Shown here: piece after piece, positions 1-54,408 of the stretch
How positions within the stretch are numbered: position 1 is the first letter of the stretch
Layout of the letters: every line of letters begins with the position of its first letter
DNA from: Candidatus Doudnabacteria bacterium
Lineage (GTDB): Bacteria > Patescibacteriota > Doudnabacteria > UBA920 > O2-02-FULL-48-8
Direction of reading: 5' to 3'
Assembly (NCBI GenBank): GCA_023246005.1
Contig: JAHFJG010000008.1
Coordinates: forward strand, 1-54,408
Length of the DNA stretch: 54,408 nucleotides
Notes under the pieces: generated by a model
Database searches by the model: none
The model's input: only the letters and a program-made list of their open reading frames with translations
What the model was told of the DNA's origin: nothing
Made by a program: the position numbers and the translations under genes

Positions 1-2
1 CA

Positions 3-935
3 GTTGCTCCTGAACTTTCGCGTCGTTATCAAATCACAGCCAAAGGCACAAACACCAACACACAAGTTTTGGGAACAAATAACAGTTATCCGACTGTCAG
101 AAATTTAACAATTGATACAGGTTCCTTCATCACAGACCAGCAAGTCCAAAATTCATCGAAAGTTGCAGTACTCGGCCCCACGACTCGCGATGATTTATTT
201 GGCGTTGGTTCAGATGCCATTGGCCAGACCATTAAAATCAATTCCATAAATTTTAAAGTCATAGGAGTTGCCAAATCCAAGGGTGGCAGCGGATTTTTCA
301 ATCAAGACGATATAATTTTTATTCCAATTTCTGTGTCTCAACATTATTTGGTCGGACCCAATGCTCAGGGACAAGATTACGTGACTACAATTAGTATTTC
401 AGCTGCCAATCCAGATGTCATGACTTCTGTTCAGTCACAAGTGACTGACTTGCTCCTGCAAAGACATAAAATTAGCGATCCAACTCAAACAGATTTTCAA
501 GTCCAAAACCAAGCTGACATTGTATCCGCAGCTTCCAGTGTCACCAATACATTTACCATTCTTCTGGCTTCCATCGCTGGAATTTCTCTCTTAGTAGGCG
601 GAATCGGAATCATGAATATGATGCTGACCACCGTCACAGAACGGACTCGCGAAATTGGACTGCGAAAGGCCATCGGCGCCACGCGGCATGATATTAACTT
701 TCAATTTTTGACTGAAGCAGTCATGCTAACTTTTTTAGGCGGCACAATCGGCATCATTCTTGGCTGGTTTGTATCATTTTTAGCCACTCGCTTGGCAGGC
801 ATTGCCACGCAAGTTAGCTTATCATCAGTCATTCTGGCCTTTGGCGTGTCGGCCACGATTGGCGTTGTCTTTGGATATTATCCAGCCCTTAGAGCCTCAA
901 AACTTAATCCAATTGAGGCCTTAAGGTTTGAATAA
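3..935 (+). CDS. ABC transporter permease, MacB/FtsX family (5' end outside window)
   Basis: The frame is open from the window edge. A MacB-like periplasmic core is followed by an FtsX-type TM bundle (GIMNMMLTTVTERTREIGLRKAIGA ... NPIEALRFE). Confidence 0.85.
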   Translation, partial: VAPELSRRYQITAKGTNTNTQVLGTNNSYPTVRNLTIDTGSFITDQQVQNSSKVAVLGPTTRDDLFGVGSDAIGQTIKINSINFKVIGVAKSKGGSGFFNQDDIIFIPISVSQHYLVGPNAQGQDYVTTISISAANPDVMTSVQSQVTDLLLQRHKISDPTQTDFQVQNQADIVSAASSVTNTFTILLASIAGISLLVGGIGIMNMMLTTVTERTREIGLRKAIGATRHDINFQFLTEAVMLTFLGGTIGIILGWFVSFLATRLAGIATQVSLSSVILAFGVSATIGVVFGYYPALRASKLNPIEALRFE

Positions 936-968
936 TTTATAATTAATAAATAATTAGAAAGGAGTAAC

Positions 969-1382
969 ATGGACAAGAAAAATATTATCATTGTTGTCGT
1001 GGTTGCATTAGTTGCCGGAGGACTTGGATTTTTCGGCGGTATGAAGTACGACCAATCCAAACGTGCATCAACCATTACCGCATTTCGAAATGGCGAGTTT
1101 GGTGGCCGCAACAACAACAGAGGCCAGAATGGCGGAGCCTTTGCCAATGGACAAATTATCGGCAAGGACGACAAAAGCGTTACAATTAAAATGCAGGATG
1201 GCAGTTCGAAGATTGTTTTCCTGGCCGACTCAACTCAAATTGGCAAATCCGTAACAGGAGCCGCGACTGATTTAACAACTGGCGAAAATGTTGTGGTCAA
1301 TGGCACAGCCAATTCTGACGGCAGCATTACCGCCCAGAATATCCAAATCAGACCAGCAATAACAAACCCGCCCGGACGATAA
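969..1382 (+). CDS. Hypothetical membrane-anchored protein
   Basis: An AAAGGAG SD lies 4 nt before the ATG. The protein has an N-terminal TM helix (IIIVVVVALVAGGLGFFGG), a G/N-rich linker and a beta-rich C-terminus. No family was recognised with confidence. Confidence 0.5.
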   Translation: MDKKNIIIVVVVALVAGGLGFFGGMKYDQSKRASTITAFRNGEFGGRNNNRGQNGGAFANGQIIGKDDKSVTIKMQDGSSKIVFLADSTQIGKSVTGAATDLTTGENVVVNGTANSDGSITAQNIQIRPAITNPPGR

Positions 1383-1432
1383 CTTGTTTTTTCGACAAAA
1401 AACAGATAACATAAAACAGTTAACCTTGTTTT

Positions 1433-2041
1433 ATGTCATTGCTCCCGAAATCAATCCAAAATTTAATCAACGAATTTTCCAAACTCCCAGGCATTGGACC
1501 CAAATCCGCCCAACGCCTGACTTTTTATTTGCTCAAAAATCCCAATATCGATTTACAAGCTTTTGCCACAGCCGTGGCTAATCTTCAGAAAGATCTGATT
1601 TATTGCTCGATTTGCTTTAACATGGCCCAAACCAATCCCTGCAAAATCTGCGCTGATAACAAAAGAGATCACAAGCTGATTTGTGTGGTCGAAGATGCTC
1701 TTGACGTGGTCGCTATGGATCAAATTTCTGACTTCAATGGAGTCTATCACGTCTTAGGCGGTGTTATTTCGCCGCTTGATGGCGTTGGCCCTGAAAATCT
1801 CAAAATTGCCGAATTGCTTCAGAGAGTGGGAAAATTAAATTCAGCAGAAATAATTTTAGCCACAAACCCATCGCTTGAAGGCGAGGCCACAGCTATGTAC
1901 ATTGCAAGACAACTCAAACAACCCCAATTTAAGCATGTCAAAATCACGCGTCTGGCCAGGGGCTTACCCCAAGGCGCTGATTTGGAATACGCAGATGAGT
2001 TTACGCTAAGCAAAGCCCTCGAGGGACGGAGAGAATATTAA
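1433..2041 (+). CDS. recR: Recombination protein RecR
   Basis: It has an HhH motif (LPGIGPKSAQRL), a C4 zinc finger (CSIC...CKIC) and a Toprim-like core. Confidence 0.93.
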   Translation: MSLLPKSIQNLINEFSKLPGIGPKSAQRLTFYLLKNPNIDLQAFATAVANLQKDLIYCSICFNMAQTNPCKICADNKRDHKLICVVEDALDVVAMDQISDFNGVYHVLGGVISPLDGVGPENLKIAELLQRVGKLNSAEIILATNPSLEGEATAMYIARQLKQPQFKHVKITRLARGLPQGADLEYADEFTLSKALEGRREY

Positions 2042-2231
2042 TTATCAGCATCACCCAGAAGCCAATAATTATTCAAACGATGTTGTATCCAGTACCAAGG
2101 AAACGTCTTAAATACTTAACCCAACTAGAAGCTTTCAATGTTGCACTTGCAGATTGAATGTACCTGAAAATCATAAGGCACCAGCTTTCACTGGTATCTT
2201 GTTTGCTGGATTAGAATGTTAAAATTATTGC

Positions 2232-2489
2232 TCAACCGTATAATTCTGAATGCGTGCCGATATCTAGGAAAATGGCAACTTCCGCGTTTTCTCTAAATAT
2301 TGCCCGATAATCTCCTGTAACATTAATGCTTCGACAATTAGTATAAGCCTGATCAACGGAATGGTTATTTAGAATCGCATTAAACTTATTTGCTGCAAAC
2401 AACTCTGCCCTTTCATAAAACTGTTTTCTAATTTTTGGAGGTAATTTCTTAAAGTTCTTCTTAAAACTTTTATGCAATACTACTTCCAT
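2232..2489 (-). CDS. Type II toxin, RelE/YafQ/ParE superfamily
   Basis: The 85-aa product has a C-terminus (GDYRAIF...GTHSELYG) typical of RelE/YafQ-like mRNA interferases. A 1-nt gap separates it from the upstream antitoxin ORF. Confidence 0.8.
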   Translation of the reverse strand: MEVVLHKSFKKNFKKLPPKIRKQFYERAELFAANKFNAILNNHSVDQAYTNCRSINVTGDYRAIFRENAEVAIFLDIGTHSELYG

Positions 2490-2490
2490 G

Positions 2491-2766
2491 CTATTTTTCT
2501 AAATATTTTTTCATTTCCGCAACAGTTTTAAAAGCTGGTGAAAGATTTCTATTTGCCTCGATATCCTTGATTGCAGCGTTAATTTCACGACGCGTTTTTG
2601 CGTTAAATTCTTCTCTTTCAACTATAGCAATATTAAGTTGGCCTTCCACAAAGGCCTTAGTAGCAAGTTTCAGAACCGAGGCAAAGGCAATGCCCTGATT
2701 TTGGGCTTTTTTCATAGCTTTGTCTTTGAGATTTTTATCGATTTTAAAAATAACTTGAGTAGTCAT
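2491..2766 (-). CDS. Type II antitoxin, RelB/DinJ-like (ribbon-helix-helix)
   Basis: The 91-aa product has an N-terminus (VIFKIDKNLKDKAMKKAQNQGIAFASVLK) resembling the DinJ/RelB RHH. It lies directly upstream of the toxin. Confidence 0.75.
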   Translation of the reverse strand: MTTQVIFKIDKNLKDKAMKKAQNQGIAFASVLKLATKAFVEGQLNIAIVEREEFNAKTRREINAAIKDIEANRNLSPAFKTVAEMKKYLEK

Positions 2767-2801
2767 ACGTTTGTGGACATTTAATAATAATTACCATATA
2801 T

Positions 2802-2830
2802 ATAATATATAACTTAAAACTATATGTCAA
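2802..2830 (-). promoter_or_regulatory. Candidate sigma70-type promoter of the toxin-antitoxin operon
   Basis: On the minus strand TTGACA (2830-2825) is followed by a 17-nt spacer and TATTAT (2807-2802). The -35 is fused to the U-tract of the rplU terminator. Confidence 0.5.
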
Positions 2831-2851
2831 AAGAGCCCAATCGGGCTCTTA
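2827..2851 (-). terminator. Intrinsic terminator of rplU
   Basis: On the minus strand AGAGCCC-GAUU-GGGCUCU is followed by UUUUG. The stem includes the rplU stop codon. Confidence 0.6.
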
Positions 2852-3157
2852 ACTGATAGTTTCTATTTCCACAACTGTCTCTGCTTGTCTATGGCCTTGC
2901 TTTCTTCGATAACGAGACTTAGCACGGTATTTGAAAACAACCAGTTTCTCGCCTCTTTGCTGGACTAAAACTTTTCCTGTGACTTTAGATCCTGAAACAT
3001 AAGGCTTACCTAGACTAATGTTATGCTCATCAGTCACAAGCAAAACTTTATCAAAAGTTACAGTGTCGCCAGCATTGGCCGCTAGCTTTTCGATTATGAG
3101 TTTGTCTTTCGGGGCAACTAAGTACTGCTTGCCGCCGGTTTCAATCACTGCTTGCAT
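2849..3157 (-). CDS. rplU: 50S ribosomal protein L21
   Basis: The 102-aa product has the canonical L21 N-terminus MQAVIETGGKQYLV. No rpmA follows it. Confidence 0.95.
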   Translation of the reverse strand: MQAVIETGGKQYLVAPKDKLIIEKLAANAGDTVTFDKVLLVTDEHNISLGKPYVSGSKVTGKVLVQQRGEKLVVFKYRAKSRYRRKQGHRQAETVVEIETIS

Positions 3158-3164
3158 GAAAATA

Positions 3165-3193
3165 AGTTTAACAAAAATTAATTATTTGGTCAA
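3165..3193 (-). promoter_or_regulatory. rplU promoter (predicts a leaderless mRNA)
   Basis: TTGACC (3193-3188) is followed by a 17-nt spacer and TAAACT (3170-3165). Only 7 nt separate the -10 from the ATG at 3157. Confidence 0.55.
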
Positions 3194-3340
3194 CCCCGTA
3201 TATCAACATCGATAATGGTTTTTAATTGCTTTTGCTTATAACCTTTGTTATTTATTATTGTTTAACGTTAATTAGTAAATTAAAAAATTTAGTTAGAAAA
3301 ACCATTTAAAAGGCAAAAGCATCGATGTTGTATTACGGGG
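3194..3340. repeat. Palindromic ~145-nt intergenic element, copy 1
   Basis: The 20-nt arms are CCCCGTATATCAACATCGAT (3194-3213) and ATCGATGTTGTATTACGGGG (3321-3340). Inner pairs are AATGGTTTTT/AAAAACCATT and GCTTTTGC/GCAAAAGC in crossed order. It is homologous to 35392-35532. Confidence 0.6.
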
Positions 3341-3785
3341 TCAACATCACGCTATCTCCAACCTTAATTTTATTCTTCTCACTCCAGCCGGCGTTAACTT
3401 CGACAACGCTATCAATGTCTTCATTAGGCACATAAGTTTGCAGAGGCAAAACCGGCACATTCGGCGTAATTTCAACAACCTTGGCGTTTCGAACCCAAAT
3501 AAAATCCAGTGGAAATTTCATATCTTTCATCCAAAAACCATACTTGTCTGGATTTGAAAAGACAAATAGCATAGCATCATTTTCCGCCAATGAATCGCGG
3601 CCAGACAACCCTTGTGTCCGCGCTGCCTGGGTGTCTGCAACTTGGATATTTAAAACATGTCCACCGATGATTAGGGTATTTTTCTTATTGCAAGCCGCAG
3701 CAAAAAAGGTTAAAGATAACAAAACTAAAAGAATCTTATAATTCCTTATTCCTAATTCTTTATTCCTAATTCCTATATTATTCAT
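3333..3785 (-). CDS. DUF192-family protein, probable lipoprotein
   Basis: The start was chosen at ATG 3785 (signal ...LSLTFFAAAC). GLSGR...MLFVF...GFWMKDMKFPLDFIWV matches DUF192/COG1430. Confidence 0.75.
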   Translation of the reverse strand: MNNIGIRNKELGIRNYKILLVLLSLTFFAAACNKKNTLIIGGHVLNIQVADTQAARTQGLSGRDSLAENDAMLFVFSNPDKYGFWMKDMKFPLDFIWVRNAKVVEITPNVPVLPLQTYVPNEDIDSVVEVNAGWSEKNKIKVGDSVMLTP

Positions 3786-4824
3786 AATTCTTTTTTTCTT
3801 TATATGCTGAAAAAATTGATGCAAAAATCGCCAGCATGACTAAAAACAAAATGACTAGCGCAAATAATTTGCCTCGGGATTGCAAAAACAATGCTGACAC
3901 GCCAAAAATACCGGTTAAAACATATAAAAATATGACAGCTTGGGGTTGACTAAATCCAATTTCAAGCAATTTGAAATGCAAATGCTTGCGATCCCCGCCA
4001 AACGGTGATTGCCGTCGAGCCAGCCTTAGTCCAACCACCCAAATCATATCAAGCAAGGGAATTCCCATAATCAAAAGAGTGGTTGCGATTTTTCCCCCGG
4101 AAACAATGGACAGCACTGCCAGCATGAAGCCGGCCAGAGTCGAGCCGCCCTCGCCCAAATAAATTTTGGCCGGGTAAAAATTCAAAATCAGAAATCCCAG
4201 CAGGCTTCCGGCAAACGTAATGGCCAAAAACGCAGTTTGCGGTTGAGCAACTTGAGGAGTCAGAGATAAACCAAACAAAACCAAAGCGCCGATCACGGAA
4301 ATACCGGTAACTAATCCATCCATGCCATCCAACAACTTAGTCGTATATGTCATGGTCATAGTCCAGGCAAAAACTATTACACCGGAAATCAAAGGAGTTA
4401 ACAAAATCACAGAATTATTCAGAGGATTATGAATGCTCACAGCGCTAACTCCAGACGTCACAAGGACTAGACTTGCCATGGTCGGAAAAATAATAGAATA
4501 TTTGGCAGGCAGTCGATAGCGATCGTCAAGGTACCCTCCAATCATGAGAATCATGCCGCCAATCCAAATTCCCAATAAAACCTTAATGGGGATATTGCCT
4601 GTAAGCAAATAGCCGCCAAGGAGCCCTAAGCCAAAACTGACCAAAAAGAAGCTGGCGAAAATCGCGATTCCGCCAAGTGTCGGTGTGGCTTGTTTATGGA
4701 ATCGCCTCTCATCATCCGGCAGATCCAGAATCTTTCGCTTAACAGCAATTCTCGAAACTATAAAGGTTCCGACAAATGAAATGACAAAGGCTAGTGTAAA
4801 TGAGGCAAAATAAATCAAACGCAT
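3778..4824 (-). CDS. Glycosyltransferase family 4 (WecA/MraY-like polyprenyl-phosphate sugar-1-phosphate transferase)
   Basis: This polytopic membrane protein has the motifs LDDRYRL, LDGMDGL and NFYPAKIYLGEGGS. Confidence 0.85.
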   Translation of the reverse strand: MRLIYFASFTLAFVISFVGTFIVSRIAVKRKILDLPDDERRFHKQATPTLGGIAIFASFFLVSFGLGLLGGYLLTGNIPIKVLLGIWIGGMILMIGGYLDDRYRLPAKYSIIFPTMASLVLVTSGVSAVSIHNPLNNSVILLTPLISGVIVFAWTMTMTYTTKLLDGMDGLVTGISVIGALVLFGLSLTPQVAQPQTAFLAITFAGSLLGFLILNFYPAKIYLGEGGSTLAGFMLAVLSIVSGGKIATTLLIMGIPLLDMIWVVGLRLARRQSPFGGDRKHLHFKLLEIGFSQPQAVIFLYVLTGIFGVSALFLQSRGKLFALVILFLVMLAIFASIFSAYKEKKNYE

Positions 4825-4830
4825 AACTTT

Positions 4831-6477
4831 CTAATTTCTTATTACTGCGGGTTCCGAAAGTTCAACGGCGTGCTTGCGAATTTTCGGTGTGACATAAAAC
4901 TCCATATATTTGCCCAGCATCATACGGGTTTGCGCATCAATCGCAGGAAAAGATCCAAACACGCTCGACACAATTGGAGAAAAAATCCACTGCCAAACCA
5001 TAGAAAAAGATTTCCAGCGGCTGTATTCTTTTGGCCGAGGCGGCAGCAAGACAATATTGACATACATGGAAAAAATTAGGAAAAAAGTCGCAATGCTCAT
5101 TATAGCCTTAGTCAACACGGGTAAATTAAGGGCCAAAACCGTGGCGCCAAATCTAGCACCTCCAAAAACTAATGGCAGCCAACCTAAAACTGCAATCATG
5201 ATTGAAGCGGTGGCCCAAAAATAATGTCCTTCGAATAATCTTTCTCCCCAAACAAATTTTTTCCAGAACGGAATTTTTTTATTTTTGATAAGTTCCGGAA
5301 TAACCATAGGAATTTCCGTACATCCCCACGCCCACCGCCGCTTCTGTTTGTATTGGGCGACTAAAGTGCCGAGGTAACTGCTGCCTAGCACGGCATCCAT
5401 TGAAACGGGACTGTATAAAGGCTTGCTTCGATAATCTCCGTTAAAGTAAAGAAAACACTGCCAAAAAATGTGGGAATCATCTGGGATAATATCCGTTCGC
5501 CAAAAATTCACATCCACTAAAGTTTTAAAACTCATGGCATGAGAAGAAAACGTAATCAGCCGATCTGGCCTGGAAGCCTCGACTAATTGCCAAAAAGACG
5601 ATGAAATGGCAATAACCCTGGCCACAGCCGGTGTATCCCAAATATTATTGTGATACATAGGCATTGGCTGATAGCTTGATTGCAATGGTTTTTTGGCAGT
5701 CAGAAAATCGTAAGCCAGATGAGCAAAATAATTTGAAGCAACTGTGGTGTCAGAATCAAAGGCCGATATAATCACATTTTCATATGGAATCTGAAGCTCG
5801 TCTAAAAACTTTTGCGCCTGATGCGCGGCAAAGGTAAGATTGGCGCCTTTCACCTTTGCTTCCCCCTCGATTCCGTCTGGATGCACAGAAACTATAAATT
5901 TTAAAAACTTACTGCTGTATTTTTCATAAAGCAATCGGGCATTCTGCTGGGCAACTTCTCCGCCACGTTCTTCTGCGGCCAGCATGAAAATGATTTTGGA
6001 ATGATCATAATTCGCGCTGGCGCAAGATGAAACTGAACTTTCCAAAACTTCCAAACTTTCCTTGACTGTAGTTAAAATGATAATATGATATAATTTCCGC
6101 CAGTCAAAATTTCTATCTTTCGGAAGACTCAAGAGATTATCAAGCTGCCGTTTATATAACCGTCCAAAATTTTTGTTCGGCTGATTTACAAGCAATCCAG
6201 ACAAATAATTTATAAACTCGTCGGGTTGTTTCAGTTTCTCAAGCCACAAGGACCAATCAATTTGATTGTGCATTTTCAGCTCAAAGTACGAATACATCAA
6301 ATGAATGGCGACATTGCCGCCTTTCAAAAACCAATATAGATCAAACAGAATAATATAAATGGAAATCCAGACTGGGTGAAAATATGCCAAAAACGGCGAG
6401 CCGAGTAGCGTCGCCCATGTAAGCGTGCCTGGAAAAATTTCCAGAAATCTGACAAAAAAAGTTTTGTTAGCTTTCAT
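4831..6477 (-). CDS. Membrane-embedded family 2 glycosyltransferase (processive type)
   Basis: A GT-A core has AFDSDT and a Q-x-x-RW motif (QYKQKRRWAWG), flanked by TM helices. Confidence 0.8.
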   Translation of the reverse strand: MKANKTFFVRFLEIFPGTLTWATLLGSPFLAYFHPVWISIYIILFDLYWFLKGGNVAIHLMYSYFELKMHNQIDWSLWLEKLKQPDEFINYLSGLLVNQPNKNFGRLYKRQLDNLLSLPKDRNFDWRKLYHIIILTTVKESLEVLESSVSSCASANYDHSKIIFMLAAEERGGEVAQQNARLLYEKYSSKFLKFIVSVHPDGIEGEAKVKGANLTFAAHQAQKFLDELQIPYENVIISAFDSDTTVASNYFAHLAYDFLTAKKPLQSSYQPMPMYHNNIWDTPAVARVIAISSSFWQLVEASRPDRLITFSSHAMSFKTLVDVNFWRTDIIPDDSHIFWQCFLYFNGDYRSKPLYSPVSMDAVLGSSYLGTLVAQYKQKRRWAWGCTEIPMVIPELIKNKKIPFWKKFVWGERLFEGHYFWATASIMIAVLGWLPLVFGGARFGATVLALNLPVLTKAIMSIATFFLIFSMYVNIVLLPPRPKEYSRWKSFSMVWQWIFSPIVSSVFGSFPAIDAQTRMMLGKYMEFYVTPKIRKHAVELSEPAVIRN

Positions 6478-6847
6478 TCGCGATGATTAAAACAAGACTG
6501 GCCGCCAAAAAAATTAATTGGATTGCGACAGAAGCAATGTTTAAAAAATAAGATGCCAACTTTTCTTTTTTGTAAAAAAAACTAGCTACTAAAGCATTAA
6601 TCAAAAGCAAAATCAAAGCGACAAAAGGGATCAAATATATATACGTGCTTTTGCCCACAAGATCAGAGCCATAGACAACATTATAATGCAAAAGAATATA
6701 TCTATTTCCCGGCTTAATCTTGATGTATAATATTACCCAATGTATAATATTTATAAGCAAACAAATCCCCAAACTAACGGAGTTTAGCGGATCCGCAACA
6801 AACGACTTTTTTGAGGACAAAACCTCATTTAGTTTCGTGATAAACAT
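6467..6847 (-). CDS. Hypothetical integral membrane protein
   Basis: The start was chosen at ATG 6847 (MFITKL...) to avoid overlapping the divergent GT39 gene. The product has 3-4 TM helices. The stop overlaps the GT2 start. Confidence 0.45.
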   Translation of the reverse strand: MFITKLNEVLSSKKSFVADPLNSVSLGICLLINIIHWVILYIKIKPGNRYILLHYNVVYGSDLVGKSTYIYLIPFVALILLLINALVASFFYKKEKLASYFLNIASVAIQLIFLAASLVLIIANES

Positions 6848-6953
6848 TGGGCTTATTATACCTTTTTTGACACAAATTTTCAACCATGAAATTTTACCCC
6901 CACACCAAAGTTTTTTACAACAATTATATGATATTGAATCAATTTTGTTACTT

Positions 6954-8564
6954 ATGAATGAACGAAAAAATTCTAAATCCAGTTTGGTGTGGGGGTTAAT
7001 TAAATCCAACTGGGCGCTGCTTGTAATTTTAGCCCTCGCGCTTTTTTTTCGGTTCTGGCAAATCAATCATCTGCCGGGCGGATTGTTTCCGGATGAAGCG
7101 GCCAACGGACTGGATGTCAATTCGATTTTTCGTGGCCATATCCAGCCTTTTTTTGAGCGCGGCAATGGCCGGGAAGCCCTGTTTTTCTATTTTGAAGCGT
7201 TATCAGTTTTATTTTTTGGACGCGGTGTTTGGCAATTCCACATTGTTTCGGCTGCTTTTGGTTTTGCGTCAGTGGTTGCAATATACTTTTTGGCCAAACG
7301 GATGTTCGGCAAGCGAACTGCCTTGTTGGCCTCGTTCTTCCTGGCTGTCTCAAGTTACGCTGTCACAGTCACCAGAACGGCTTTTCGGGCCACCACCGTG
7401 CCGCTGATTTCAACCTTGACGATTTTCTTTTTAGTTAAATTTTTTCAGGCCAAGGATACCAAATCCAAATATTGGTCAGCAGCGTTAGCAGGATTATTCT
7501 TTGGTTTAGGTTTTTATACTTACACTTCCTTCCGCATGATGCTGCCATTAGTAGTCGGATTTTTGTTTTTGTTATTTTTAGGATTCCGAAACCAATGGAA
7601 AGAACTGTTCCGGCAGTATTCTAAATATAAGTTAGTTTTTGCCGCCGCATTTTTAATCACAATTTCCTGGATTACAATTTATTTCATCCATCACCCAAAG
7701 AGTTTTGTCGGCCGCGCTGGTCAAATTTCTGTTTTTAGCAAGGATTTGAATCATGGCGATTTGATCGGTACTGTAGTTGATGTTTTCAAAAAAACTATTT
7801 TGAGCTTTTTTACGCAAGGTGATCTTAATTGGCGCCAGAATGTTTCTGGTTTTCCCTTCCTTTCCCCATTCATCAGCGTGTTTTTTGCCCTAGCCCTGAT
7901 TACGTTTACGATTGGAATATTTCGCCTCCTCAAGCAAATTTGGCAACAAAACATTGAAGAAAAAACTTTTTATCAAGCCTTGGTTGGCTGCTGGTTTTGG
8001 TTTATGCTGGTGCCGGAAATCACAACGGCCGAAGGAATTCCCCATGGCTTACGGCTGACTGGCGTGATTGCTCCTATGTTTATTCTGACAGCCTGGGGAG
8101 TTAATTGGCTTTGGGAAAAAATGCCGCATCATCCGCATATTAAATTCGAAAAATTGCTTTTCGCCACAATATTTTTCTCTGCCATAGTTGTTTATAATTT
8201 CGCACTTTACTTTGGCGTGGCTGCCTCCTCGGCTGAAAATTATTACGCATTTCGATCGGACCTGACTGATGTCAGTAATTACTTAAATCAGCGAAATTTG
8301 AAAGATCGGACTTATCTTTCGCTTGATAAATTTTCTGTTCAAACAACTGAGTACCTGACCACTGATACTAACCAGCCGTATATCTTGGTAGATCCTGCGC
8401 ACACTTATGAAGTTAAACTTAAAAAAACCGATCAGGTGATATTTACTGAAAGCACGCTATTTGATCGTGAAAAATTTCTGCAATACCATCCAACAGCAAA
8501 GCTTGTCCGCGTAGACCGCAATCAATTCGGACAAATTATTATGTTAGTTTACGAGCAGCCGTGA
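6954..8564 (+). CDS. Glycosyltransferase family 39 / ArnT-PMT-like membrane protein
   Basis: The start was chosen at ATG 6954. The first loop carries DE (GGLFPDEAANGLD), followed by about 12 TM helices and a soluble C-terminal domain. Confidence 0.8.
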   Translation: MNERKNSKSSLVWGLIKSNWALLVILALALFFRFWQINHLPGGLFPDEAANGLDVNSIFRGHIQPFFERGNGREALFFYFEALSVLFFGRGVWQFHIVSAAFGFASVVAIYFLAKRMFGKRTALLASFFLAVSSYAVTVTRTAFRATTVPLISTLTIFFLVKFFQAKDTKSKYWSAALAGLFFGLGFYTYTSFRMMLPLVVGFLFLLFLGFRNQWKELFRQYSKYKLVFAAAFLITISWITIYFIHHPKSFVGRAGQISVFSKDLNHGDLIGTVVDVFKKTILSFFTQGDLNWRQNVSGFPFLSPFISVFFALALITFTIGIFRLLKQIWQQNIEEKTFYQALVGCWFWFMLVPEITTAEGIPHGLRLTGVIAPMFILTAWGVNWLWEKMPHHPHIKFEKLLFATIFFSAIVVYNFALYFGVAASSAENYYAFRSDLTDVSNYLNQRNLKDRTYLSLDKFSVQTTEYLTTDTNQPYILVDPAHTYEVKLKKTDQVIFTESTLFDREKFLQYHPTAKLVRVDRNQFGQIIMLVYEQP

Positions 8565-8571
8565 ATTCCGG

Positions 8572-10065
8572 ATGAAAAAAAATACTACAATTCAAACTTC
8601 ATCTAATCCCACAATTTGGCTCGGGCCAATTTTAATTTTAGGCGGCTTGCTTCGTTTCTATAATAATACAGCAGTGGCGCTCTGGCACGACGAAGCTTTT
8701 TCTGCGCTGTATCTGCGGTATCCTTGGGCAGAAATGATGAGGAGAATCGGACTGGATGTTCATCCGCCGTTCTATTACTGGGTTTTGCGGCTTTGGACTT
8801 ATGTATTCGGGCAAGGCCTGCTCTCTCTCCGCTCGCTTTCGATTCTGTTTGGAATTATGACAATCTACGCAGGTTATTTGTTTGTTAAATTAGCGTTTGA
8901 AAATGAAAGATTGGCCATTCTGGCGGCATTCTTTTTGGCCATTAATCCATTCCAGATTCAATATTCACTTGAAGCTCGGATGTACACGCTTGGCACATTT
9001 TTGATTTTACTATCATCTTATTTTTTGATCAAAGCGCTTAGGACAAACAAAAATTTCCATTGGATAATTTACGGAGTCCTAACAGCGGCAAACTTTTATA
9101 CTCATTACTTTTTATTTTTTTCAGTGGTCGCGCAGGGCTTGTATTTCTTCTACTATATCTGGAAAGAAAAAAATCTGATGATCAAAGGCTGGTTCGCGTA
9201 TATTTTAAGCGTCATTCTTTTTCTGCCTTGGATTCCAACTTTGTTGATTCAAATCAAACGAGTTGAAAAACAATATTGGATTCCGGCTCCTGACCGTTGG
9301 TCAATTCCAGGAACCATTTGGAAAATGGCATTTGGCGGACAGGGCAACGATCATATTACGCTGATAATTACTACGATCATCGCGTTAGTTTTGTTGATTT
9401 ACTTTTTTCGGGAAACTAAGCCTCCTGTAAAATGGTTTATTGTCTTAGGAGTAATGGTGCCGTTCATCGCTTCTCTATTATTGTCATTCAAACAAGCCAT
9501 TTATCTGGATCGGTATTTCGTTTTTGCGTCTTTGCATTTTACGATTCTGATTGCGGCAACTTTATTCTTGATCCCAAAGTATACCAATAAGCGAACTTTG
9601 ACAATATTGTTCGCTGCTTTCAGTATTTTTATTTTTTTTAAAAATTGGCACGACTTAGGTTCAATTAAAAACAAGCCGGGCATGGCCGCGGCTTCAAGTT
9701 TTATTAATGACAATGTCAAACCAAAAGATAAAATTTACGTTGGTTCAAGCTTTATCTATTTCACTTTCAAATACTATAACCATACCAATCGTCCGCCGAA
9801 ACTTATATCCTCGATTCCTCTTGACCAGATCCCGCATTTTTCCGGCACAGCGCTTCTAAATCCTGATGATTTGATTTTAACTGATACAATCTTTAACAAT
9901 CCCGAAGTTGCAAAAAATGATACTGTCTGGCTTCTGTGGACAACTGGTTTTGGCGGGAACAAACCAAATGTTCCTGGCATTTGGCAAAAAGTTGCTGAAA
10001 AAAGTTATAGCGACACTTCTGGCTTTAAAGGCGATATCATAGTCACCGAATATCATGTGGATTAG
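8572..10065 (+). CDS. Glycosyltransferase family 39 / ArnT-PMT-like membrane protein (paralog)
   Basis: It has a WHDEAFSALY loop motif, many TM helices and a soluble C-terminus. It is in tandem with the previous GT39 gene. Confidence 0.8.
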   Translation: MKKNTTIQTSSNPTIWLGPILILGGLLRFYNNTAVALWHDEAFSALYLRYPWAEMMRRIGLDVHPPFYYWVLRLWTYVFGQGLLSLRSLSILFGIMTIYAGYLFVKLAFENERLAILAAFFLAINPFQIQYSLEARMYTLGTFLILLSSYFLIKALRTNKNFHWIIYGVLTAANFYTHYFLFFSVVAQGLYFFYYIWKEKNLMIKGWFAYILSVILFLPWIPTLLIQIKRVEKQYWIPAPDRWSIPGTIWKMAFGGQGNDHITLIITTIIALVLLIYFFRETKPPVKWFIVLGVMVPFIASLLLSFKQAIYLDRYFVFASLHFTILIAATLFLIPKYTNKRTLTILFAAFSIFIFFKNWHDLGSIKNKPGMAAASSFINDNVKPKDKIYVGSSFIYFTFKYYNHTNRPPKLISSIPLDQIPHFSGTALLNPDDLILTDTIFNNPEVAKNDTVWLLWTTGFGGNKPNVPGIWQKVAEKSYSDTSGFKGDIIVTEYHVD

Positions 10066-10097
10066 TTGAGAAACAAAAATCTGCCGAGGCGGGTTTT

Positions 10098-10562
10098 TTA
10101 TTTGTCCAAATATGACTTCAGTTTATCCGCATAGGGCTTTTTTTCTTCCATAGTTGGCCAGTAAGTATCTTTATAGTTCAAATATAAATTGTCTCCGCCA
10201 AATCTCGGAAAAATGTGCAAATGATAATGCCAGACATCCTGATTACCAGCAGGCTCATTATGTTGCCTTGTCGAAATCCCGTCGCATTTATAAGTTTCCT
10301 TTAGGGCCACTGCAACTTTTTTGGAAAAGTCAAAAATCTTATGTCCCAAATCTTTCGGCATATCGTAGATATTTTCAATGTGCTGGTTCGGTATGATAAT
10401 TACATGTCCTGGATTTGATCTCCACCATTTACCAGCAACAAAAACCGTGATGAAGTCATGTCGAAAAATGATGCTTTCTTCCTGATTGCCGTGTTGTGTA
10501 TCTTCACCTTTCGCGATTTGGCATAAAGGGCAGATATAATTTTCTGGTTCGTGATTATACAT
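10098..10562 (-). CDS. HIT-family nucleotide hydrolase/transferase
   Basis: It has the histidine-triad motif HYHLHIFPR and an N-terminal CPLC. Confidence 0.85.
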   Translation of the reverse strand: MYNHEPENYICPLCQIAKGEDTQHGNQEESIIFRHDFITVFVAGKWWRSNPGHVIIIPNQHIENIYDMPKDLGHKIFDFSKKVAVALKETYKCDGISTRQHNEPAGNQDVWHYHLHIFPRFGGDNLYLNYKDTYWPTMEEKKPYADKLKSYLDK

Positions 10563-10565
10563 AGG

Positions 10566-11213
10566 TTATCCGATCACTGTTCCTTTGTACGGCTTACCAC
10601 TCAAAAAGTTTTTGAGGTTTGTCAGCGATTTGCCGTTCATTAGAACTACTTGCAGCTTAAGTTTCTCCGCCAATTTCGAAGCAACCGGATCAAACGGCAA
10701 GTTCAAGCCCGGATCCCATTTCTTGCCTATGATTTTACGGAAATCTTGCCAAGAAATTATCTTCAGAGGTTTGGCATCTTTATGTTTTTTTGGATTCTTG
10801 TCATAAACATAATCAATGTTGGTCAAATTAACGATATAGTCAGCTTTATACCTTTTGGCAAAAATCACAGCATCATAATCTGAAGAGCGTCCCGGCCTTG
10901 CCTCGATCATATCCATAACCTTGACCTTTTTAATTTTCTTAAAAATACTCGCTAGTAGCAAGCTATTCAATCGAATCGAATAGATTCCCAGCCAATCCAG
11001 ATTATTTCGATCCAAATCGCCTAATGCCCTGGCGGCATTGGCATATTTTCTCGCAGTCCGGCCGCCTCCAGGCGCTATGACAAAAAATTTGCCGCGTTTT
11101 CCCTCATCTGATAAAAGTTTTTTTAATTGACGCAAAAAATTCACGTCAACCTCATGAGGCACAATTAACGATCCCCCCAAGGAAATAATATATCTCTTAT
11201 TTTTGATTGACAT
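10566..11213 (-). CDS. Amino-acid-kinase-fold protein, archaeal-type UMP kinase-like
   Basis: The motifs ISLGGSLIV and VIAPGGGRTARKY and the ~215-aa length resemble archaeal PyrH or isopentenyl-phosphate kinase. Confidence 0.65.
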   Translation of the reverse strand: MSIKNKRYIISLGGSLIVPHEVDVNFLRQLKKLLSDEGKRGKFFVIAPGGGRTARKYANAARALGDLDRNNLDWLGIYSIRLNSLLLASIFKKIKKVKVMDMIEARPGRSSDYDAVIFAKRYKADYIVNLTNIDYVYDKNPKKHKDAKPLKIISWQDFRKIIGKKWDPGLNLPFDPVASKLAEKLKLQVVLMNGKSLTNLKNFLSGKPYKGTVIG

Positions 11214-12159
11214 TTGTCGTAGTTCCAGCTGTGTCGCCCTGCGGGACTTGCCCGCAAGGACGGTCTTTAAGACAATAATATGCCCATTTGCTTAAGCGAA
11301 GGTCAATATACGCCAAATTTGGCTGATCTTTGGCCGCAATGACCTTATTTAATAATACTGCCAAGCTATTAAGTTGCGCAACTACCGGGCGCGTAATGTC
11401 AAAAAATACTGACCAGCCTGAAGCTGAAACAAATTCCACGTCCGGGTTTTCTTTGCCTAGGAATTTTACACGCATTATCGGGGTCGTCATTTTGTTTGGC
11501 CATTGCTTGCTCATGGATATGACAAATACGGTAAGCTTGGAATTGGACAAAACTTCGCCAGTAGCAAAATCTTCAGTCATTTCATCTGTCACGACCAAAA
11601 AATTTTTCGGATCAGGAATCTGACTGACAACTGTACCTTCGTCATCTATTAAAAAATATTTATTGTTAGATTGAATGACGAATCCGGGCAAGTGTTCCTG
11701 GACTTCAAACACGATTTTGTTTGGCCAGACACGCTTAACATTCACTGCTGCTTTGATCGTTGGAATAGCTGAAATCATCATTTGATTTAATCGCCCGGGC
11801 GTCAAAAGAAAAAAATCATTCTTTTTTATCAGAAAAAATCTCGATTTGCCAGCTGTAGCAACTACGTTTTTAATTTGCTCAGCGCGGATCTGCTGGTTGC
11901 CAGATACATCTATCTCTGTGACCACGAATTTAGAAGATATGACCAAAAAATATCCAGCAAACAAGACCAAAAACAAAAGAAGCATTTTGAAAATCTTTTT
12001 GCCGTCAACTTTCAAAAACATACTGGCTGTGAATCGGGAATTGATCGGATTAAACGCACGCTTATAGCCAGCCGCGGTCTTAACTTTACTTCGAAATTCT
12101 TGCGATCCAAATCGCCGCTTTGGTTCCAGTTTTTTTCTGTGTGTGGAAAAAATCTTCAT
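11197..12159 (-). CDS. ftsQ: Cell division protein FtsQ/DivIB-like
   Basis: An N-terminal TM helix is followed by a POTRA-like segment (VTEIDVSGNQQIRAEQI) and an FtsQ-type C-terminal domain. Confidence 0.7.
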   Translation of the reverse strand: MKIFSTHRKKLEPKRRFGSQEFRSKVKTAAGYKRAFNPINSRFTASMFLKVDGKKIFKMLLLFLVLFAGYFLVISSKFVVTEIDVSGNQQIRAEQIKNVVATAGKSRFFLIKKNDFFLLTPGRLNQMMISAIPTIKAAVNVKRVWPNKIVFEVQEHLPGFVIQSNNKYFLIDDEGTVVSQIPDPKNFLVVTDEMTEDFATGEVLSNSKLTVFVISMSKQWPNKMTTPIMRVKFLGKENPDVEFVSASGWSVFFDITRPVVAQLNSLAVLLNKVIAAKDQPNLAYIDLRLSKWAYYCLKDRPCGQVPQGDTAGTTTNVNQK

Positions 12160-12183
12160 TTATAATTAGTTAAAAGTTCGACA

Positions 12184-12214
12184 TTTATACTTGCATACGG
12201 GACAGTATGCAAGT
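12184..12214 (-). promoter_or_regulatory. ftsQ promoter plus palindromic operator (copy 2 of a 30-nt unit)
   Basis: TTGCAT (12212-12207) is followed by a 17-nt spacer and TATAAA (12189-12184). The palindrome is CTTGCATAC-N6-GTATGCAAG. The 30 nt at 12185-12214 are identical to 12742-12771. Confidence 0.6.
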
Positions 12215-12216
12215 AT

Positions 12217-12708
12217 TTAAATAGATAAACTCTTTCTAGCGGTAACCTCTCGCACTCTTCTTCTCAATACCTGATCAGCTTTGCTAAGTCCGCTTTTTAT
12301 CAAATTTTTTACTAAAACAGTTTCACGTAACTTGGGCCAATTTTTGTGCTCCAAATAATCCTGCCGAGAGTTGCGTTTAAGCTGAAAAGATTTCTCTAAG
12401 TCCAGCAATTTTTGATAAGCAATACGCAATCCTTTTCCATCCCTCTCTAAAGTATTGCTAACATTTGAAATTGTTCTCTCTGTCACTTTCAAATTATTCA
12501 TAATTGATTCGTAAGTCTCGCCAGCAAGCAATCTTCTGGCTATTTCAAGTCTCTTTGCGAACATCTTATATTCGGTATGTGTAAATAAATCTTTAAACAG
12601 CAATTTAATTTCCTCTTTAGCATCTATCAAAGTAAAAACAGACCAGAGGTTATTTATATAAAAACCCATTTTTTGAGGATTAATTGGCTTTCGAGATATT
12701 TTTGTCAT
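12217..12708 (-). CDS. TrpR/YerC-like helix-turn-helix regulator
   Basis: The segment FAKRLEIARRLLAGETYESIMNNLKVTERTISNVSN resembles Trp-repressor/YerC family HTH. The gene is bracketed by identical palindromes. Confidence 0.6.
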   Translation of the reverse strand: MTKISRKPINPQKMGFYINNLWSVFTLIDAKEEIKLLFKDLFTHTEYKMFAKRLEIARRLLAGETYESIMNNLKVTERTISNVSNTLERDGKGLRIAYQKLLDLEKSFQLKRNSRQDYLEHKNWPKLRETVLVKNLIKSGLSKADQVLRRRVREVTARKSLSI

Positions 12709-12740
12709 GATTCAACGTTCTTAAATTGCTAATTAAAATT

Positions 12741-12771
12741 ATTATACTTGCATACGGGACAGTATGCAAGT
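12741..12771 (-). promoter_or_regulatory. Promoter plus palindromic operator of the TrpR-like gene (copy 1)
   Basis: TTGCAT (12769-12764) is followed by a 17-nt spacer and TATAAT (12746-12741). The palindrome fills the -35 and the spacer. Confidence 0.6.
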
Positions 12772-12783
12772 GCTTTATTAATT

Positions 12784-13431
12784 CTATTTACTTCCATATA
12801 TAGCATGGTTTGCTCCCGTTACAAACGCCCAATAACGATCACCATAAGACCAGTGCCACCACTCATAAGGATAATTGACAAAACCGACTCTTTTCATGGC
12901 TTTAATCAAAATTTGACGGTTCTTTTTTGCTTGAGTAGAAATATTTTTCGCAAATGTTAAACTCGAGCTGGAACTGTCATTAACTTTTTGGCCCATGTTT
13001 AATTCCTTACCCTCTCTAGTCATCAAAGTTAAATCTATTGCCCCGCCTGTTGAATGAGGCGGAATGTCATACGGCAATGCCACCCATTCAGCCGCTTTGT
13101 CTACATAAAATTTTTCAGATTTTTTGGGGTATTTCTTCCTTAAATAATCGATATGCTGATTGTAAATAATTTTTTGAATTGAAATCGGGCGATATGCTTC
13201 TTTGATTTTCAAAACTATTCCTTTTGGCAAAGCTTTTTGCGCGATGGTCAATCTATCCGCTACTTCCTTTCTAAGTATGCACTTGGGCTCTGCAAATTTA
13301 TAGACATTTCTTCGGGTTGTATCATAAAACAAGTTGGGATACTTTTTTGATACATCCACGAAAGGCTCGTGATTATCTTTAACAGGTCTAACAGAAACTT
13401 TCGGATCGTTCAATTTAAATATTTTAGCCAT
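12784..13431 (-). CDS. ddpX: D-alanyl-D-alanine dipeptidase (VanX/DdpX, M15D)
   Basis: It has the zinc-ligand motifs HSTGGAIDL (SxHxxGxAxD) and EWWHW (ExxH). Confidence 0.85.
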   Translation of the reverse strand: MAKIFKLNDPKVSVRPVKDNHEPFVDVSKKYPNLFYDTTRRNVYKFAEPKCILRKEVADRLTIAQKALPKGIVLKIKEAYRPISIQKIIYNQHIDYLRKKYPKKSEKFYVDKAAEWVALPYDIPPHSTGGAIDLTLMTREGKELNMGQKVNDSSSSSLTFAKNISTQAKKNRQILIKAMKRVGFVNYPYEWWHWSYGDRYWAFVTGANHAIYGSK

Positions 13432-13432
13432 A

Positions 13433-14389
13433 CTACTCTTTTTCCAAAGCTAACTGAATTAATTTGTCCAAAAATTGAGAATACGACATTCCTGCGACTG
13501 CGGCTGACTGTGGGACCAAAGAAGTTTCTGTTAAACCCGGGATCGTATTAATTTCCAAAAAATATATCTGACCTTTGTTTGTAACGATGAAATCCGAACG
13601 GCTGACTCCGCGACAACCTAGCAAATCATGAATTTTGACCGCGATCTCTTGCAATTTTTTTGCCAAAGAGTTTGAAATACGAGCTGGTACAATTTCGTCT
13701 CTATATTCAGTATAGTATTTGGCCTTGAAATCAAAAAACTCGGATCCATTTTTAGGCACAATTTCAATCACTGGCAAAGCCTGTAATTTTTTATTGCCCA
13801 GAACAGGAACCGTAAATTCCTTGCCAGAAACATAATCTTCAATCATTACTTCATCATCATGCTTAAAAGCAAGCTCGACCCCCTTTTTGATTGCTTGTTT
13901 ATCAGATGTAATCGTAACACCGAAAGATGAGCCGATCCGGTTGGGCTTGATCACAACTTTGCCGCGAATTTCAGCAAGATATTTTTTTGAAATTTTGTTG
14001 TATTCATTCTTTTTGATCAGTAAATGCGGCGCGACCAAAAGGCCTTCAGATGAGACCAATCGCTTGGTCTTGGCTTTGTCCATAGCCAAAGCCGAGGCCA
14101 GCATGCCAGAAAAAGTATACGGAATTTTCAAAAGATCAAGCATGCCCTGAACTGTCCCGTCTTCCCCGCCAGGGCCATGCAAGGCCAGAAATGCAACATC
14201 GGATTTTAAAAGTTTTTTTATGTTTTTTGCAATCCACGATGATTCTTTTGTAACCTCAATTTTTTCAGTTATATATTTTTTCTTATCCAGATATTGAGCT
14301 ACATTTTTTCCTGAAATCAAAGACACTTCGCGCTCTTGCGAAGTCCCGCCAAAAATCAAAGCGACCCTAAGTTTTTTCTTTTTTGCCAT
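13433..14389 (-). CDS. ddl: D-alanine--D-alanine ligase
   Basis: ATP-grasp protein with the motifs ALHGPGGEDGTVQG, GSSFGV, FDFKAKYY and EINTIPG. Confidence 0.93.
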   Translation of the reverse strand: MAKKKKLRVALIFGGTSQEREVSLISGKNVAQYLDKKKYITEKIEVTKESSWIAKNIKKLLKSDVAFLALHGPGGEDGTVQGMLDLLKIPYTFSGMLASALAMDKAKTKRLVSSEGLLVAPHLLIKKNEYNKISKKYLAEIRGKVVIKPNRIGSSFGVTITSDKQAIKKGVELAFKHDDEVMIEDYVSGKEFTVPVLGNKKLQALPVIEIVPKNGSEFFDFKAKYYTEYRDEIVPARISNSLAKKLQEIAVKIHDLLGCRGVSRSDFIVTNKGQIYFLEINTIPGLTETSLVPQSAAVAGMSYSQFLDKLIQLALEKE

Positions 14390-15495
14390 TAGCGCAACAC
14401 TCTTTCGACCAAAGAATTAATTCTTGCCACAACTTCATAATTAATCGTGCCTATTTTTTTCGCTAACTCATCAGCCGTAATTTCTTCTTTTCCCTGCCGA
14501 CCAATCAAGATTGCCTCGTCCCCGACTTTGACTTTTTTCACATCCGTGACATCAACCATAATCAAATTCATGCACACACGACCCAAAAGCTTGCATCTCT
14601 TGCCGGCAATTAAAACTTCCCCGGAATTTGAAAGTTTGCGATCATAGCCATCAAAGTAGCCAACTGGCAAAACTGCCAGCTTTGTTTCCCGCTTTGTTTG
14701 ATATGTCATACCATAGCCAACATAACTGCCCTTGGAAAAACTTTTAATCTGAATGATCCGAGTATGCCAGCTTAATACCGGTTTAAGCTCGAACTTGGCC
14801 CTTTTCTTAGCTTCTAAAGATGGCCAAAGTCCATACAAACCAATGCCCAGCCTGACCAAATCATGCTGGCTATTTGGCACGACAATTCCTGCGGCTGTAC
14901 AGGCAATGTGCTTGATTGGATGCACGCCACGCCATTCCAATTCTTCAATCGCACTATTAAACAAATGGTTTTGTTTTTTCGTAAACTCAATGTCTTCCTC
15001 TGATGCGGCGAAGTGGCTAAACACGCCTTGGATTTTTAGATTCGGCAAATTTAAAATTTTGTGGATAAATAATGCAACTTGGACAGGATTTATACCCAGC
15101 CGCGAAGTACCAGTATCGACTTTCAAATGAATATTGGCTATAGTCTTTAATTTCTTGGCAGCTTTTGAAATCGATTGCGTTTGCTTTAAATCATAAACAA
15201 CCAAAGAAATATTTTGCTTAATCGCCTCTGAAACAGAATTCAAATCGTAATAACTCAAAACCAAAATCGGTTTTTTTATCCCCAACTTTCGCAGATGCAA
15301 AGCTTCATCTAAGTTCACAGTCGCAAACCAATCCACCGAATCTTTGATCGCTTCTGAAACCAAATCAACGCCATGACCATATGCGTTGGATTTAACCACG
15401 GCCATAATTTGGGTTCTTCCCACAATTTTTCGAAACTGTTTTAAATTATGCAGCAAATTTACTTTGCTGATTGAAACTTCGGAGAAAGATTTCAT
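14389..15495 (-). CDS. alr: Alanine racemase
   Basis: It has the PLP-lysine motif VVKSNAYGHG, a barrel and a C-terminal beta domain. Confidence 0.93.
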   Translation of the reverse strand: MKSFSEVSISKVNLLHNLKQFRKIVGRTQIMAVVKSNAYGHGVDLVSEAIKDSVDWFATVNLDEALHLRKLGIKKPILVLSYYDLNSVSEAIKQNISLVVYDLKQTQSISKAAKKLKTIANIHLKVDTGTSRLGINPVQVALFIHKILNLPNLKIQGVFSHFAASEEDIEFTKKQNHLFNSAIEELEWRGVHPIKHIACTAAGIVVPNSQHDLVRLGIGLYGLWPSLEAKKRAKFELKPVLSWHTRIIQIKSFSKGSYVGYGMTYQTKRETKLAVLPVGYFDGYDRKLSNSGEVLIAGKRCKLLGRVCMNLIMVDVTDVKKVKVGDEAILIGRQGKEEITADELAKKIGTINYEVVARINSLVERVLR

Positions 15496-16802
15496 TCGTT
15501 CTTGCGGATTATATCAAACCCGGTGTATGGCACCAAAACTTTCGGGACAATAATCGATCCATCGGCTTGCTGATTGTTTTCCATGATGGCAATCGGGATT
15601 CGGGACATGGCTATTGCTGTGGCGTCATTAGTATGAACAAATTCGGTCGAGCCGTCAGCCTTTCGATATTTGATATTCAATCTTCTGGCTTGATAGTCTG
15701 TCATATAATCAGCGCTGTGGGTCTCGCGATATTTATTCTGTCCAGGCAGCCAAGTCTCAATGTCCACCTGTCTGGCATTCGGCTTGCCCATATCGCCAGT
15801 GCAATTAATCACGACTTGATAAGGCAATTCTAATTGAGCAACCAAATATTCCTGAATCGCAATCAAAAATTTATGTTCGTCAAGGGAATTTTCAGCGGTC
15901 ATAAAAGATTCCATTTCAAGTTTGTCAAATTGATGAACTCTTAACATGCCTTTCGTGTCTTTGCCGTATGATCCGGCTTCTCGGCGGAAACACGTGGAAA
16001 AACCAAGATAGCGCAAAGGCAAATCTTTCTCATTCAAAATTTCATCCATGTGCATAGCTACCAATGTGTGTTCCGCGCTCCCGATCAAAAACAACTCATC
16101 CTTAGCCATTTTATATTTATCATCCTCGTCTTCCGGACTTAACCGACCGGTGCGCGTATAAACATCCGGCTTAATCATAACTGGCGGCAGTACGGGTATA
16201 AATCGTTTATCAGAAACTTTTAAATCCGCATCTTGCGCAATTTTGGCCAGAGTTTCTTTCGAAGTTAAAATTTTGTTGACAAACTGGACTATGGCAAATT
16301 CCAGTATCGCGGCTGCGCCTTTCTTGTAACCGAATCTAGCGCCTGAAACTTTGGCTGCACGCTCCATGTCAATGATCCCCAAATCTTCGCCCAGCGCCAA
16401 ATGATCTTTGACTTCAAAATCAAACTTCGGCAACTTGCCAATTTGCTTGATGACCTTATTTTCTGTTTCATCAGCGCCGATCGGCACATCATCAGTCGGC
16501 ACATTCGGCACTTGCTGCAGCGCTAGCGTCCATTGCGATTCAATTTCAGATAATTCCAACTCTAATTTCGCCAAATGTTCTTTTAACTTCTTGCTTTCTT
16601 CGATCAAATCATCGTCTTTTTCCTGTTGAATTTTTCCGCTAATTTCATTGCGTCGAGAGCGAATAGCTTCGCTTTCAATAATCAATTTTCGGCGCTGATC
16701 ATCCAAACCGATAACCTGGTCCAAATTTGCATTGGATTGTTTGTCCTTAATTGCTTTACGGACCTTTTCTTGATTGTCCCGAATGTATTTTATGTCTAAC
16801 AT
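15492..16802 (-). CDS. serS: Seryl-tRNA synthetase
   Basis: An N-terminal coiled-coil arm is followed by a class II core (FRREAGSYGKDTKGMLRVHQF). Confidence 0.95.
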   Translation of the reverse strand: MLDIKYIRDNQEKVRKAIKDKQSNANLDQVIGLDDQRRKLIIESEAIRSRRNEISGKIQQEKDDDLIEESKKLKEHLAKLELELSEIESQWTLALQQVPNVPTDDVPIGADETENKVIKQIGKLPKFDFEVKDHLALGEDLGIIDMERAAKVSGARFGYKKGAAAILEFAIVQFVNKILTSKETLAKIAQDADLKVSDKRFIPVLPPVMIKPDVYTRTGRLSPEDEDDKYKMAKDELFLIGSAEHTLVAMHMDEILNEKDLPLRYLGFSTCFRREAGSYGKDTKGMLRVHQFDKLEMESFMTAENSLDEHKFLIAIQEYLVAQLELPYQVVINCTGDMGKPNARQVDIETWLPGQNKYRETHSADYMTDYQARRLNIKYRKADGSTEFVHTNDATAIAMSRIPIAIMENNQQADGSIIVPKVLVPYTGFDIIRKNE

Positions 16803-16803
16803 A

Positions 16804-17400
16804 TTATTTACTTATTTCAATTAAAATATCTTTAATTTTATCTAACGCGGCTTTGCGATGATCTAAAATATCGTGCTCTTCGTCTGTGATCTCGCACCAA
16901 TATTTATGATAGTTCGGCAGATACATTACGGTACGATATGGAAATCCAGGCATTAATTTTTCCGACGGCTTTTCTGCAATCACTCCAACAATATCCCCAT
17001 GAGAAGTAAAAACCCCAAATGGCGAGTCAACCGCAAGCACAACCGTAAATTTACAAGCTCGTTTATCTTTCGGCACATCTTTCATCCGCTTCATCACCTC
17101 TGCCACGATCTCATCATCTTTCATTTCGTGTCCGAGCCATCGATGGCTTTTCACGCCCGGCTCGCCGTTCAAAACATCAATTTCCATCCCGCCATCATCA
17201 ACCAAACTTGGAATTCCGGATTTTTCAAAATAATATTTCGCTTTATTTATGGCTTCTTCTTCAAATGTCGCGCCAATTTCCTCCGGAGCTGGAATTTTCA
17301 AATCTTTCGCCGTGACAATTTCTAAATCAAAACCTTTCAGCAATTGCTTATAACTTTCAATTTTGGCGTGATTTCCCGTGCCGAGTAATAATTTTTTCAT
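16804..17400 (-). CDS. rdgB: Non-canonical purine NTP pyrophosphatase (Ham1/RdgB family)
   Basis: It has the motifs GTGNHAKIES and VDDGGMEIDVLNGEPGVKSHRW. Confidence 0.85.
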   Translation of the reverse strand: MKKLLLGTGNHAKIESYKQLLKGFDLEIVTAKDLKIPAPEEIGATFEEEAINKAKYYFEKSGIPSLVDDGGMEIDVLNGEPGVKSHRWLGHEMKDDEIVAEVMKRMKDVPKDKRACKFTVVLAVDSPFGVFTSHGDIVGVIAEKPSEKLMPGFPYRTVMYLPNYHKYWCEITDEEHDILDHRKAALDKIKDILIEISK

Positions 17401-18860
17401 TATTCCTCTTTCATGGGCGGGAAAATCACGGTTTCGCGAATGCTTTTGTCCATGATCACGGAAAACAAGCGCTCTGAAAGGCCAAATCCTGCGGCTGGCG
17501 GCATGCCATATTCCAGAGCTTCGACAAAATCTTCATCGAGCATTTGTGCTTCTTTATCACCCATTTCTCGCAGCTTGGCTTGGGCTTCAAACCGTTGTTT
17601 CTGATCAATCGGATCATTCAATTCAGAAAATCCTTTTCCCAGTTCAGTTCCAACGGCCAGAATCTGCATGCGCTGAACTTCCCTGGAATTTTTTGGATCT
17701 TTCTTGGCCAGCGGCTCAATCTCGACAGGCGGGTTGATGAGAAATACAGGCTTTATCAAACTTGGTCGAACTTTTTTCTTGTAAATCAAATCAATAATTC
17801 GCCCGCGTCCTTGATTATCCTCAAATTTGATGTGTTCAGACTTGGCATATTTTTTCAATTGCTCATCAGTGACTGTATTTAAATCCAAATCAGTTTTTTC
17901 TTTAAAAATGTCGAAATAGCGAATCTTCGGCCAATCGCCTGACCAGTCAATTTCTTTTCCATCGTAAGTTGTCTTCAGACTGCCAGTGACACTCTGGATA
18001 ATTTGATGATAAAGTTCCTGGCACATCTGCATTAATTGATCATAATCAGCATAAGCCCAATAAAATTCCATTTGCATATAGTCTTGCAGATGTTCGGTTG
18101 AAATTCCTTCATTGCGAAAGATACGCCCAATCTCAAAGACTTTTTCAAACCCGCCAACCAAAAGTTTTTTCAGCGGCAGCTCAAGCGAAATTCGCAAATA
18201 ATAATCGCGATCCAACGCGTTGTGATGCGTAATGAAAGGTTCAGCTTCAGCCCCACCCGGCACTTGTTCCAGCACATTCATCTCCACTTCCATAAAGTCT
18301 TTCGACTCCAGAAAACTGCGTATAGTCTTCCAGAAAATCGCTTTCTTCTTGAAAAGTTCCCGAGTTTCTTTATTGGCAATCAAATCCAAATACCGTTTGC
18401 GCAGTTTGACTTCCAGATCTTTCAGACCAAAAAAATTCTGCGGAATGGGACGAAGTGATTTAGCTAATAGCTTATAGCTTATAGCTTCTAAAGTTTTTTC
18501 ATTGGTCTTTGATAAAGCTAAACTTCCGGTGATTTCCAAAAAATCACCCATATCAAACAGATTGCTGAACTGTTCGAATAATTTTTCGCCTAACTCATCT
18601 TTGCGAAAAAGAAACTGGATAGTGCCAGTGCTGTCCTCCAAATTGCCAAAAGTTAATTTGCCATGCGTTCGAATTGACCTGATCCGGCCAGCTAATGTTA
18701 TCTGTTTTCTGTTATCTGATAACTGTTCAAACTGTTTTAAAGCTTGACCAATCGTATGCGTTCGCCCGGCATGCACAGGATACGGATCAATTCCATCTTT
18801 TTTCATCTGTGCTAACTTTTGTATCCTGACTTTTCTAAGTTCTTCTATCTTTTCACTCAT
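17400..18860 (-). CDS. lysS: Lysyl-tRNA synthetase, class II
   Basis: An OB anticodon-binding domain is followed by a class IIb core (FRNEGISTEHLQDYMQMEFYWAY; GMPPAAGFGLSERL). Confidence 0.95.
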   Translation of the reverse strand: MSEKIEELRKVRIQKLAQMKKDGIDPYPVHAGRTHTIGQALKQFEQLSDNRKQITLAGRIRSIRTHGKLTFGNLEDSTGTIQFLFRKDELGEKLFEQFSNLFDMGDFLEITGSLALSKTNEKTLEAISYKLLAKSLRPIPQNFFGLKDLEVKLRKRYLDLIANKETRELFKKKAIFWKTIRSFLESKDFMEVEMNVLEQVPGGAEAEPFITHHNALDRDYYLRISLELPLKKLLVGGFEKVFEIGRIFRNEGISTEHLQDYMQMEFYWAYADYDQLMQMCQELYHQIIQSVTGSLKTTYDGKEIDWSGDWPKIRYFDIFKEKTDLDLNTVTDEQLKKYAKSEHIKFEDNQGRGRIIDLIYKKKVRPSLIKPVFLINPPVEIEPLAKKDPKNSREVQRMQILAVGTELGKGFSELNDPIDQKQRFEAQAKLREMGDKEAQMLDEDFVEALEYGMPPAAGFGLSERLFSVIMDKSIRETVIFPPMKEE

Positions 18861-18883
18861 TTTTTATGCTTAATTGCCACCAA

Positions 18884-18911
18884 ATTATACCACAAATTGT
18901 ACTATTGACAA
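18884..18911 (-). promoter_or_regulatory. lysS promoter
   Basis: TTGTCA (18911-18906) is followed by a 16-nt spacer and TATAAT (18889-18884). The leader is 23 nt and has no SD. Confidence 0.5.
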
Positions 18912-18933
18912 AATCTCTAAATCAGTGTAAACT
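18905..18933 (+). promoter_or_regulatory. Promoter of orphan cassette A
   Basis: TTGACA (18905-18910) is followed by a 17-nt spacer and TAAACT (18928-18933). Its -35 overlaps the lysS -35 by 5 bp on the opposite strand. Confidence 0.55.
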
Positions 18934-18972
18934 TGACAAAGTGCTAAAAAAAGAACTGGAGGAAAAAGACAG

Positions 18973-19188
18973 ATGGATCATGAGTTTGAGTTGATTTCGG
19001 GTGGGCAAATCGAAGAGCAAGTTGCTCGGTACGGCTTTCCAACCCTCACGTGCGAACACGTCATTCGCCTATTTCGCACCCGCCGAATTGGCGCAGGCCA
19101 AAAGAAGATCTTGGTCCGCAGGAATGAACAAGGCCATCTCATCGAGGTGGCGTGCTCGGACTGTATTCCTTCCCCGGCCCTCCCGTAG
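18973..19188 (+). CDS. Orphan small protein A (71 aa), G+C-enriched
   Basis: A GGAGG SD (18958-18962) lies 10 nt upstream. G+C is 119/216 by hand count. The gene has its own promoter and terminator. No family was recognised. Confidence 0.5.
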   Translation: MDHEFELISGGQIEEQVARYGFPTLTCEHVIRLFRTRRIGAGQKKILVRRNEQGHLIEVACSDCIPSPALP

Positions 19189-19195
19189 TAACCCG

Positions 19196-19232
19196 GCGCT
19201 TGAAGAACAATCCTCAAGCGCTTTTCTTTTTT
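19196..19232 (+). terminator. Intrinsic terminator of cassette A
   Basis: The stem GCGCTTGA (19196-19203) / TCAAGCGC (19214-19221) is followed by TTTTCTTTTTT. Confidence 0.7.
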
Positions 19233-20148
19233 ACTTTATTTTGCAAACTTGTTTTAAAGCCGCAATATCATCGATGGTTGGCTTGGTATTTTTGCTTTGA
19301 TTCAGATAATACATGATAGACATGGGATTTGAATTGTGCTCCAAACCCAACGCATGCCCCAACTCGTGCGCCAGCACTCGGACTAATTGATTCTGATCAG
19401 TGAATTCATAGATATTAACCTCGCGGCCTGATGAATCGTTTTTGTACAAGCCTTCTTCAAATTCTGGGCCACGTGACGTGCCAACACTATTGTAAGTTGC
19501 TACATTCAAATTCAGCTCCGCGCCTAAGCGGTTCAAAATATTCGCTAGGCCGTTGATATTATCCACAAGCGAATTTAAATTCTGGTTATCTTGGTTGATT
19601 TGACCGCTCTCCGAATTAAGTTGGTTTCGTTGCTGGTTTAGCTGATCAACAACGTTCCTCGGCGCGCCGCCCTGTCTGTTCCAATAATTGACGGTTTGCT
19701 CGTAGGATTGCCGTTGCTGAGTATAACTGGCAATTTCAATTTCCAAATTCTGCTTTTTTTGTTTATACTCCGCAGTCAATGAATCATATTTGGCTTTCAG
19801 GGATTGGTAAGAGCCTTGCGTATCATCAATAGTCAAACCCAAACTTTTCAGCTTATCTGTGGCCTCCTGCCGATAATCATAAACCAAATTGATTTTCAAT
19901 TTTCCATTGGGAGAATATCGATATAAATCTTTGTTAACAGCGGCGTCCCAAATCTGCGCCGCTTGATTGACATCATCTAGAAATTGATCTTGTGTAATGC
20001 CGAATTTCGGATCAAACGTGCCGAGCGAATATGTGATCGGCTGCGAGCACGGCTGAATCAGCCATGGCAAATAACCATGCTCGTAAGCAAAATATCCCCC
20101 GCCAGCAATTATCGCAATCAGTACAATTGTGGTAAATAGCCGGCGCAT
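19231..20148 (-). CDS. Membrane-anchored matrixin-like (M10) zinc metalloprotease with coiled-coil insert
   Basis: It has an N-terminal TM helix, HELGHALGLEH plus a Met-turn (SIMYY), and a ~140-aa Q/N-rich heptad-like insert. Confidence 0.75.
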   Translation of the reverse strand: MRRLFTTIVLIAIIAGGGYFAYEHGYLPWLIQPCSQPITYSLGTFDPKFGITQDQFLDDVNQAAQIWDAAVNKDLYRYSPNGKLKINLVYDYRQEATDKLKSLGLTIDDTQGSYQSLKAKYDSLTAEYKQKKQNLEIEIASYTQQRQSYEQTVNYWNRQGGAPRNVVDQLNQQRNQLNSESGQINQDNQNLNSLVDNINGLANILNRLGAELNLNVATYNSVGTSRGPEFEEGLYKNDSSGREVNIYEFTDQNQLVRVLAHELGHALGLEHNSNPMSIMYYLNQSKNTKPTIDDIAALKQVCKIK

Positions 20149-20754
20149 TTATTCCTGCTTCAAGAGTGGCGCGAATTTGGCTCGTAATTTGGCAATTTTC
20201 GGATTGATCACGACTTGACAGTAAGGTTTGTTCTGATTCTGTTCATAGTAACGTTGATGATAACTTTCTGCTGGCCAAAATTTATCCAGAGGGCGGATTT
20301 CTGTGACAACCGGATCTTTAAATGTTCCGTCATCTTCAAGTTTTTTTATAAATTCTTCAGCTTGCCGCTTCTGTTCCAAAGCGGTATAGAAAACCGCAGA
20401 CCGATACTGCTCGCCGACATCTCCTCCCTGTCGATTCAAGGTTGTCGGATCATGCATGGCAAAAAAGACATTTAATAGATCAGCATACTTAACCACACCC
20501 GGATCAAATTCAATCTTGATTGATTCAACGTGGCCGGTGTTGCCCATAGAAACTTGTTCATAGCTGGGATTAGGGGTCCTGCCGCCAGCATAGCCGGATT
20601 CAACCGACTCAACACCTTTGAGTCGCGTGAAAATGGCCTTAGTGCACCAGAAGCAACCACCGCCGAAAACGGCTGATTGTAGGTTGTTGAGCATGATATC
20701 CCTCCGGTTACGGCCATCAGGTGTGTTTGCCGGAAACTTAAAATTTTTATTCAA
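20149..20754 (-). CDS. msrA: Peptide methionine sulfoxide reductase MsrA
   Basis: It has the GGGCFWC active-site motif. An alternative start is ATG 20694. Confidence 0.9.
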   Translation of the reverse strand: MNKNFKFPANTPDGRNRRDIMLNNLQSAVFGGGCFWCTKAIFTRLKGVESVESGYAGGRTPNPSYEQVSMGNTGHVESIKIEFDPGVVKYADLLNVFFAMHDPTTLNRQGGDVGEQYRSAVFYTALEQKRQAEEFIKKLEDDGTFKDPVVTEIRPLDKFWPAESYHQRYYEQNQNKPYCQVVINPKIAKLRAKFAPLLKQE

Positions 20755-21208
20755 TATTTATTATTTCGTATTCTGTCTTGCCTGCTGGCGTTTCAACTGG
20801 AATTTTGTCTCCCCTTTTTGCACCAAGCAATGCTCGTCCGACGAGCGACTCGTTTGAAATTTTGCCAGAAGCCGGGTTGGCTTCGTTTGCGCCGACAATT
20901 GTATATTTCAAATCTTTGCCATTCATACGTATGCTGACTGTAGAACCAATGCTAACTAAATTATGATCACTCTTATGCTCAATAATCTGAGCGTTCTTGA
21001 CCATATCTTCAAGCTCCTGAATCCGGCCTTCGATGAAAGCCTGTTCTTCCTTAGCCTGGGCATAGTCAGCGTTTTCAGATAAATCTCCGTGTGAGACAGC
21101 CTCTTGGATTCGCTCAATCACTTCGTGCCTGCGGTCTTCTTTCAGGACTTTTAATTCGTCTTTGAGCTTTTTCAAACCTTCTTCAGTGAGTAGTACGGCT
21201 TTAGACAT
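20747..21208 (-). CDS. greA: Transcription elongation factor GreA
   Basis: The 153-aa product has a coiled-coil N-terminus with acidic tip residues and a GreA C-terminal domain. Confidence 0.93.
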   Translation of the reverse strand: MSKAVLLTEEGLKKLKDELKVLKEDRRHEVIERIQEAVSHGDLSENADYAQAKEEQAFIEGRIQELEDMVKNAQIIEHKSDHNLVSIGSTVSIRMNGKDLKYTIVGANEANPASGKISNESLVGRALLGAKRGDKIPVETPAGKTEYEIINIE

Positions 21209-21220
21209 ATTTTTCGATTC

Positions 21221-21246
21221 TTATAAAAGGCCCCCGACTGGGGTCC
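21221..21246 (-). terminator. Intrinsic terminator after mntH
   Basis: On the minus strand GGACCCC-AGUC-GGGGGCC is followed by UUUUAUAA. Confidence 0.55.
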
Positions 21247-21254
21247 TTGATTAC

Positions 21255-22535
21255 TTATTCGTGAATAATATACCAAATCGTAAGAATACTGGCAAGACCC
21301 ATTACCGAGGTGATCAGCCAGCCAAAAAATTTAATAACAGAGCCATTGACCCATTCCTTCATGACTTTCTGATTGGAAGACAACAATACAATGACAGCCA
21401 AAATAAACGGCGAGATAAGTCCGTTTAAAACTGCGGAATAAATCAACATTTTAATCACGTCTAAATGAAAAAAATTCATAAACAAACCCACTAGCATGGA
21501 GAGCGTGATTACTCCGTAGAATGCATAAGCCTGATTAAATTTATGATACAGACCTTCGCGCCAGCCCAAGCTTTCTGAAATTGCATAAGACGACGATCCG
21601 GCCAGTACAGGAACAGCCAGCATACCGGTGCCAATGATTCCTAAAGTAAACAACAAATAAGCCAAATTTCCGCCTAAGGGCTTGAGCGCCAAAGCGGCTT
21701 GAGCCGCGTCTTTGATATCTGTAATCCCATTAGCAAAAAGAGTAGCGCTACAAACTGCGATAATAAAAAACATTACCAGGTTTGATAAAAACATTCCTCC
21801 CCAAACGTCAAAGCGCATTCTGCTAATATCGGCCAAGCTCGTGTTCTCCTCGCGCTGTTTAATGGTGGTTTTGCCTGCTTTGATCTGCTCTTCGACTTCC
21901 TGCGAAGTCTGCCAGAAAAACAAATATGGCGAAATTGTAGTGCCCAAAATCGCGGTCAATAAAAACAAACTTTGCTTGTTAAAAACAATGCTCGGAACAA
22001 CCAAATGTTGCAGTGCCTGCGCCCAGTTAATATCAATGATCAGTCCAGTCAAGACATATGACAACAGCACCAAAGCCAGCCACTTAAGCGCTCTTGCATA
22101 AGATCTGTAAGCTGTAAAAATTTGTAAATATAGACTAAGCAATGCAAATGCGATGACAAGTACTTCAAAATTTATCGGTATTAACAATTGTAAAGATTTA
22201 GCCATGATCCCCAGATCAGCCCCTAGATTAAACGTATTGGCAACAAGCAACAAGCTAGCGCACAAATATAAAATCCATCTGGGATAATATATTCTAATCG
22301 CTCCAGCCAAACCACGGCCTGTAACAATTCCAATCCGCGCGCACATTTCCTGGACCACAGCCATGAGGGGAAACGTCAGAAGCGCAGTCCACAAAAAATT
22401 ATAACCGTAAGAGGCGCCAGCTTGCGAGTAAGTAGCAATCCCCGATGGATCATCATCAGCAGCCCCAGTCGTTAAGCCCGGCCCCAGCATGTGCCAATAT
22501 TCCTGGATTTTTATTTCGGCTTTGTTTTTGTCCAT
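21255..22535 (-). CDS. mntH: NRAMP-family divalent metal transporter
   Basis: It has about 11 TM helices, and the N-terminal segment GPGLTTGAADDDPSGIATYSQAGASYGY is typical of NRAMP/MntH. Confidence 0.88.
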   Translation of the reverse strand: MDKNKAEIKIQEYWHMLGPGLTTGAADDDPSGIATYSQAGASYGYNFLWTALLTFPLMAVVQEMCARIGIVTGRGLAGAIRIYYPRWILYLCASLLLVANTFNLGADLGIMAKSLQLLIPINFEVLVIAFALLSLYLQIFTAYRSYARALKWLALVLLSYVLTGLIIDINWAQALQHLVVPSIVFNKQSLFLLTAILGTTISPYLFFWQTSQEVEEQIKAGKTTIKQREENTSLADISRMRFDVWGGMFLSNLVMFFIIAVCSATLFANGITDIKDAAQAALALKPLGGNLAYLLFTLGIIGTGMLAVPVLAGSSSYAISESLGWREGLYHKFNQAYAFYGVITLSMLVGLFMNFFHLDVIKMLIYSAVLNGLISPFILAVIVLLSSNQKVMKEWVNGSVIKFFGWLITSVMGLASILTIWYIIHE

Positions 22536-22542
22536 TAGCTAA

Positions 22543-22571
22543 ATTATAGCCTGTCTTGACTTTTAGGGCAA
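22543..22571 (-). promoter_or_regulatory. mntH promoter (predicts a leaderless mRNA)
   Basis: TTGCCC (22571-22566) is followed by a 17-nt spacer and TATAAT (22548-22543). The ATG lies 7 nt downstream. Confidence 0.5.
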
Positions 22572-22584
22572 AAACATTCATGAT
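22556..22584 (+). promoter_or_regulatory. Candidate promoter of orphan cassette B
   Basis: TTGACT (22556-22561) is followed by a 17-nt spacer and CATGAT (22579-22584). The -10 is weak. It interdigitates with the mntH promoter. Confidence 0.35.
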
Positions 22585-22654
22585 GTATTGTCTCTGACAA
22601 AGACGAAAACCGCTTCGCCAACTCGGCCAAGTGACATTAGGAGGAGTACAAGTT

Positions 22655-23119
22655 ATGGCAAAGGTATCTGTCAAACGGTACGTTGAGCAGGTCCGTGACG
22701 GAAGCGAGTACAAAGGTTACCTGAAAATCGCCGAGACCACATTGGACTATGAGCTGAGGTTCGACATCCCGATTGACAAGCTGGATGATTCTGAACTCTT
22801 AGATGGAGTTCATGAAATTCGCCGGGTCTTCCAGCTGACTGTGAAGCGAAACGGAAAGAGGATTGAACTCACCGATGAAGAATATGGCTTCTTCTTCCGG
22901 TTGCTCGTTTTGTTCGCAGTCGAGTTCTACAACAATCCGCGAACTCGTGAAAACAACCAAGGCCTTCTGGGAATGACCTTGCGTGGCAAGGGAGAGATAT
23001 CAGCTTTCGGAGTTTCCTCTTCGATCGGGATTACGAGCAGCAACTCGTATGACATCCCGTCTGGACTGTGTGAGACCTTGAACGCGCCGAAGTTTGGGTG
23101 CGCAATCAACGGCACCTGA
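22655..23119 (+). CDS. Orphan protein B (154 aa), G+C-enriched
   Basis: An AGGAGG SD (22639-22644) lies 10 nt before ATG 22655. The ORF track starts it at GTG 22631. No family was recognised. Confidence 0.5.
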   Translation: MAKVSVKRYVEQVRDGSEYKGYLKIAETTLDYELRFDIPIDKLDDSELLDGVHEIRRVFQLTVKRNGKRIELTDEEYGFFFRLLVLFAVEFYNNPRTRENNQGLLGMTLRGKGEISAFGVSSSIGITSSNSYDIPSGLCETLNAPKFGCAINGT

Positions 23120-23130
23120 ACAATCATGCT

Positions 23131-23214
23131 GGGGACGAAGGTCATCTTGACTTCGTCCCCTCCCCACCATCCCCAAACCCCGACACTACGATCGGGGGTA
23201 AGAGGGATTTTTTT
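23131..23214 (+). terminator. Compound GC-rich terminator of cassette B
   Basis: A 10-bp hairpin GGGGACGAAG/CTTCGTCCCC (23131-23160) is followed by CCCCGA/TCGGGG and a T7 run (23208-23214). Confidence 0.55.
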
Positions 23215-23251
23215 ATTGCCCAAATCTACCCAGGCGAATGCCGAGGTGGGT

Positions 23252-25180
23252 TTACTTTTTATACCTATTCTCTGCCCACCAAGCATACACCGCCTTGGCC
23301 ACTGGTCCGCCCACAGCATAACCTTCCCCGCCGCCTTCGACTAACACTGTCACAGCAATCTGCGGGTTATCCGATGGCGCGTAAGATGTGAACCAAGCAT
23401 GCGCGCGGTTTGGATTATGCGGATCGAACTGAGCAGTGCCAGTTTTGGCAGAGACAGCAATTGGCAGAGTATTAAGAGCCCTGCCAGTGCCCTGGGTTAC
23501 AGTCTGGCGCATACCATCTTGGACTATTTTAATCACATTTGGGTCAAAAATATTCTCAGCTAAAACTTTAGGCATTCCTTTGGCTAAAATTTTCCCATTT
23601 TTATCATTAACTTCATTCAATACATATGGCTGCATGACCCGTCCACCATTCGCAATGGTTGCAGTCCAACTATTAACTTGCAGTGGGGTGGCCAAAACAT
23701 CTCCTTGGCCGATTGATTCATGATATGTATCGCCCAAATACCATGTTTCTTTTTTCACTTGCTTCTTCCAAACAGGATCAGGCACAAGCCCTGGTTTTTC
23801 AGCAGGCAAATCAATTCCTAATTTCTGGCCCAAATAAAACTTCCGCAAATACTCGGCAATCTTATCAGGCCCCAGACCATTCTTCACAGGACTTTTCGGG
23901 TTGCCGCCGCCCACGCTATAAAAATAAATATCTGATGATCTCGCAATAGCCGAATAAATATCCATAATGCCAAGCCCAGATCTTTCATAACCATAAAAAG
24001 CATACTGGCCGACTCGAATCACGCCATCATCTAAAATTTTTGTTTGAGGAGTAACTACTTTTTCTGTTAAGGCAGCAACAGCCATCATGGGTTTGATTGT
24101 TGAACCTGGCGGATACTGGCCGGAAATCGCGCGATTCAAAAAAACATTATCGGAATTAGCGTTAAGCTTGGCATAATCATCTTTGGAAATTCCCTTTGCA
24201 AATAAATTATTATCAAACGACGGCAAGGAAACCAAAGCCATGATCTCGCCAGTATAAGGATTGGTAATCACCGCGGCCGCTTTTTTGCTTTTAACTACAT
24301 TCAGCTCGGCAGTCAAGTTATTATAGAGTGTTTTCTGTAAATCATAATCAATATTAAGTTTAACATTGTTGCCAAGAACAGGTAGCACTTCCGCCAGTGT
24401 CCGCTTATAATTTCCCTGCGCATCAATTTCTGCCTGCTTCCTGCCATTAGTACCATGCAAAAATTGTTCGTACCAATACTCAATGCCGGTTTTGCCAATA
24501 TCATCATTTGACGCGTAAGTATTATTCTTTTGAATTAATTCGTCTTGGGTAATTTTGCCAGTGTAACCTACTAAGTGGGTAAAGACTAACGAGTCTTTAT
24601 AATCGCGGATAGCGCTATCATCAGCCACAAAACCTTTTAAATCATTCTGCTTAGCAATCAAAATTAAAGCTTGATCTTTGGTAATGTCTTGGACTAAAGT
24701 CTGGCCTTGATACGATTTTGGCTGCATTTTTGCGATAATGTCTTGCAATTCCGAGTTGTCTTTACCTAATATAGCGGCAACTTTTGTCAGTTCAGCAAGA
24801 AATTGAGATTGATCAAGCGGCAAATCAGCTGTAATAACATCTAGTTCAAAACTCGGAGTATTCGAGGCAATCACCTTGCCAAAGCGATCCAAGACCAAGC
24901 CTCTGGGAGCTAAAACATATTGGATGCGAAGTTTATTGCCTTCAGCTAAAATTTTATACTCCGAGCCTTTGATAACTTGCAAAAAAAGAATCCGACCAAA
25001 CAAAAAACACAAACAAACAAAAATAATTCCTCCCAAGACGCGATAATTGACTGAATCGCGCTCATCATCCAATGTTGTAGCATCATCAATTTGCAAATCC
25101 AAAAACGCCTCATCGTAGCTTAGATTTTTGTTCGCGTGGATTTTAGCCTTTAAATTTTTGATTTCAAATGGGTCACCCAT
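23252..25180 (-). CDS. mrdA: Penicillin-binding protein 2 (elongasome transpeptidase)
   Basis: It has an N-terminal TM helix and the SxxK (STIKP), SSD and KTGTA motifs. It lies downstream of mreBCD. Confidence 0.9.
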   Translation of the reverse strand: MGDPFEIKNLKAKIHANKNLSYDEAFLDLQIDDATTLDDERDSVNYRVLGGIIFVCLCFLFGRILFLQVIKGSEYKILAEGNKLRIQYVLAPRGLVLDRFGKVIASNTPSFELDVITADLPLDQSQFLAELTKVAAILGKDNSELQDIIAKMQPKSYQGQTLVQDITKDQALILIAKQNDLKGFVADDSAIRDYKDSLVFTHLVGYTGKITQDELIQKNNTYASNDDIGKTGIEYWYEQFLHGTNGRKQAEIDAQGNYKRTLAEVLPVLGNNVKLNIDYDLQKTLYNNLTAELNVVKSKKAAAVITNPYTGEIMALVSLPSFDNNLFAKGISKDDYAKLNANSDNVFLNRAISGQYPPGSTIKPMMAVAALTEKVVTPQTKILDDGVIRVGQYAFYGYERSGLGIMDIYSAIARSSDIYFYSVGGGNPKSPVKNGLGPDKIAEYLRKFYLGQKLGIDLPAEKPGLVPDPVWKKQVKKETWYLGDTYHESIGQGDVLATPLQVNSWTATIANGGRVMQPYVLNEVNDKNGKILAKGMPKVLAENIFDPNVIKIVQDGMRQTVTQGTGRALNTLPIAVSAKTGTAQFDPHNPNRAHAWFTSYAPSDNPQIAVTVLVEGGGEGYAVGGPVAKAVYAWWAENRYKK

Positions 25181-25665
25181 GATTGTACGACTGAATAATA
25201 TTTATATACGGGATAAGTAAAAAGTAAATTAAAAAATAAATTTGAGATCAGTTTATCACCAAAAAAATATTTATAATCCATGACGTGATTCAGATGAAAA
25301 ACTAAAAAAATACTGTTTAATCCAAGAAATACAAAAAAATAAATAATTGTTGTAATTGCAACCGAACTAAACAAAATCAACATGCTTGGCTCTTTGTGCA
25401 GCAGCGTATGCAGAATGAAATACATAATTAAAAAAATCGAAAACATAGTCATGCTGATAATTCCATCTGCTGAACCTGAAATCAAATCCAGCATGACCCC
25501 CCCGATCAAAGCTATGGCCAAAGAAGTGTCAAAATCAGAAATAACGATTGCGACCACGAGAAAAACCAAAATCAGATTTACGGCAGTTATCTGAAGCGGC
25601 ATTAGCGCGCCGATTTGGATAACTAACAAAAAGAAAATTGAAAACAACCAAATCAAATACTTCAT
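25150..25665 (-). CDS. mreD: Rod shape-determining protein MreD
   Basis: This small polytopic membrane protein lies between mreC and mrdA. Confidence 0.7.
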   Translation of the reverse strand: MKYLIWLFSIFFLLVIQIGALMPLQITAVNLILVFLVVAIVISDFDTSLAIALIGGVMLDLISGSADGIISMTMFSIFLIMYFILHTLLHKEPSMLILFSSVAITTIIYFFVFLGLNSIFLVFHLNHVMDYKYFFGDKLISNLFFNLLFTYPVYKYYSVVQSWVTHLKSKI

Positions 25666-26462
25666 TGGACAACAAAAATAAACCTTATGTTTCGCAAATC
25701 CGCAGCTGGCGAGATGTAGGCTTTTTGAAATAAATCCGTGGAATTCGATCGCAAGGCAGCAACCTGGCCAATCAGAAGTCCTCTTGGAAAATCATTGGAA
25801 AGTCCAGAAGTTATCACTTGATCACCGGATTTGATCAAATCGTTTTGGGTGACTAAATCAAGGGTTAAACCAAGCCCGTGCTCGCCGCGAATTAGTCCTC
25901 TTGCGGCCGAATCCACTACTTCGGCATTCACTACAATTGACGGATCAGTAATCAGCGTAACTTCGGCGCTGGCAGGATAAAGCTTAGTCACCTTGCCAAC
26001 CAGAAGCCCTGGAGCTGCTACAACTGGTTGATTAAGACTAATCGAATAATTCTGGCCTTTATCAATAATTATTGTTTGCGTAAAACCAGTGGCGTCCAAA
26101 GTCAAAACCTCGACTGGCACAAGGTTAGGTTGCGATTGTTGCTTAAAGCTTAAAGCTTTGCGCAAAGCCGAATTTTCATCTTCGGCTGATCTAAGCCTGG
26201 CATTGTCAAAGGACAGCGCATCAATTTTTTGGTTTAAAGTCGCATTGTCAGAAACCAAATGCCTGATTGTAAAAAATGTTTGAAAAACTTCTTTAACGCT
26301 ATTGGTTGCAAGTGTGACTTTATTCGTAGTAAAACCATAGACGCGAAAAAAACCGTCTTTGAAAAGACCCAAATAACCTTTGGCGTCCAGAACGACAAAT
26401 ACTGCCAAGATGACAAAAATACTAAAAATTTTCGTAAAAGTTTTGGTGTAGATAAATCTCAT
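25662..26462 (-). CDS. mreC: Rod shape-determining protein MreC
   Basis: It has a TM helix, a coiled coil and MreC beta domains (PVVAAPGLLVGKVT; GLLIGQV). Confidence 0.88.
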   Translation of the reverse strand: MRFIYTKTFTKIFSIFVILAVFVVLDAKGYLGLFKDGFFRVYGFTTNKVTLATNSVKEVFQTFFTIRHLVSDNATLNQKIDALSFDNARLRSAEDENSALRKALSFKQQSQPNLVPVEVLTLDATGFTQTIIIDKGQNYSISLNQPVVAAPGLLVGKVTKLYPASAEVTLITDPSIVVNAEVVDSAARGLIRGEHGLGLTLDLVTQNDLIKSGDQVITSGLSNDFPRGLLIGQVAALRSNSTDLFQKAYISPAADLRNIRFIFVVQ

Positions 26463-26464
26463 AG

Positions 26465-26517
26465 ATCAGATAACAGTGAACAGATAACAAACTTGGCGAT
26501 GTTGTCTGTTATCTGAT
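26465..26517. promoter_or_regulatory. Perfect 12-bp inverted repeat in the mreB-mreC spacer
   Basis: ATCAGATAACAG (26465-26476) pairs with CTGTTATCTGAT (26506-17). (C)AGATAAC(A) motifs are repeated in both arms. Confidence 0.5.
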
Positions 26518-26530
26518 AACTGTTCATTGA

Positions 26531-27589
26531 TTACCTCGGAATTTGTTCAAACTCGGTTAGAACCAGGACATCTTTCAGCATTGGCAAATCCTCAAGCACA
26601 ATCCCAGTCCCCCGCACGACTGTGGTCAAAGGATCATCAGACACTGTCACTGGCATTTGGGTTTCTTCGGCAATTAGTTGATCCAAACCCCGAAGCAGCG
26701 CCCCGCCGCCAGCCAAAGTAATCCCTCGTTCCATGATGTCAGCCACCAGTTCAGGCGGAGTTTCTTCCACCACAGCTTTGATATTATTGACGATCAATTT
26801 AATCGAACGAGAAATGGCATGACGAATTTGATCATCTGTGACTTTGATTTCTTTTGGCAAGCCAGTAACCAGATCGCGCCCCCGGATCTCTGCCTTCAGC
26901 CGATCTTTCATTTGAATAGCCGAGCCAATTTTAATTTTGACTTCTTCGGCCGTCCTCTCTCCAACCAACAAATTAAATTCATCCCGCGCAAACTGAATAA
27001 TATTTTCATTCATCTCGTCTCCGGCCACGCGGATACTGCGCGAAGTCACAATCCCGCCAAGAGAAATCACGGCAATCTCTGCGGTCCCGCCGCCAATATC
27101 AACAATAAACGATCCTGCCGCGTCTTGTACAGGCAATCTTGCGCCTATGGCTGCGGCCATAGGTTCTTCGATCAAGAAAGCCATACGAGCTCCTGCATTG
27201 AGTGCCGCGTCCTGAACCGCTCGTTTTTCAACTTCGGTCACTCCTGAAGGAATACCAATCACTACTCGCGGTCGAGACAAAAAACCAAAGGTCGCTTGGC
27301 TAACCTTATCTATAAAATACCGGAGCATCTGTTCGGTAACTTCAAAGTCCGAAATCACGCCATCAACCAGGGGCCGGTGCGCGACGATGTGAGAAGGTGT
27401 GCGGCCGACCATGCGTTTGGCTTCATCGCCAATCGCCAAAATCTGCTTAGTCTTTTGGTTAATCGCCACCACAGATGGCTCATTAATAACAATACCCTTG
27501 CCTTTGACATAAACAAGAGTATTGGCTGTACCCAGATCAATTCCAATGTCTTTCGAAAATTTATCAAAAACGAAGTCTAATATCGCCAT
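26531..27589 (-). CDS. mreB: Rod shape-determining protein MreB
   Basis: Actin-fold protein with the motifs DLGTANTLVY and DIGGGTAEIAV. Confidence 0.95.
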   Translation of the reverse strand: MAILDFVFDKFSKDIGIDLGTANTLVYVKGKGIVINEPSVVAINQKTKQILAIGDEAKRMVGRTPSHIVAHRPLVDGVISDFEVTEQMLRYFIDKVSQATFGFLSRPRVVIGIPSGVTEVEKRAVQDAALNAGARMAFLIEEPMAAAIGARLPVQDAAGSFIVDIGGGTAEIAVISLGGIVTSRSIRVAGDEMNENIIQFARDEFNLLVGERTAEEVKIKIGSAIQMKDRLKAEIRGRDLVTGLPKEIKVTDDQIRHAISRSIKLIVNNIKAVVEETPPELVADIMERGITLAGGGALLRGLDQLIAEETQMPVTVSDDPLTTVVRGTGIVLEDLPMLKDVLVLTEFEQIPR

Positions 27590-27625
27590 CAGGAAGAAAT
27601 TAATGAGGGTTTTTTTATTTTTTTG

Positions 27626-28861
27626 TTATGCTCTAAGCGTTTTTGTTAAGTTTTTAATATTTACGATTTGAGATTCTTTGCTATCGCGAGCTTTAATTTC
27701 TACAGAGTCTTCTTTCAAGGTCTTGTCTGACATCAAAATTCTAATCGGAATCCCAATTAAGTCAGCATCAGCAAATTTTTCGCCGGCCGAGGCATCCCTT
27801 TGATCATATAATACTGAAAATTTTTGTTCCTGTAAAGTTGCATATAATTTATCCGAAGCCTCCCTATCAGACGCAATATTTATAAGATGCAAATCAACCG
27901 GAGAAACGGATTTGGGCCAGATAATTCCTTTATCATCATGGAATTTTTCTACAATCACGCCCATTAACCGTGAAATTCCCAAACCATAACACCCCATCAC
28001 TGGATATTGCTTCTTGTTATCCTTGTCTTTAAAACCCAAATCAAAGTCTTGGCCGTATTTTTGGCCTAAATCAAAGACATTGCCGACCTCTGACGCTTTG
28101 GCAAAATTTAGTTTTCCATTGCCACACTTTGGGCACTTGTCCCCGGTTTTTTGTTTAGCAATTTCCAGATTCACGCAAAACTCGCAAACATCGCAATACA
28201 AAATATTATCCTCGCCGGCATCAGTCAGCACCATGAACTCATAGGAAATTTTGTTGCTGAAAGCGCCTCCAGATGCTTCTGTGACTTTGGCTACTAAACC
28301 AATCCGCTCAAAAATTTTCAGATAAGCTTGTTTGACTATTTCGTAATACCTTTCAAAATCCTGTTGGTTCTCATGAAAGCTGTACATATCCTTCATGTAA
28401 AATTCCCGACCGCGAAGAAGGCCGGATTTGGATCGCAATTCATCACGATACTTCCAGCCGATTTGATATACGCTTTTTGGCAAATCTTTATAAGTATCCA
28501 CATACTTCATCACCAGCGGCATGACCACTTCTTCTTCACTTTGGCCCAAAGCGTAATCCTTTTCGGTTCGGCTTTTGATTTTAAATAGAACATCCACTTT
28601 GTCCCAAGCGCCGGTTTTTTTCCAAATTTCCGCCGGATGCAAAGCCGGCATCAAAATCTCTTGTCCGCCATTTGCATCCATTTCTTCCCGCACAATTTGG
28701 GCGATTTTTTTCAAAGTCAAAAAGCCCAGAGGCAAATATGAATATACGCCAGCCATAAGTTTATTGACAAAACCAGCCCGAACCAAAAGTTGGGCGTTCG
28801 TGGTTTCCTCGTCTTTCGGCGCTTGCCGCAAAGTTTTTGTGAATAATTCAGATTGCAACAT
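27626..28861 (-). CDS. proS: Prolyl-tRNA synthetase (short form without INS editing domain)
   Basis: The start was chosen at ATG 28861 (MLQSELF...). It has a class IIa core. A CxxC-N18-CxxC mini-insert sits where bacterial ProRS carries the INS domain. Confidence 0.9.
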   Translation of the reverse strand: MLQSELFTKTLRQAPKDEETTNAQLLVRAGFVNKLMAGVYSYLPLGFLTLKKIAQIVREEMDANGGQEILMPALHPAEIWKKTGAWDKVDVLFKIKSRTEKDYALGQSEEEVVMPLVMKYVDTYKDLPKSVYQIGWKYRDELRSKSGLLRGREFYMKDMYSFHENQQDFERYYEIVKQAYLKIFERIGLVAKVTEASGGAFSNKISYEFMVLTDAGEDNILYCDVCEFCVNLEIAKQKTGDKCPKCGNGKLNFAKASEVGNVFDLGQKYGQDFDLGFKDKDNKKQYPVMGCYGLGISRLMGVIVEKFHDDKGIIWPKSVSPVDLHLINIASDREASDKLYATLQEQKFSVLYDQRDASAGEKFADADLIGIPIRILMSDKTLKEDSVEIKARDSKESQIVNIKNLTKTLRA

Positions 28862-28867
28862 AAAGTA

Positions 28868-28896
28868 ATTATAGCAAGCCGCAAAAACCTTGACAA
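28868..28896 (-). promoter_or_regulatory. proS promoter (predicts a leaderless mRNA)
   Basis: TTGTCA (28896-28891) is followed by a 17-nt spacer and TATAAT (28873-28868). The ATG lies 6 nt downstream. Confidence 0.55.
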
Positions 28897-28918
28897 AAGG
28901 GCGCAAAATACTTTAATG
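28890..28918 (+). promoter_or_regulatory. Promoter of cassette C
   Basis: TTGACA (28890-28895) is followed by 16-17 nt and TTTAAT/TTAATG (28912-28918). Its -35 overlaps the proS -35 by 5 bp. Confidence 0.5.
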
Positions 28919-29148
28919 TGCAGTGTTCATCAAAGGATTACGAAGTAATTGAAGCTTGCGTCCTTGGCTATATTGCCAGACATGAAGAGCAGCGTATTTT
29001 TCAGGTTCCCGAACGCCGAGAATTAGTTCTGAACATGAGCAAAGGGATCGGTCAATTGCTACATGTGCTCATCATGAAGGCCTTGCAAAAGCGCCTCAGC
29101 AACGCGCACGAACGTGAAGTGTTTCATTGGGCTCAAACGACCGATTAA
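28918..29148 (+). other. Cassette C transcription unit; coding status unresolved (76-codon GTG ORF or ~300-nt RNA)
   Basis: The GTG start coincides with the predicted -10, so it may not be transcribed. There is no SD. G/C-ending codons occur only in the second half. The unit ends at a strong terminator. Confidence 0.3.
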
Positions 29149-29171
29149 ATCCTTCTCACTCTCATCGCTCA

Positions 29172-29222
29172 CCCCATGCCATACCAGACGCAAAAACGTC
29201 TAGGTACAGGGGTTTTCTTTTT
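29172..29222 (+). terminator. Intrinsic terminator of cassette C
   Basis: The structure is CCCC..TACC-[AGACG/CGTCT]-GGTA..GGGG followed by TTTTCTTTTT. The tail GGGGTTTTCTTTTTGCC is identical to that at 34659-34675. Confidence 0.65.
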
Positions 29223-29268
29223 GCCAAAAAGCGAGAAACAAAAATTGACATCACATCAATCTTACTTA

Positions 29269-29308
29269 ATTCTACGCATTTTGACCGATCGGTCAATTTA
29301 CGTATAAT
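29269..29308. promoter_or_regulatory. Palindromic operator TTGACCGATCGGTCAA with -10-like hexamers on both sides (3' of the regulator gene)
   Basis: A perfect 16-bp palindrome lies at 29281-29296. On the + strand TTGACC-16-TATAAT ends at 29303-29308. On the - strand TTGACC-16-TAGAAT ends at 29274-29269. Confidence 0.55.
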
Positions 29309-29319
29309 TCTATTTATCA

Positions 29320-29841
29320 CTATTTGTACATTACTCTACCTTCAATAATACTGACATTAAGCTCAATCTTTAACTCTTTCAACAACTCTTTAAATTCAGG
29401 ATGTAATTCCCAAGGTCCGATCATTACGCTTTTTTGTAAATTAATAAATCCATTATCTTTTAGAAACCTTCTCAAGAACCTTCTTGCTTTGCGCTTGGCT
29501 TCAGGAATATCAAATATAACGATTGTTGCGAAACCGTTGACTTTAGTAATTTTCGGCTTCTTCGAATATGAATATTTCAAACTTTTGGCTCTGCCTAAAT
29601 CAGTGATAGTATAATAAAATTTCTTGTCCTTTTTGACTTTCTTGATTAAACCTTTTCTATTCAATTCCCAAAATGCCCGGGAAACCTTATATCGATCGTA
29701 ATAACGTAGTCTTTGAATGTGATGATTCTTGCCTTCGAATGGATAAGGAATCGCTTCCCCAATATCTCTCAAAAACCACAAAATCTCGTTTGTGACCGAC
29801 TCAACCCTATTTCTTATTTTCCTTTTAGTTGATCTGTTCAT
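29320..29841 (-). CDS. wHTH + Cas2/VapD-like-fold regulator (PaaX-like), paralog 1
   Basis: It has a winged-helix segment (YKVSRAFWELNRKGLIKK...YYTITDLGRAK) and a ferredoxin-like module (TIVIFDIPE..RRFLRRFLKDNGFINLQKSVMIG..VSIIEG). It is a paralog of 34756-35229. Confidence 0.7.
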   Translation of the reverse strand: MNRSTKRKIRNRVESVTNEILWFLRDIGEAIPYPFEGKNHHIQRLRYYDRYKVSRAFWELNRKGLIKKVKKDKKFYYTITDLGRAKSLKYSYSKKPKITKVNGFATIVIFDIPEAKRKARRFLRRFLKDNGFINLQKSVMIGPWELHPEFKELLKELKIELNVSIIEGRVMYK

Positions 29842-29845
29842 ATCA

Positions 29846-29885
29846 AGTATACGTGTTTTGACCGATCGGATATTTTACGTATAAA
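29846..29885. promoter_or_regulatory. Operator/promoter region upstream of paralog 1
   Basis: The 27-nt core at 29858-29884 matches 29281-29307 at 24/27 positions, in direct orientation. On the - strand a TATACT -10 lies 4 nt before the ATG. On the + strand there is TTGACC-16-TATAAA. Confidence 0.5.
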
Positions 29886-29912
29886 CACAAAATTTTCTTC
29901 TATCAAAAATGT

Positions 29913-31034
29913 TTAACTAAATATCCTTTGGAACAAATGCTTGAATTGCGTGCCATAATGATTTACGTCCTTGAACGTGACAACGATCATAAGCAAAATC
30001 AATAACGCAAAGCCGATTGTGTTGGCGATTTGTTCAACCTTTATATCTAGTTTCCGGCCGCGGATTTTTTCAATTATCAGAAACAAGACTCGCCCGCCGT
30101 CCAAGGCTGGAAACGGTATGGCGTTGATAATTGCCAAATTCACTGACAAGACAGCTATAAATTGCAAAAGATAAATAAACCCAAGCGCCGTGACATCGCG
30201 GGTCAAAACCGCAATGCCCACCGGGCCGGAAAGCGCGGCCGCCACCTGCTGGCCTTGCAAAAACTGTACGATTAAAGACATGAAGGTTGTCAAAGTTAGA
30301 GCAATCAAACCAAAAACTGCTATGGCTCCCCTGAATGGGGCTTCATACCAAGGATATGAAACAAACGCCACGCTTGCCAATGCCACTCCCAGCGGTCCTT
30401 GGCCTTGTGGCGGATTAAGACGCGGGGTAATTGACCGGTCAAACACATCAGACCCGCGTTTAATCGTATACGTCGTTGCTTGACCAGCGTCTTTCTCTGT
30501 GGCGGTCTGCGCATCTTGAATGGAATTAATCGGCTGATTATTGATTTTTAAAATTGAATCGCCAACTTTCAGTCCAGCCACAGCAGCAGGAGTGTTGTCG
30601 CCGACCTCAACCACTCCAACACTGACTGTACTAATGCGCGCTGATTGCGGAAGCTGGTCACCCTCGCCAATTATAGTCGGTAACCCCAGTCCCATGCCAA
30701 TTGAAATCAAAACCCAGGCCAAAACAACGTTCATGGACACGCCGGCAATCAAAACCGTGAATCTCTGCCATGCTGATTTGTTGCCAAAACTTTCTGGATC
30801 TGATAAATCAGAACCATCTTCACCGACAATTTTTACAAATCCGCCAAGTGGAATTAGATTAATCGAATAAAGAGTTTGGCCGCGCCTGATGCCAAACAAT
30901 CTTGGCGGAAAACCAAATCCAAATTCATCCACCCGCATACCAGCTCGTTTGGCCATGACAAAGTGCCCGAGTTCATGCACAAACACGAGAATGCCGAGAA
31001 TGATTATAAAGACGATTATGGTAAGTAGGATCAT
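29913..31034 (-). CDS. rseP: Site-2 protease RseP/M50 family
   Basis: It has HELGHF, a PDZ domain and a C-terminal NxxPxxxLDGG motif (NAIPFPALDGG). Confidence 0.9.
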   Translation of the reverse strand: MILLTIIVFIIILGILVFVHELGHFVMAKRAGMRVDEFGFGFPPRLFGIRRGQTLYSINLIPLGGFVKIVGEDGSDLSDPESFGNKSAWQRFTVLIAGVSMNVVLAWVLISIGMGLGLPTIIGEGDQLPQSARISTVSVGVVEVGDNTPAAVAGLKVGDSILKINNQPINSIQDAQTATEKDAGQATTYTIKRGSDVFDRSITPRLNPPQGQGPLGVALASVAFVSYPWYEAPFRGAIAVFGLIALTLTTFMSLIVQFLQGQQVAAALSGPVGIAVLTRDVTALGFIYLLQFIAVLSVNLAIINAIPFPALDGGRVLFLIIEKIRGRKLDIKVEQIANTIGFALLILLMIVVTFKDVNHYGTQFKHLFQRIFS

Positions 31035-31054
31035 TAAATTGAATTATGAATATC

Positions 31055-31087
31055 GAATTAGGAATTAGTGCCCGGGATTCCTGATTC
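31055..31087. repeat. 11-bp hairpin built from GGAAT repeats in the frr-rseP spacer
   Basis: GAATTAGGAAT (31055-65) pairs with ATTCCTGATTC (31077-87) around a CCCGGG-containing loop. The 3' arm lies in three tandem (AT)TCCTG/GATTCCT units (31077-31096). It is related to 3737-3791. Confidence 0.45.
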
Positions 31088-31094
31088 CTGATTC

Positions 31095-31655
31095 CTAAAT
31101 TGTCATTACTTCTTTTTCTTTGGCCTCTGAAACTTTCTTGATTTCGTCATTGTATTTATCCACGATTTTTTGCAATTCTTCACGCCCGGAAATTTTGTCA
31201 TCTTCGCTAATATGTCCATCTTTTTCCATTTTTTGGATTTCTTTCCAAATATCTTCTCTGGCATTACGAATTGAGACTCGCGCCTTCTCACCCATCTGGC
31301 TGACAATCTTGACTAATTCTTTTCTTCGCTCTTCTGTCATCTGCGGGATCGTGAGGCGAATATACGTGCCGTCATTCACAGGATTAATTCCCAGATTTGA
31401 AGTTTGCACCGCTTTCTCAATATCCTTTAAGGCGTTTTTGTCATAGGGCTGAATCGCGATTGAACGCGGCTCCGGTACTGTAATCTGGGCAATCGCAATC
31501 AGTTCGGCAATGGAACCATAATATTCTACTTGCAAATGCTCGACTAATCCGGCTGACGCGCGCCCGGTTCGCAAAGTTGCTAATTCAGATCTTAAATGCT
31601 CCAAGGTTTTCTGAAACTCTGATTCTTTTTTGGAAATTATATCGTGATTGAACAT
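31095..31655 (-). CDS. frr: Ribosome recycling factor
   Basis: The 186-aa product has the canonical RRF sequence (LRTGRAS..LV..V.VEYYG). Confidence 0.95.
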   Translation of the reverse strand: MFNHDIISKKESEFQKTLEHLRSELATLRTGRASAGLVEHLQVEYYGSIAELIAIAQITVPEPRSIAIQPYDKNALKDIEKAVQTSNLGINPVNDGTYIRLTIPQMTEERRKELVKIVSQMGEKARVSIRNAREDIWKEIQKMEKDGHISEDDKISGREELQKIVDKYNDEIKKVSEAKEKEVMTI

Positions 31656-31656
31656 A

Positions 31657-32721
31657 TTATTGTCTTGGGGCGGCTAATCCCAAATAAATTAAATTATTGG
31701 CTTGGGGATTGATTAATATCCTACGCACTTCTGATTGAGTGGGCAAAATTTTCGTTTCCCAAGTCAAGCCGCCGTTCGCACTCTTAAATATGGTTGAGCT
31801 AACAGCTACAAACAAATTATTCGAATTGTTAGGATTAACTGACAAGGCAGACACACGAAGCGAGGTGTTCTTCTCGGGTAATCCCAAGAAAGACCAATTT
31901 ACGCCGTCATTAGTTGAACGATACAAACCTTCTTGCGTTCCTAAATATAACACTCCCGGCTGTCGCTGGTCTAATGCCATATCATAAAACGCGCTGACCG
32001 AAGACGGGGCTTGATCAAAGCTGCTTACCGAAGATTTAGTCAAAAGATCAGAAATCATGGTCCAGCTAATACCTTGATCCGTACTCTTAATTAATCCTTT
32101 ATGAAAAGTTAAGGCATAAGCCGTGCCAGAAGTATTAAACAGAATTTTCGTTATGCGATCAGCAAAATCTTTCGAAGCCTGCCACGTATGCCCTTTATCA
32201 ACTGAACGGAGAATTTCACCTGTTGTTAATCCTGCTAATACCAAAGAGTTGCTGCGCCCAACTGCTATGGACAAGACCGTATTATTTTTTGAAGGTTCGG
32301 TATAGATGTCGACCCAAGACACGCCGCCATCCAAACTTTTAATTATCTTGCCATTGGCGCCGACAATGCCAGCCGCATAAATTACATTTGATTGTAATGG
32401 ATCAAGCGCTATATCCGCAATTGTGATGCCAGATAATATATATCGCCAGGATTTGGCCGCATCTTCGGATTTATATATCCCGTTTGATGAACCCAGATAA
32501 AGCGTGTCTGGTCTGCTGGGATCAAATACCAGAGAGTTGACGCCGATGCCGCTGATGTCGCCTTTTTTTTGCAAAATATTGGCCGCGGAGTAAGTCTCGC
32601 CGCTGTCTTCTGACTTCACCACACCTCGTGTCCCAGTGCCCAAATCAAACAACCCGCCAGTCAAATCGCAGCTAGCCGCCATAAATGTTAAGCCTAAAAG
32701 CAGAATGAAAAATTTCTTCAT
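31657..32721 (-). CDS. BNR/Asp-box repeat beta-propeller lipoprotein (Ycf48-like)
   Basis: It has a lipobox (LTFMAASC) and repeated SxDxGxTW-type motifs (SLDGGVSW, SVDKGHTW, STDQGISW, STNDGVNW, SANGGLTW). Confidence 0.7.
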   Translation of the reverse strand: MKKFFILLLGLTFMAASCDLTGGLFDLGTGTRGVVKSEDSGETYSAANILQKKGDISGIGVNSLVFDPSRPDTLYLGSSNGIYKSEDAAKSWRYILSGITIADIALDPLQSNVIYAAGIVGANGKIIKSLDGGVSWVDIYTEPSKNNTVLSIAVGRSNSLVLAGLTTGEILRSVDKGHTWQASKDFADRITKILFNTSGTAYALTFHKGLIKSTDQGISWTMISDLLTKSSVSSFDQAPSSVSAFYDMALDQRQPGVLYLGTQEGLYRSTNDGVNWSFLGLPEKNTSLRVSALSVNPNNSNNLFVAVSSTIFKSANGGLTWETKILPTQSEVRRILINPQANNLIYLGLAAPRQ

Positions 32722-33455
32722 GTGTTTATCATCAAATTAGTTAGCAATAATTTTGAATTCACATTCTGATCCAGATATCGTCGGGACAAAGCGACTTGGC
32801 TGATTTTTTGAGCCAAATTTTTCGAAGCGCTGATATGCAGTTCAGTTTGCAGAATTTTGAGCCAAAGATCTAAAATATTTTTTATTTCTGAAGTTTCCAA
32901 ATCGGCAATATCATAAGCGGCAATTAATTTATCAGCCAGTTGTGCTTGAGTAAAAATTTTATAAAACTCCGCCGCTCTGCTAGATTCTTCAGTGACTTCT
33001 TCCGGCCTTTCCAAAACACCAAAAGTTATTTTTTGCGCACGAGACAAAATTGTTTTTGGCAGACGCTGAGCATTGCTTGTAATCAAAATAATATATGTGT
33101 AGTTCTTTGGCTCTTCCAGCGATTTGAGCAAAGCATTGGCTGCTTCGGTAGTCATCTCATCAGCGTGATTAATCACCGCGACTTTATATTTGGCTGAATA
33201 AGGCTTAAGAGCAAGTTTATAGATCAAATCGCGAATCTGCTCAATCTTAATGCCCTCGTTGCTATTGATTTCCAAAAGATCAGGATGGAAATCCTTGTCT
33301 GACCCAATTAACTCATGCGCCAATTTCATGGCAATGGTTTTCTTGCCAATACCTTCAGGCCCGGCAAAAATAAAAGCATGCGCCAGCTTGCCACGCTCAA
33401 GGCCGTTTTCCAAAAATTCTAATTGTTTCTTATGCCCCAAAATACCTTCAAACAT
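32718..33455 (-). CDS. holB: DNA polymerase III delta' subunit
   Basis: It has an AAA+ clamp-loader fold with the motifs HAFIFAGPEGIGKKT and SRAQ. Confidence 0.85.
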   Translation of the reverse strand: MFEGILGHKKQLEFLENGLERGKLAHAFIFAGPEGIGKKTIAMKLAHELIGSDKDFHPDLLEINSNEGIKIEQIRDLIYKLALKPYSAKYKVAVINHADEMTTEAANALLKSLEEPKNYTYIILITSNAQRLPKTILSRAQKITFGVLERPEEVTEESSRAAEFYKIFTQAQLADKLIAAYDIADLETSEIKNILDLWLKILQTELHISASKNLAQKISQVALSRRYLDQNVNSKLLLTNLMINT

Positions 33456-33461
33456 GGCTGA

Positions 33462-33490
33462 ATTATAACAGTTTGGCCTAGTATTGACAA
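33462..33490 (-). promoter_or_regulatory. holB promoter (predicts a leaderless mRNA)
   Basis: TTGTCA (33490-33485) is followed by a 17-nt spacer and TATAAT (33467-33462). The ATG lies 6 nt downstream. Confidence 0.55.
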
Positions 33491-33512
33491 AAGCCTACAA
33501 ATTATGTATATT
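33484..33512 (+). promoter_or_regulatory. Promoter of the D-E orphan operon
   Basis: TTGACA (33484-33489) is followed by a 17-nt spacer and TATATT (33507-33512). Its -35 overlaps the holB -35 by 5 bp. Confidence 0.6.
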
Positions 33513-33550
33513 TTTATGTTGCACATTCCGTGCATGAAGGAGGAATATGC

Positions 33551-34039
33551 TTGAAGGGCATGATCGTTTACTCATTCGCTTGGCGAAAAAAAGGACACAG
33601 TCCTTGCAATATTCGCTTAGCAGAAGGAGCTAAGCGAATCATCGAAGCCCAGGACGAACCAGTTTTGGTTTTCGCCCAGCGCACTACAGCGCTGGTTCTC
33701 AAAGAGCTTAGCGTGGAATGTCAGATCGTACCGAAGCGGTCAAGTTACGAAGGATCCGAAGTGCTCACTCGGCAGCCCGCAGAGGTATTTAAGGAAAACG
33801 GAATCACTGAAGTCATTCCCGTGGCTCAGCCGTTTCTGCAACTGACGAAGTGCATTCAACTGGTTCACAAGGAAGGTTTTCGGACTCCGTCGTTTTTCAA
33901 ACTCGTGTCCCTGATCGGTTGGATCGGATTTGATCGAGAATCAGTTCAACCTTGGACGCGAGGTCTGTTCCGGCTGGTGTTCTACACTGCCAGACAGATT
34001 CTGTTCAGCTACAAGCCACCGCCAGAACTTTCAGAATAA
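33551..34039 (+). CDS. Orphan protein D (~160 aa), G+C-enriched
   Basis: An AAGGAGG SD (33537-43) lies 7 nt before TTG 33551. Alternative starts are GTG 33530 and ATG 33560. Codon usage is foreign (CTG, CGG, CCG). Any DUF218/YdcF-like resemblance is only weak. Confidence 0.5.
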   Translation: MKGMIVYSFAWRKKGHSPCNIRLAEGAKRIIEAQDEPVLVFAQRTTALVLKELSVECQIVPKRSSYEGSEVLTRQPAEVFKENGITEVIPVAQPFLQLTKCIQLVHKEGFRTPSFFKLVSLIGWIGFDRESVQPWTRGLFRLVFYTARQILFSYKPPPELSE

Positions 34040-34180
34040 CCTCCACTCCGTTAGCAAAACGGGAAATGAGTAATTTGCTTTAGAGAATCTATTTCTTCTC
34101 AAACTCTCGAATGAATCGCTCAGGACTCGCGGCATGTCGCTGCGGTCCCCCGTCTGCGGACGGAGAGGGAGGGTAGGCCG

Positions 34181-34540
34181 ATGTCGAACCCGAACCTGGT
34201 GGCCCCGGAGCTCGAGACCCTGGCGCGCGACCTTTCGCAGTCGTCTTCCGTTGAGGTGTTCTACCTCGACGACCAAGGCGCACCGCAGAAGGCCGCGTAC
34301 TACTCCCAATCATTGGGGGACGCCGTCCGTATCGAGATGAAACCACACCTCGTGGTAACTCGTCAGATACAGGACGACTCCGACCCCGAGAGCTGGAGTA
34401 CCGAAGATGTTTCCATCCCACTCGAAAGAGTGCTGATGGCCAACATCTCGGTGAGCGATGAATGGGCTCCCTCCGGGGAGATCCAGTCATCGCAGTGGGT
34501 CAACGGCCCCCACGGCAAACTCCTGCGGCTCGTGCCGTAG
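34181..34540 (+). CDS. Orphan protein E (119 aa), strongly G+C-rich
   Basis: A GGGAGGG SD lies 7 nt before the ATG. G+C is 219/360, and 94/120 codons end in G/C by hand count, which is coding-type periodicity. No family was recognised. Confidence 0.65.
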   Translation: MSNPNLVAPELETLARDLSQSSSVEVFYLDDQGAPQKAAYYSQSLGDAVRIEMKPHLVVTRQIQDDSDPESWSTEDVSIPLERVLMANISVSDEWAPSGEIQSSQWVNGPHGKLLRLVP

Positions 34541-34576
34541 GAGTTCAGGGGACCCGCGGCAATCATGCAAAGTGCT

Positions 34577-34621
34577 GATGGGACATTCTCCCATCCCCGG
34601 CAACAGCTTGTCTGTTGCCGG
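34577..34621 (+). other. Two GC-rich hairpins in the 3' UTR of gene E
   Basis: The hairpins are GATGGGA/TCCCATC (34577-34595) and CCGGCAACAG/CTGTTGCCGG (34597-34621). They lie directly upstream of the terminator. Confidence 0.5.
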
Positions 34622-34626
34622 GCACG

Positions 34627-34672
34627 CCCCGTACCGTCCGCCTCCGGCGGACTGGTGCGGGGTTTTCTTTTT
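34627..34672 (+). terminator. Intrinsic terminator of the D-E operon
   Basis: The structure is CCCCGTACC-[GTCCGCC/GGCGGAC]-GGTGCGGGG followed by TTTTCTTTTT. It has the same architecture and tail as 29172-29222. Confidence 0.7.
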
Positions 34673-34724
34673 GCCCAAAATTATTACTAACTGATTATTA
34701 GTAATATATTACATATTGTCTATA

Positions 34725-34754
34725 TTTTTGTCCGATCGGTCAGTTTTTTAGACA
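34725..34754. promoter_or_regulatory. Operator unit 3' of regulator paralog 2
   Basis: TTTTTGTCCGATCGGTCA... matches 35246-35275 at 27/30 positions, in direct orientation. It ends 1 nt before the regulator's stop codon. Confidence 0.55.
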
Positions 34755-34755
34755 G

Positions 34756-35229
34756 CTAAAAATTATAGTTTATTTTTCCATCAATAATTGAAACATGTGG
34801 TCGAATATTTAATTCTTTAATTATTTGCTTAATATCATCAGTAACAATAAACGGCGCGATCAGTACGCTCTTTTGTAAGTTAATATAACCGCTTCTTTGC
34901 AAATGCCGACGAAAAATTGTGCGTTGCCTGGATTTTTCTTCAGGAATATCAAAAATTATAATGGTACTCAAGCCATCTTGCCTATTTCTTTTTTGGATTG
35001 GTTTATGTAGTAAGCCCCTGCCTTTTGCTGTTAAAAAATATGCGCTTCGACTTCCTGATTTTTTCTTTAAAATCATACCTCGTTTTTCTAGCCTATTAAG
35101 CGTAGCATAATAGGTTGCTCTTGGAATTGGCCTAAATCGCAATTTACCTGGAGGAGTGGTTATAAAAGTTAACAAGCCGTCCGCGGCCTCATCTATCATT
35201 TGTAGTAAATATTCGGCATAACTATTCAT
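34756..35229 (-). CDS. wHTH + Cas2/VapD-like-fold regulator (PaaX-like), paralog 2
   Basis: It has the motifs YYATLNRLEKRGMILKK...YFLTAKGR and TIIIFDIPE..RRHLQRSGYINLQKSVLIAP..VSIIDG. By eye it is about one-third identical to 29320-29841. Confidence 0.7.
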   Translation of the reverse strand: MNSYAEYLLQMIDEAADGLLTFITTPPGKLRFRPIPRATYYATLNRLEKRGMILKKKSGSRSAYFLTAKGRGLLHKPIQKRNRQDGLSTIIIFDIPEEKSRQRTIFRRHLQRSGYINLQKSVLIAPFIVTDDIKQIIKELNIRPHVSIIDGKINYNF

Positions 35230-35235
35230 ACATTG

Positions 35236-35277
35236 ATTGTATAATTTTTTGTCCGATCGGTCAATATTTTATACATT
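35236..35277. promoter_or_regulatory. Divergent promoters sharing the palindromic operator of paralog 2
   Basis: On the - strand TTGACC (35264-59) is followed by a 17-nt spacer and TACAAT (35241-36), with the ATG 6 nt downstream (leaderless). On the + strand TTGTCC (35249-54) is followed by a 17-nt spacer and TACATT (35272-77). Confidence 0.55.
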
Positions 35278-35308
35278 GTCACAAATCTTAATAGATAAAA
35301 TCGACAAA

Positions 35309-35378
35309 AATCAGTAGGTTCTTTTGGATTGATCCTGCAACACTTTTGCGAGGTTCAACTGAACTTACTGATTTTTTT
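35309..35378. terminator. Bidirectional long-range hairpin (13 bp) flanked by A-run and T-run
   Basis: AATCAGTAGGTTC (35309-21) pairs with GAACTTACTGATT (35361-73), with one G-T pair and a 39-nt loop. AAAAA lies upstream and TTTTTTT downstream. Confidence 0.5.
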
Positions 35379-35391
35379 CGTGCGAATTAGG

Positions 35392-35532
35392 CCCAGTATA
35401 TCAACTTCGATAATGGTCTGTCTGCTTTTGCGATCTAGTAAAATTAAACTCTCAATTTTACGTCGATGAACGATCTAGCTTTGATCGGTCCAACCATTTG
35501 AACGCAAAAGCGATCGAAGTTGTATTACTGGG
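35392..35532. repeat. Palindromic ~145-nt intergenic element, copy 2
   Basis: The arms are CCCAGTATATCAACTTCGAT (35392-411) and ATCGAAGTTGTATTACTGGG (35513-32). Inner pairs are AATGGT/ACCATT and GCTTTTGCG/CGCAAAAGC in the same crossed order as copy 1. Confidence 0.6.
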
Positions 35533-35664
35533 TGGGCTTAACCATAATCAGCTTAGATTATCAAAATTTGAGCGTCAAAATAATTTATTATTTATCAAAA
35601 ATATAGCTTTTTTCATAGCGCTGTGTAGAACCTGTGAGCAAACCGTGAGTAAGCAGTGGAGTGG

Positions 35665-35697
35665 ATCCCCGCTTTCGCGGGGATGGTTTTTATTTTT
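35665..35697 (+). terminator. Intrinsic terminator, + strand
   Basis: ATCCCCGC-TTTC-GCGGGGAT is followed by GGTTTTTATTTTT. There is no U-run on the opposite strand. Confidence 0.65.
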
Positions 35698-35725
35698 AAA
35701 ATGCTCAAAAATAAAAAACCAACTT

Positions 35726-35960
35726 AAAAACCACCTTACGGTGATTTTTAATTGAACCGGTGTGCTGCCAAACCCGCTAACTTCGCTCTTACGAACTCCA
35801 CTAGCCTGGGAATTGGTCCAAGAGGTTGCCCTTACTTGTTCTACACCCAAGTCGTTTCTTACTTAAGCGTACCAATTCGGATTCAACAGTGCCTGATCCT
35901 CGAACAGCCTTTTTAGAGCCGTCCTGCCTAATAAAGATTGCTCTTTACCAAGACCATGGT
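35726..35960 (-). ncRNA. Candidate ~235-nt structured RNA of unknown class
   Basis: A consensus promoter lies upstream and a GNRA-capped hairpin plus U5 lies at the 3' end. Several hairpins can be drawn by hand, including UAAAGA-GCAA-UCUUUA and a 38-nt CCC..GCUA..UUCG/CGAA..UAGC..GGG stem. The only ORF runs through two terminators. Confidence 0.55.
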
Positions 35961-35966
35961 GAAAGC

Positions 35967-35995
35967 ATTATAGAAACGACAAAAATATCGGTCAA
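35967..35995 (-). promoter_or_regulatory. Promoter of the candidate structured RNA
   Basis: TTGACC (35995-90) is followed by a 17-nt spacer and TATAAT (35972-67). The -35 is embedded in ATCGGTCAA, which is an operator half-site. Confidence 0.65.
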
Positions 35996-35996
35996 G

Positions 35997-36025
35997 GAAA
36001 AATAAAAACCTATGCAAATCATAGG
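35997..36025 (-). terminator. Intrinsic terminator downstream of the second mreB
   Basis: On the minus strand CCUAUG-AUUUG-CAUAGG is followed by UUUUUAUUUUUU. Confidence 0.6.
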
Positions 36026-36038
36026 ATTTAAAGATTTT

Positions 36039-36090
36039 TTATCCAAATTGTGCATAAACTGTGCGTAAACTTTGGATAATTTGTGCAGAA
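36039..36090. promoter_or_regulatory. Cluster of five DnaA-box-like 9-mers
   Basis: TTATCCAAA (36039-47) and its inverse TTTGGATAA (36071-79) have one mismatch each to TTATCCACA. The + strand also reads TGTGCATAA, TGTGCGTAA and TGTGCAGAA, the reverse complements of TTATGCACA, TTACGCACA and TTCTGCACA. Confidence 0.3.
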
Positions 36091-36136
36091 AAAACCGCAT
36101 TAATTGCAAATGTCAACCTAGCAGGCGAAGTCTGGC

Positions 36137-37144
36137 CTATTTACTAGCCAAAATGCTCTTTTTGTAACTATCCAAATTATCCAAAGCCACGCCAGTGCCT
36201 TTCACAACGCACAAAATCGCGTCTTCAGCCACATAAGCTGGCACCCCGGTTGATTGGCCAATTAGTTTATCCAAATTTTTCAGCAAAGCAGTGCCGCCGG
36301 TCAGAACCATACCCTTGTCTATAATGTCTGCTGCCAATTCAGGCGGGGTTTCCTGCAGGACAGAACGAATGGCTTTGATTATTTCTCTAAGTTCTTCTTG
36401 AATGGCTTCCACGACTTCGTTTGTGGAAATTGTCACAGTCTTGGGCAAACCTTGCAGCATATCGCGCCCACGGATTTCCATGGTCAGTTCTTTTTCCACT
36501 GGCATGGCCGAGCCAATTCTGATTTTAATTTCTTCAGCCGTTCTGTCCCCCACTGCCAAACCGTATTTTTTTTTGATAAAATCCGCAATCGCCTGGTCCA
36601 TTTTATTACCCGCTACCCGCACAGAGGTTTGAGTGACAATACCGCCAAGGGACAGAATCGCCACATCAGTCGTCCCGCCGCCCATATCTATAACCATATT
36701 GCCAGAGGCTGCAGAAATATCAATGCCAGCGCCAATAGCCGCGGCCACTGTTTCCTTAATTACAAAAGCCGCTTTTGCCCCTGCGGCTTGAGCCGCGTCA
36801 ATCACGGCCCGGCGTTCCGTGGAGGTAATGCCTCCTGGAACTGAAATCATGACTTCTGGGCGAAAAAATCTGACATTGCCAACGGTCTTGTTTATAAAAT
36901 AACGAAGCATAGCTTCGGTTATGCGATAATCAGCAATCACACCATCCTTCATTGGTCGATGCGCTACAATCGTATCAGGAGTCCGCCCCAGCATTTCTTT
37001 GGCTTCCGCTCCCACAGCCAAAATTCGATTATCAATAATCGAAATCGCAACCACGGTTGGCTCGTTGATGACTATGCCTTTTTTCGGCACATAAACTAAG
37101 GTGTTGGCTGTGCCTAAATCAATCCCAATCTTTTTTAAAAACAT
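36137..37144 (-). CDS. MreB-like actin homolog (second paralog)
   Basis: The start was chosen at ATG 37144 (MFLKKIGIDLGTANTLVY). It has the motif DMGGGTTDVAIL. It lies downstream of murA-murB. Confidence 0.88.
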   Translation of the reverse strand: MFLKKIGIDLGTANTLVYVPKKGIVINEPTVVAISIIDNRILAVGAEAKEMLGRTPDTIVAHRPMKDGVIADYRITEAMLRYFINKTVGNVRFFRPEVMISVPGGITSTERRAVIDAAQAAGAKAAFVIKETVAAAIGAGIDISAASGNMVIDMGGGTTDVAILSLGGIVTQTSVRVAGNKMDQAIADFIKKKYGLAVGDRTAEEIKIRIGSAMPVEKELTMEIRGRDMLQGLPKTVTISTNEVVEAIQEELREIIKAIRSVLQETPPELAADIIDKGMVLTGGTALLKNLDKLIGQSTGVPAYVAEDAILCVVKGTGVALDNLDSYKKSILASK

Positions 37145-37145
37145 G

Positions 37146-38399
37146 CTAGTCTTCTCTCTTAATGTCTGCTCCAATTGCGCTCAAACGTTCCTCAAGATTT
37201 TCATATCCTCTATCCACGTGCTCAACCCCTTCAATTTCCGATTCCCCAGAAGCTGTCAGGGCCGCGATAACCAAGGTGATTCCCATTCGCAAATCATAGC
37301 TAGTTATTTTAGCAGAATGCAGGGGAGTTGGGCCAGTAATTTTTACTCGATGCGGATCCAAGACTTGAACATTGGCTCCCATTTTATTTAATTCCGGCAC
37401 ATAGCCAAGGCGGCTTTCATACATCCACTCGTCAAACAACGATTCGCCTTGGGCTTGGGTTGCTAAAACAGCCATAGGCGGCATGAAGTCTGAATTCAAC
37501 TTTGGATAAAATCCGCACTGAATTTTGGTCGCTTGATAATCGCTTTTGGGTTCAAAAACTTCCACAGAATCTTTATTAACAGCGAAATTGACATTCATTT
37601 TCCTAAGCTTGAGCAAGTAATCTTCTAAATTTTCTGAATTGAGTTTGGATATCTTAATGTGACTCTTCGTGGCTGCTGCCAGCGTTATGAAACTGGCAGC
37701 TTCTTCGCCGTCAGCAATTATCTTCAGATCTACGCCACTTAATTTTTTCACACCCTCAATAATAATCGTCGGCGTGCCGAAACCAGAAATTTTTGCTCCC
37801 ATCTTTTCGAGCATGGCGCCCAAACACTGGACATGCGGTTCCATAGCCGCCAGCCTAATCACAGTCTTGTCAGTTGCTAGGCTGGCGGCCATCATGGCAT
37901 TTTCTGTAGCAGTGACAGAGGTTTCTTCAAGGACAATTTTACTTCCTTGCAAATTTTGCGCATTAAATTCTACCACTTCGCCGACTTTCACTTCAACCCC
38001 CAAATCTTTCAAGGCCGCAATGTGCGTGTCGATTGGCCTAACTCCAATTTTATCCCCGCCTGGGTGCGGAAGCGAGACTTTCCTTGCCCGTCCGACCAGC
38101 GGCCCAACTAGTAGTATTGAACCGCGGAGTTTGGAAACTAGTTCTGGATTTAAATTCGTTTTAACCAAATTTTTCGCTTCAATCAAAACTTCATGATCCC
38201 GCACTTCGACTTTTACGCCTAAGTCCCTTATGATTTCAGCCATTGTCATGACATCGCCGATCATTGGGACATTGGTTAAGCGGCAAGGCTCATCTGTCAG
38301 CAAACAAGCAGCCATGCAAGCCAGCACCGCATTCTTTGATCCGGATACTTCAATTTCCCCTTTCAAGTTTTTTCCGCCATTGATGATAAATTTGCTCAT
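37146..38399 (-). CDS. murA: UDP-N-acetylglucosamine 1-carboxyvinyltransferase
   Basis: The 417-aa product has the canonical MurA sequence (GSKNAVLA...; PGGDKIGVRPID). Confidence 0.95.
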   Translation of the reverse strand: MSKFIINGGKNLKGEIEVSGSKNAVLACMAACLLTDEPCRLTNVPMIGDVMTMAEIIRDLGVKVEVRDHEVLIEAKNLVKTNLNPELVSKLRGSILLVGPLVGRARKVSLPHPGGDKIGVRPIDTHIAALKDLGVEVKVGEVVEFNAQNLQGSKIVLEETSVTATENAMMAASLATDKTVIRLAAMEPHVQCLGAMLEKMGAKISGFGTPTIIIEGVKKLSGVDLKIIADGEEAASFITLAAATKSHIKISKLNSENLEDYLLKLRKMNVNFAVNKDSVEVFEPKSDYQATKIQCGFYPKLNSDFMPPMAVLATQAQGESLFDEWMYESRLGYVPELNKMGANVQVLDPHRVKITGPTPLHSAKITSYDLRMGITLVIAALTASGESEIEGVEHVDRGYENLEERLSAIGADIKRED

Positions 38400-39451
38400 A
38401 TAAATTCAGGTTCCGCAGTTACCCGCATTCCGGTTTTAGCCAAAATTTCTGCTTGAACCTGTTTGAATAATTCTAGCACATCCGCGGCTTTTGCATTACC
38501 CGTATTCACGATGACCACCGGTTGTTTTTCCCATAATTTCGCCTCACCAACTGCTTTACCTTTCAGTCCGCAAATATCGAGTAAAAAAGCTGTCGGAACT
38601 TTGATGCCATTTTTTTGGGGAAACTTATTTACAACTTGGATCAACCGGTCCACACCCTCTTGTCCAAAATTTTGTTTAGTGCAATACACGAGTGTATTAT
38701 ACTGCTCTTCTGTCAAAATAAAATTTTTAAAAAACGAGCCAACGGTGCCCATTTGTGTCAAATCCGGAAATTTATTTGCTCTGATCTGCTTTAATGCCGT
38801 GCGGATTTCATTCAAGGAAACCATGGCTTTATCTCGGCCGGCAAAATATTTTTTTAAATCCACATAAGTTAAATTGGGACTTGGAATTTTACTTAAACGA
38901 AAGTAAACACTCAAAATAACGTATTTATTTTTCCATTCTTGGTTTAGCTTGCTAGTACGGTAATTGAAATCAAGTTCTGTTTTTGTAAACTCTTTAACTT
39001 TTTGACTATTCAAACCTAAAACTTCAATCTTCTCAACAACATCACTGGCCTCCTGTCCATAACAACCAACATTTTGTACCGGCACGGCACCGGTTTTTCC
39101 GGGCACATGTGACAAATTTTCAATACCCCAAAAATTATTTTTTTCAGCGAACGCAACAACGTCATCCCAAATTTCACCGGCGGCTACCTTAAGCATCACA
39201 GAATCTTTGTCTTCAGAAACTTTTTCAATTCCCTTGAAATTAATTTGAATGACCAAGCCGACAAACCCCTGGTCTGAAATTAATACATTGCTCCCACCCC
39301 CCAATACCAAAACCGATAAGTTTTTCTGCTGGGCAAAATCAAGCGCTTCTTTCAATTCATTCAAGTTCGCCACATGCGCATAAAATGAAGCTGGTCCGCC
39401 AATGCGGAAAGTGGTGAGTTCTGATAGTGGATAATTAGTTTGGAAGTCCAT
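38396..39451 (-). CDS. murB: UDP-N-acetylenolpyruvoylglucosamine reductase
   Basis: It has an FAD-binding domain (TTFRIGGPA, VLGGGSNVL). ATG 39451 is preferred to TTG 39472. Confidence 0.9.
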   Translation of the reverse strand: MDFQTNYPLSELTTFRIGGPASFYAHVANLNELKEALDFAQQKNLSVLVLGGGSNVLISDQGFVGLVIQINFKGIEKVSEDKDSVMLKVAAGEIWDDVVAFAEKNNFWGIENLSHVPGKTGAVPVQNVGCYGQEASDVVEKIEVLGLNSQKVKEFTKTELDFNYRTSKLNQEWKNKYVILSVYFRLSKIPSPNLTYVDLKKYFAGRDKAMVSLNEIRTALKQIRANKFPDLTQMGTVGSFFKNFILTEEQYNTLVYCTKQNFGQEGVDRLIQVVNKFPQKNGIKVPTAFLLDICGLKGKAVGEAKLWEKQPVVIVNTGNAKAADVLELFKQVQAEILAKTGMRVTAEPEFI

Positions 39452-39524
39452 ATAACTTAAGCATTTTAGCAAAAAATATGACTCTTGAAAATGGCATAAT
39501 TATAAGCTAAACTAAGTGTTAGTC

Positions 39525-40496
39525 ATGACTTTAAAACTTCGATTTTCACTCATTGGGTTTGGGATAATTTTATTCCTTATTGTGACCCCGATTTTAGTGC
39601 TCTACGCTCGGGGTTTTATGATTGACTTTAATACACGTCAAATCGTCAAAACCGGCGCCATGGTCATTAAAACCGACCCTGCCAAAGCCGCAGTTTACTT
39701 AAACGGCAAACAACAGCAGTCTTTGACACCGACAAATATTCGCTTTATGACTCCAGCAGATTACGACGTTCGGATCGAAAAAGCTGGCTTTCAAACCTGG
39801 ACCAAACGCTTAAATGTCCGCCAACAGTTTGTGACTTGGATTAATTTAAATCGCGAAGCTATAACGTTATTTTTAAAAGATCCGAAACTCGAACAAACTT
39901 GGATTACGAACAATGCCAAACCTTACACTGATGTAGAAGTTGCAAAGATAATAAATATTCAACAGCCGGTTCCAATGCCGATTGATTCTTGGTTTCTGGA
40001 AAATAATCAGCTAAAATACAAAAAAACCGATACAGATAATCCGCAAATCATCGCTGATAATATCCCTCCATTTACGAAAAGCCAAATTATTCGCGCGGAA
40101 AACCAAATTCACTTGATTTTAGACGATGCTTTGTACGCAGTTAACAACGGTTTGGAAAAAATTTATTCCCCAGTTCTCGCTGCGGCTTGGGATCCGGCTT
40201 CCAAACAATTGATTTTTGGCAACAATAATGAGATTTTAATTTATAATCCAAGCACGAAAAATACTGATCTGATTTTACGCAGTTCAAGCCAAATTAGTCA
40301 TCCCATGCTTAACTCCGAAACTGGCTATGTATTTTTTACCGCTGATAATAAAATAAAAGCTATTGAACTTGATAGCCGCGATAAAAAAAATATTTTCGAC
40401 TTAGTCGCGGATTTAGGAAATTTTACAATTTCAACAGATGGCAGAACATTGTATACTTTTAATAACACCAAAATCAATAAGTACACTATAAGGTAG
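39525..40496 (+). CDS. PEGA-domain membrane-anchored protein
   Basis: It has an N-terminal TM helix, a PEGA-like module (AAVYLNGKQQ..TPTNI..PADYDVRIEKAGFQTW) and a beta-rich C-terminus. Confidence 0.65.
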   Translation: MTLKLRFSLIGFGIILFLIVTPILVLYARGFMIDFNTRQIVKTGAMVIKTDPAKAAVYLNGKQQQSLTPTNIRFMTPADYDVRIEKAGFQTWTKRLNVRQQFVTWINLNREAITLFLKDPKLEQTWITNNAKPYTDVEVAKIINIQQPVPMPIDSWFLENNQLKYKKTDTDNPQIIADNIPPFTKSQIIRAENQIHLILDDALYAVNNGLEKIYSPVLAAAWDPASKQLIFGNNNEILIYNPSTKNTDLILRSSSQISHPMLNSETGYVFFTADNKIKAIELDSRDKKNIFDLVADLGNFTISTDGRTLYTFNNTKINKYTIR

Positions 40497-40502
40497 TAGC
40501 GC

Positions 40503-40913
40503 CTAAAATCCGCCATTATCAAGCGCTTCGTTGACTAGTTGATCGGCTAGTTTATTTTTTTCTCTGCGTACATGTTTGAATTCAACTTGATTAAACCTGC
40601 CAGTTAACTTTAAAACTTCTTCTGCCAAAGGCTTAAGATGCGATTCTCGAATCTTATATTTGCCTTGTAATTGTCTAACGACCAACTCCGAATCCAGATG
40701 GCAAACTACTTTTAAAGCTCCGAGTTTAATTGCGGCTTCCAAAGCAGCAACCAAAGCTTTATATTCAGCCTGATTATTCGTCGTGACACCCAAATAGTGC
40801 CCATATTTTTTGATTAATTTTAAGCCCTCGTCATAAATTACAAAGCCAATCGCCGCAGGCCCTGGGTTGCCTCTGGCCCCGCCATCAGTGTAAATGACAA
40901 ATTTGTCAGTCAT
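40503..40913 (-). CDS. rnhA: Ribonuclease HI-family protein
   Basis: It has the motifs YTDGGARGNPGPAA, NNQAEYKAL and LDSELVVRQ (a DEDD-type core). Confidence 0.85.
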   Translation of the reverse strand: MTDKFVIYTDGGARGNPGPAAIGFVIYDEGLKLIKKYGHYLGVTTNNQAEYKALVAALEAAIKLGALKVVCHLDSELVVRQLQGKYKIRESHLKPLAEEVLKLTGRFNQVEFKHVRREKNKLADQLVNEALDNGGF

Positions 40914-42582
40914 AAAATTTTGTATCTAAAATTTTTAATTGCATGCTTTTGTTGCCATTCCATTCATTGCTGCCTAGCTCAAACACGGCATCCAGTCGCT
41001 GGCCAGGATTTAAACTTTCCTGCAAGAAAGATTGGCCAAATGCCATAGCTTCTAACAGATGCTCGCCAAATTTAACTCGCATTTTTAAATGCTGGCTAGT
41101 GCTCCCCACCAGTCGAAAATCAAACACCTCAAGCCCTCTACCCACAAATTTAGGTTTAGGATTGCCAATGCCGAACGGGCCTAAGCTGTCTAGAAAATTA
41201 ATATTTTCCCAAGTTACGTCCGAAGGCTGCAACTCGGCATCAATCTCCAATACCGGATCATTGATTGTCAAATTCAAATTTTCCGCATAATCCAAAAGTT
41301 TCTGATAAAAATTCATAATATTTTCGCTCGCTAAAGTAAACCCGGCGGCTTGCGTGTGCCCGCCGTATTTATGCAAAAAATCTTTAGCAAAATTTAGCGC
41401 TGCGACTATATCAAAATCTGCGACAGATCTCGCTGATCCGACAGCCAGGCCTTCAGCAGTACTCAAAGCCAGCACAGGCCGATTATATTCTTCTGCAAGC
41501 CTGCCGGCAACCAAGCCAACAACACCCTTGGGCCAATCGCTGCCGTGAGCTAATAAAACTTTTTTATCCGAAATTAATTCGATTTGAGACCGAGCTTCGC
41601 TTGTAATTTGTTCCGTCAGCATCTGGCGATGTTTGTTGAGTCCATTTAATTCTAAAGCCAAAGATTGGGCTTGTTGCGGATCCTCACTAATCAATAAACG
41701 AAATGCGATGTCTGCATGCTTGATCCGGCCAGCCGCGTTAATCCTGGGCGCTAAGATAAAGCCTAAAGTAAAAGTATCGAATTTATTTGACTTCAAAGCG
41801 GCTGTGGCTAACAAAGCTCTAAGTCCAATCCAACGGGTTTTGGCTAGAACTTTCAGCCCAAAACTGACTAAAATTCGATTCTCGCCTGCCAAACTCTGAC
41901 AATCTGCCACAGTACCTAGGGCCACCAAGTCTAATAACCACTTTTCGTAGCCAGAGCCAGTTTTAGAAAATAAGCCTTGCGCAAGCTTAAACGCCACTCC
42001 AACGCCGGTAAGATAAGCGAACGGGTATTCATCTTGAGGATTTTTTGGGTTAACAACTGCAAATGCCCTTGGCAGCGGGCCAGTCAGTTCGTGATGGTCA
42101 GTTATGATCAAATCCACTCCCAACGCTTTGCAAAGATTCGCTTCTTCAATCGCATTCGTGCCGCAATCAACTGTGATAATCAAACGAGTGCCGTCTGCTG
42201 CAATTTTCTTTACTGCATCTTCGTTCATGCCATAACCTTCGGAAAACCTGTCAGGAATATAATATGAAACCTGCGCCTCTAATTTTTTTAAAGCCAAAAA
42301 TAATACGCTGCAAGCCGTGATTGCGTCTGCATCATAATCAGCATAGATCGTAATTTTTTCTTTTTTGTCAATCGCTTGAAATACCCGTTCAATTGCTTTT
42401 TGCATATCCTTAAATAGAAACGGATCATGCAATTTGGCAAAATCTGGATCAAGAAAATCCCGAATGCTCTCGGTTTCCGTGATCCCGCGCAAAGCCAAAA
42501 GCCTGACAATCAATGCTGGATATTCCGGCAGACTGGGTAAATCTTTGGTTTCTATTTGCTTAACAATCCACCGTTTCTTCAT
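40906..42582 (-). CDS. recJ: Single-stranded-DNA-specific exonuclease RecJ
   Basis: It has DHH motifs (YADYDADAIT, DCG, ITDHH) and a DHHA1 domain (GGHTQAAG). Confidence 0.92.
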   Translation of the reverse strand: MKKRWIVKQIETKDLPSLPEYPALIVRLLALRGITETESIRDFLDPDFAKLHDPFLFKDMQKAIERVFQAIDKKEKITIYADYDADAITACSVLFLALKKLEAQVSYYIPDRFSEGYGMNEDAVKKIAADGTRLIITVDCGTNAIEEANLCKALGVDLIITDHHELTGPLPRAFAVVNPKNPQDEYPFAYLTGVGVAFKLAQGLFSKTGSGYEKWLLDLVALGTVADCQSLAGENRILVSFGLKVLAKTRWIGLRALLATAALKSNKFDTFTLGFILAPRINAAGRIKHADIAFRLLISEDPQQAQSLALELNGLNKHRQMLTEQITSEARSQIELISDKKVLLAHGSDWPKGVVGLVAGRLAEEYNRPVLALSTAEGLAVGSARSVADFDIVAALNFAKDFLHKYGGHTQAAGFTLASENIMNFYQKLLDYAENLNLTINDPVLEIDAELQPSDVTWENINFLDSLGPFGIGNPKPKFVGRGLEVFDFRLVGSTSQHLKMRVKFGEHLLEAMAFGQSFLQESLNPGQRLDAVFELGSNEWNGNKSMQLKILDTKFYD

Positions 42583-42600
42583 AAAAACATTTTAGCATAT

Positions 42601-42624
42601 TTTAAAACCTCGGTTTCCCGAGGC
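42601..42624 (-). terminator. Intrinsic terminator after the response-regulator gene
   Basis: On the minus strand CCUCGG-GAAA-CCGAGG is followed by UUUUAAAA. Confidence 0.6.
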
Positions 42625-43062
42625 TTAAAGCATAATTGCTGCAGGACGATCATCGTCTTCGGGTTCGATTTTAGAACTATACTGGATTTCAACTGGAATC
42701 AATATATCTCTAACTGTTTTTAAAATATCAATTGGGCCGTCAAAACCCTTGACCATAAATCGAACCGACAATTCTCCGGCTTTCTTGCGATCCTCGGGTT
42801 TGCCTAAATGTGAAAAAATAATTATCGGAATAGTTACAGTCGAAGGGTTGCTGCGAATTTTATCAATCAATTCAAATCCGGTCATCCGTGGCATCAAAAT
42901 TCCACTGAATACCAAATCCGGCTTATCGTGCTGAATTTTTTCCCATGCGTCCTGGCCGTCATCCGCAACAGTCACATCAAATCCGGCGGAGTTAAAAACA
43001 TCGCGGTACAATTCGCGTTGAGAAAAATCATCATCAACAACCAGTATTTTTTTGCTCATCAT
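42625..43062 (-). CDS. Stand-alone response-regulator receiver domain
   Basis: It has a CheY-like fold (ILVVDDD, phospho-acceptor context DLVFSGILMP, K in FMVKG). There is no output domain and no kinase in the window. Confidence 0.8.
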   Translation of the reverse strand: MMSKKILVVDDDFSQRELYRDVFNSAGFDVTVADDGQDAWEKIQHDKPDLVFSGILMPRMTGFELIDKIRSNPSTVTIPIIIFSHLGKPEDRKKAGELSVRFMVKGFDGPIDILKTVRDILIPVEIQYSSKIEPEDDDRPAAIML

Positions 43063-44666
43063 TCTGTTTGTTTAATCAATTGCGACATTAGGCTTAATCC
43101 AGTCATTTCTGCAGGCTTATCAATACCTAACAATTCTAACAACGTAGGCGCAACATCTGAAAGAAGGCCCACTGGCACGACTCCTGCAAGAGAAGCAATT
43201 CCCATTGTTCTGGGATGCTTGCGCTTAAATTGATTGGCGACCAAAATCAAAGGCACTGGATTAGTCGAGTGTTTCTTATCAATACTGCTCGAATTGGTAT
43301 TGATCAATTCTTCAATATTTCCGTGATCAGCCGTAATCACTAAACATATATTTTGAGCCAGGCATTCCTCGGCAATTTTCTTTATACATTCATCAACTAC
43401 TTTTATGGCTTCAATCGAAGCGCTCATATCACCGGTATGTCCGACCATATCAGGGTTGGCAAAATTTACCAAAAAAAACGAGTAGCTTTCTTTAAGCTTT
43501 GATAAAAGCGCGTCAGTAACTTTATAAGCTGACATTTCCGGTATATCCACATAATTTTGGTAATTAGAAGCCGGAGACGTGACAATCTGACGGTCCTCGC
43601 CGGAAAAAGGATTAATAACGCCGCCGTTGAAAAAAACCGAGACGTGCGCGTATTTTTCCGATTCAGCCAAATGAAATTGGCGCATGCCTTGTTTGCTGAT
43701 CATTTCTGTCACGCCATTCGTCACTTCCTGGGGCGGAAACGCCACTTTCACAGGCAAACCGTTGGCAAATTCAGTCATGGTCACGACTAAAAAATTTTTA
43801 AACTGTTTGGCGGGTTTGACAAATTTGTTAAAATTCGGCTCAACCAAAGCGCGCGTTATCTGAAGCGCTCTATCAGAACGAAAATTAAAATGGACAACAG
43901 CATCGTTATCATTAATCAAGGCAACCCTGCCGTCTTCTTGCGTTATGACTGTTGGCGGAATCATTTCATCGAAAATATGTTGGGCATAATTCTCTTCGAT
44001 CGCAACTTCAGCAGAAGCAGCCTGCTTGCCTTCGCCAAATACCATAGCGCGATACGCTTGTTCCGTCAGGTTCCAATGTTCAGCACGATCCATGGCATAG
44101 AATCTGCCTGCAATAGTCGCGATTTTCCCGACATTGAAGCTTTTAATTTTTTTGGACAATTTATCCAGGCTATCCAAAGCAATTTGCGGCGGCGTATCGC
44201 GCCCATCTAAAAACATGTGAATATAAACCTTTGGCAAATCATGTTCTGCGGCCAACCCTAATAAGGCGTACAAATGTTCGTCATAACTATGCACCCCGCC
44301 CGGACTGATTAAGCCTATCAAGTGCAGCGTTGAATTATTCTTTTTGACGTGTTCGATAGCTTCCAAAAAAACTGGATTTTTAAAAAAACTTCGATCTTCA
44401 ATGGCAAGGGTAATGCGGGACAAATCCTGACCAACAATCCGCCCAGCGCCCAAATTCAGATGCCCGACTTCGGAATTGCCCATCTCCCCCCAAGGCAGAC
44501 CTACTGACGGGCCGGAAGCCTGAAGAGTCGTGGCTGGAAAATTTTCAATCAAATTATCAAAAGTCGCGGGTTCGGCCAATGTAATCGCATTGCCGCGGGA
44601 AGCTGAAGCGATCCCAAAGCCATCAAGCACAACTAGAACTAATTTTTTATAAGGTTTGATTTCCAT
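43059..44666 (-). CDS. gpmI: 2,3-bisphosphoglycerate-independent phosphoglycerate mutase
   Basis: The 535-aa product has the motifs VLDGFG, MGNSEVGHLN and ADHGN. Confidence 0.93.
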   Translation of the reverse strand: MEIKPYKKLVLVVLDGFGIASASRGNAITLAEPATFDNLIENFPATTLQASGPSVGLPWGEMGNSEVGHLNLGAGRIVGQDLSRITLAIEDRSFFKNPVFLEAIEHVKKNNSTLHLIGLISPGGVHSYDEHLYALLGLAAEHDLPKVYIHMFLDGRDTPPQIALDSLDKLSKKIKSFNVGKIATIAGRFYAMDRAEHWNLTEQAYRAMVFGEGKQAASAEVAIEENYAQHIFDEMIPPTVITQEDGRVALINDNDAVVHFNFRSDRALQITRALVEPNFNKFVKPAKQFKNFLVVTMTEFANGLPVKVAFPPQEVTNGVTEMISKQGMRQFHLAESEKYAHVSVFFNGGVINPFSGEDRQIVTSPASNYQNYVDIPEMSAYKVTDALLSKLKESYSFFLVNFANPDMVGHTGDMSASIEAIKVVDECIKKIAEECLAQNICLVITADHGNIEELINTNSSSIDKKHSTNPVPLILVANQFKRKHPRTMGIASLAGVVPVGLLSDVAPTLLELLGIDKPAEMTGLSLMSQLIKQTE

Positions 44667-44671
44667 TTAAT

Positions 44672-45901
44672 TTATTTTTCTTCCAAGGCCTTAATTGCCG
44701 GCAACTTGGTTCCTGCTAAAAATTCTAACATGGCCCCGCCGCCCATGGAAACGTGATCGATATATTCTGCGACTTTTGCCTGATCCACAACTTCGATAGT
44801 TTCTCCTCCGCCAATCACGCCGAACGCCGAGCCTTTAGAGCGTGTAGCAAAAATATGGGCAATACTTTTGCTCCCAAAAGCGTATCTGGGCTTTTCAATT
44901 AAACCAAAAGGTCCGTTCCAAACCAAAGTTTTACCCTCCCGGATAATTTTTGAAAATTTTCGAATGCTTTCCGGGCCAATATCTAAAATTAAATCATTAG
45001 GCATAACTTTATCCACGGCCACTAAACGTGGTTTTGATTCCAAATCACCAGCCACAACCACATCAATAGGCAAAATTATTTTATCCTTATACTGTCGCAA
45101 TAAATCTTTGGCCAATATCACATCTGTGACTTTTGATTTGCCAATTTCGTAACCTTTGGCCTTCAAAAAAGCGTTGGCTGTGGCTCCGCCGATCAATACA
45201 GCCTGCGCATATTTGGCTAAATTAGCAATAGTCGGAACTTTATCCGCAATTTTAGCCCCGCCAATCAGAACTATCAAAGGCGGCCTTGGATTTTTGATAA
45301 TTTTATTCAGAGACTGGATTTCTTTCAAAAAATCCACTCCGGCATAATGCGGCAATTTTGCAGCCAAACCAAAAGTTGATGATTCTTTTCTGTGAGCTGC
45401 AGAAAAAGCGTCATTGACATAAACATCACCAAAACCGGCAAGCAAATTGATAAACTTGGTTTCATTTGCCTCTTCACCTTTATAGAAACGCAAATTCTCC
45501 AAAAATAAAATACTTCCCGGTTCCACTGTTTGACTTAATCTTGAATAATCGCGCTTCGTAATGTCGCTGGTCAAAAAATTAACATGAGCCACAGCATAAT
45601 CAGGAAGCTTGTCTGAAACCTTGGTCACTGAATAATCAATCAGTTCGCCTAACTTTTCTGCCACTGGCCAGAGACTTTTTTCCGTTTGCCAGCCTTCTGG
45701 CCGGCCAAGATGAGCCATGATTATAATTTTAGCTTTTTGTTCAATCAAATAATTCAAAGTCGGCAAAATGTCTCTGATTCTGGTATCATCCGCAACTTGC
45801 CATTGCTCTGTTTGGATATTTTTTTCCAAAGGCACGTCAAAACCAGCGCGGATGATCACCCGCCGGCCAGTGACCTTTACTGATGTAATAGATTTGATCA
45901 T
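44672..45901 (-). CDS. pgk: Phosphoglycerate kinase
   Basis: It has canonical PGK motifs (RAGFDVP, AHLGRP, GGGETI, GGGAMLEFL). Confidence 0.95.
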   Translation of the reverse strand: MIKSITSVKVTGRRVIIRAGFDVPLEKNIQTEQWQVADDTRIRDILPTLNYLIEQKAKIIIMAHLGRPEGWQTEKSLWPVAEKLGELIDYSVTKVSDKLPDYAVAHVNFLTSDITKRDYSRLSQTVEPGSILFLENLRFYKGEEANETKFINLLAGFGDVYVNDAFSAAHRKESSTFGLAAKLPHYAGVDFLKEIQSLNKIIKNPRPPLIVLIGGAKIADKVPTIANLAKYAQAVLIGGATANAFLKAKGYEIGKSKVTDVILAKDLLRQYKDKIILPIDVVVAGDLESKPRLVAVDKVMPNDLILDIGPESIRKFSKIIREGKTLVWNGPFGLIEKPRYAFGSKSIAHIFATRSKGSAFGVIGGGETIEVVDQAKVAEYIDHVSMGGGAMLEFLAGTKLPAIKALEEK

Positions 45902-46956
45902 TCCTTCCCTATCAATATCGCTTGCTCGACTAATCGATTCGAGTATCCAAATTCGTTATCATACCAGGCCACGACTTTGACCATGTCCCCGTCCAGAACT
46001 TGGGTCAGAGATAAATCCACGATTGCCGAATGCGGATTGCCTATTATATCAGTCGAGACAATTGGGTCAGTCGTGACTTCCAAAACATTTTCCCACATCG
46101 GATTCTTGGCATATTCCATGAAGGCACTGTTGATTTCTGCAACCGTAGTTTTTTTATTTAAAATCAAAGTAAAATCCGACAGTGAGCCAACTGGAGTCGG
46201 CACGCGGTATGCCATGCCAGCCAGTAAACCCTTCATCTCTGGGATTGCTTCTGTAGTGGCGATCGTGGCTCCGGTGCTGGTCGGGATAATGTTTATCGCA
46301 GCCGCTCTAGCCCTGCGCAAATCGTCCGGCTTGCTGCCCGGCGGCGGGCCGTCAACCAAATTCTGTTCCGCTGTATATGAATGAATCGTGGACATCATCA
46401 TTTTTTTAACGCCGAATTTGGCATGCAACACCGCGATCACGGGTGTAATACAGTTAGTCGTACAAGAAGCGTTGGAAATTATTTTCTCATTCTTATATTT
46501 TTCATGATTCACGCCAATTATAAATGTCGGGGTCACACCCTCGTCATTCGCAGGCGCTGAAATAATCACTTTCTTGGCCCCAGCCCTAAGGTGCGCCTTG
46601 GCGGCTTCAGTGGTGATAAACCGGCCTGTGGATTCCAAAACCACATCTACGCTCAAATCTTTCCATGGCAGCAGGCTCGGATCTTTTTGCGCGAAAATCG
46701 GAAACCGCCTGCCATCCACGATTATGCTTCCAACCGAATAAGTCGTGGAGTTGGCTTTTTCTTTTTTATCATCGCTAGAAACTTTCCCGCCATATGGCCG
46801 GTATAATGAATCGTATCGCAAAAGGTGAGTCAAAACCTTTGGCTCTGTTAAATCATTAATCGCCACAATCTCAAGTTCTGGCTTGGTTTGCGCGATTTTA
46901 AAAGCATGCCGGCCAATCCGGCCAAAGCCATTGATTGCGACTTTTATTTTCACCAT
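45898..46956 (-). CDS. gap: Glyceraldehyde-3-phosphate dehydrogenase
   Basis: It has the motifs INGFGRIGR and SNASCTTNC. Confidence 0.95.
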   Translation of the reverse strand: MVKIKVAINGFGRIGRHAFKIAQTKPELEIVAINDLTEPKVLTHLLRYDSLYRPYGGKVSSDDKKEKANSTTYSVGSIIVDGRRFPIFAQKDPSLLPWKDLSVDVVLESTGRFITTEAAKAHLRAGAKKVIISAPANDEGVTPTFIIGVNHEKYKNEKIISNASCTTNCITPVIAVLHAKFGVKKMMMSTIHSYTAEQNLVDGPPPGSKPDDLRRARAAAINIIPTSTGATIATTEAIPEMKGLLAGMAYRVPTPVGSLSDFTLILNKKTTVAEINSAFMEYAKNPMWENVLEVTTDPIVSTDIIGNPHSAIVDLSLTQVLDGDMVKVVAWYDNEFGYSNRLVEQAILIGKE

Positions 46957-46960
46957 AAAT

Positions 46961-47107
46961 TTATTTAATGCTTAATAGAAAAACTGAAACAAACATGGCC
47001 CACACCAAAAAAATGATGTATTCGTCATTATTCCTGAATTCCAGATTCTTGCTTAAACTTTTTTCCCAATTGATTTCTTTTTGGAACCAATTTTTTTTCT
47101 TTGCCAT
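46961..47107 (-). CDS. Possible 48-aa membrane micro-protein (below the ORF-track cutoff)
   Basis: It runs from ATG 47107 to TAA 46961 and encodes MAKKKNWFQKEINWEKSLSKNLEFRNNDEYIIFLVWAMFVSVFLLSIK. It fills the fba-gap spacer on the same strand. Confidence 0.35.
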   Translation of the reverse strand: MAKKKNWFQKEINWEKSLSKNLEFRNNDEYIIFLVWAMFVSVFLLSIK

Positions 47108-47120
47108 ATTTTTTTAATTT

Positions 47121-48020
47121 TTAATTATTTTTAAATCTTTTTGCATGCCCGCTCGTCTTCATCAGCTTCAATTTTCTTTCCGCCATAGCCTGTAGCGCAT
47201 CAGTGGCTGGCCGGAATAATTTACGCGGATCATAAATTTGGGGATTTTTTTTAATATTTGTCCGAAGAGCTTTATTAAACGCCACCCGCAGATCTGTATC
47301 AATATTAAACACTGCTACTCCGTATTTAATTGCTGCCCGAATCTGATTATCCGGCACGCCTGATGCGCCATGCATGACCAGGGGAATCTTGACTTTTAGC
47401 CGAATCTGTCTCACTCGCTCAATATCGACATGCTCTTTCAGCGTTGATAGTATTTTTTTAATCCGCGGATCCACCGGAATGCCGTGGACAGAACCAACTG
47501 CAATCGCCAGCGTATCAATTCTGGTGTCAGCCACAAACTCCGCGGCTTGAATAGGATCAGTCATCAAATCATCTCCTGACTTCACGTTTTGCCAATCTTC
47601 ATTGCCCAGGATTCGTCCGAGTTCTGCCTGGACCCAGACTCCTTGCTTATGCGCATATGACACAACCTGTTTAGTCAGCTTCAGATTTTCTTTATAAGGC
47701 AGATGCGAGGCGTCAACCATGATGGATGAATAGCCGAGGTTGATTAATTTTTTAATCAAAACAAAATCATGACAATGATCTTGATGCAAAGCAATTGGAA
47801 CTGAAGCCTGGCGGGCTTCGACTTTAATAATGCCAATCAACTCTTCAATTCCCGCGTATTCCAGAGCGCCGACCGAGGTTTGGATGATCACAGGCGCTTT
47901 TTGTTTTTCCGCCGCCCTGACGATCCCTTGTGTCATTTCCAAATCAGATGTGTTAAAGGCCGGTACCGCATACTTGCCAAGCATTTTTTTGTGAATAATT
48001 CGGCCGATGTGTACTAGCAT
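47121..48020 (-). CDS. fba: Class II fructose-bisphosphate aldolase
   Basis: It has class II aldolase motifs (ALHQDH, AELG, GSVHG, MHGASG). Confidence 0.9.
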   Translation of the reverse strand: MLVHIGRIIHKKMLGKYAVPAFNTSDLEMTQGIVRAAEKQKAPVIIQTSVGALEYAGIEELIGIIKVEARQASVPIALHQDHCHDFVLIKKLINLGYSSIMVDASHLPYKENLKLTKQVVSYAHKQGVWVQAELGRILGNEDWQNVKSGDDLMTDPIQAAEFVADTRIDTLAIAVGSVHGIPVDPRIKKILSTLKEHVDIERVRQIRLKVKIPLVMHGASGVPDNQIRAAIKYGVAVFNIDTDLRVAFNKALRTNIKKNPQIYDPRKLFRPATDALQAMAERKLKLMKTSGHAKRFKNN

Positions 48021-48229
48021 TAAAACTTAGCTCCTGCCTTCAGAACGTCCCAGAGGTTAGGCAATTGGGCTTTATTATTTTTGGCATTGCACATGGCATA
48101 AGCTATATGGTAAGTGCAATTCCAGCCTTTTTCCTGGGTGACTCTTTTAATCCCGCGCCAGTATAAAAATAGTAATGCTACAATTGCTAGCAAGATAAGT
48201 TTGGTTCTAATTTTTTTCTTAATATACAT
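48020..48229 (-). CDS. Hypothetical small membrane-anchored protein
   Basis: The 69-aa product has one TM helix. Its start and stop abut the flanking genes. Confidence 0.4.
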   Translation of the reverse strand: MYIKKKIRTKLILLAIVALLFLYWRGIKRVTQEKGWNCTYHIAYAMCNAKNNKAQLPNLWDVLKAGAKF

Positions 48230-48860
48230 ATTTGAAGATTTTTAACATATTGCCAAGCTTATTCCAAACATCTTTGTCATTAACTTGTGTGATTGTTACA
48301 TTCGGAGACTTTCCAAAATTAGCTGTATGAAAGTTCAAATTGATTTCATAACAAATATTATTATGCATAATCCGATAAGTCTTGCTTTCATAATAATTGC
48401 CTGCTTTGCGAGCCATATAATCAATCGTATAATAAGTGAGGCTGTTGATTATTTCATCATGAGGTTTTGACAATTTCTGAACTTTAATAGTAAAGGTCTT
48501 GCATTTGGCTTCAGTAATGTTCTTGGCCGCATCAATAAATACATACGCCTCGACAAAATTGCTATTGGGATAAAGACTTTGAGGCAAATCAATGCTTGCA
48601 ATTAGGTTTGCGTTAGCCTCAAATCCGTATGGGTCCAATCCAATTTCAAACTTATCTTGATAGTTGGTGGCTAAAATATAATTTACAGGGTACTGGATTT
48701 CAAATCCGTATGCCTTATTGGTGTAAACTTTGACGCCTGTTTGACTGTCTAAAATTTGTAAATTAGAAATATTGTTGTTTATTTTTTGATAATAAACCAA
48801 ACTGACTACTGCAGCAAAGGCTAAAAATATAAAAATATATCCAAGCATTTTTTGTTTCAT
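48219..48860 (-). CDS. Hypothetical secreted/anchored protein
   Basis: It has an N-terminal TM/signal segment (LGYIFIFLAFAAVVSLVYY). No family was recognised. Confidence 0.5.
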   Translation of the reverse strand: MKQKMLGYIFIFLAFAAVVSLVYYQKINNNISNLQILDSQTGVKVYTNKAYGFEIQYPVNYILATNYQDKFEIGLDPYGFEANANLIASIDLPQSLYPNSNFVEAYVFIDAAKNITEAKCKTFTIKVQKLSKPHDEIINSLTYYTIDYMARKAGNYYESKTYRIMHNNICYEINLNFHTANFGKSPNVTITQVNDKDVWNKLGNMLKIFKYVY

Positions 48861-49822
48861 ACAAGCTTAACTAAATTCGGCGGCACTTCGCCCTTAAGCG
48901 CCGCAATAATATTTTCCGCTGCCACCTTGCTCATATTATTTCTGGCTTCGATTGTGGCAGAAGCGGTGTGCGGAGTAATGACAATATTAGGAAGCTCACT
49001 CAAACCAGCAGTTAGTTTCGGCTCAAACTCCCAAACATCGATTCCGGCGCCGAAAATATCGCCTTTTTTCAAAGCTTCCAAAAGCGCTGCTTCATCCACA
49101 ACCGGGCCGCGAGATGTATTCACAAACACTGCGGTTTTTTTCATCATCTCAAATTGCTTGGTAGAAAATAAATGGCGGGTCGAATCAAGCAGCGGCACGT
49201 GGACAGAGATGAAATCAGAAGTTTTCAGGAGCTCATCCATTTCTACATTCTTGGAACCAATTTCTGCGTCCAATTCGGCATTTGGTTTCTGATCATGGTA
49301 TAAAATTCGCATGCTAAATCCTTTGGCCGCGCGTTTGGCGAGCGCGGAACCAATCCGGCCCAGGCCCACTATGCCCAAAGTTTTGCCAAAGACATCTTGG
49401 CCAAGCAAAAGAAACGGCTGCCAGCCCGTGTATTTGCCAGCCCTGGCAAACCGATCAGATTCCGCAATTCTTCTGGCTGCTGCCATCATTAATGCAAAAG
49501 CCTGATCTGCCACAGCATCAGTTAAGACATCTGGAGTATTGGTGATCAAAACACGCCGAGTCTCTGCGTCTTTCAAATTAATGTTATCATAGCCCACAGC
49601 ATAATTAGCTACAACCTTCAGCTGCTTGCCAGCGGCATCCAAAATTTCCTCATCAATCTTATCAGTAAGTTGTGACAAAATCGCCTCCACGCCTGAGACC
49701 TTCTGCTTTAATTCGTCACGCGTTAAGGGTCGGTCAAGTTCTGAAACTTCAACCATATGGCCAGCTTGAGCTAATAAATCCAAACCAACCTGCGGAATTT
49801 TTCTGGTGACAAATACCTTCAT
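48857..49822 (-). CDS. D-isomer-specific 2-hydroxyacid dehydrogenase (glyoxylate/hydroxypyruvate reductase-like)
   Basis: It has an NAD-binding motif (GIVGLGRIGSALAKRA) and a catalytic R..E..H context (NTSRGPVVDE; TPHTAS). Confidence 0.85.
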   Translation of the reverse strand: MKVFVTRKIPQVGLDLLAQAGHMVEVSELDRPLTRDELKQKVSGVEAILSQLTDKIDEEILDAAGKQLKVVANYAVGYDNINLKDAETRRVLITNTPDVLTDAVADQAFALMMAAARRIAESDRFARAGKYTGWQPFLLLGQDVFGKTLGIVGLGRIGSALAKRAAKGFSMRILYHDQKPNAELDAEIGSKNVEMDELLKTSDFISVHVPLLDSTRHLFSTKQFEMMKKTAVFVNTSRGPVVDEAALLEALKKGDIFGAGIDVWEFEPKLTAGLSELPNIVITPHTASATIEARNNMSKVAAENIIAALKGEVPPNLVKLV

Positions 49823-49823
49823 T

Positions 49824-50804
49824 TTATATTTCTTTAGCCCGGAATTTTGGGTGAGTTTTTAAATATCTTTCTATTTGGGGTCTGGTCTGCAGGCCAGCGT
49901 GCGGGCCGACGAATTGCACGACATTACCCCCGTTGATTGTGCCCCAGGCAATCGCGTCACTGATGGGCATGCCATAAAAAATCGCGCCAGTAAAAGCCGT
50001 GGCGTAAGCATCCCCAGCTCCAGTAGCCTCGACATGAGGGCCTTCGTATTCATCTAAATACCAAATCTTGTTTGAACCATTAGAAGCATATGATCCCTGT
50101 CGGCCATCGGTGATAACTGCAATTTTCGCTCCCAATTTGTGCATGCCGTTAAGCAAAGTTTTCACATTTCTCGTGCTTTGTTTTAAAACTAATTGCGCTT
50201 CTTCGCGATTAAGAAACAAAATTTCTGTGCGTTTGTAAATACCTTTGAGTTTGCCAACACCCATGCGCATTTGGAAAGTGCCGGGGTTGAATGATAACTT
50301 TATCTTGGGATTACGATTCAAAAATTTCTCTATCTCTTTATGAAACTTCTCCGTGCCTGCGGCCATGGAGGAAAAATAAATCCATTTTGTATCAAGTTTG
50401 TGAGGAAGTTTATAAGCAAACTTATTGTGCTTAATCAATATTGTCCGCTCGCCTTGAAACGAAAGCACAAAGTGAAAATTGGTCTGGACGCCTTTGTTAA
50501 TATGGATAAACTGGGTGTCAATGCCCTCTTGTTTCAATTCACGAATAATTTTTTGGCCATTTTCGTCACTCCCAACAGATGTGACGAAGGCATCTTTCAA
50601 TCCTAGCCTGGCTGAACCAATGGCGTTGTTCGTGGAATTGCCAGCTGGCAGCATAGTCAGCTTTTCATAAGGCACTTTGTCGGCATAAGATAAGCAAAGC
50701 TGGCAGTTGGTATGGTCAATAGCGCAATGCACCGAAGCTTCATGTAGTTCGATAAACGCATCGATTGTCGTGTCCCCAATCGAAACTATGTCGTATTTGG
50801 CCAT
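49824..50804 (-). CDS. PfkB-family carbohydrate kinase
   Basis: It has the N-terminal motif GDTTIDAF and the C-terminal motif ATGAGDAYATAF (PfkB signature 2). Confidence 0.85.
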   Translation of the reverse strand: MAKYDIVSIGDTTIDAFIELHEASVHCAIDHTNCQLCLSYADKVPYEKLTMLPAGNSTNNAIGSARLGLKDAFVTSVGSDENGQKIIRELKQEGIDTQFIHINKGVQTNFHFVLSFQGERTILIKHNKFAYKLPHKLDTKWIYFSSMAAGTEKFHKEIEKFLNRNPKIKLSFNPGTFQMRMGVGKLKGIYKRTEILFLNREEAQLVLKQSTRNVKTLLNGMHKLGAKIAVITDGRQGSYASNGSNKIWYLDEYEGPHVEATGAGDAYATAFTGAIFYGMPISDAIAWGTINGGNVVQFVGPHAGLQTRPQIERYLKTHPKFRAKEI

Positions 50805-50837
50805 TTTTGTTTCAAAAAATTATGATTTACTGCCTAT

Positions 50838-50866
50838 ATTATAGTGAATTATTAATTTTTTGGCAA
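50838..50866 (-). promoter_or_regulatory. Promoter of the PfkB-kinase operon
   Basis: TTGCCA (50866-61) is followed by a 17-nt spacer and TATAAT (50843-38). Confidence 0.5.
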
Positions 50867-50871
50867 GAAAA

Positions 50872-50894
50872 CAAAAAAAACCTCCGAAGAGGTC
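50872..50894 (-). terminator. Intrinsic terminator after transketolase
   Basis: On the minus strand ACCUC-UUCG-GAGGU is followed by U8. Confidence 0.7.
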
Positions 50895-50906
50895 TTTAAA
50901 ATCAAA

Positions 50907-51902
50907 TTACTTTCGGCTGATTACTTTCTTCACGGCTTCAATGATTCCTTTGCTATCCATTTTCCATTTGGCAATCAGTTCGTTTGGCTCGCCGCTCTCG
51001 CCGAAGTGATCCGGCATGCCGACAAATTCCTGCGGCACGGGAAAGTTGCGTGTCAAAACTTCAGCCACTGCTGATCCCACCCCGCCTTGGACTTGATGTT
51101 CTTCGGCAGATACAAGACAACCGGTTTTTTTTACAGAAGTCGTAATCGTTTGCTCATCAATTGGCTTGACTGACACAATATTGATCACTTCGCACTCGAT
51201 TCCTTCTTTGGCTAGTTCATTGGCCGCTTGAAGAGCATAATAAACTTGGGGACCAGCCGCGGCAATGGTGACATCCTTGCCTTCACGGAACACAAAAGCT
51301 TTGCCAATTTCAAATGGAGTTTCCTCAATTGTAAACTGCGGGGTTTTTTCCCGCGCTAAACGAATGTAAACAGGGCCGTTCATTTTGCCTGCGGCGATGG
51401 TTGCTTTCCTGGCCTCAATCGCATCAGCCGGCACCAGCACAGTCATACGTGGAAGCACACGAGTAATCGCAATGTCTTCCATGGCTTGATGTGTCGCGCC
51501 ATCCGGACCAACGGAAATCCCGGCGTGAGAGCCAATAATTTTGACGTTGTTGCCGCTGTAGCAAATTGAGACGCGAATCTGATCCCAATTGCGGCCAGGT
51601 GAAAACGTGGCGTATGAAGTAATAAACGGAATAAATCCTTCATGCGCTAAACCTGCTCCCAAGCCAGCCAAATTTTGTTCAGCAACACCCACTTCGATGA
51701 ATCTCTCGGGAAAAGCTTTGGCAAATTCTCCCATTTTCGTAGATTCAGTCAGATCGCAACAAAGCCCGACGATCTTGTCGTTTTCTTTGGCCAAAATCAC
51801 CAGACCCTCGCCGTATCCTTTTCGAATCGGTTCTTGCTTGATATCAGAGCCAAATAAATTGTCGACTAATTTAATCGGCATGGAGTTAAGCAGCTTTTCC
51901 AT
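50907..51902 (-). CDS. tkt: Transketolase, C-terminal (pyrimidine-binding) subunit
   Basis: It has the motifs GVAEQNLAG, GPDGATHQ and a C-terminal domain. An alternative start is ATG 51881. Confidence 0.9.
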   Translation of the reverse strand: MEKLLNSMPIKLVDNLFGSDIKQEPIRKGYGEGLVILAKENDKIVGLCCDLTESTKMGEFAKAFPERFIEVGVAEQNLAGLGAGLAHEGFIPFITSYATFSPGRNWDQIRVSICYSGNNVKIIGSHAGISVGPDGATHQAMEDIAITRVLPRMTVLVPADAIEARKATIAAGKMNGPVYIRLAREKTPQFTIEETPFEIGKAFVFREGKDVTIAAAGPQVYYALQAANELAKEGIECEVINIVSVKPIDEQTITTSVKKTGCLVSAEEHQVQGGVGSAVAEVLTRNFPVPQEFVGMPDHFGESGEPNELIAKWKMDSKGIIEAVKKVISRK

Positions 51903-52173
51903 AAAAATTTTGAGTCAATTTATCAGCTTCAATCACAGCCAGTTGGCTTTCTGGATCCAATGAACTAAATTTATCGGGGGTCAAAAGTTGTGTTTCAACC
52001 AAAAAATTATGAACCTTTTCTTGTGCCTTATAAACTTTGGATTCATCTCCTGACAATAAAGCCTCTTCGTATTCTACGTTTAACTTTGACAATTTAAGAA
52101 TTGTTTCATTATGTAGCGGATACTCACTTGGCCTTTCTTCTGGCGGTAAGTAATCTGGACTGACTTTACTCAT
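51886..52173 (-). CDS. Hypothetical 95-aa protein between the two transketolase halves
   Basis: Its ATG overlaps the upstream stop (ATGAGTAA), which suggests translational coupling. The product is acidic and helical. No family was recognised. Confidence 0.5.
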   Translation of the reverse strand: MSKVSPDYLPPEERPSEYPLHNETILKLSKLNVEYEEALLSGDESKVYKAQEKVHNFLVETQLLTPDKFSSLDPESQLAVIEADKLTQNFYGKAA

Positions 52174-53038
52174 GCTCGCTCCTTATCTTCCCTCCCAACG
52201 TTCTTAATTCTTCCAAAGCTTTTTTCGCTTGCTCGTCGTTTGGAGGCACGCCATGCCATTCATATCTGTATTCCATAAAATCCACGCCTTTTCCTGGGAT
52301 AGTGTGGCAAATAATCATAGTTGGTTTTTCGTAAATCGCTTTGGCTTCATTGCACGCGTCAATAATTTCGCGCATATTATGCCCATCAACTTCCAAAACA
52401 TGCCAGCCAAACGCTTCCCATTTCTGTTTGAACGGTTCCAGCGGCATTACGTCTTCTGTGTAGCCGTCAATCTGAATGTTATTGCGATCAATCAAGCCGG
52501 TTAAATTTCGAAGCTTATTTTTGCCAGCAAACATGGCAGCTTCCCAAATTTGGCCTTCTTCCTGTTCGCCATCACTCATGACACAATATACCCGCCACGG
52601 CTCTTTTTTGAGTTTCAAACCGGCATATGCCATGCCAACGGCTTGTGAAAGCCCCTGGCCCAGGGGCCCGGAAGAATTTTCGCCACCAGGCAAAACTTCG
52701 TTGTGAGGATGCCCATGCAATCTAGTTCCTAGTTTTCTCAAAGAAGCCAGTTCTGAAGTTGGAAAAAAGCCGGCGTGCGCCAATGCCGCATACCACACCG
52801 GACAAATATGACCACAAGACAAAACAAACCGGTCGCGCAGCGGCATCTGTGGATTTCTCGCGTCATAATGTAGAATCCCGCCAAAATATAATGCCGTAAA
52901 CACATCAGCCATGCCCAAAGGCCCAGCACTATGGCCGGATTTGGCAGCAAGCAACATTTTAATAATGTCCTGCCTTATTTCATTGGCTTTTTCTTCGAGT
53001 TGTTTAACAGTATATTCCATTTTATGATTCAATATCAA
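52166..53038 (-). CDS. tkt: Transketolase, N-terminal (TPP-binding) subunit
   Basis: It has the motifs SGHSAGPLG, GHPH, GPLGQGL and SDGEQEEG. Confidence 0.9.
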   Translation of the reverse strand: MILNHKMEYTVKQLEEKANEIRQDIIKMLLAAKSGHSAGPLGMADVFTALYFGGILHYDARNPQMPLRDRFVLSCGHICPVWYAALAHAGFFPTSELASLRKLGTRLHGHPHNEVLPGGENSSGPLGQGLSQAVGMAYAGLKLKKEPWRVYCVMSDGEQEEGQIWEAAMFAGKNKLRNLTGLIDRNNIQIDGYTEDVMPLEPFKQKWEAFGWHVLEVDGHNMREIIDACNEAKAIYEKPTMIICHTIPGKGVDFMEYRYEWHGVPPNDEQAKKALEELRTLGGKIRSEHE

Positions 53039-53678
53039 GTTTCAAGGTCTCAATCGCCATCTCTTCGTCTTCTGATCGCAAGATTGCCGAGCCGGCTACT
53101 AAAATATCAGCGCCAACGTTTGCGCATTGCCTGGCGATCCCGACTCTGATCCCGCCATCTACGATAATTATGACATTTTTGCTAAGCGCTCGCAATTCTC
53201 TTATTTTATCAACTGTCGAAGGAATGAATGACCGAGTCTGGAATCCAGGATGAATGCCCATAATCTGAACGATTCCAACTAACGGCAAAAATTTTGCAAT
53301 CAAATGAAGAGGGGTTTCAGGATTAATGGCAATGCCAGGTCGCAATTCCATGGAATCTGCAGTTCTAATAGCGTTTTTAATTTCATCATCACTATTAAAA
53401 GCTTCAAAGTGAAATATGACCCATTTGAATCCTGCGTTTTTCGCATCAGCAAAGTATATCTGCGGATTCAGCGTCATGAGGTGGGCAACTAAGAATAGCG
53501 GAGACGCTTTAAGAAATCCCAAATCCATGGGCATCACTGTTTTGCTTGGTACAAATTCCCCATCGCAAAAATCCACATGGAGCTTGATAAAATAATGACT
53601 CAAAGCAAAAATCCCCGCGTAAGTTTTGCGGAAATCATTGATGTCATTGGTTAGGATAGCTGGTGCGATTTCGGTCAT
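53022..53678 (-). CDS. rpe: Ribulose-phosphate 3-epimerase
   Basis: It has a TIM-barrel RPE pattern (HVDFCDGEFVP, H..M, VDGGI). Confidence 0.88.
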   Translation of the reverse strand: MTEIAPAILTNDINDFRKTYAGIFALSHYFIKLHVDFCDGEFVPSKTVMPMDLGFLKASPLFLVAHLMTLNPQIYFADAKNAGFKWVIFHFEAFNSDDEIKNAIRTADSMELRPGIAINPETPLHLIAKFLPLVGIVQIMGIHPGFQTRSFIPSTVDKIRELRALSKNVIIIVDGGIRVGIARQCANVGADILVAGSAILRSEDEEMAIETLKLDIES

Positions 53679-53738
53679 TGGTTAATATGCTTAAAGCCGA
53701 TCTCGGGAAATGTCAGCTCTTGAATCAGCATCCGAGCG

Positions 53739-54191
53739 TTATAAATTTATATCAATCTTTTTCACTTTATTTACTCTTCTCACAAACCGCTCTTCACCTG
53801 AAGCAAACGGTGTGGTTAAAAATTTATGAACAATGGCTTTGGCGTTATCCAAAGTCACATAGTCTGCTGGCAAACAAACAATATTGGCGTCATCATCATT
53901 GCGCGCCGCATGCGCTGAATGTTCGTTCCATACAAGGGCTGCGCGCGCGCCTTTGGCTTTATTGGCCACAATACACTCGCCTTGACCCGAGCGGCAGGCC
54001 AGAATGCCAAAAGTCCCAGGCTGGCTACCGACTTTCACTGCCACTGGCCAGGCAAAATCGGGATAATCATCGTCTGATTTAAATTCTTTGGCTCCCATGT
54101 CTTCAAACTCAAAATTCCAATCATTAAGCCAGTTTTTTATCTCTTCTTTTAATTTAAATCCGCCGTGATCAGCGCCTAGATATACTTTCAT
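53739..54191 (-). CDS. rpiB: Ribose 5-phosphate isomerase B
   Basis: It has the motifs GADHGGFKLK and ACRSGQGE, and its 150-aa length fits the RpiB/LacAB family. Confidence 0.92.
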   Translation of the reverse strand: MKVYLGADHGGFKLKEEIKNWLNDWNFEFEDMGAKEFKSDDDYPDFAWPVAVKVGSQPGTFGILACRSGQGECIVANKAKGARAALVWNEHSAHAARNDDDANIVCLPADYVTLDNAKAIVHKFLTTPFASGEERFVRRVNKVKKIDINL

Positions 54192-54286
54192 CCCGTTAGA
54201 AATAATGATTAGTTAATTAATAAATATAGTTAAATCTTAAAAAAATATTATTACGATAAAACAAATTATGTAAAATTTCTAACGGG
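54192..54286. repeat. 12-bp long-range inverted repeat enclosing the whole tpiA-rpiB spacer
   Basis: CCCGTTAGAAAT (54192-203) pairs with ATTTCTAACGGG (54275-86) around a 71-nt AT-rich loop. It abuts the rpiB ATG and lies 2 nt from the tpiA stop. Confidence 0.4.
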
Positions 54287-54288
54287 AT

Positions 54289-54408
54289 TCACGTATGATG
54301 AATACTTTCTCTGTTAAATTCTTTCACCACTTCCCAGAAATTTTCTGAATCAAGACTCGCGGCGCCTATCAATGCTCCATCAATTTGCGGAAACCTGGCA
54401 TACTCGCT
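54289..54408 (-). CDS. tpiA: Triosephosphate isomerase (C-terminal 39 codons; 5' end outside window)
   Basis: The frame is open to the window edge. The sequence ...FPQIDGALIGAASLDSENFWEVV is the conserved TIM C-terminus. Confidence 0.8.
   Translation of the reverse strand, partial: SEYARFPQIDGALIGAASLDSENFWEVVKEFNRESIHHT

Follow-up and report, generated by a model that had tools for sequence, protein, structure and literature searches.

A GC-rich island in a Patescibacteria-type chromosome as a probable native unit with a gene-swap slot and a protein gene predicted to be a conserved structured RNA

Does a sharply bounded, GC-rich pair of genes in an AT-rich genome betray a foreign origin? 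The question is raised by genes D and E of a Candidatus Doudnabacteria bacterium (contig JAHFJG010000008.1), found in a stretch of 54,408 nucleotides that we analysed as a whole and refer to as the window. The window averages 41.6% GC and the flanking genes 34-47%, whereas D has 49.8% (GC1/2/3 = 0.57/0.40/0.52) and E 60.8% (0.63/0.41/0.78, a GC3 of 78.3%), and the GC content changes abruptly at either end. A preliminary description of the sequence read the pair as an imported operon under a host-type promoter. This anomaly in composition is genuine and confined to the locus, but a donor is supported neither by homologs nor by synteny. The best explanation, to which we give a probability of about 0.6, is a native unit in which a swap slot is followed by a structured leader and gene E, with an mRNA fold that would hide the Shine-Dalgarno (SD) sequence of E.

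Positions 33484-34672 probably constitute one promoter-to-terminator unit of a Patescibacteria-type chromosome, carrying two real protein genes (Table 1) in a neighborhood of holB, BNR, PaaX/Cas2-like and mreB genes. The promoter, both SDs, both open reading frames (ORFs), the 141-nt length of the D-E spacer and the GC figures are all as first described. Among the related loci (designated by L numbers), the -35 element is invariant and the -10 element reads TACAAT, TATAAT or TATAGT (L013, L011, L004, L002). The hairpin GTTGCACATTCCGTGCA is common to relatives regardless of the ORF downstream; it is present in one copy in the 54-kb window, where the flanking motifs of the unit likewise have no second copies (flanking direct repeats were not noticed either, the repeat search at the unit having covered inverted repeats). 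At the other end, the loop region of the terminator holds a further CCUCC and its tail GGGTTTTTCTTTTTGC is conserved among relatives; the terminator is missing from the output of a simple scanner because its hairpin is bulged. A scan of the plus strand at 34040-34180 agrees with the initial reading that no terminator separates D from E. Co-transcription of the two genes is a computational prediction, as are the translation of E and its RNA fold.

Table 1. Coordinates of the features in and beside the D-E unit, numbered by position in the window.
Feature	Position	Strand	Remark
Divergent holB promoter TTGTCA-17-TATAAT	33490 to 33462	minus	11/12 match; overlaps D-E promoter
Sigma-70-type promoter TTGACA-17-TATATT of the predicted D-E transcript	33484-33512	+	11/12 consensus match
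5'UTR hairpin GTTGCACATTCCGTGCA	33518-33534	+	From alignment of relatives
Shine-Dalgarno AAGGAGG of gene D	33537-33543	+	Conserved in L013, L004, L002
Gene D, TTG start, 162 aa, pI 9.4	33551-34039	+	Patescibacteria-wide alpha/beta (Rossmann-like) family
Structured leader of E, 141 nt (the former "spacer")	34040-34180	+	Conserved in L001-L004, L011-L013
Shine-Dalgarno GGGAGGG of gene E	34167-34173	+	7 nt before ATG 34181; predicted sequestered
Gene E, 119 aa, pI 4.4	34181-34540	+	Protein-coding; CDS also predicted as highly base-paired RNA
3'UTR, two hairpins	34541-34626	+	Predicted fold
Intrinsic terminator: 17-bp GC-rich bulged hairpin, then TTTTCTTTTT (UUUUCUUUUU)	34627-34672	+	Closes unit

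Gene D begins at TTG 33551, 7 nt past its SD, and its product starts with MKGMIVYSF as in the homologs; ATG 33547, just past the SD, starts a 28-codon ORF in a different frame from D. The family comprises about 45 full-length homologs at 57-73% identity in Patescibacteria/Parcubacteria, which elsewhere stand alone, each followed by a terminator of its own, and without E. The AlphaFold2 (AF2) model of D is confident (pLDDT 92.5) and of alpha/beta type, in agreement with the Rossmann-like alternation suspected earlier, as are the weak matches to Rossmann-type domains: the best Foldseek hits in the PDB (MGS-like, CPS, GART and others) are non-significant (best E 0.012), with TM-scores of up to about 0.5 (TMq ~0.44 and TMt 0.51 to methylglyoxal synthase 6f2c_B). 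Pfam, NCBIfam, PHROG and PADLOC hold no match to D, a profile search of PDB sequences was empty, and neither profiles nor folds assign it significantly to DUF218/YdcF or another named Rossmann family. A strong hairpin in its 5' coding region (33611-33639) is not conserved among the homologs. To judge from these relatives, D is an ordinary native gene of the lineage that happens to occupy a swap-prone slot.

The slot itself is evident from the comparison of loci, in which the position of D is taken by five unrelated ORF families across six loci. Its content differs between L011 (Ppnp, PF06865) and L013 (a 108-aa ORF) despite near-identical E proteins. On the left the slot is bounded by the 5'UTR hairpin and SD, and on the right by the leader of E. 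Integron cassettes and replacement hot spots are alike in that a fixed promoter precedes a single site where unrelated promoterless ORFs are swapped, but here it is E's leader, and no attC-like site, that follows the slot ORFs, and there is no integrase among the neighbors; the reading as an integron cassette array was accordingly rejected. Homologous recombination through the conserved flanks would be the simpler account of how the contents are exchanged.

Between the slot and gene E lies the segment that had been taken for a spacer. It has an RNAalifold consensus and covariation that indicate a conserved structured leader. In the predicted fold, 34040-34063 (CCUCC.CUCCGU..ACGGG) pairs over a long range with 34149-34172, which contains the SD of E, so that the closing helix of the consensus includes the SD; two further helices lie in the interior, as does a conserved AUG (34066). 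The CCUCC block begins directly past the stop codon of D. The folding energy of the leader is low (z = -3.2), and in alignments of 6-12 related sequences, from which the consensus structures here and below were themselves derived, its consensus is 93.2% paired compared with 89.3 ± 1.0 in shuffles (0/500), with 9 doubly-changed pairs compared with 4.5 ± 1.5 (1/500). Changes in the SD region are matched by the anti-SD: the pairs are ACCUCCU/AGGAGGU in L004, CUUCCUGU/ACAGGAGG in L002 and AUCUCUAGUCC/GGACUGGAGGU in L003. Leaders of 140-260 nt are found at every locus with upstream sequence, always before the E family. The probability of SD pairing was dropped as stand-alone evidence, as ten other genes used as a rough control also have a mean P(paired) of 0.61; because such pairing is commonplace, we base the sequestration of E's SD solely on its conserved, co-varying partner. 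When genome_contigs was scanned with the leader core as a DNA pattern, only two chance matches came up, inside Granulosicoccus coding sequence.

The predicted structure extends far beyond the leader. The 641-nt segment formed by leader, CDS and 3'UTR has a minimum free energy of -321.5 compared with -240.7 ± 5.8 (z = -14), and no other 500-nt stretch of the 54-kb window is as structured (-0.13 to -0.14 compared with -0.013 ± 0.023 kcal/mol/nt). When synonymous codons are permuted, E gives z = -7.4 in the window, where the permutations average about -129 kcal/mol, and -2.9 to -8.1 across the E genes of all 12 loci, whereas ten ordinary genes range from +1.8 to -2.6; since the permutations hold GC fixed, the fold cannot be put down to GC alone. 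Covariation was assessed against shuffled and slid controls. Among seven sequences, 98 consensus pairs span the CDS with 91.4% paired compared with 85.0 ± 0.7 (0/500), and 22 pairs are doubly changed compared with 12.5 in controls. A protein-guided codon alignment of 12 sequences gives 78.3% compared with 68.8 ± 0.9 and 40 doubly-changed pairs compared with 23.4 ± 3.0 (0/300). That 13 of the 98 pairs are mostly G.U points to the sense strand as the folded RNA. The longest CDS hairpin (~34325-34375), centered on the PHLV codons, is kept in all homologs and is rebuilt from other nucleotides and amino acids in L014-L016, and helix positions are retained down to 27-32% protein identity. In the 3'UTR, hairpin 1 (GAUGGGA-CAUUC-UCCCAUC) also occurs in L002, and hairpin 2 (CCCGGCAACAG-CUUGU-CUGUUGCCGGG) lies at 34596-34622.

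The E mRNA is thus predicted to be a conserved structured RNA from its leader to the terminator, the CDS included, which reverses the opening claim that E has the periodicity of a protein gene and not of a structured RNA. Rfam gives no matches at gathering thresholds over the whole window, and at E ≤ 10 only chance-level ones over 33400-36150 and none in L013. Third positions of E are G or C in 78% of cases when paired and 67% when unpaired (p = 4e-5). The high G+C of E, notably GC3, probably serves the RNA fold at least partly, but structure does not explain the whole GC excess because G or C remains this common (67%) even at third positions outside the helices.

Under the preferred reading, a strong promoter and a 5'UTR made of hairpin plus SD would drive whichever ORF fills the slot, here D, and the constant part after it would consist of the 141-nt leader, gene E and the structured 3'UTR with its terminator. 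The leader would lock the SD of E in a long-range helix whose partner strand, CCUCC, starts right past the stop of D, so E would be translationally silent by default. One route to opening could be a ribosome terminating on the upstream ORF, that is, translational coupling, which may apply in the window, L004 and L011, where the stop lies 0, 5 and 13 nt from the anti-SD. The coupling model does not fit L003, L002 and L013, in which this distance is 28-60 nt. A second route, meant for lineages with the leader directly behind its own promoter (L014-L016 and L020 have promoter-proximal leaders), could involve temperature, a helicase or cold-shock-domain (CSD) protein, or a ligand. Dense folding would probably also lengthen the life of the mRNA.

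Such an arrangement has partial precedents. In the coat-replicase 'Min Jou' interaction of phage MS2, distant upstream pairing closes the replicase ribosome site until upstream ribosomes open it. Single-stranded RNA phages and the E unit are alike in that a downstream site is closed by an upstream segment and the coding RNA is densely structured; the E unit differs in that it is a bacterial chromosomal gene and not an RNA genome, its coupling is suggested only by the stop codon abutting the anti-SD, and coupling cannot apply in lineages with the leader behind its own promoter. RNA thermometers and structured leaders such as those of rpoH and cspA gate translation by structure over the SD and part of the CDS. 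Those structures cover the initiation region only, and the E RNA has no sequence or Rfam relation to them. Being structured, always placed before the same gene family and holding the SD in its closing helix, the leader of E nonetheless has the marks of a cis-regulatory element.

An alternative that we consider unlikely, yet worth keeping in view, is that the folded E transcript also acts as an RNA in its own right, for instance as a scaffold or sponge for proteins, a regulatory RNA, or an RNP with its own product, and that selection shaped the CDS-wide structure for this role rather than for stability or the control of translation. The helices, spanning the whole CDS and 3'UTR, are far more than SD hiding needs, and the persistence of their positions in the most diverged members fits this view. 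So does the abnormally low synonymous divergence of E (dS 0.5-0.7 at 50% amino-acid identity). On the other hand, the analysis identified neither a target or partner nor a single-stranded seed region that is conserved, the RNA lacks an Rfam match, and a stability or translation-gating role fits the same data. Known dual-function RNAs (SgrS/SgrT, RNAIII/hld, SR1/SR1P) combine a structured RNA and a small-protein template in one transcript, but their ORF and regulatory part are largely separate and their peptides have fewer than 50 residues, whereas in E the structure is superimposed on a 119-codon ORF. Only tentatively, then, might the transcript represent a new bifunctional RNA class of Patescibacteria, ~500-640 nt long, encoding a novel-fold protein behind a swap slot. 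It is similarly doubtful that it has its own function, for example in a particle with the acidic product or as a nuclease-proof or regulatory RNA.

Very unlikely is the further possibility that E is not a protein gene at all but a GC-rich structured noncoding RNA, with stop-poor sequence keeping the ORF open. The extreme structure signals, the many overlapping ORFs on both strands (eight of at least 40 aa) and the lack of a known domain or fold could be read this way. GC-rich noncoding RNA genes of AT-rich genomes are also bounded GC islands with promoter, terminator, extreme z-scores and covariation. E differs from them in encoding a conserved protein under purifying selection, and has no Rfam family match. 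Its dN/dS is 0.21-0.26, and changes at third positions dominate (differences by codon position 14:10:31). Indels across the 12 loci are codon-sized, with lengths that are multiples of 3, and GGAGG-N6-8-ATG precedes E in 10/10 loci checked. A protein HMM also recovers members at 27-32% identity with conserved motifs. The antisense ORF over E is broken in L003 and was rejected as a real gene, and for this reason the overlapping ORFs are artefacts of GC content, as originally proposed. The same evidence, together with the periodic GC1/2/3 pattern and the existence of homologs, bears out the first assessment of E as a genuine protein gene.

By its sequence, then, E is a real but rare gene for a small acidic protein under purifying selection. 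Its product is soluble (GRAVY -0.39) with a predicted N-terminal helix followed by eight β-strands (AF2 pLDDT 78). An exhaustive HMM search of 1.84 billion representatives yields ~9 credible cluster representatives of 115-124 aa, and the gene is carried by ~12 Patescibacteria-type contigs; no homologs are found beyond such contigs among 5.8 billion clusters and the 1.84 billion representatives, and none in genome_contigs or viral_contigs. Pfam, NCBIfam, PHROGs, PADLOC and PDB sequence profiles gave no match either. The best Foldseek match to the PDB is non-significant (E 8e-3, TM 0.28-0.33) and does not support a PNPOx-like split β-barrel, and those to the viral BFVD are likewise non-significant. 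In the literature we found no description of gene E or its RNA.

That D and E form a recently acquired foreign operon, brought from a high-GC donor and placed under a host promoter, is highly improbable. Besides the atypical composition, its one argument is the variable D position among relatives. The proposed best-hit analysis points to no outside donor, however: the family of D is native to Patescibacteria and E is confined to Patescibacteria-type contigs. In the comparison of the region upstream of holB, only the D position is variable, and E is present in L013, L004 and L011. Along the shared holB-mreB order of the window and L013, identity is 60% for E, 62% for holB, 68% for BNR and 93% for MreB; because its divergence matches that of its neighbors holB and BNR, E appears to be vertically inherited. 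E is also 15-22 GC points above its own contig in 12/12 diverged loci, which makes GC-richness a maintained feature and not that of an un-ameliorated import. The window has no tRNA or tmRNA, there is no integrase, transposase or other mobility gene among the neighbors, and a foreign origin would leave unexplained the fold detected by the GC-fixed permutations. What does hold is the suggestion that D and E differ in history, in that the D position swaps and E is syntenic. GC-biased gene conversion at a hot spot is not favored as the source of the high GC3, as the adjacent holB has only 38.8% GC and E is GC-rich even at loci without the slot.

We give equally little credence to a toxic E, in which the mRNA would be locked since its product is harmful, with control by antisense RNA or processing as in type I toxin-antitoxin systems. 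The mRNA of hok has an SD-sequestering fold-back of this kind. In the type I toxin mRNAs of aapA/IsoA, upstream and ORF-embedded anti-SDs hide the SD and make the primary transcript translationally inert, and the long leader, stable compact mRNA and hidden SD with its long-range fold in E resemble these (PMC6733600). However, type I toxins are small hydrophobic membrane peptides of fewer than 60 aa, unlike the soluble acidic product of E, and in E the structure, which co-varies across the family, covers all 360 nt of the CDS. The analysis detected neither an antisense antitoxin nor a processing signal, and there is no PADLOC match. The minus strand has no promoter-like site between 33490 and 34694; the nearest (34722 to 34694) matches only weakly, at 10/12, and lies in AT-rich DNA, in which such matches often arise by chance. 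Finally, an assembly chimera or contamination with a GC-rich piece alien to the genome, which the abrupt GC steps might suggest, is contradicted by the presence of E in low-GC Patescibacteria-type flanks in nine or more assemblies, made independently from different samples, including the junctions holB-slot-E (L004, L011, L013) and E...mreB (L001, L013).

The locus therefore suggests that horizontal transfer need not be behind every sharply bounded island of high GC and GC3 in an AT-rich genome: in E, a compositional anomaly appears to have been kept for long under vertical inheritance, with selection on RNA structure as at least part of the cause. For annotation pipelines it is a caution that "coding" and "structured RNA" are not mutually exclusive. 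The new objects are a rare acidic protein family without a recognisable fold, a 140-260-nt leader motif that has no Rfam entry and is predicted to sequester the SD, and a gene-swap slot whose borders are defined to the nucleotide. To our knowledge, cellular protein genes whose whole CDS is a co-varying RNA fold are rare beyond RNA viruses and type I toxins, and E would offer a tractable case of such a fold-spanning CDS in the poorly understood candidate phyla radiation.

The unit formed by genes D and E is laid out in the table; the preliminary description had correctly located its promoter, both Shine-Dalgarno sequences (SDs), the ORF ends and the 141-nt gap. D has a GC content of 49.8% (0.57, 0.40 and 0.52 at codon positions 1, 2 and 3) and E one of 60.8% (0.63, 0.41 and 0.78), against a window mean of 41.6% and 34-47% in adjoining genes. 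The divergent holB promoter (TTGTCA-17-TATAAT, extended TG) overlaps the D-E promoter at the -35 elements (33462-33512), which could set D-E and holB in competition for RNA polymerase.

Features of the D-E unit and its surroundings (window coordinates)
Feature	Position	Strand	Detail
Promoter	33484-33512	+	TTGACA-17-TATATT, 11/12 consensus match
SD of D	33537-33543	+	AAGGAGG
Gene D	33551-34039	+	TTG start
Leader of E	34040-34180	+	141-nt D-E gap
SD of E	34167-34173	+	GGGAGGG
Gene E	34181-34540	+	119 aa
Terminator	34627-34672	+	17-bp GC-rich hairpin and U-tract, closes the unit
PaaX-like gene	34756-35229	-	157 aa, convergent with E
Hairpin element	35304-35390		16-bp stem, AAAAATCAGTAGGTTC...GAACTTACTGATTTTT
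ORF-free gap	35363-36085
Candidate ncRNA	35724-35995	-	~230 nt; promoter TTGACC-17-TATAAT (35995->35967), terminator 35751->35724

An indexed search returned four relatives of E at 50-84% identity, and an exhaustive comparison of an E HMM with 1.84 billion cluster representatives gave 11 matches, two of them unrelated repeat proteins; after metagenome scans and context look-ups were added, 12 loci were available. Differences between close pairs of E genes are distributed 14:10:31 over the three codon positions, and the motifs RPHLVV, IPLExV and WV.GP.G.L.R are still present at 27-32% identity. The encoded proteins are soluble and acidic, with pI values of 4.3-4.7, and the AF2 model of E (pLDDT 78, pTM 0.70), with one helix and eight strands, has no significant structural match in PDB or BFVD. 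The dN/dS of 0.21-0.26 in close pairs, length changes that are always multiples of three and the kept GGAGG-N6-8-ATG bear out the earlier view of E as a genuine protein gene, and on this comparative evidence E represents a true protein family, though a very rare one.

The same region is, by computed folding, exceptionally stable as RNA. The segment 34040-34680 (641 nt) folds at -321.5 kcal/mol compared with -240.7 ± 5.8 in dinucleotide shuffles (z = -14), and the excess stability of the E region is -0.13 to -0.14 kcal/mol/nt versus a background of -0.013 ± 0.023 (500-nt windows, 54 kb). When synonymous codons were permuted with protein, codon usage and GC all held fixed, the native E coding sequence (CDS) surpassed every permutation in 12 of 12 genes (z -2.9 to -8.1); ten ordinary genes serving as controls gave z-values of +1.8 to -2.6.

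Covariation was assessed in alignments of 6-12 related sequences each. For seven E CDSs, RNAalifold predicted 98 pairs, with 91.4% of cells paired, where column shuffles gave 85.0 ± 0.7% (0/500) and slid partners 36-42%, and with 22 pairs changed on both sides versus 12.5 ± 2.1 in shuffles. A 12-gene codon alignment, guided by protein and not fitted to structure, was 78.3% paired versus 68.8 ± 0.9% and contained 40 doubly changed pairs versus 23.4 ± 3.0 (0/300). The longest hairpin (~34325-34375) is centred on the PHLV codons and is re-formed in three distant loci (L014, L015 and L016) from other nucleotides and even other amino acids. Thirteen consensus pairs are mostly G.U, which points to an RNA of the sense strand. 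Synonymous divergence (dS) is only 0.5-0.7 while amino-acid identity is 50%, and G/C occupies 78% of paired and 67% of unpaired third positions (p = 4e-5); since even unpaired positions clearly exceed the genome average, the fold accounts for no more than a part of the GC excess. The statement that E is not a structured RNA is thus not supported by folding energy, permutation or covariation, and the alignments indicate that the sequence is also a conserved, extremely structured RNA.

Nor is the D-E gap the plain spacer it was taken for, as it constitutes a conserved, structured leader of E. Kept in all close relatives, the leader starts ~10 nt ahead of a hairpin CCGUY...RACGG, followed by GAAAAUGAGU. 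In the consensus fold as in the single-sequence MFE structure (z = -3.2), 34040-34063 is paired with 34149-34172, burying the SD of E; covariation in the leader exceeds its controls, at 93.2% paired versus 89.3 ± 1.0% and 9 doubly changed pairs versus 4.5 ± 1.5. At the distant loci L014, L015, L016 and L020, a consensus promoter directly precedes a 215-260-nt leader, and folding of three of these leaders (L014-L016) again predicts pairing of the SD with upstream CCUC/CCUU. Because a rough control gave frequent predicted pairing for the SDs of other genes as well (mean P 0.61), the case for sequestration is built on the partner, which is conserved and co-varies, rather than on pairing probability. 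The GAAAAUGAGU element (34066-34083) includes an AUG opening a short ORF of 5 codons in the window and 2-63 in relatives, conserved in neither length nor sequence and in L011 ending just before the SD of E; it could be a leader-peptide element.

Sequence comparison demonstrates the architecture, coding status, conserved RNA fold and vertical inheritance of the unit; for its mechanism, we infer that the helix between SD and anti-SD locks translation of E. As the anti-SD begins at the first base after the TAA of D, a ribosome terminating on D should melt this helix, coupling translation of E to that of D. With a stop-to-anti-SD spacing of 0 nt in the window, 5 nt in L004 and 13 nt in L011, coupling is feasible there, but the 28-60 nt of L003, L002 and L013 are too long for it. 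For promoter-proximal leaders, some other trigger would have to act. The fold across the whole CDS would plausibly give RNase resistance; in the main rival reading, the RNA would instead serve a separate function in itself.

The TTG start of D yields the N terminus MKGMIVYSF, matching its homologs; the ATG at 33547, 3 nt past the SD, lies in a different frame. This ATG opens a 28-codon ORF (33547-33633) that overlaps the TTG and may compete with D for initiating ribosomes. About 45 full-length homologs of D were found at 57-73% identity, those with a named source all in Patescibacteria, Parcubacteria or Paceibacterota MAGs; in other genomes they stand alone, each with a terminator, in unrelated surroundings and never with E after them. 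By this distribution, D is native to the lineage, not foreign. Its AlphaFold model is a confident alpha/beta Rossmann-like fold (pLDDT 92.5) with only weak neighbours in PDB (MGS-like, CPS and GART domains, E >= 0.012), and D has no family match in Pfam, NCBIfam, PHROG or PADLOC and no PDB sequence match. Its 5' coding region (33500-33750) is strongly folded (150-nt windows down to z -6.8), and a perfect 11-bp hairpin at 33611-33639 is not kept in homologs. Two of three D homologs elsewhere are more stable than synonymous permutations (z -4.1 and -3.5; regions examined include L005 4001-4492 and L008 875-1375), and D-family genes exceed their own genome in GC in every case.

In relatives, D gives way to other ORFs. 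The exchanged slot extends from directly after the SD of a shared promoter/hairpin/SD to the CUCC block of the E leader, and holds ORFs of 103 aa (L004) and 122 aa (L002), a cold-shock-domain fusion of 202 aa (L003), a 108-aa protein homologous to the C-terminal half of the latter (L013 and L012) and Ppnp (PF06865; L011). Between L011 and L013 the slot ORF changes, although E is almost the same protein in both. Neither an integrase nor an attC-like site accompanies the slot. Of the suggested mosaic origin, the swapping of the slot gene between relatives stands; a foreign source for D or E does not.

L013, a 31.7-kb contig, has the gene order of the window: BNR, holB, slot ORF, leader and E, PaaX/Cas2-like, mreB. 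Protein identities to the window are 68% for BNR, 62% for holB, 60% for E, 93% for MreB and 34% for the PaaX-like protein, indicating that E diverges in step with its neighbours. The GC of E exceeds that of the rest of its contig by 15-22 points at 12 of 12 loci, and its GC3 is 0.66-0.88 at all but one (L014, 0.49). As E is vertically inherited and GC-rich at all loci, and no homolog was found in any high-GC lineage, the GC anomaly is a maintained property and not an un-ameliorated import; with D native to Patescibacteria, the foreign signature first attributed to both genes falls away.

The PaaX-like gene encodes a PaaX_M (PF20803) regulator, winged-helix plus Cas2-like; it is missing from the E-mreB interval in L001, L004 and L011, and no CRISPR array or further cas genes were seen near it. 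Because of this absence, the conserved hairpin element, possibly a bidirectional terminator, directly follows the terminator of E in L001 and L004. The ORF-free gap is 72-81% identical to relatives over its full length, and among 500-nt stretches of the window 35101-35600 ranks second in structure. The candidate ncRNA, located in the interval from the PaaX-like gene to mreB, has a core near-invariant in L013, L001 and L011, 65 RNAalifold pairs (8 with compensatory changes) and no Rfam match. A ~145-nt segment homologous to 35392-35533 occurs twice in L013 (7188-7330 and 7887-8030), in inverted orientation, flanking the conserved non-coding region. Farther away, a GC-rich spot (0.55-0.57) at 23026-23250, between the end of a 162-aa plus-strand ORF and a PBP2-like gene, folds with z ~ -4.

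The E unit, which matches no Rfam family, resembles type I toxin mRNAs in mechanism (PMC6733600), as well as MS2-type long-range translational coupling, CDS-embedded thermosensors and dual-function sRNAs, but lacks the defining features of each. We class it, from its sequence, as a structured, putatively SD-sequestering mRNA. What is unusual is the conserved fold laid over the entire coding region of a novel protein family.

Follow-up and report, generated by a model that had tools for sequence, protein, structure and literature searches.

The window, that is, the whole 54,408-nt stretch of DNA from a Candidatus Doudnabacteria bacterium that was analyzed in this work, contains two paralogous regulator genes, W1 and W2 (paralogs 1 and 2), each of which is accompanied by a pair of dyad-symmetric sites (Table 1). 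The neighboring genes in the window have housekeeping functions, namely, mreB, murA, holB, rseP, frr, and proS. Homologous loci used for comparison are designated by L numbers.

Table 1. Regulator genes of the window and the sites and promoter-like elements associated with them
Feature	Position	Strand	Description
Regulator paralog 2 (W2)	34756..35229	-	ORF, 157 aa
W2 upstream site U (putative operator)	35238..35275	.	38-bp dyad TGTATA-N26-TATACA, center between 35256 and 35257
W2 downstream site D (putative operator)	34717..34754	.	38-bp dyad TGTCTA-N26-TAGACA, center between 34735 and 34736
Predicted W2 promoter inside U	35236..35264	-	-35 TTGACC (35264-35259), 17 nt, -10 TACAAT (35241-35236)
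Mirror promoter-like hexamers	35249..35277	+	TTGTCC-17-TACATT, weak, 8/12, under scan threshold
Candidate hub RNA promoter	-35 35578-35573, -10 35555-35550	-	kept in W2, L081, and L105
Regulator paralog 1 (W1)	29320..29841	-	173 aa
W1 upstream site	29845..29884	.	arms TATACGT / ACGTATA, gene-strand core ATCCGATCGGTC
W1 downstream site	29268..29307	.	core GACCGATCGGTC

An earlier note on this DNA had described W2 as being bracketed by two direct copies of a 30-nt unit that are 27/30 identical, and this description was confirmed: the unit is present at 34725-34754 and 35246-35275, in both cases on the plus strand, and 100 shuffled sequences gave 0 matches. A repeat finder lengthened the pair to 40 nt (34715-34754 and 35236-35275, 34/40 or 85% identical, with a start-to-start distance of 521). 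The second arm of the dyad lies outside the 30-nt frame and had therefore been overlooked; the full unit is a dyad of 38 bp. Both U and D are composed of 6-bp outer arms, A/T spacers, and the core CCGATCGG, which on the gene strand reads TGACCGATCGGACA at both sites. Between U and D, the arms show two mirrored substitutions, A/C in one arm and T/G in the other (34720/34751 versus 35241/35272), so that the arms of either site remain perfectly dyad-symmetric. The pair of the window is itself one case of symmetry-keeping arm change, a type of change that is considered below for the family as a whole.

These repeats appear to be specific to the gene, as the earlier note had supposed. The unit occurs in only two copies in the whole window, and a third copy of the W2 site was not found within these 54 kb. 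The core CCGATCGG is present five times in the window, of which four are at the sites of the two paralogs and one, devoid of arms, is located inside an ORF. A metagenome scan with the exact 18-mer returned 24 single matches, and the only one that adjoins a family member corresponds to L081, a 59%-identical orthologue of W2. That a generic dispersed repeat of the REP type flanks the gene by chance, for which nothing speaks beyond the palindromic form, is thus extremely improbable, and this explanation was rejected for the window and the metagenome scan on the basis of the copy numbers, the shuffling result, and the metagenome matches.

U contains a predicted sigma-70-like promoter for W2 that matches the consensus in 10 of 12 positions in the consensus scan. 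The ATG is at 35229, 6 nt past the -10 element, which predicts a leaderless W2 mRNA. The pattern TTGN3-N17-TAN3T-N6-ATG was found four times in the window, compared to 0.99 expected occurrences, and three of these mark where proS, holB, and W2 begin; predicted leaderless starts of this type are thus recurrent in the genome. The minus-strand promoter, which had been proposed previously with the same spacing to the ATG, is kept in the orthologues: L081 has TTGACC-17-GACAAT followed after 6 nt by ATG, with core and spacer identical to U over 20 nt, and L105, whose protein is 53% identical, has TTGACC-18-TAATAT, again followed after 6 nt by ATG. Another layout was noted in Daviesbacteria, where the left arm of the site is the -35 element TTGACA, the promoter spacer contains the core, and TACAAT serves as the -10 element. 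The site thus overlaps a sigma-70-like promoter near the ATG in two layouts, the Doudnabacteria type and the Daviesbacteria type. Since the putative operator covers the core promoter in both of them, the arrangement fits autorepression, and autorepression by the W2 product is the best-supported reading of these sequence data.

The earlier note had also predicted that W2 combines a winged helix-turn-helix with a Cas2-like fold, in agreement with the Pfam assignment, the structural model, and the fold matches in the PDB. The protein comprises an N-terminal winged helix (residues ~1-75) and a Cas2-like PaaX_M domain (~85-152), and the chain ends after this middle domain, at 157 aa, without the C-terminal effector domain of PaaX. 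Pfam family PF20803 (PaaX_M, "PaaX central Cas2-like domain") matched W2 with an E value of 1.1e-13, and both paralogs are above its gathering score of 24 (51.5 bits for W2 and 57.7 bits for W1). The model for the N-terminal PaaX winged helix, PF07848, scored 18.5 bits and is below its cut-off of 24.8, the PadR and TrmB winged-helix models of Pfam gave similarly weak scores, and NCBIfam TIGR02277 reached 38.1 bits compared to a cut-off of 264.55, covering only profile positions 39-148 of 279. In the AlphaFold2 model of W2 (pLDDT of 78), two helices and a beta-wing are followed by a beta-alpha-beta-beta-alpha-beta arrangement. The best PDB fold match of this model was E. coli PaaX (8a39), and many Cas2 structures came next; the structures of AspA and TubR match the N-terminal domain, for which AspA (1e-4) and PadR were also the best sequence matches. 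The Cas2 models PF09827 and TIGR01573 remained below their cut-offs for W2 (21.7 versus 23.8 and 23.0 versus 24.5, respectively) and were just over them for W1 (27.4 and 27.7), and the Cas2 match in PADLOC reached 6e-8. The aspartate of the beta-1 motif IIIFDIPE, D94, is invariant. The W2 product is therefore a truncated PaaX-like regulator, consisting of a winged helix and a Cas2-like PaaX_M domain and lacking the effector domain.

The family is large, since the A1 profile retrieved about 2,961 clusters (at 50% identity) with E values of at most 1e-10, and among the matches listed nearly all proteins have a length of 150-200 aa. The relatives are from Patescibacteria, the nearest ones from Candidatus Doudnabacteria, and several paralogs are present per genome. 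Some relatives carry the public name "CRISPR-associated endonuclease Cas2", which is probably an over-annotation.

To the pair of W2 corresponds a similar pair at W1, the protein of which shares 41% identity with W2 over 115 aligned residues; the repeat finder reported the two W1 copies, at 29268-29307 and 29845-29884, as 83% identical. When compared in dyad-centered 40-nt frames, the identity within the pairs was 33/40 for W2 and 32/40 for W1, whereas the best cross match between sites of W1 and W2 was only 22/40. The proposal that each paralog possesses a private pair thus held in the window, and it was extended by the 10 comparisons of same-genome paralogs in other genomes: identity within the pair exceeded cross identity in all of them, that is, in 11/11 comparisons when W1/W2 is included. 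Two anecdotal comparisons with orthologues concern the arms and the recognition helix. W1 and its orthologue L005 (68% identical proteins) share both recognition helix and arms, and W2 and L081 differ in helix residues and in arms, with an identical core. In a partial Mantel test of recognition helix plus wing against the arms, controlling for the C-terminal domain, the partial r was 0.07 and the converse test was no worse, so that this test does not assign arm divergence to the winged helix in preference to overall divergence and gives no statistical sign of co-variation over and above shared descent. Taken together, the interpretation of the sites as operator pairs with paralog-specific recognition is well supported by comparative sequence evidence.

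The bracketing was analyzed across the family in 82 loci, i.e., the two paralogs of the window and 80 homologue loci from species-representative Patescibacteria genomes, a sample biased by the fact that the loci were fetched via the motif IFDIPE[EAD]K. For each locus, 130 nt around the start were compared with 130 nt around the stop, and the start flank of one locus compared with the stop flank of another served as the null (mean of 7.9, 99th percentile of 13, maximum of 15). A direct match of at least 14 between start and stop flanks was detected in roughly 55 of the 82 loci. Dyad-centered pairs with an identity of at least 24/40 were present in 58/82 loci, and a clear pair was absent from about 24/82. 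Because the start codons were called crudely, site-to-start distances of more than 40 nt are uncertain. In a palindrome search without constraints, dyads reaching 52 nt were identified at either gene end, far over the null.

The sequence logo of the site (58 loci) shows a near-invariant core, RCGATCGY, with the variants CGGCCG and CTATAG, and a spacer of low symmetry in which T prevails on one side and A on the other. The outer arms, at positions +/-12-18, vary between loci; within pairs their identity is 0.76-0.90 and their dyad symmetry is 0.78-0.88. Mean identity was 31.3/40 within pairs as compared to 16.6/40 between loci, and in 51 of the 58 loci the best match among all of them was the site's own partner. 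Among the arm positions at which both mirrored sides had changed between the copies, the dyad was kept in both copies in 19/32 cases (chance of at most 1/3), compared to 9/43 cases in the spacer by the same mirrored-change test; selection thus acts on each copy on its own to keep the symmetry over ~30 bp. Two winged helices cannot fit on the 8 bp of invariant core. As to orientation, the copies are direct in 34 loci and inverted in 10, with ties in 12.

Palindromes at both ends of a cistron could also be RNA elements, i.e., transcribed hairpins that act as processing sites, stabilizers, or terminators and that are possibly cut by the Cas2-like domain. Several members have perfect palindromes of 36-52 nt (e.g., L050, L033, and L043), and some Cas2/VapD proteins are RNases by virtue of this domain, with Cas2-like folds that include RNases such as 3exc and 2ivy. 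However, in the window the arms and the core are complementary but the spacers are not, U holds a promoter and would precede the transcription start, and the two copies have sequence in common, which hairpins do not need. The sites show no bias of G.T over A.C (95 versus 83) and no T-run, the mean being 3.7-3.9 T in the 10 nt after the sites, and the reading as hairpin or terminator was rejected on this basis; we consider RNA elements of any of these kinds very unlikely.

Equally doubtful is a selfish cassette, a minimal mobile element built on the Cas2 fold, in which the winged helix would direct a still-active Cas2-like nuclease to the direct repeats so that the gene is excised or copied, and cleavage or recombination between repeats would have generated the many paralogs per genome. 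The features that can be cited for it are the mostly direct orientation, the retention of the Cas2-type aspartate in FDIPE, the number of clusters and of paralogs reported above, and four loci in which the copies are 100% identical over 40-41 nt. Such complete identity exceeds what selection on an operator needs and may reflect gene conversion or a recent duplication. Nevertheless, synteny is stable across genera (W2/L105 and W1/L005), the flanking genes are ordinary housekeeping genes, neither a solo site nor an extra copy is present in the 54-kb window, and no member of the family was found in IMG/VR viral contigs.

The location of the downstream copy is informative. Its center is between +3 and +35 nt from the stop codon in most loci, with a median of 22, whereas the next gene begins anywhere from 2 to 1173 nt away; being tight to the stop codon and variable with respect to the next gene, the downstream copy is part of the regulator unit. 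At W2, the previously described position of this copy, 1 base short of the stop codon (34756-34758), was confirmed, and the statement that it faces the terminator of the adjacent D-E cassette proved incidental, since L105 has no D-E cassette and holB directly follows the regulator there. The gene order is murB-murA-mreB, a 1.2-kb noncoding stretch, regulator, holB, BNR, frr, and rseP in L105 and frr-rseP-regulator-proS-mreB in L005; W2 and L105 are thus both placed between mreB and holB, and W1 and L005 between rseP and proS. In the window, a GC-rich cassette separates the downstream copy from holB or proS, and because it is missing in L105 and L005, the D-E cassette is a lineage-specific insertion and not a module of the regulator. 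The terminator motif GGGGTTTTCTTTTTGCC was found in none of the 80 loci, the D ORF, the E ORF, and the 76-aa ORF had no matches in PADLOC, PHROGs, Pfam, and NCBIfam, and the ORF of a third cassette had none in PADLOC and PHROGs. No paa catabolic genes were found among the neighbors, no cas1 among the neighbors in the 82 loci, and no CRISPR-like or tandem arrays in the window.

The downstream copy is probably an auxiliary operator that would serve looping or insulation. Alternatively, the two copies may be tandem promoter-operators that both point in the direction of the regulator, with U serving the regulator and the downstream copy serving whichever gene or operon comes next (originally holB-BNR-frr-rseP); the protein would then be a local regulator of itself and of its downstream housekeeping neighbor, which overlaps with the best explanation. 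The preference for direct orientation is in line with this possibility, as are the co-directional downstream neighbors in 40 of 56 loci with pairs, the downstream copy of L105, which reads TGGACG-17-TAATAT and is followed by holB, and that of W1, which is the better promoter match of its pair (TTGACC-16-TAGAAT, 10/12). Yet the downstream copy is tied to the stop codon of the regulator and not to the start of the next gene, holB and proS own canonical leaderless promoters at their ATGs, and in the window holB is now separated from the downstream copy by a terminator-bearing convergent cassette of 1.2 kb. Moreover, the downstream copies of Daviesbacteria are better palindromes without a -35 element and therefore look like operators only rather than promoters. 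Tandem promoters are consequently regarded as an unlikely, although not negligible, explanation.

Upstream of W2, U adjoins a noncoding hub of ~360 nt (~35300-35657), and the earlier note had placed in U a second promoter that points on the plus strand into this hub and would share one palindrome with the regulator promoter. This part of the note was not supported. The plus-strand hexamers are probably a by-product of the dyad, because a palindrome that carries a promoter must show its mirror image on the other strand; they are not conserved in L105, where the mirror reads TTAGCC-17-GTAGCT. Between the window and L081, the hub is conserved at about 70-76% identity, and the lengths of its indels are not divisible by three; its fold is much more stable than those of shuffled sequences, with z values of -7.5 for the plus strand and -5.4 for the minus strand. 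Its two main helices show compensatory changes on both strands, in a comparison of two sequences only that does not fix the strand. The hubs of W2, L081, and L105 share, on the strand of the regulator, TTGACG-17-TAAGCT, TAAACT, or TAAGAT, respectively, followed by GGTTAAGCC, as well as a long hairpin (35380-35302 in the window) and then a U-run just before the operator. Because of this promoter conservation the minus strand is favored, and the best reading of the sequence is that the hub encodes a small RNA of ~250 nt on the minus strand and not an operator-fired plus-strand transcript. Since the structured RNA would thus own a conserved promoter on the regulator's strand, the idea of shared divergent promoters is weak. 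Nothing was above any gathering score in Rfam searches of the whole window and of 35200-36150 at E values of at most 10, and a tRNA/tmRNA search found none.

On the basis of the sequence comparisons and of analogy with characterized repressors, we consider it fairly likely that W2 encodes a minimal PaaX-type autorepressor with a private operator pair, a downstream auxiliary operator, and paralog-specific recognition. In such a mechanism, the winged helix would bind DNA and the Cas2-like domain would mediate dimerization, the effector-binding C-terminal domain being missing. A dimer, or a dimer of dimers, may occupy the private tripartite operator of 38 bp, in which the paralog-specific information would reside in the outer arms of 6-7 bp, about 30 bp apart, and which further comprises an A/T-rich spacer on each side of the center and the RCGATCGY core common to the whole family. 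U covers both the -35 and the -10 element, and by analogy with PaaX at the Px promoter a bound regulator would shut its own gene by promoter occlusion. The downstream copy may raise the occupancy of the promoter copy via a DNA loop of ~520 bp; alternatively, it could act as a roadblock that insulates the small gene from the surrounding housekeeping operons. Paralogs of the same genome would have diverged in the arms and in the recognition helix, so that each sees only its own pair.

To our knowledge, almost nothing is known experimentally on transcriptional regulation in Patescibacteria (CPR), and the layout described here opens gene regulation in these uncultured, ultra-small bacteria to testing. 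No description of this family was found in the literature on PaaX with Cas2, Patescibacteria, or Saccharibacteria. The family is large, is present in several copies per genome, and offers a recognizable cis-code for each gene, composed of private arms and a shared CGATCG core. Its matched protein/operator pairs may be useful for the study of how specificity diverges among paralogs, and the family could supply orthogonal repressor parts. Recognition of the family would also correct the name "Cas2", which is widespread in the annotation of its members. A putative second operator whose place at the stop codon is conserved makes for an unusual architecture, for which looping and insulation can both be tested.

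Parallels exist with known regulatory systems. As in an autoregulated repressor, the same site is present twice at W2, is gene-specific, and has one copy over the promoter of the gene. Systems that loop DNA through auxiliary operators include lambda CI at OL/OR flanking cI-rexAB, lac O1/O2/O3, and gal OE/OI, in which one and the same protein has two operators, separated by a few hundred bp up to a few kb, on either side of the repressor gene or promoter, one of them overlapping the promoter and the other raising the local concentration. In contrast to these systems, which are known to loop, the W2 unit would loop by analogy; its second site directly follows the stop codon of a gene of 0.5 kb, and this arrangement is a conserved trait of a family. 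PadR, AspA, and TubR, which resemble the N-terminal domain of W2, are dimeric winged-helix proteins that bind palindromes located at their own genes or ahead of them, but they have different C-terminal dimerization modules. Proteins of the AspA/TubR type act in DNA segregation, of which there is no sign here, as the context is chromosomal and housekeeping and has no partner ATPase/GTPase gene.

With Cas2 and VapD, W2 shares the ferredoxin-like beta-alpha-beta-beta-alpha-beta fold (Foldseek probability of 1.0), the conserved Asp in beta-1 (FDIPE in W2), and weak profile matches to PF09827. However, Cas2 is a stand-alone protein of ~90-100 aa that is encoded beside cas1 and a CRISPR array, whereas W2 joins this domain to a winged helix and is accompanied in the window neither by cas1 or other cas genes nor by a CRISPR array.

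The closest parallel is that with PaaX of E. coli and Pseudomonas (PDB 8a39 and 3l09), which also has a winged helix followed by a Cas2-like middle domain. W2 is half the size of PaaX (157 compared to ~316 aa) and lacks its C-terminal phenylacetyl-CoA-binding domain, and therefore has no known effector. It also differs in that no paa genes are nearby, in its Patescibacteria host with several paralogs per genome, and in its sites, which have an additional near-invariant central CGATCG core and lie on both sides of the regulator gene itself. According to a review (PMC9493321), the binding site of E. coli PaaX is TGATTC-N27-GAATCA, and PaaX sterically represses its own Px promoter by hindering RNA polymerase. 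The 6-bp inverted half-sites that are ~27 bp apart in the PaaX operator (N27) have their counterpart in the 6-N26-6 arrangement of W2, which likewise overlaps a promoter, and this geometric match with a relative characterized by experiment is, by analogy, the strongest outside support for the operator reading. The W2 unit can be described as a truncated variant of the PaaX-type repressor that brackets itself.

The interval between mreB and the regulator gene (paralog 2, encoding a truncated PaaX-like protein) harbors a candidate conserved, structured noncoding RNA. This region showed fold z-scores of -5.4 to -7.5, and compensatory changes were found in two long-range helices, namely, 35302-35326/35356-35380 and 35392-35411/35513-35532. 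On the regulator's strand, the promoter TTGACG-17-TAAnnT followed by GGTTAAGCC is common to three genomes, those of the window and of the orthologous loci L081 and L105; the L105 version is devoid of the central helix domain. No Rfam family matched this RNA at the gathering score. Upstream of it lies a second candidate small RNA, of which the block GGAGTYCGTAAGRGCGAAG...GCAGCACACCGGT is common to the window and L105, being located in the latter likewise downstream of a TTGACC-17-TATAAT promoter.

Features identified in the window and their counterparts
Feature	Window position	Strand	Counterpart	Match
Conserved structured noncoding RNA (candidate)	35290-35578	-	L081 ~215-535; L105 ~3760-3910	
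Second candidate small RNA	~35724-35995	-	L105 ~3380-3660	
Its promoter, TTGACC-17-TATAAT	35995..35967	-		11/12
Its terminator	35751..35724	-		
TTGnnn-17-TAnnnT-N6-ATG start, proS	28859-28896	-		
Same, holB	33453-33490	-		
Same, regulator	35227-35264	-		
GC-rich small cassette	33520-34700	+		
GC-rich small cassette	28918-29230	+		
GC-rich small cassette	~22550-23225	+		

The starts of proS, holB, and the regulator gene share the pattern TTGnnn-17-TAnnnT-N6-ATG, which indicates that their mRNAs would be leaderless. Given this pattern, the longest-ORF start of proS, a TTG at 28906, is probably wrong, and the ATG at 28861 is probably the real start.

Three GC-rich cassettes stand within this genome of 40% GC, and only two of them adjoin a regulator. 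They are absent from the orthologous loci L105 and L005 (the latter corresponding to paralog 1) and are thus insertions. The cassettes beginning at 28918 and 33520 start with a TTGACAAAAG promoter that mirrors the -35 element of the neighboring gene and end with the near-identical terminator tail GGGGTTTTCTTTTTGCC(C)AAAA, of which the third cassette has only a version with three mismatches (23204-23220). The cassette ORFs encode 169, 119, 76, and 154 amino acids; none of the four matched a family in PADLOC or PHROGs, nor did the first three in Pfam or NCBIfam. A 21-nt inverted repeat (arms 32735-32755 and 34676-34696, 90% complementary) spans holB and the adjacent D-E cassette, and since one arm falls within the holB coding sequence, it is probably due to chance.

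Seven homologue loci (L003, L006, L015, L044, L046, L049, and L060) contain a third copy of the regulator's own site, the putative operator, and one of them a fourth, suggesting that some family members may use multi-operator arrays. These extra copies are mostly within ~100-250 nt of the flanking pair, the distance being ~0.5-0.9 kb in L049 and L060. At four loci, L020, L005, L015, and L078, the two copies that flank the gene show 100% identity across 40-41 nt, asymmetric and spacer positions included. This identity exceeds what operator selection needs and suggests that gene conversion or a recent duplication may have occurred between the two ends.

Follow-up and report, generated by a model that had tools for sequence, protein, structure and literature searches.

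What does the spacer downstream of mreB2 encode in Candidatus Doudnabacteria, an uncultured bacterium of groundwater? The window analysed here, a chromosomal stretch of 54,408 nt, has a housekeeping gene content (murB, a murA-like gene, mreB2, a holB-like gene, frr and rseP); a second mreB sits elsewhere in it with mreC, mreD and PBP2. In the spacer that follows mreB2, an initial annotation had noticed about 235 nt delimited by a promoter and a terminator, had drawn several hairpins in them by hand, and had proposed an independent structured RNA of no recognisable class, unlikely to be a cis-regulatory leader. The questions that this locus raises are whether the interval is a gene of its own, whether its product belongs to a known family of RNAs, and what such a product might do.

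Signals delimiting the gene

The signals around the interval, from upstream to downstream, are as follows.

35999-36030, minus strand: insulating intrinsic terminator of mreB2 (A-run, hairpin, T-run), with the stem at 36025-36009 and then TTTTTATTTT
35995-35967, minus strand: sigma-70-type promoter, TTGACC (35995-35990), a 17-nt spacer and TATAAT (35972-35967), score 11/12
35724-35961, minus strand: deduced primary transcript, 238 nt, covered by contigs from 35961 to 35749
35751-35724, minus strand: intrinsic terminator of the RNA gene, UUAAAAAUCACC-GUAA-GGUGGUUUUUAA and a U-rich tail

The near-consensus promoter proposed earlier is the best-scoring site of the region and does lie directly after the mreB2 terminator, whose hairpin is just upstream. 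TTGAC at –34 or –35 and TTTCTAtAAT are kept in all nine loci compared, and the wider promoter block TTTCTATAATG is conserved. The mreB2 terminator shows compensatory changes among relatives and shields the RNA gene against transcription coming from mreB2 or elsewhere upstream. At the far end, the hairpin first described as CACC-GUAA-GGUG is also genuine, with a longer stem (UUAAAAAUCACC paired with GGUGGUUUUUAA) and a T run after it; it is present in all nine homologues, again with compensatory changes.

The half-site TTGACCGAT reported at the –35 box is present, but the idea built on it, which makes the RNA part of a regulon controlled by the wHTH/Cas2-like (PaaX-like) proteins, is not supported. 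The full 16-bp palindrome TTGACCGATCGGTCAA occurs in four copies, which flank each of the two PaaX/Cas2-like genes only, whereas the RNA promoter has just the half-site. Moreover, the bases after TTGAC differ among relatives (CGGC, CGCA, GCGT, CCCG, GTGA, ACTG), and no relative keeps the –35 box extension CCGAT.

The interval is richer in G+C than its surroundings, as had been remarked (0.435 inside the RNA interval versus ∼0.345 in the adjacent spacer windows on both flanks). ORFs overlapping the RNA have no family match. When the six reading frames were compared with a collection of 5.8 billion proteins, the sole match was an MreB whose frame extends into the RNA, from a strain close to L001, the nearest genome (a Candidatus Doudnabacteria MAG whose MreB2 is 90% identical to that of the window). 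The first minus-strand gene beyond the RNA terminator starts at 35229, 495 nt onward, in agreement with the gene-free stretch of about 500 nt noted before. In the spacer around the RNA, long-hairpin elements occur repeatedly, along with variable inserts and an island rich in G+C; this island and the G+C-rich inserts of three relatives (L164, L168 and L171) show neither mutual similarity nor any Rfam match.

Transcript ends and abundance

Public sequencing runs with 31-mers in common with the locus include both DNA and RNA libraries from a single groundwater study, as well as many soil, rhizosphere, freshwater and wastewater metatranscriptomes. In the groundwater metatranscriptome taken from the same sample as the DNA run, 335 contigs fall on 35751-35960 and none on mreB2 or the spacer. 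Summed over assembled contigs, which makes it a rough gauge of abundance, k-mer depth reaches ∼5x10^4 with variants included, versus 9–13 in the same-sample DNA, and is still up to 2.3x10^4 from contigs at least 99% identical to the locus. Between 26 and 42 kb of the window (16 kb, ∼15 genes), the RNA is the sole place with transcript contigs in four independent groundwater runs, and no read-through coverage past it was seen in the groundwater metatranscriptomes over this range. Transcript variants with 80–99% identity come from soil, rhizosphere, freshwater and wastewater transcriptomes.

The contigs also define the ends of the molecule. Two exact-match contigs, from two runs, stop at 35961 and continue into untemplated G's and adapter, while the lowest covered base, 35749, directly adjoins the other adapter, and all adapter junctions share one orientation. 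Position 35961 lies 6 nt past the –10 box, as expected of the TTGACC-17-TATAAT promoter. The contigs themselves are strandless, and the transcript is assigned to the minus strand because of the polarity of promoter and terminator and the orientation of the adapters. We infer a primary transcript of 238 nt on the minus strand, running from 35961 to about 35724. Its terminator stem is under-represented or trimmed in the contigs, and a mature form of ∼213 nt may follow from 3′ trimming. With its own promoter, a defined 5′ end, a terminator and no coding capacity, the transcribed interval is an independent small-RNA gene.

Homologues in Doudnabacteria

Homologous loci were taken by a protein search with MreB2 and the contigs were then fetched, so the search is tied to the mreB2 neighbourhood. 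It returned many Doudnabacteria proteins with 83–97% identity. Homologues of the RNA score 117–236 bits in L001, L161-L168, L170 and L171, which amounts to eight distinct homologues in other Doudnabacteria loci, or ten when two duplicate assemblies are included; a covariance model, R1, gives 117–208 bits in L161, L162/163, L164/165, L166/167, L168, L170 and L171. Among 80 + 80 mreB loci from genome and metagenome collections, nhmmer and R1 found the RNA in L001 only. In mreB loci outside Doudnabacteria no homologue was found by nhmmer, by R1 with filters on or off, or by a second model, R2, built from the nine genomic homologues; R2 had no match in 78 other loci, CPR mreB loci outside Doudnabacteria included. 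The two strings that are most conserved had no exact match in viral contigs, and BLAST searches against phages and plasmids found none either. The RNA family is so far known only from Candidatus Doudnabacteria (Patescibacteria/CPR), next to mreB2. Assemblies with the RNA include GCA_001780055.1, GCA_001777575.1 and GCA_039931165.1; it is absent from GCA_964605735.1.

Within this group the gene order is constant: PEGA, murB, murA-like, mreB2, the RNA, variable inserts, holB-like, BNR, frr and rseP. The RNA is present in single copy at this one chromosomal slot, in relatives whose MreB2 is 84–94% identical to that of the window, and the unit formed by the upstream DnaA-box-like sites, terminator, promoter, RNA and second terminator stays whole despite 0.5–3.5 kb inserted after mreB2 in L164, L168, L170 and L171. 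Locus L169 keeps the upstream signals, followed by ∼200 nt of different sequence with no model match. Downstream content is variable: depending on the locus there is a PaaX-like or a cupredoxin-like gene, there are hypothetical genes, or an insert is lacking. The next neighbour of the RNA may be cupredoxin-like, PaaX-like, absent or holB. Since these inserts differ, cis-regulation of one fixed downstream gene is unlikely. No protein partner is linked to the RNA by synteny among the homologue loci.

A fold maintained by compensatory changes

The interval in the window folds with a minimum free energy of –82.4 kcal/mol (z = –4.4; none of 200 shuffles folds as well). The nine genomic homologues were aligned independently, together with their flanks, by plain MAFFT, and RNAalifold gave a consensus fold. 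It has seven helices and 78 pairs, 35 of which carry compensatory double changes.

35927-35952, minus strand: H1, an 11-bp hairpin with the GNRA loop GCAA; stem sequence free, 9 of 11 pairs change on both sides
35902-35924, minus strand: H2, GGACGGC..GCUGUUC with the A-rich loop CUCUAAAAAGG; 96–99% of cells paired, mostly one-sided changes
35879-35899, minus strand: H3, 5′ strand; outer GGAUC[A]GG, internal loop CA(C), inner 11-bp part CUGUUGAAUCC
35810-35878, minus strand: H4 domain; stem GAAUUGGU/ACCAAUUC, carrying H5, the junction GUAGAA and H6
35868-35845, minus strand: H5; loop AAGAAAC, 5 of 8 pairs covarying
35838-35819, minus strand: H6, CAAG-UA-AGG-GCAA-CCU-CUUG; nearly invariant
35776-35805, minus strand: H7, GCUAGU - GGA - GUUC-GUAA-GAGC - GAA - GUUAGC; purine-rich internal loop, GNRA loop
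35754-35775, minus strand: H3, 3′ strand; GGGUUUGGCAG, loop CACA, CCGGUUC

The folded core of ∼205 nt consists of two 5′ hairpins, H1 and H2, and then a domain closed by H3, which encloses a three-way junction with two arms, H4 (branching into H5 and H6) and H7. GNRA tetraloops cap H1, H6 and H7; the H1 loop is GNRA (GCAA or GUAA) in all variants. H2 is followed by the junction GA(N), where most relatives carry one extra base after 35900. In H3, the outer part GGAUC[A]GG/CCGGUUC is joined to a variable inner part of 10–11 bp with six compensatory pairs, and the 3′ motif (C/U)A(G/C)CACACCG is kept in all homologues. The H4 domain is the most conserved part of the RNA and has the fewest variants among hundreds of transcript contigs. 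In H7, all five counted outer pairs (helix 8) and three of the four inner ones (helix 9) change on both sides.

The covariation exceeds both controls. Of the cells counted, 95.1% are paired versus 85.1 ± 0.8 in shuffles, and the 35 pairs with double changes compare with 17.0 ± 2.7 in shuffled alignments, none of 500 reaching 35; when the partners are slid by 1–3 columns, at most 14 such pairs are left. The signal comes mostly from H1, inner H3, H5 and H7. H2, outer H3 and H6 are nearly invariant, and pairing there is a prediction of the consensus fold. We also rebuilt 24 partial variants from difference tables and loose contig ends of eleven runs. Under the same fold they give 95.9% paired cells and 22 double-change pairs versus 10.3 ± 2.2 in shuffles, which we treat as supporting evidence only, because unlisted differences default towards the reference. 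The RNA is a conserved structured RNA, whose base pairs are kept by compensatory changes beyond controls.

The hairpins drawn by hand in the initial annotation fared unequally. The UAAAGA-GCAA-UCUUUA stem is H1, correctly placed and extending to 11 bp, and the GGACGGCU/GGCUGUUC stem is essentially H2, conserved with little covariation. The stem ACUUG/CAAGU is contradicted by covariation in H5 and H6, since ACUUGGG provides the 3′ half of the former and CAAG the 5′ half of the latter. From the 38-nt composite hairpin only GCUAGU/GUUAGC survives, as the outer part of H7; the UUCG/CGAA pairing gives way to the inner stem GUUC-GUAA-GAGC, and GGG pairs not with CCC but with UCC of the long-range helix.

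Search for known families

At gathering thresholds, the 4227 models of Rfam 15 have no match anywhere in the 54 kb, and none on the RNA in the eight relatives. With the threshold relaxed to E ≤ 10 and 851 nt searched, there is still no match on the RNA; the 221-nt core alone, searched with the laxest filters, gives a 13-bit microRNA as its sole match. The Rfam comparison therefore bears out the statement that the RNA is of no recognisable class. The plus-strand match to BTnc231 (35604-35751, E = 3e–5) reaches 34.7 bits, for a gathering score of 80.4. It spans no more than the two terminators that face each other and is an artefact produced by back-to-back terminators and A/T runs. Literature on non-coding RNAs of CPR/Patescibacteria, together with the conserved strings, yielded no such RNA; coverage is incomplete and an earlier description is possible. 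Within the limits of this incomplete coverage, the RNA would represent a new class.

The 5′ palindrome and the upstream array

Two further elements flank the promoter.

35953-35960, minus strand: self-complementary 5′ segment ACCAUGGU, RNA +2 to +9, 8 nt
36039-36090, minus strand: DnaA-box-like 9-mers (TTATNCACA, at most one mismatch), five sites in 52 nt

The 5′ segment reads ACGAUCGU in L001, ACUAUAGU in L164, AUCAUGGU in L171 and ACCAUUGGU in L168, and its palindromy is always kept, via paired changes. A palindrome with no room for a loop suggests either pairing between two molecules or a palindrome at the level of DNA. In cofolding, 8 of the 9 homologues are predicted to form an intermolecular duplex, with ddG of –7 to –12 kcal/mol, and on this modelling the segment may be a dimerisation site; it could also be a DNA operator at +2 to +9.

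Four of the DnaA-box-like sites are tandem minus-strand boxes in exact 11-nt phase (36082-90, 36071-79, 36060-68 and 36049-57), and the fifth, at 36039-47, is inverted. The array precedes the RNA start by ∼80 to 130 nt, with the insulating terminator lying between the two. Every one of the nine loci has at least one box at about –85 to –97, and six have two to four boxes in phase; the alignment columns CACA..TTAT..CACA are invariant. The sites are assigned by their match to the 9-mer consensus, which suggests that DnaA might bind the array and modulate the RNA promoter. We also considered whether the array could be oriC and rejected this: over the full 54 kb the GC skew keeps a negative sign, and at the array there is no change in gene orientation.

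DISCUSSION

The initial proposal of an independent structured RNA, delimited by its own promoter and terminator and distinct from a cis leader, is strongly supported by expression, covariation and the variable content downstream. The locus holds an independent gene whose very abundant, stably folded non-coding product belongs to a publicly unmodelled family; in our opinion this RNA probably acts in trans via its three-dimensional shape. Our best guess at its function is a trans-acting RNP or a self-associating structural RNA. The near-consensus sigma-70 promoter fires at 35961, with terminators insulating the gene on both sides. The product could serve as an RNP scaffold or self-associating RNA, an antisense regulator or a cis leader being less favoured. 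Two molecules might pair head to head through the covarying self-complementary 5′ end, and DnaA, hence replication state, might tune RNA synthesis via the phased upstream array. An RNP scaffold, or an RNA that is ribozyme-like or self-associating, fits better than a seed-pairing sRNA or a leader because the core is conserved far beyond the needs of pairing, because the RNA has three GNRA loops and invariant junction bases, and because it exceeds neighbouring mRNAs thousands of times in abundance. A bolder version, which we entertain as tentative and rather doubtful, sees the first member of a new RNA class, confined to Doudnabacteria or possibly broader in the CPR: a compact RNA with tertiary structure, joined head to head through the 5′ palindrome into a homodimeric RNA or RNP particle, of near-ribosomal abundance and coupled to DnaA, which could be a new ribozyme or an essential RNP of ultra-small, host-dependent bacteria.

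Several other explanations have to be weighed. Strong promoters and high abundance are typical of housekeeping RNAs, and we consider it unlikely, though it is the main rival reading, that the gene encodes the Doudnabacteria version of such an RNA (6S, SRP or a miniaturised RNase P) that has diverged past detection by Rfam. Resemblances can be listed: the long-range helix with its single bulge, which follows a hairpin and encloses the rest, loosely recalls P3/P4 of RNase P; GGAUCAGG and GCAGCACACCGG, compared by eye, presumably recall motifs of RNase P and of SRP domain IV; and SRP RNA lies upstream of dnaX in Firmicutes and Actinobacteria, just as the RNA lies upstream of a clamp-loader gene. 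On the other side, no 6S, SRP, RNase P or tmRNA model matches the 221-nt core even at E = 10, and ARAGORN finds no tRNA or tmRNA in the window and no tmRNA in the eight relatives. The rod fold of 6S, with its 5′/3′ closing stem and central bubble, is absent, and the covarying fold is branched, with H1 and H2 free. Helix 8 of SRP domain IV (a GNAR hairpin and the symmetric loop ..AGG.. / ..AGCA..) is absent as well; the SRP-like strings stand on strands ∼115 nt apart, not in one hairpin, and GCAGCAC becomes GUACCAC in L166. The clamp-loader neighbour scores highest as holB (138.7 bits) and second as the dnaX N-terminus (114.2 bits), both under curated cut-offs. As for RNase P, neither CR-I/CR-V nor models of type A, B or T give a match, and semi-global alignment to E. 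coli M1 RNA is no better than with shuffles (z = –0.6). A case for RNase P from collinear short motifs was therefore set aside as a minor rival, with the M1 alignment at chance and GGAUCAGG also occurring elsewhere in M1.

The stand-alone gene with its own promoter and terminator, and the conservation of single-stranded loops, would suit a regulatory sRNA that pairs with mRNA targets via A-rich loops (UCUAAAAAG, AAGAAAC). We regard this as improbable: a 120-nt core more than 90% conserved, with seven helices, three GNRA loops and fixed junction bases, is unusual for seed-pairing, an abundance thousands of times that of neighbouring mRNAs argues in the same direction, and target complementarity was not identified. 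That the RNA is a cis leader or riboswitch whose terminated form accumulates, and that it controls a downstream gene, ultimately holB, seems very improbable to us. Such a leader would end in an intrinsic terminator, as the RNA does, a gene start lies 16 nt past the terminator in L001, and holB is downstream in most loci; yet the downstream gene is not conserved, lies 220 to >2000 nt off and has its own promoters, no riboswitch model matches, no antiterminator pairing overlaps the terminator, the consensus fold holds no competing pairing, and read-through is lacking in the groundwater data. The hairpin elements, inserts and island of the spacer might finally suggest the RNA part of a mobile element or defence system (a guide or scaffold, a bridge RNA, a retron RNA or an antitoxin RNA). 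We give this the least credence, as a single copy in one conserved slot, the lack of any transposase, reverse transcriptase or nuclease nearby and the absence from phage, plasmid and viral collections all speak against it.

Our preferred reading, a shape-based trans-acting RNA, would matter beyond this locus. Patescibacteria (CPR) account for a large part of bacterial diversity but are little understood; their genomes are tiny and few members have been cultured. Out-expression of the neighbourhood by orders of magnitude, a conserved core and a covarying fold make a central role in the cell very likely. New RNA classes of this kind seldom come to light, and among the earlier ones some have proved to be ribozymes, cores of RNPs or self-assembling RNAs. 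Should the RNA instead be a 6S, SRP or RNase P RNA in drastically altered form, this would be important in itself, as a core RNA of a whole lineage would then be escaping the current models. Experiments can start from three features of the locus: the 5′ end, which is defined, and two candidates, one for a dimerisation element and one for a promoter under DnaA control.

Several known systems come close to the RNA in character. The raiA motif RNA and orphan ncRNAs such as Bacteroidales-1 and Chloroflexi-1 are ∼200 nt long, have their own promoter and intrinsic terminator, reach a very high steady-state level, form multi-stem junctions with many invariant bases and are restricted to certain lineages; no biochemical function is known for them. 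The Doudnabacteria RNA is similar in size, own signals, abundance, invariant multi-stem junction and lineage restriction. It differs in having no Rfam match at E ≤ 10 and another helix plan, in coming from Patescibacteria, not Firmicutes or Actinobacteria, and in its covarying palindromic 5′ end and DnaA-box-like array. With 6S RNA it shares a similar size, a stand-alone gene, a strong sigma-70 promoter and extreme abundance, which for 6S is expected especially in slow-growing cells; 6S, however, folds into an irregular rod that has a large central bubble and paired 5′/3′ ends, whereas the Doudnabacteria RNA has two free 5′ hairpins and a three-way junction with covarying branches. RNase P RNA likewise has a hairpin followed by a bulged long-range closing helix, GNRA loops, junction nucleotides and high abundance, but it is 330–400 nt long against ∼205 nt here, and the Doudnabacteria RNA lacks P1, P2, P15 and P18 as well as the GAGGAAAGUCC and ACAGAANCCGGCUUA blocks and any model match. 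Finally, OLE, ROOL and GOLLD are large ornate RNAs reported to form homo-oligomers. The Doudnabacteria RNA is like them abundant, ornate and without a coding role, with self-association only predicted in its case; it differs from them in being much smaller and in showing no similarity to their models.

The RNA slot and its variation in relatives

Upstream of the promoter of the RNA (the abundant structured non-coding RNA encoded downstream of mreB2) lies an array of DnaA-box-like 9-mers, kept 5' of that promoter in all relatives.

36039-36090: DnaA-box-like 9-mers, five in all; four form a tandem run in exact 11-nt phase

A replication origin was considered for this array and rejected, since the GC skew keeps the same sign across it. 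The window holds two mreB paralogues, and linkage to the RNA is seen only for the second.

26531-27589: mreB paralogue with mreC, mreD and PBP2
36137-37174: mreB paralogue with murB and a murA-like gene

On the far side of the RNA gene a strong terminator opposes its own; on the + strand, the sequence leading up to this second terminator showed neither a gene nor a transcript.

35665-35694, + strand: ATCCCCGC-TTTC-GCGGGGAT hairpin followed by a T run

Three relatives' loci carry inserts of ~500–600 nt, non-coding in appearance, between mreB2 and the DnaA-box array.

L164, 5005-5580: insert
L168, 5014-5640: insert, relatively G+C-rich
L171, 5065-5650: insert, relatively G+C-rich

Comparison of the three inserts revealed no mutual similarity, and none of them matches Rfam. 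In another relative (L169, 6440-6790) the box array recurs together with a TTGACG-17-TATGAT promoter, and the ~200 nt that come next differ in sequence and include a hairpin with a GUAA cap and a strong terminator. Neither R1 nor R2, our covariance models of the RNA, matches this sequence, which is either a very diverged homologue of the RNA or a replacement for it.

Sequence resembling the RNA is also found in a public run labelled as a single-organism transcriptome (X11), as a 164-nt contig of low depth that is ~88% identical to it; this suggests that the sample contained a Doudnabacteria-like associate or contaminant.

PaaX-like genes, a G+C-rich island and repeats

Both PaaX/Cas2-like wHTH genes of the window (29320-29841 and 34756-35229) are flanked on each side by a 16-bp palindrome, TTGACCGATCGGTCAA, with 0–3 mismatches, which is likely their autoregulatory operator.

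29281-29296, 29858-29873: palindrome copies around the first gene
34728-34743, 35249-35264: palindrome copies around the second gene

Directly upstream of the second PaaX-like gene's promoter there is also a 25-nt inverted repeat (35302-35380; 84% complementary, 29-nt loop), bordered by A and T runs in a way that resembles a bidirectional terminator.

Between the second PaaX-like gene and holB, a clamp-loader-like gene, positions 34090-34700 reach 57–65% G+C versus ~40% for the genome. Relatives lack this island at that site, and it was probably inserted from a foreign source. Pfam and NCBIfam gave no match for its ORFs, and no transcript contigs were seen on the island.

34089-34490, - strand: island ORF
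33530-34039, + strand: island ORF

A long-hairpin element of ~140 nt occurs twice in the window, and L001, a relative's locus, carries part of it (6327-6488).

3194-3340: long-hairpin element
35392-35532: long-hairpin element

Its arms consist of CCCNGTATATCAACNTCGAT and the complement, with four arm matches versus 0.05 expected, and the element resembles small palindromic repeats of the MITE or REP kind.
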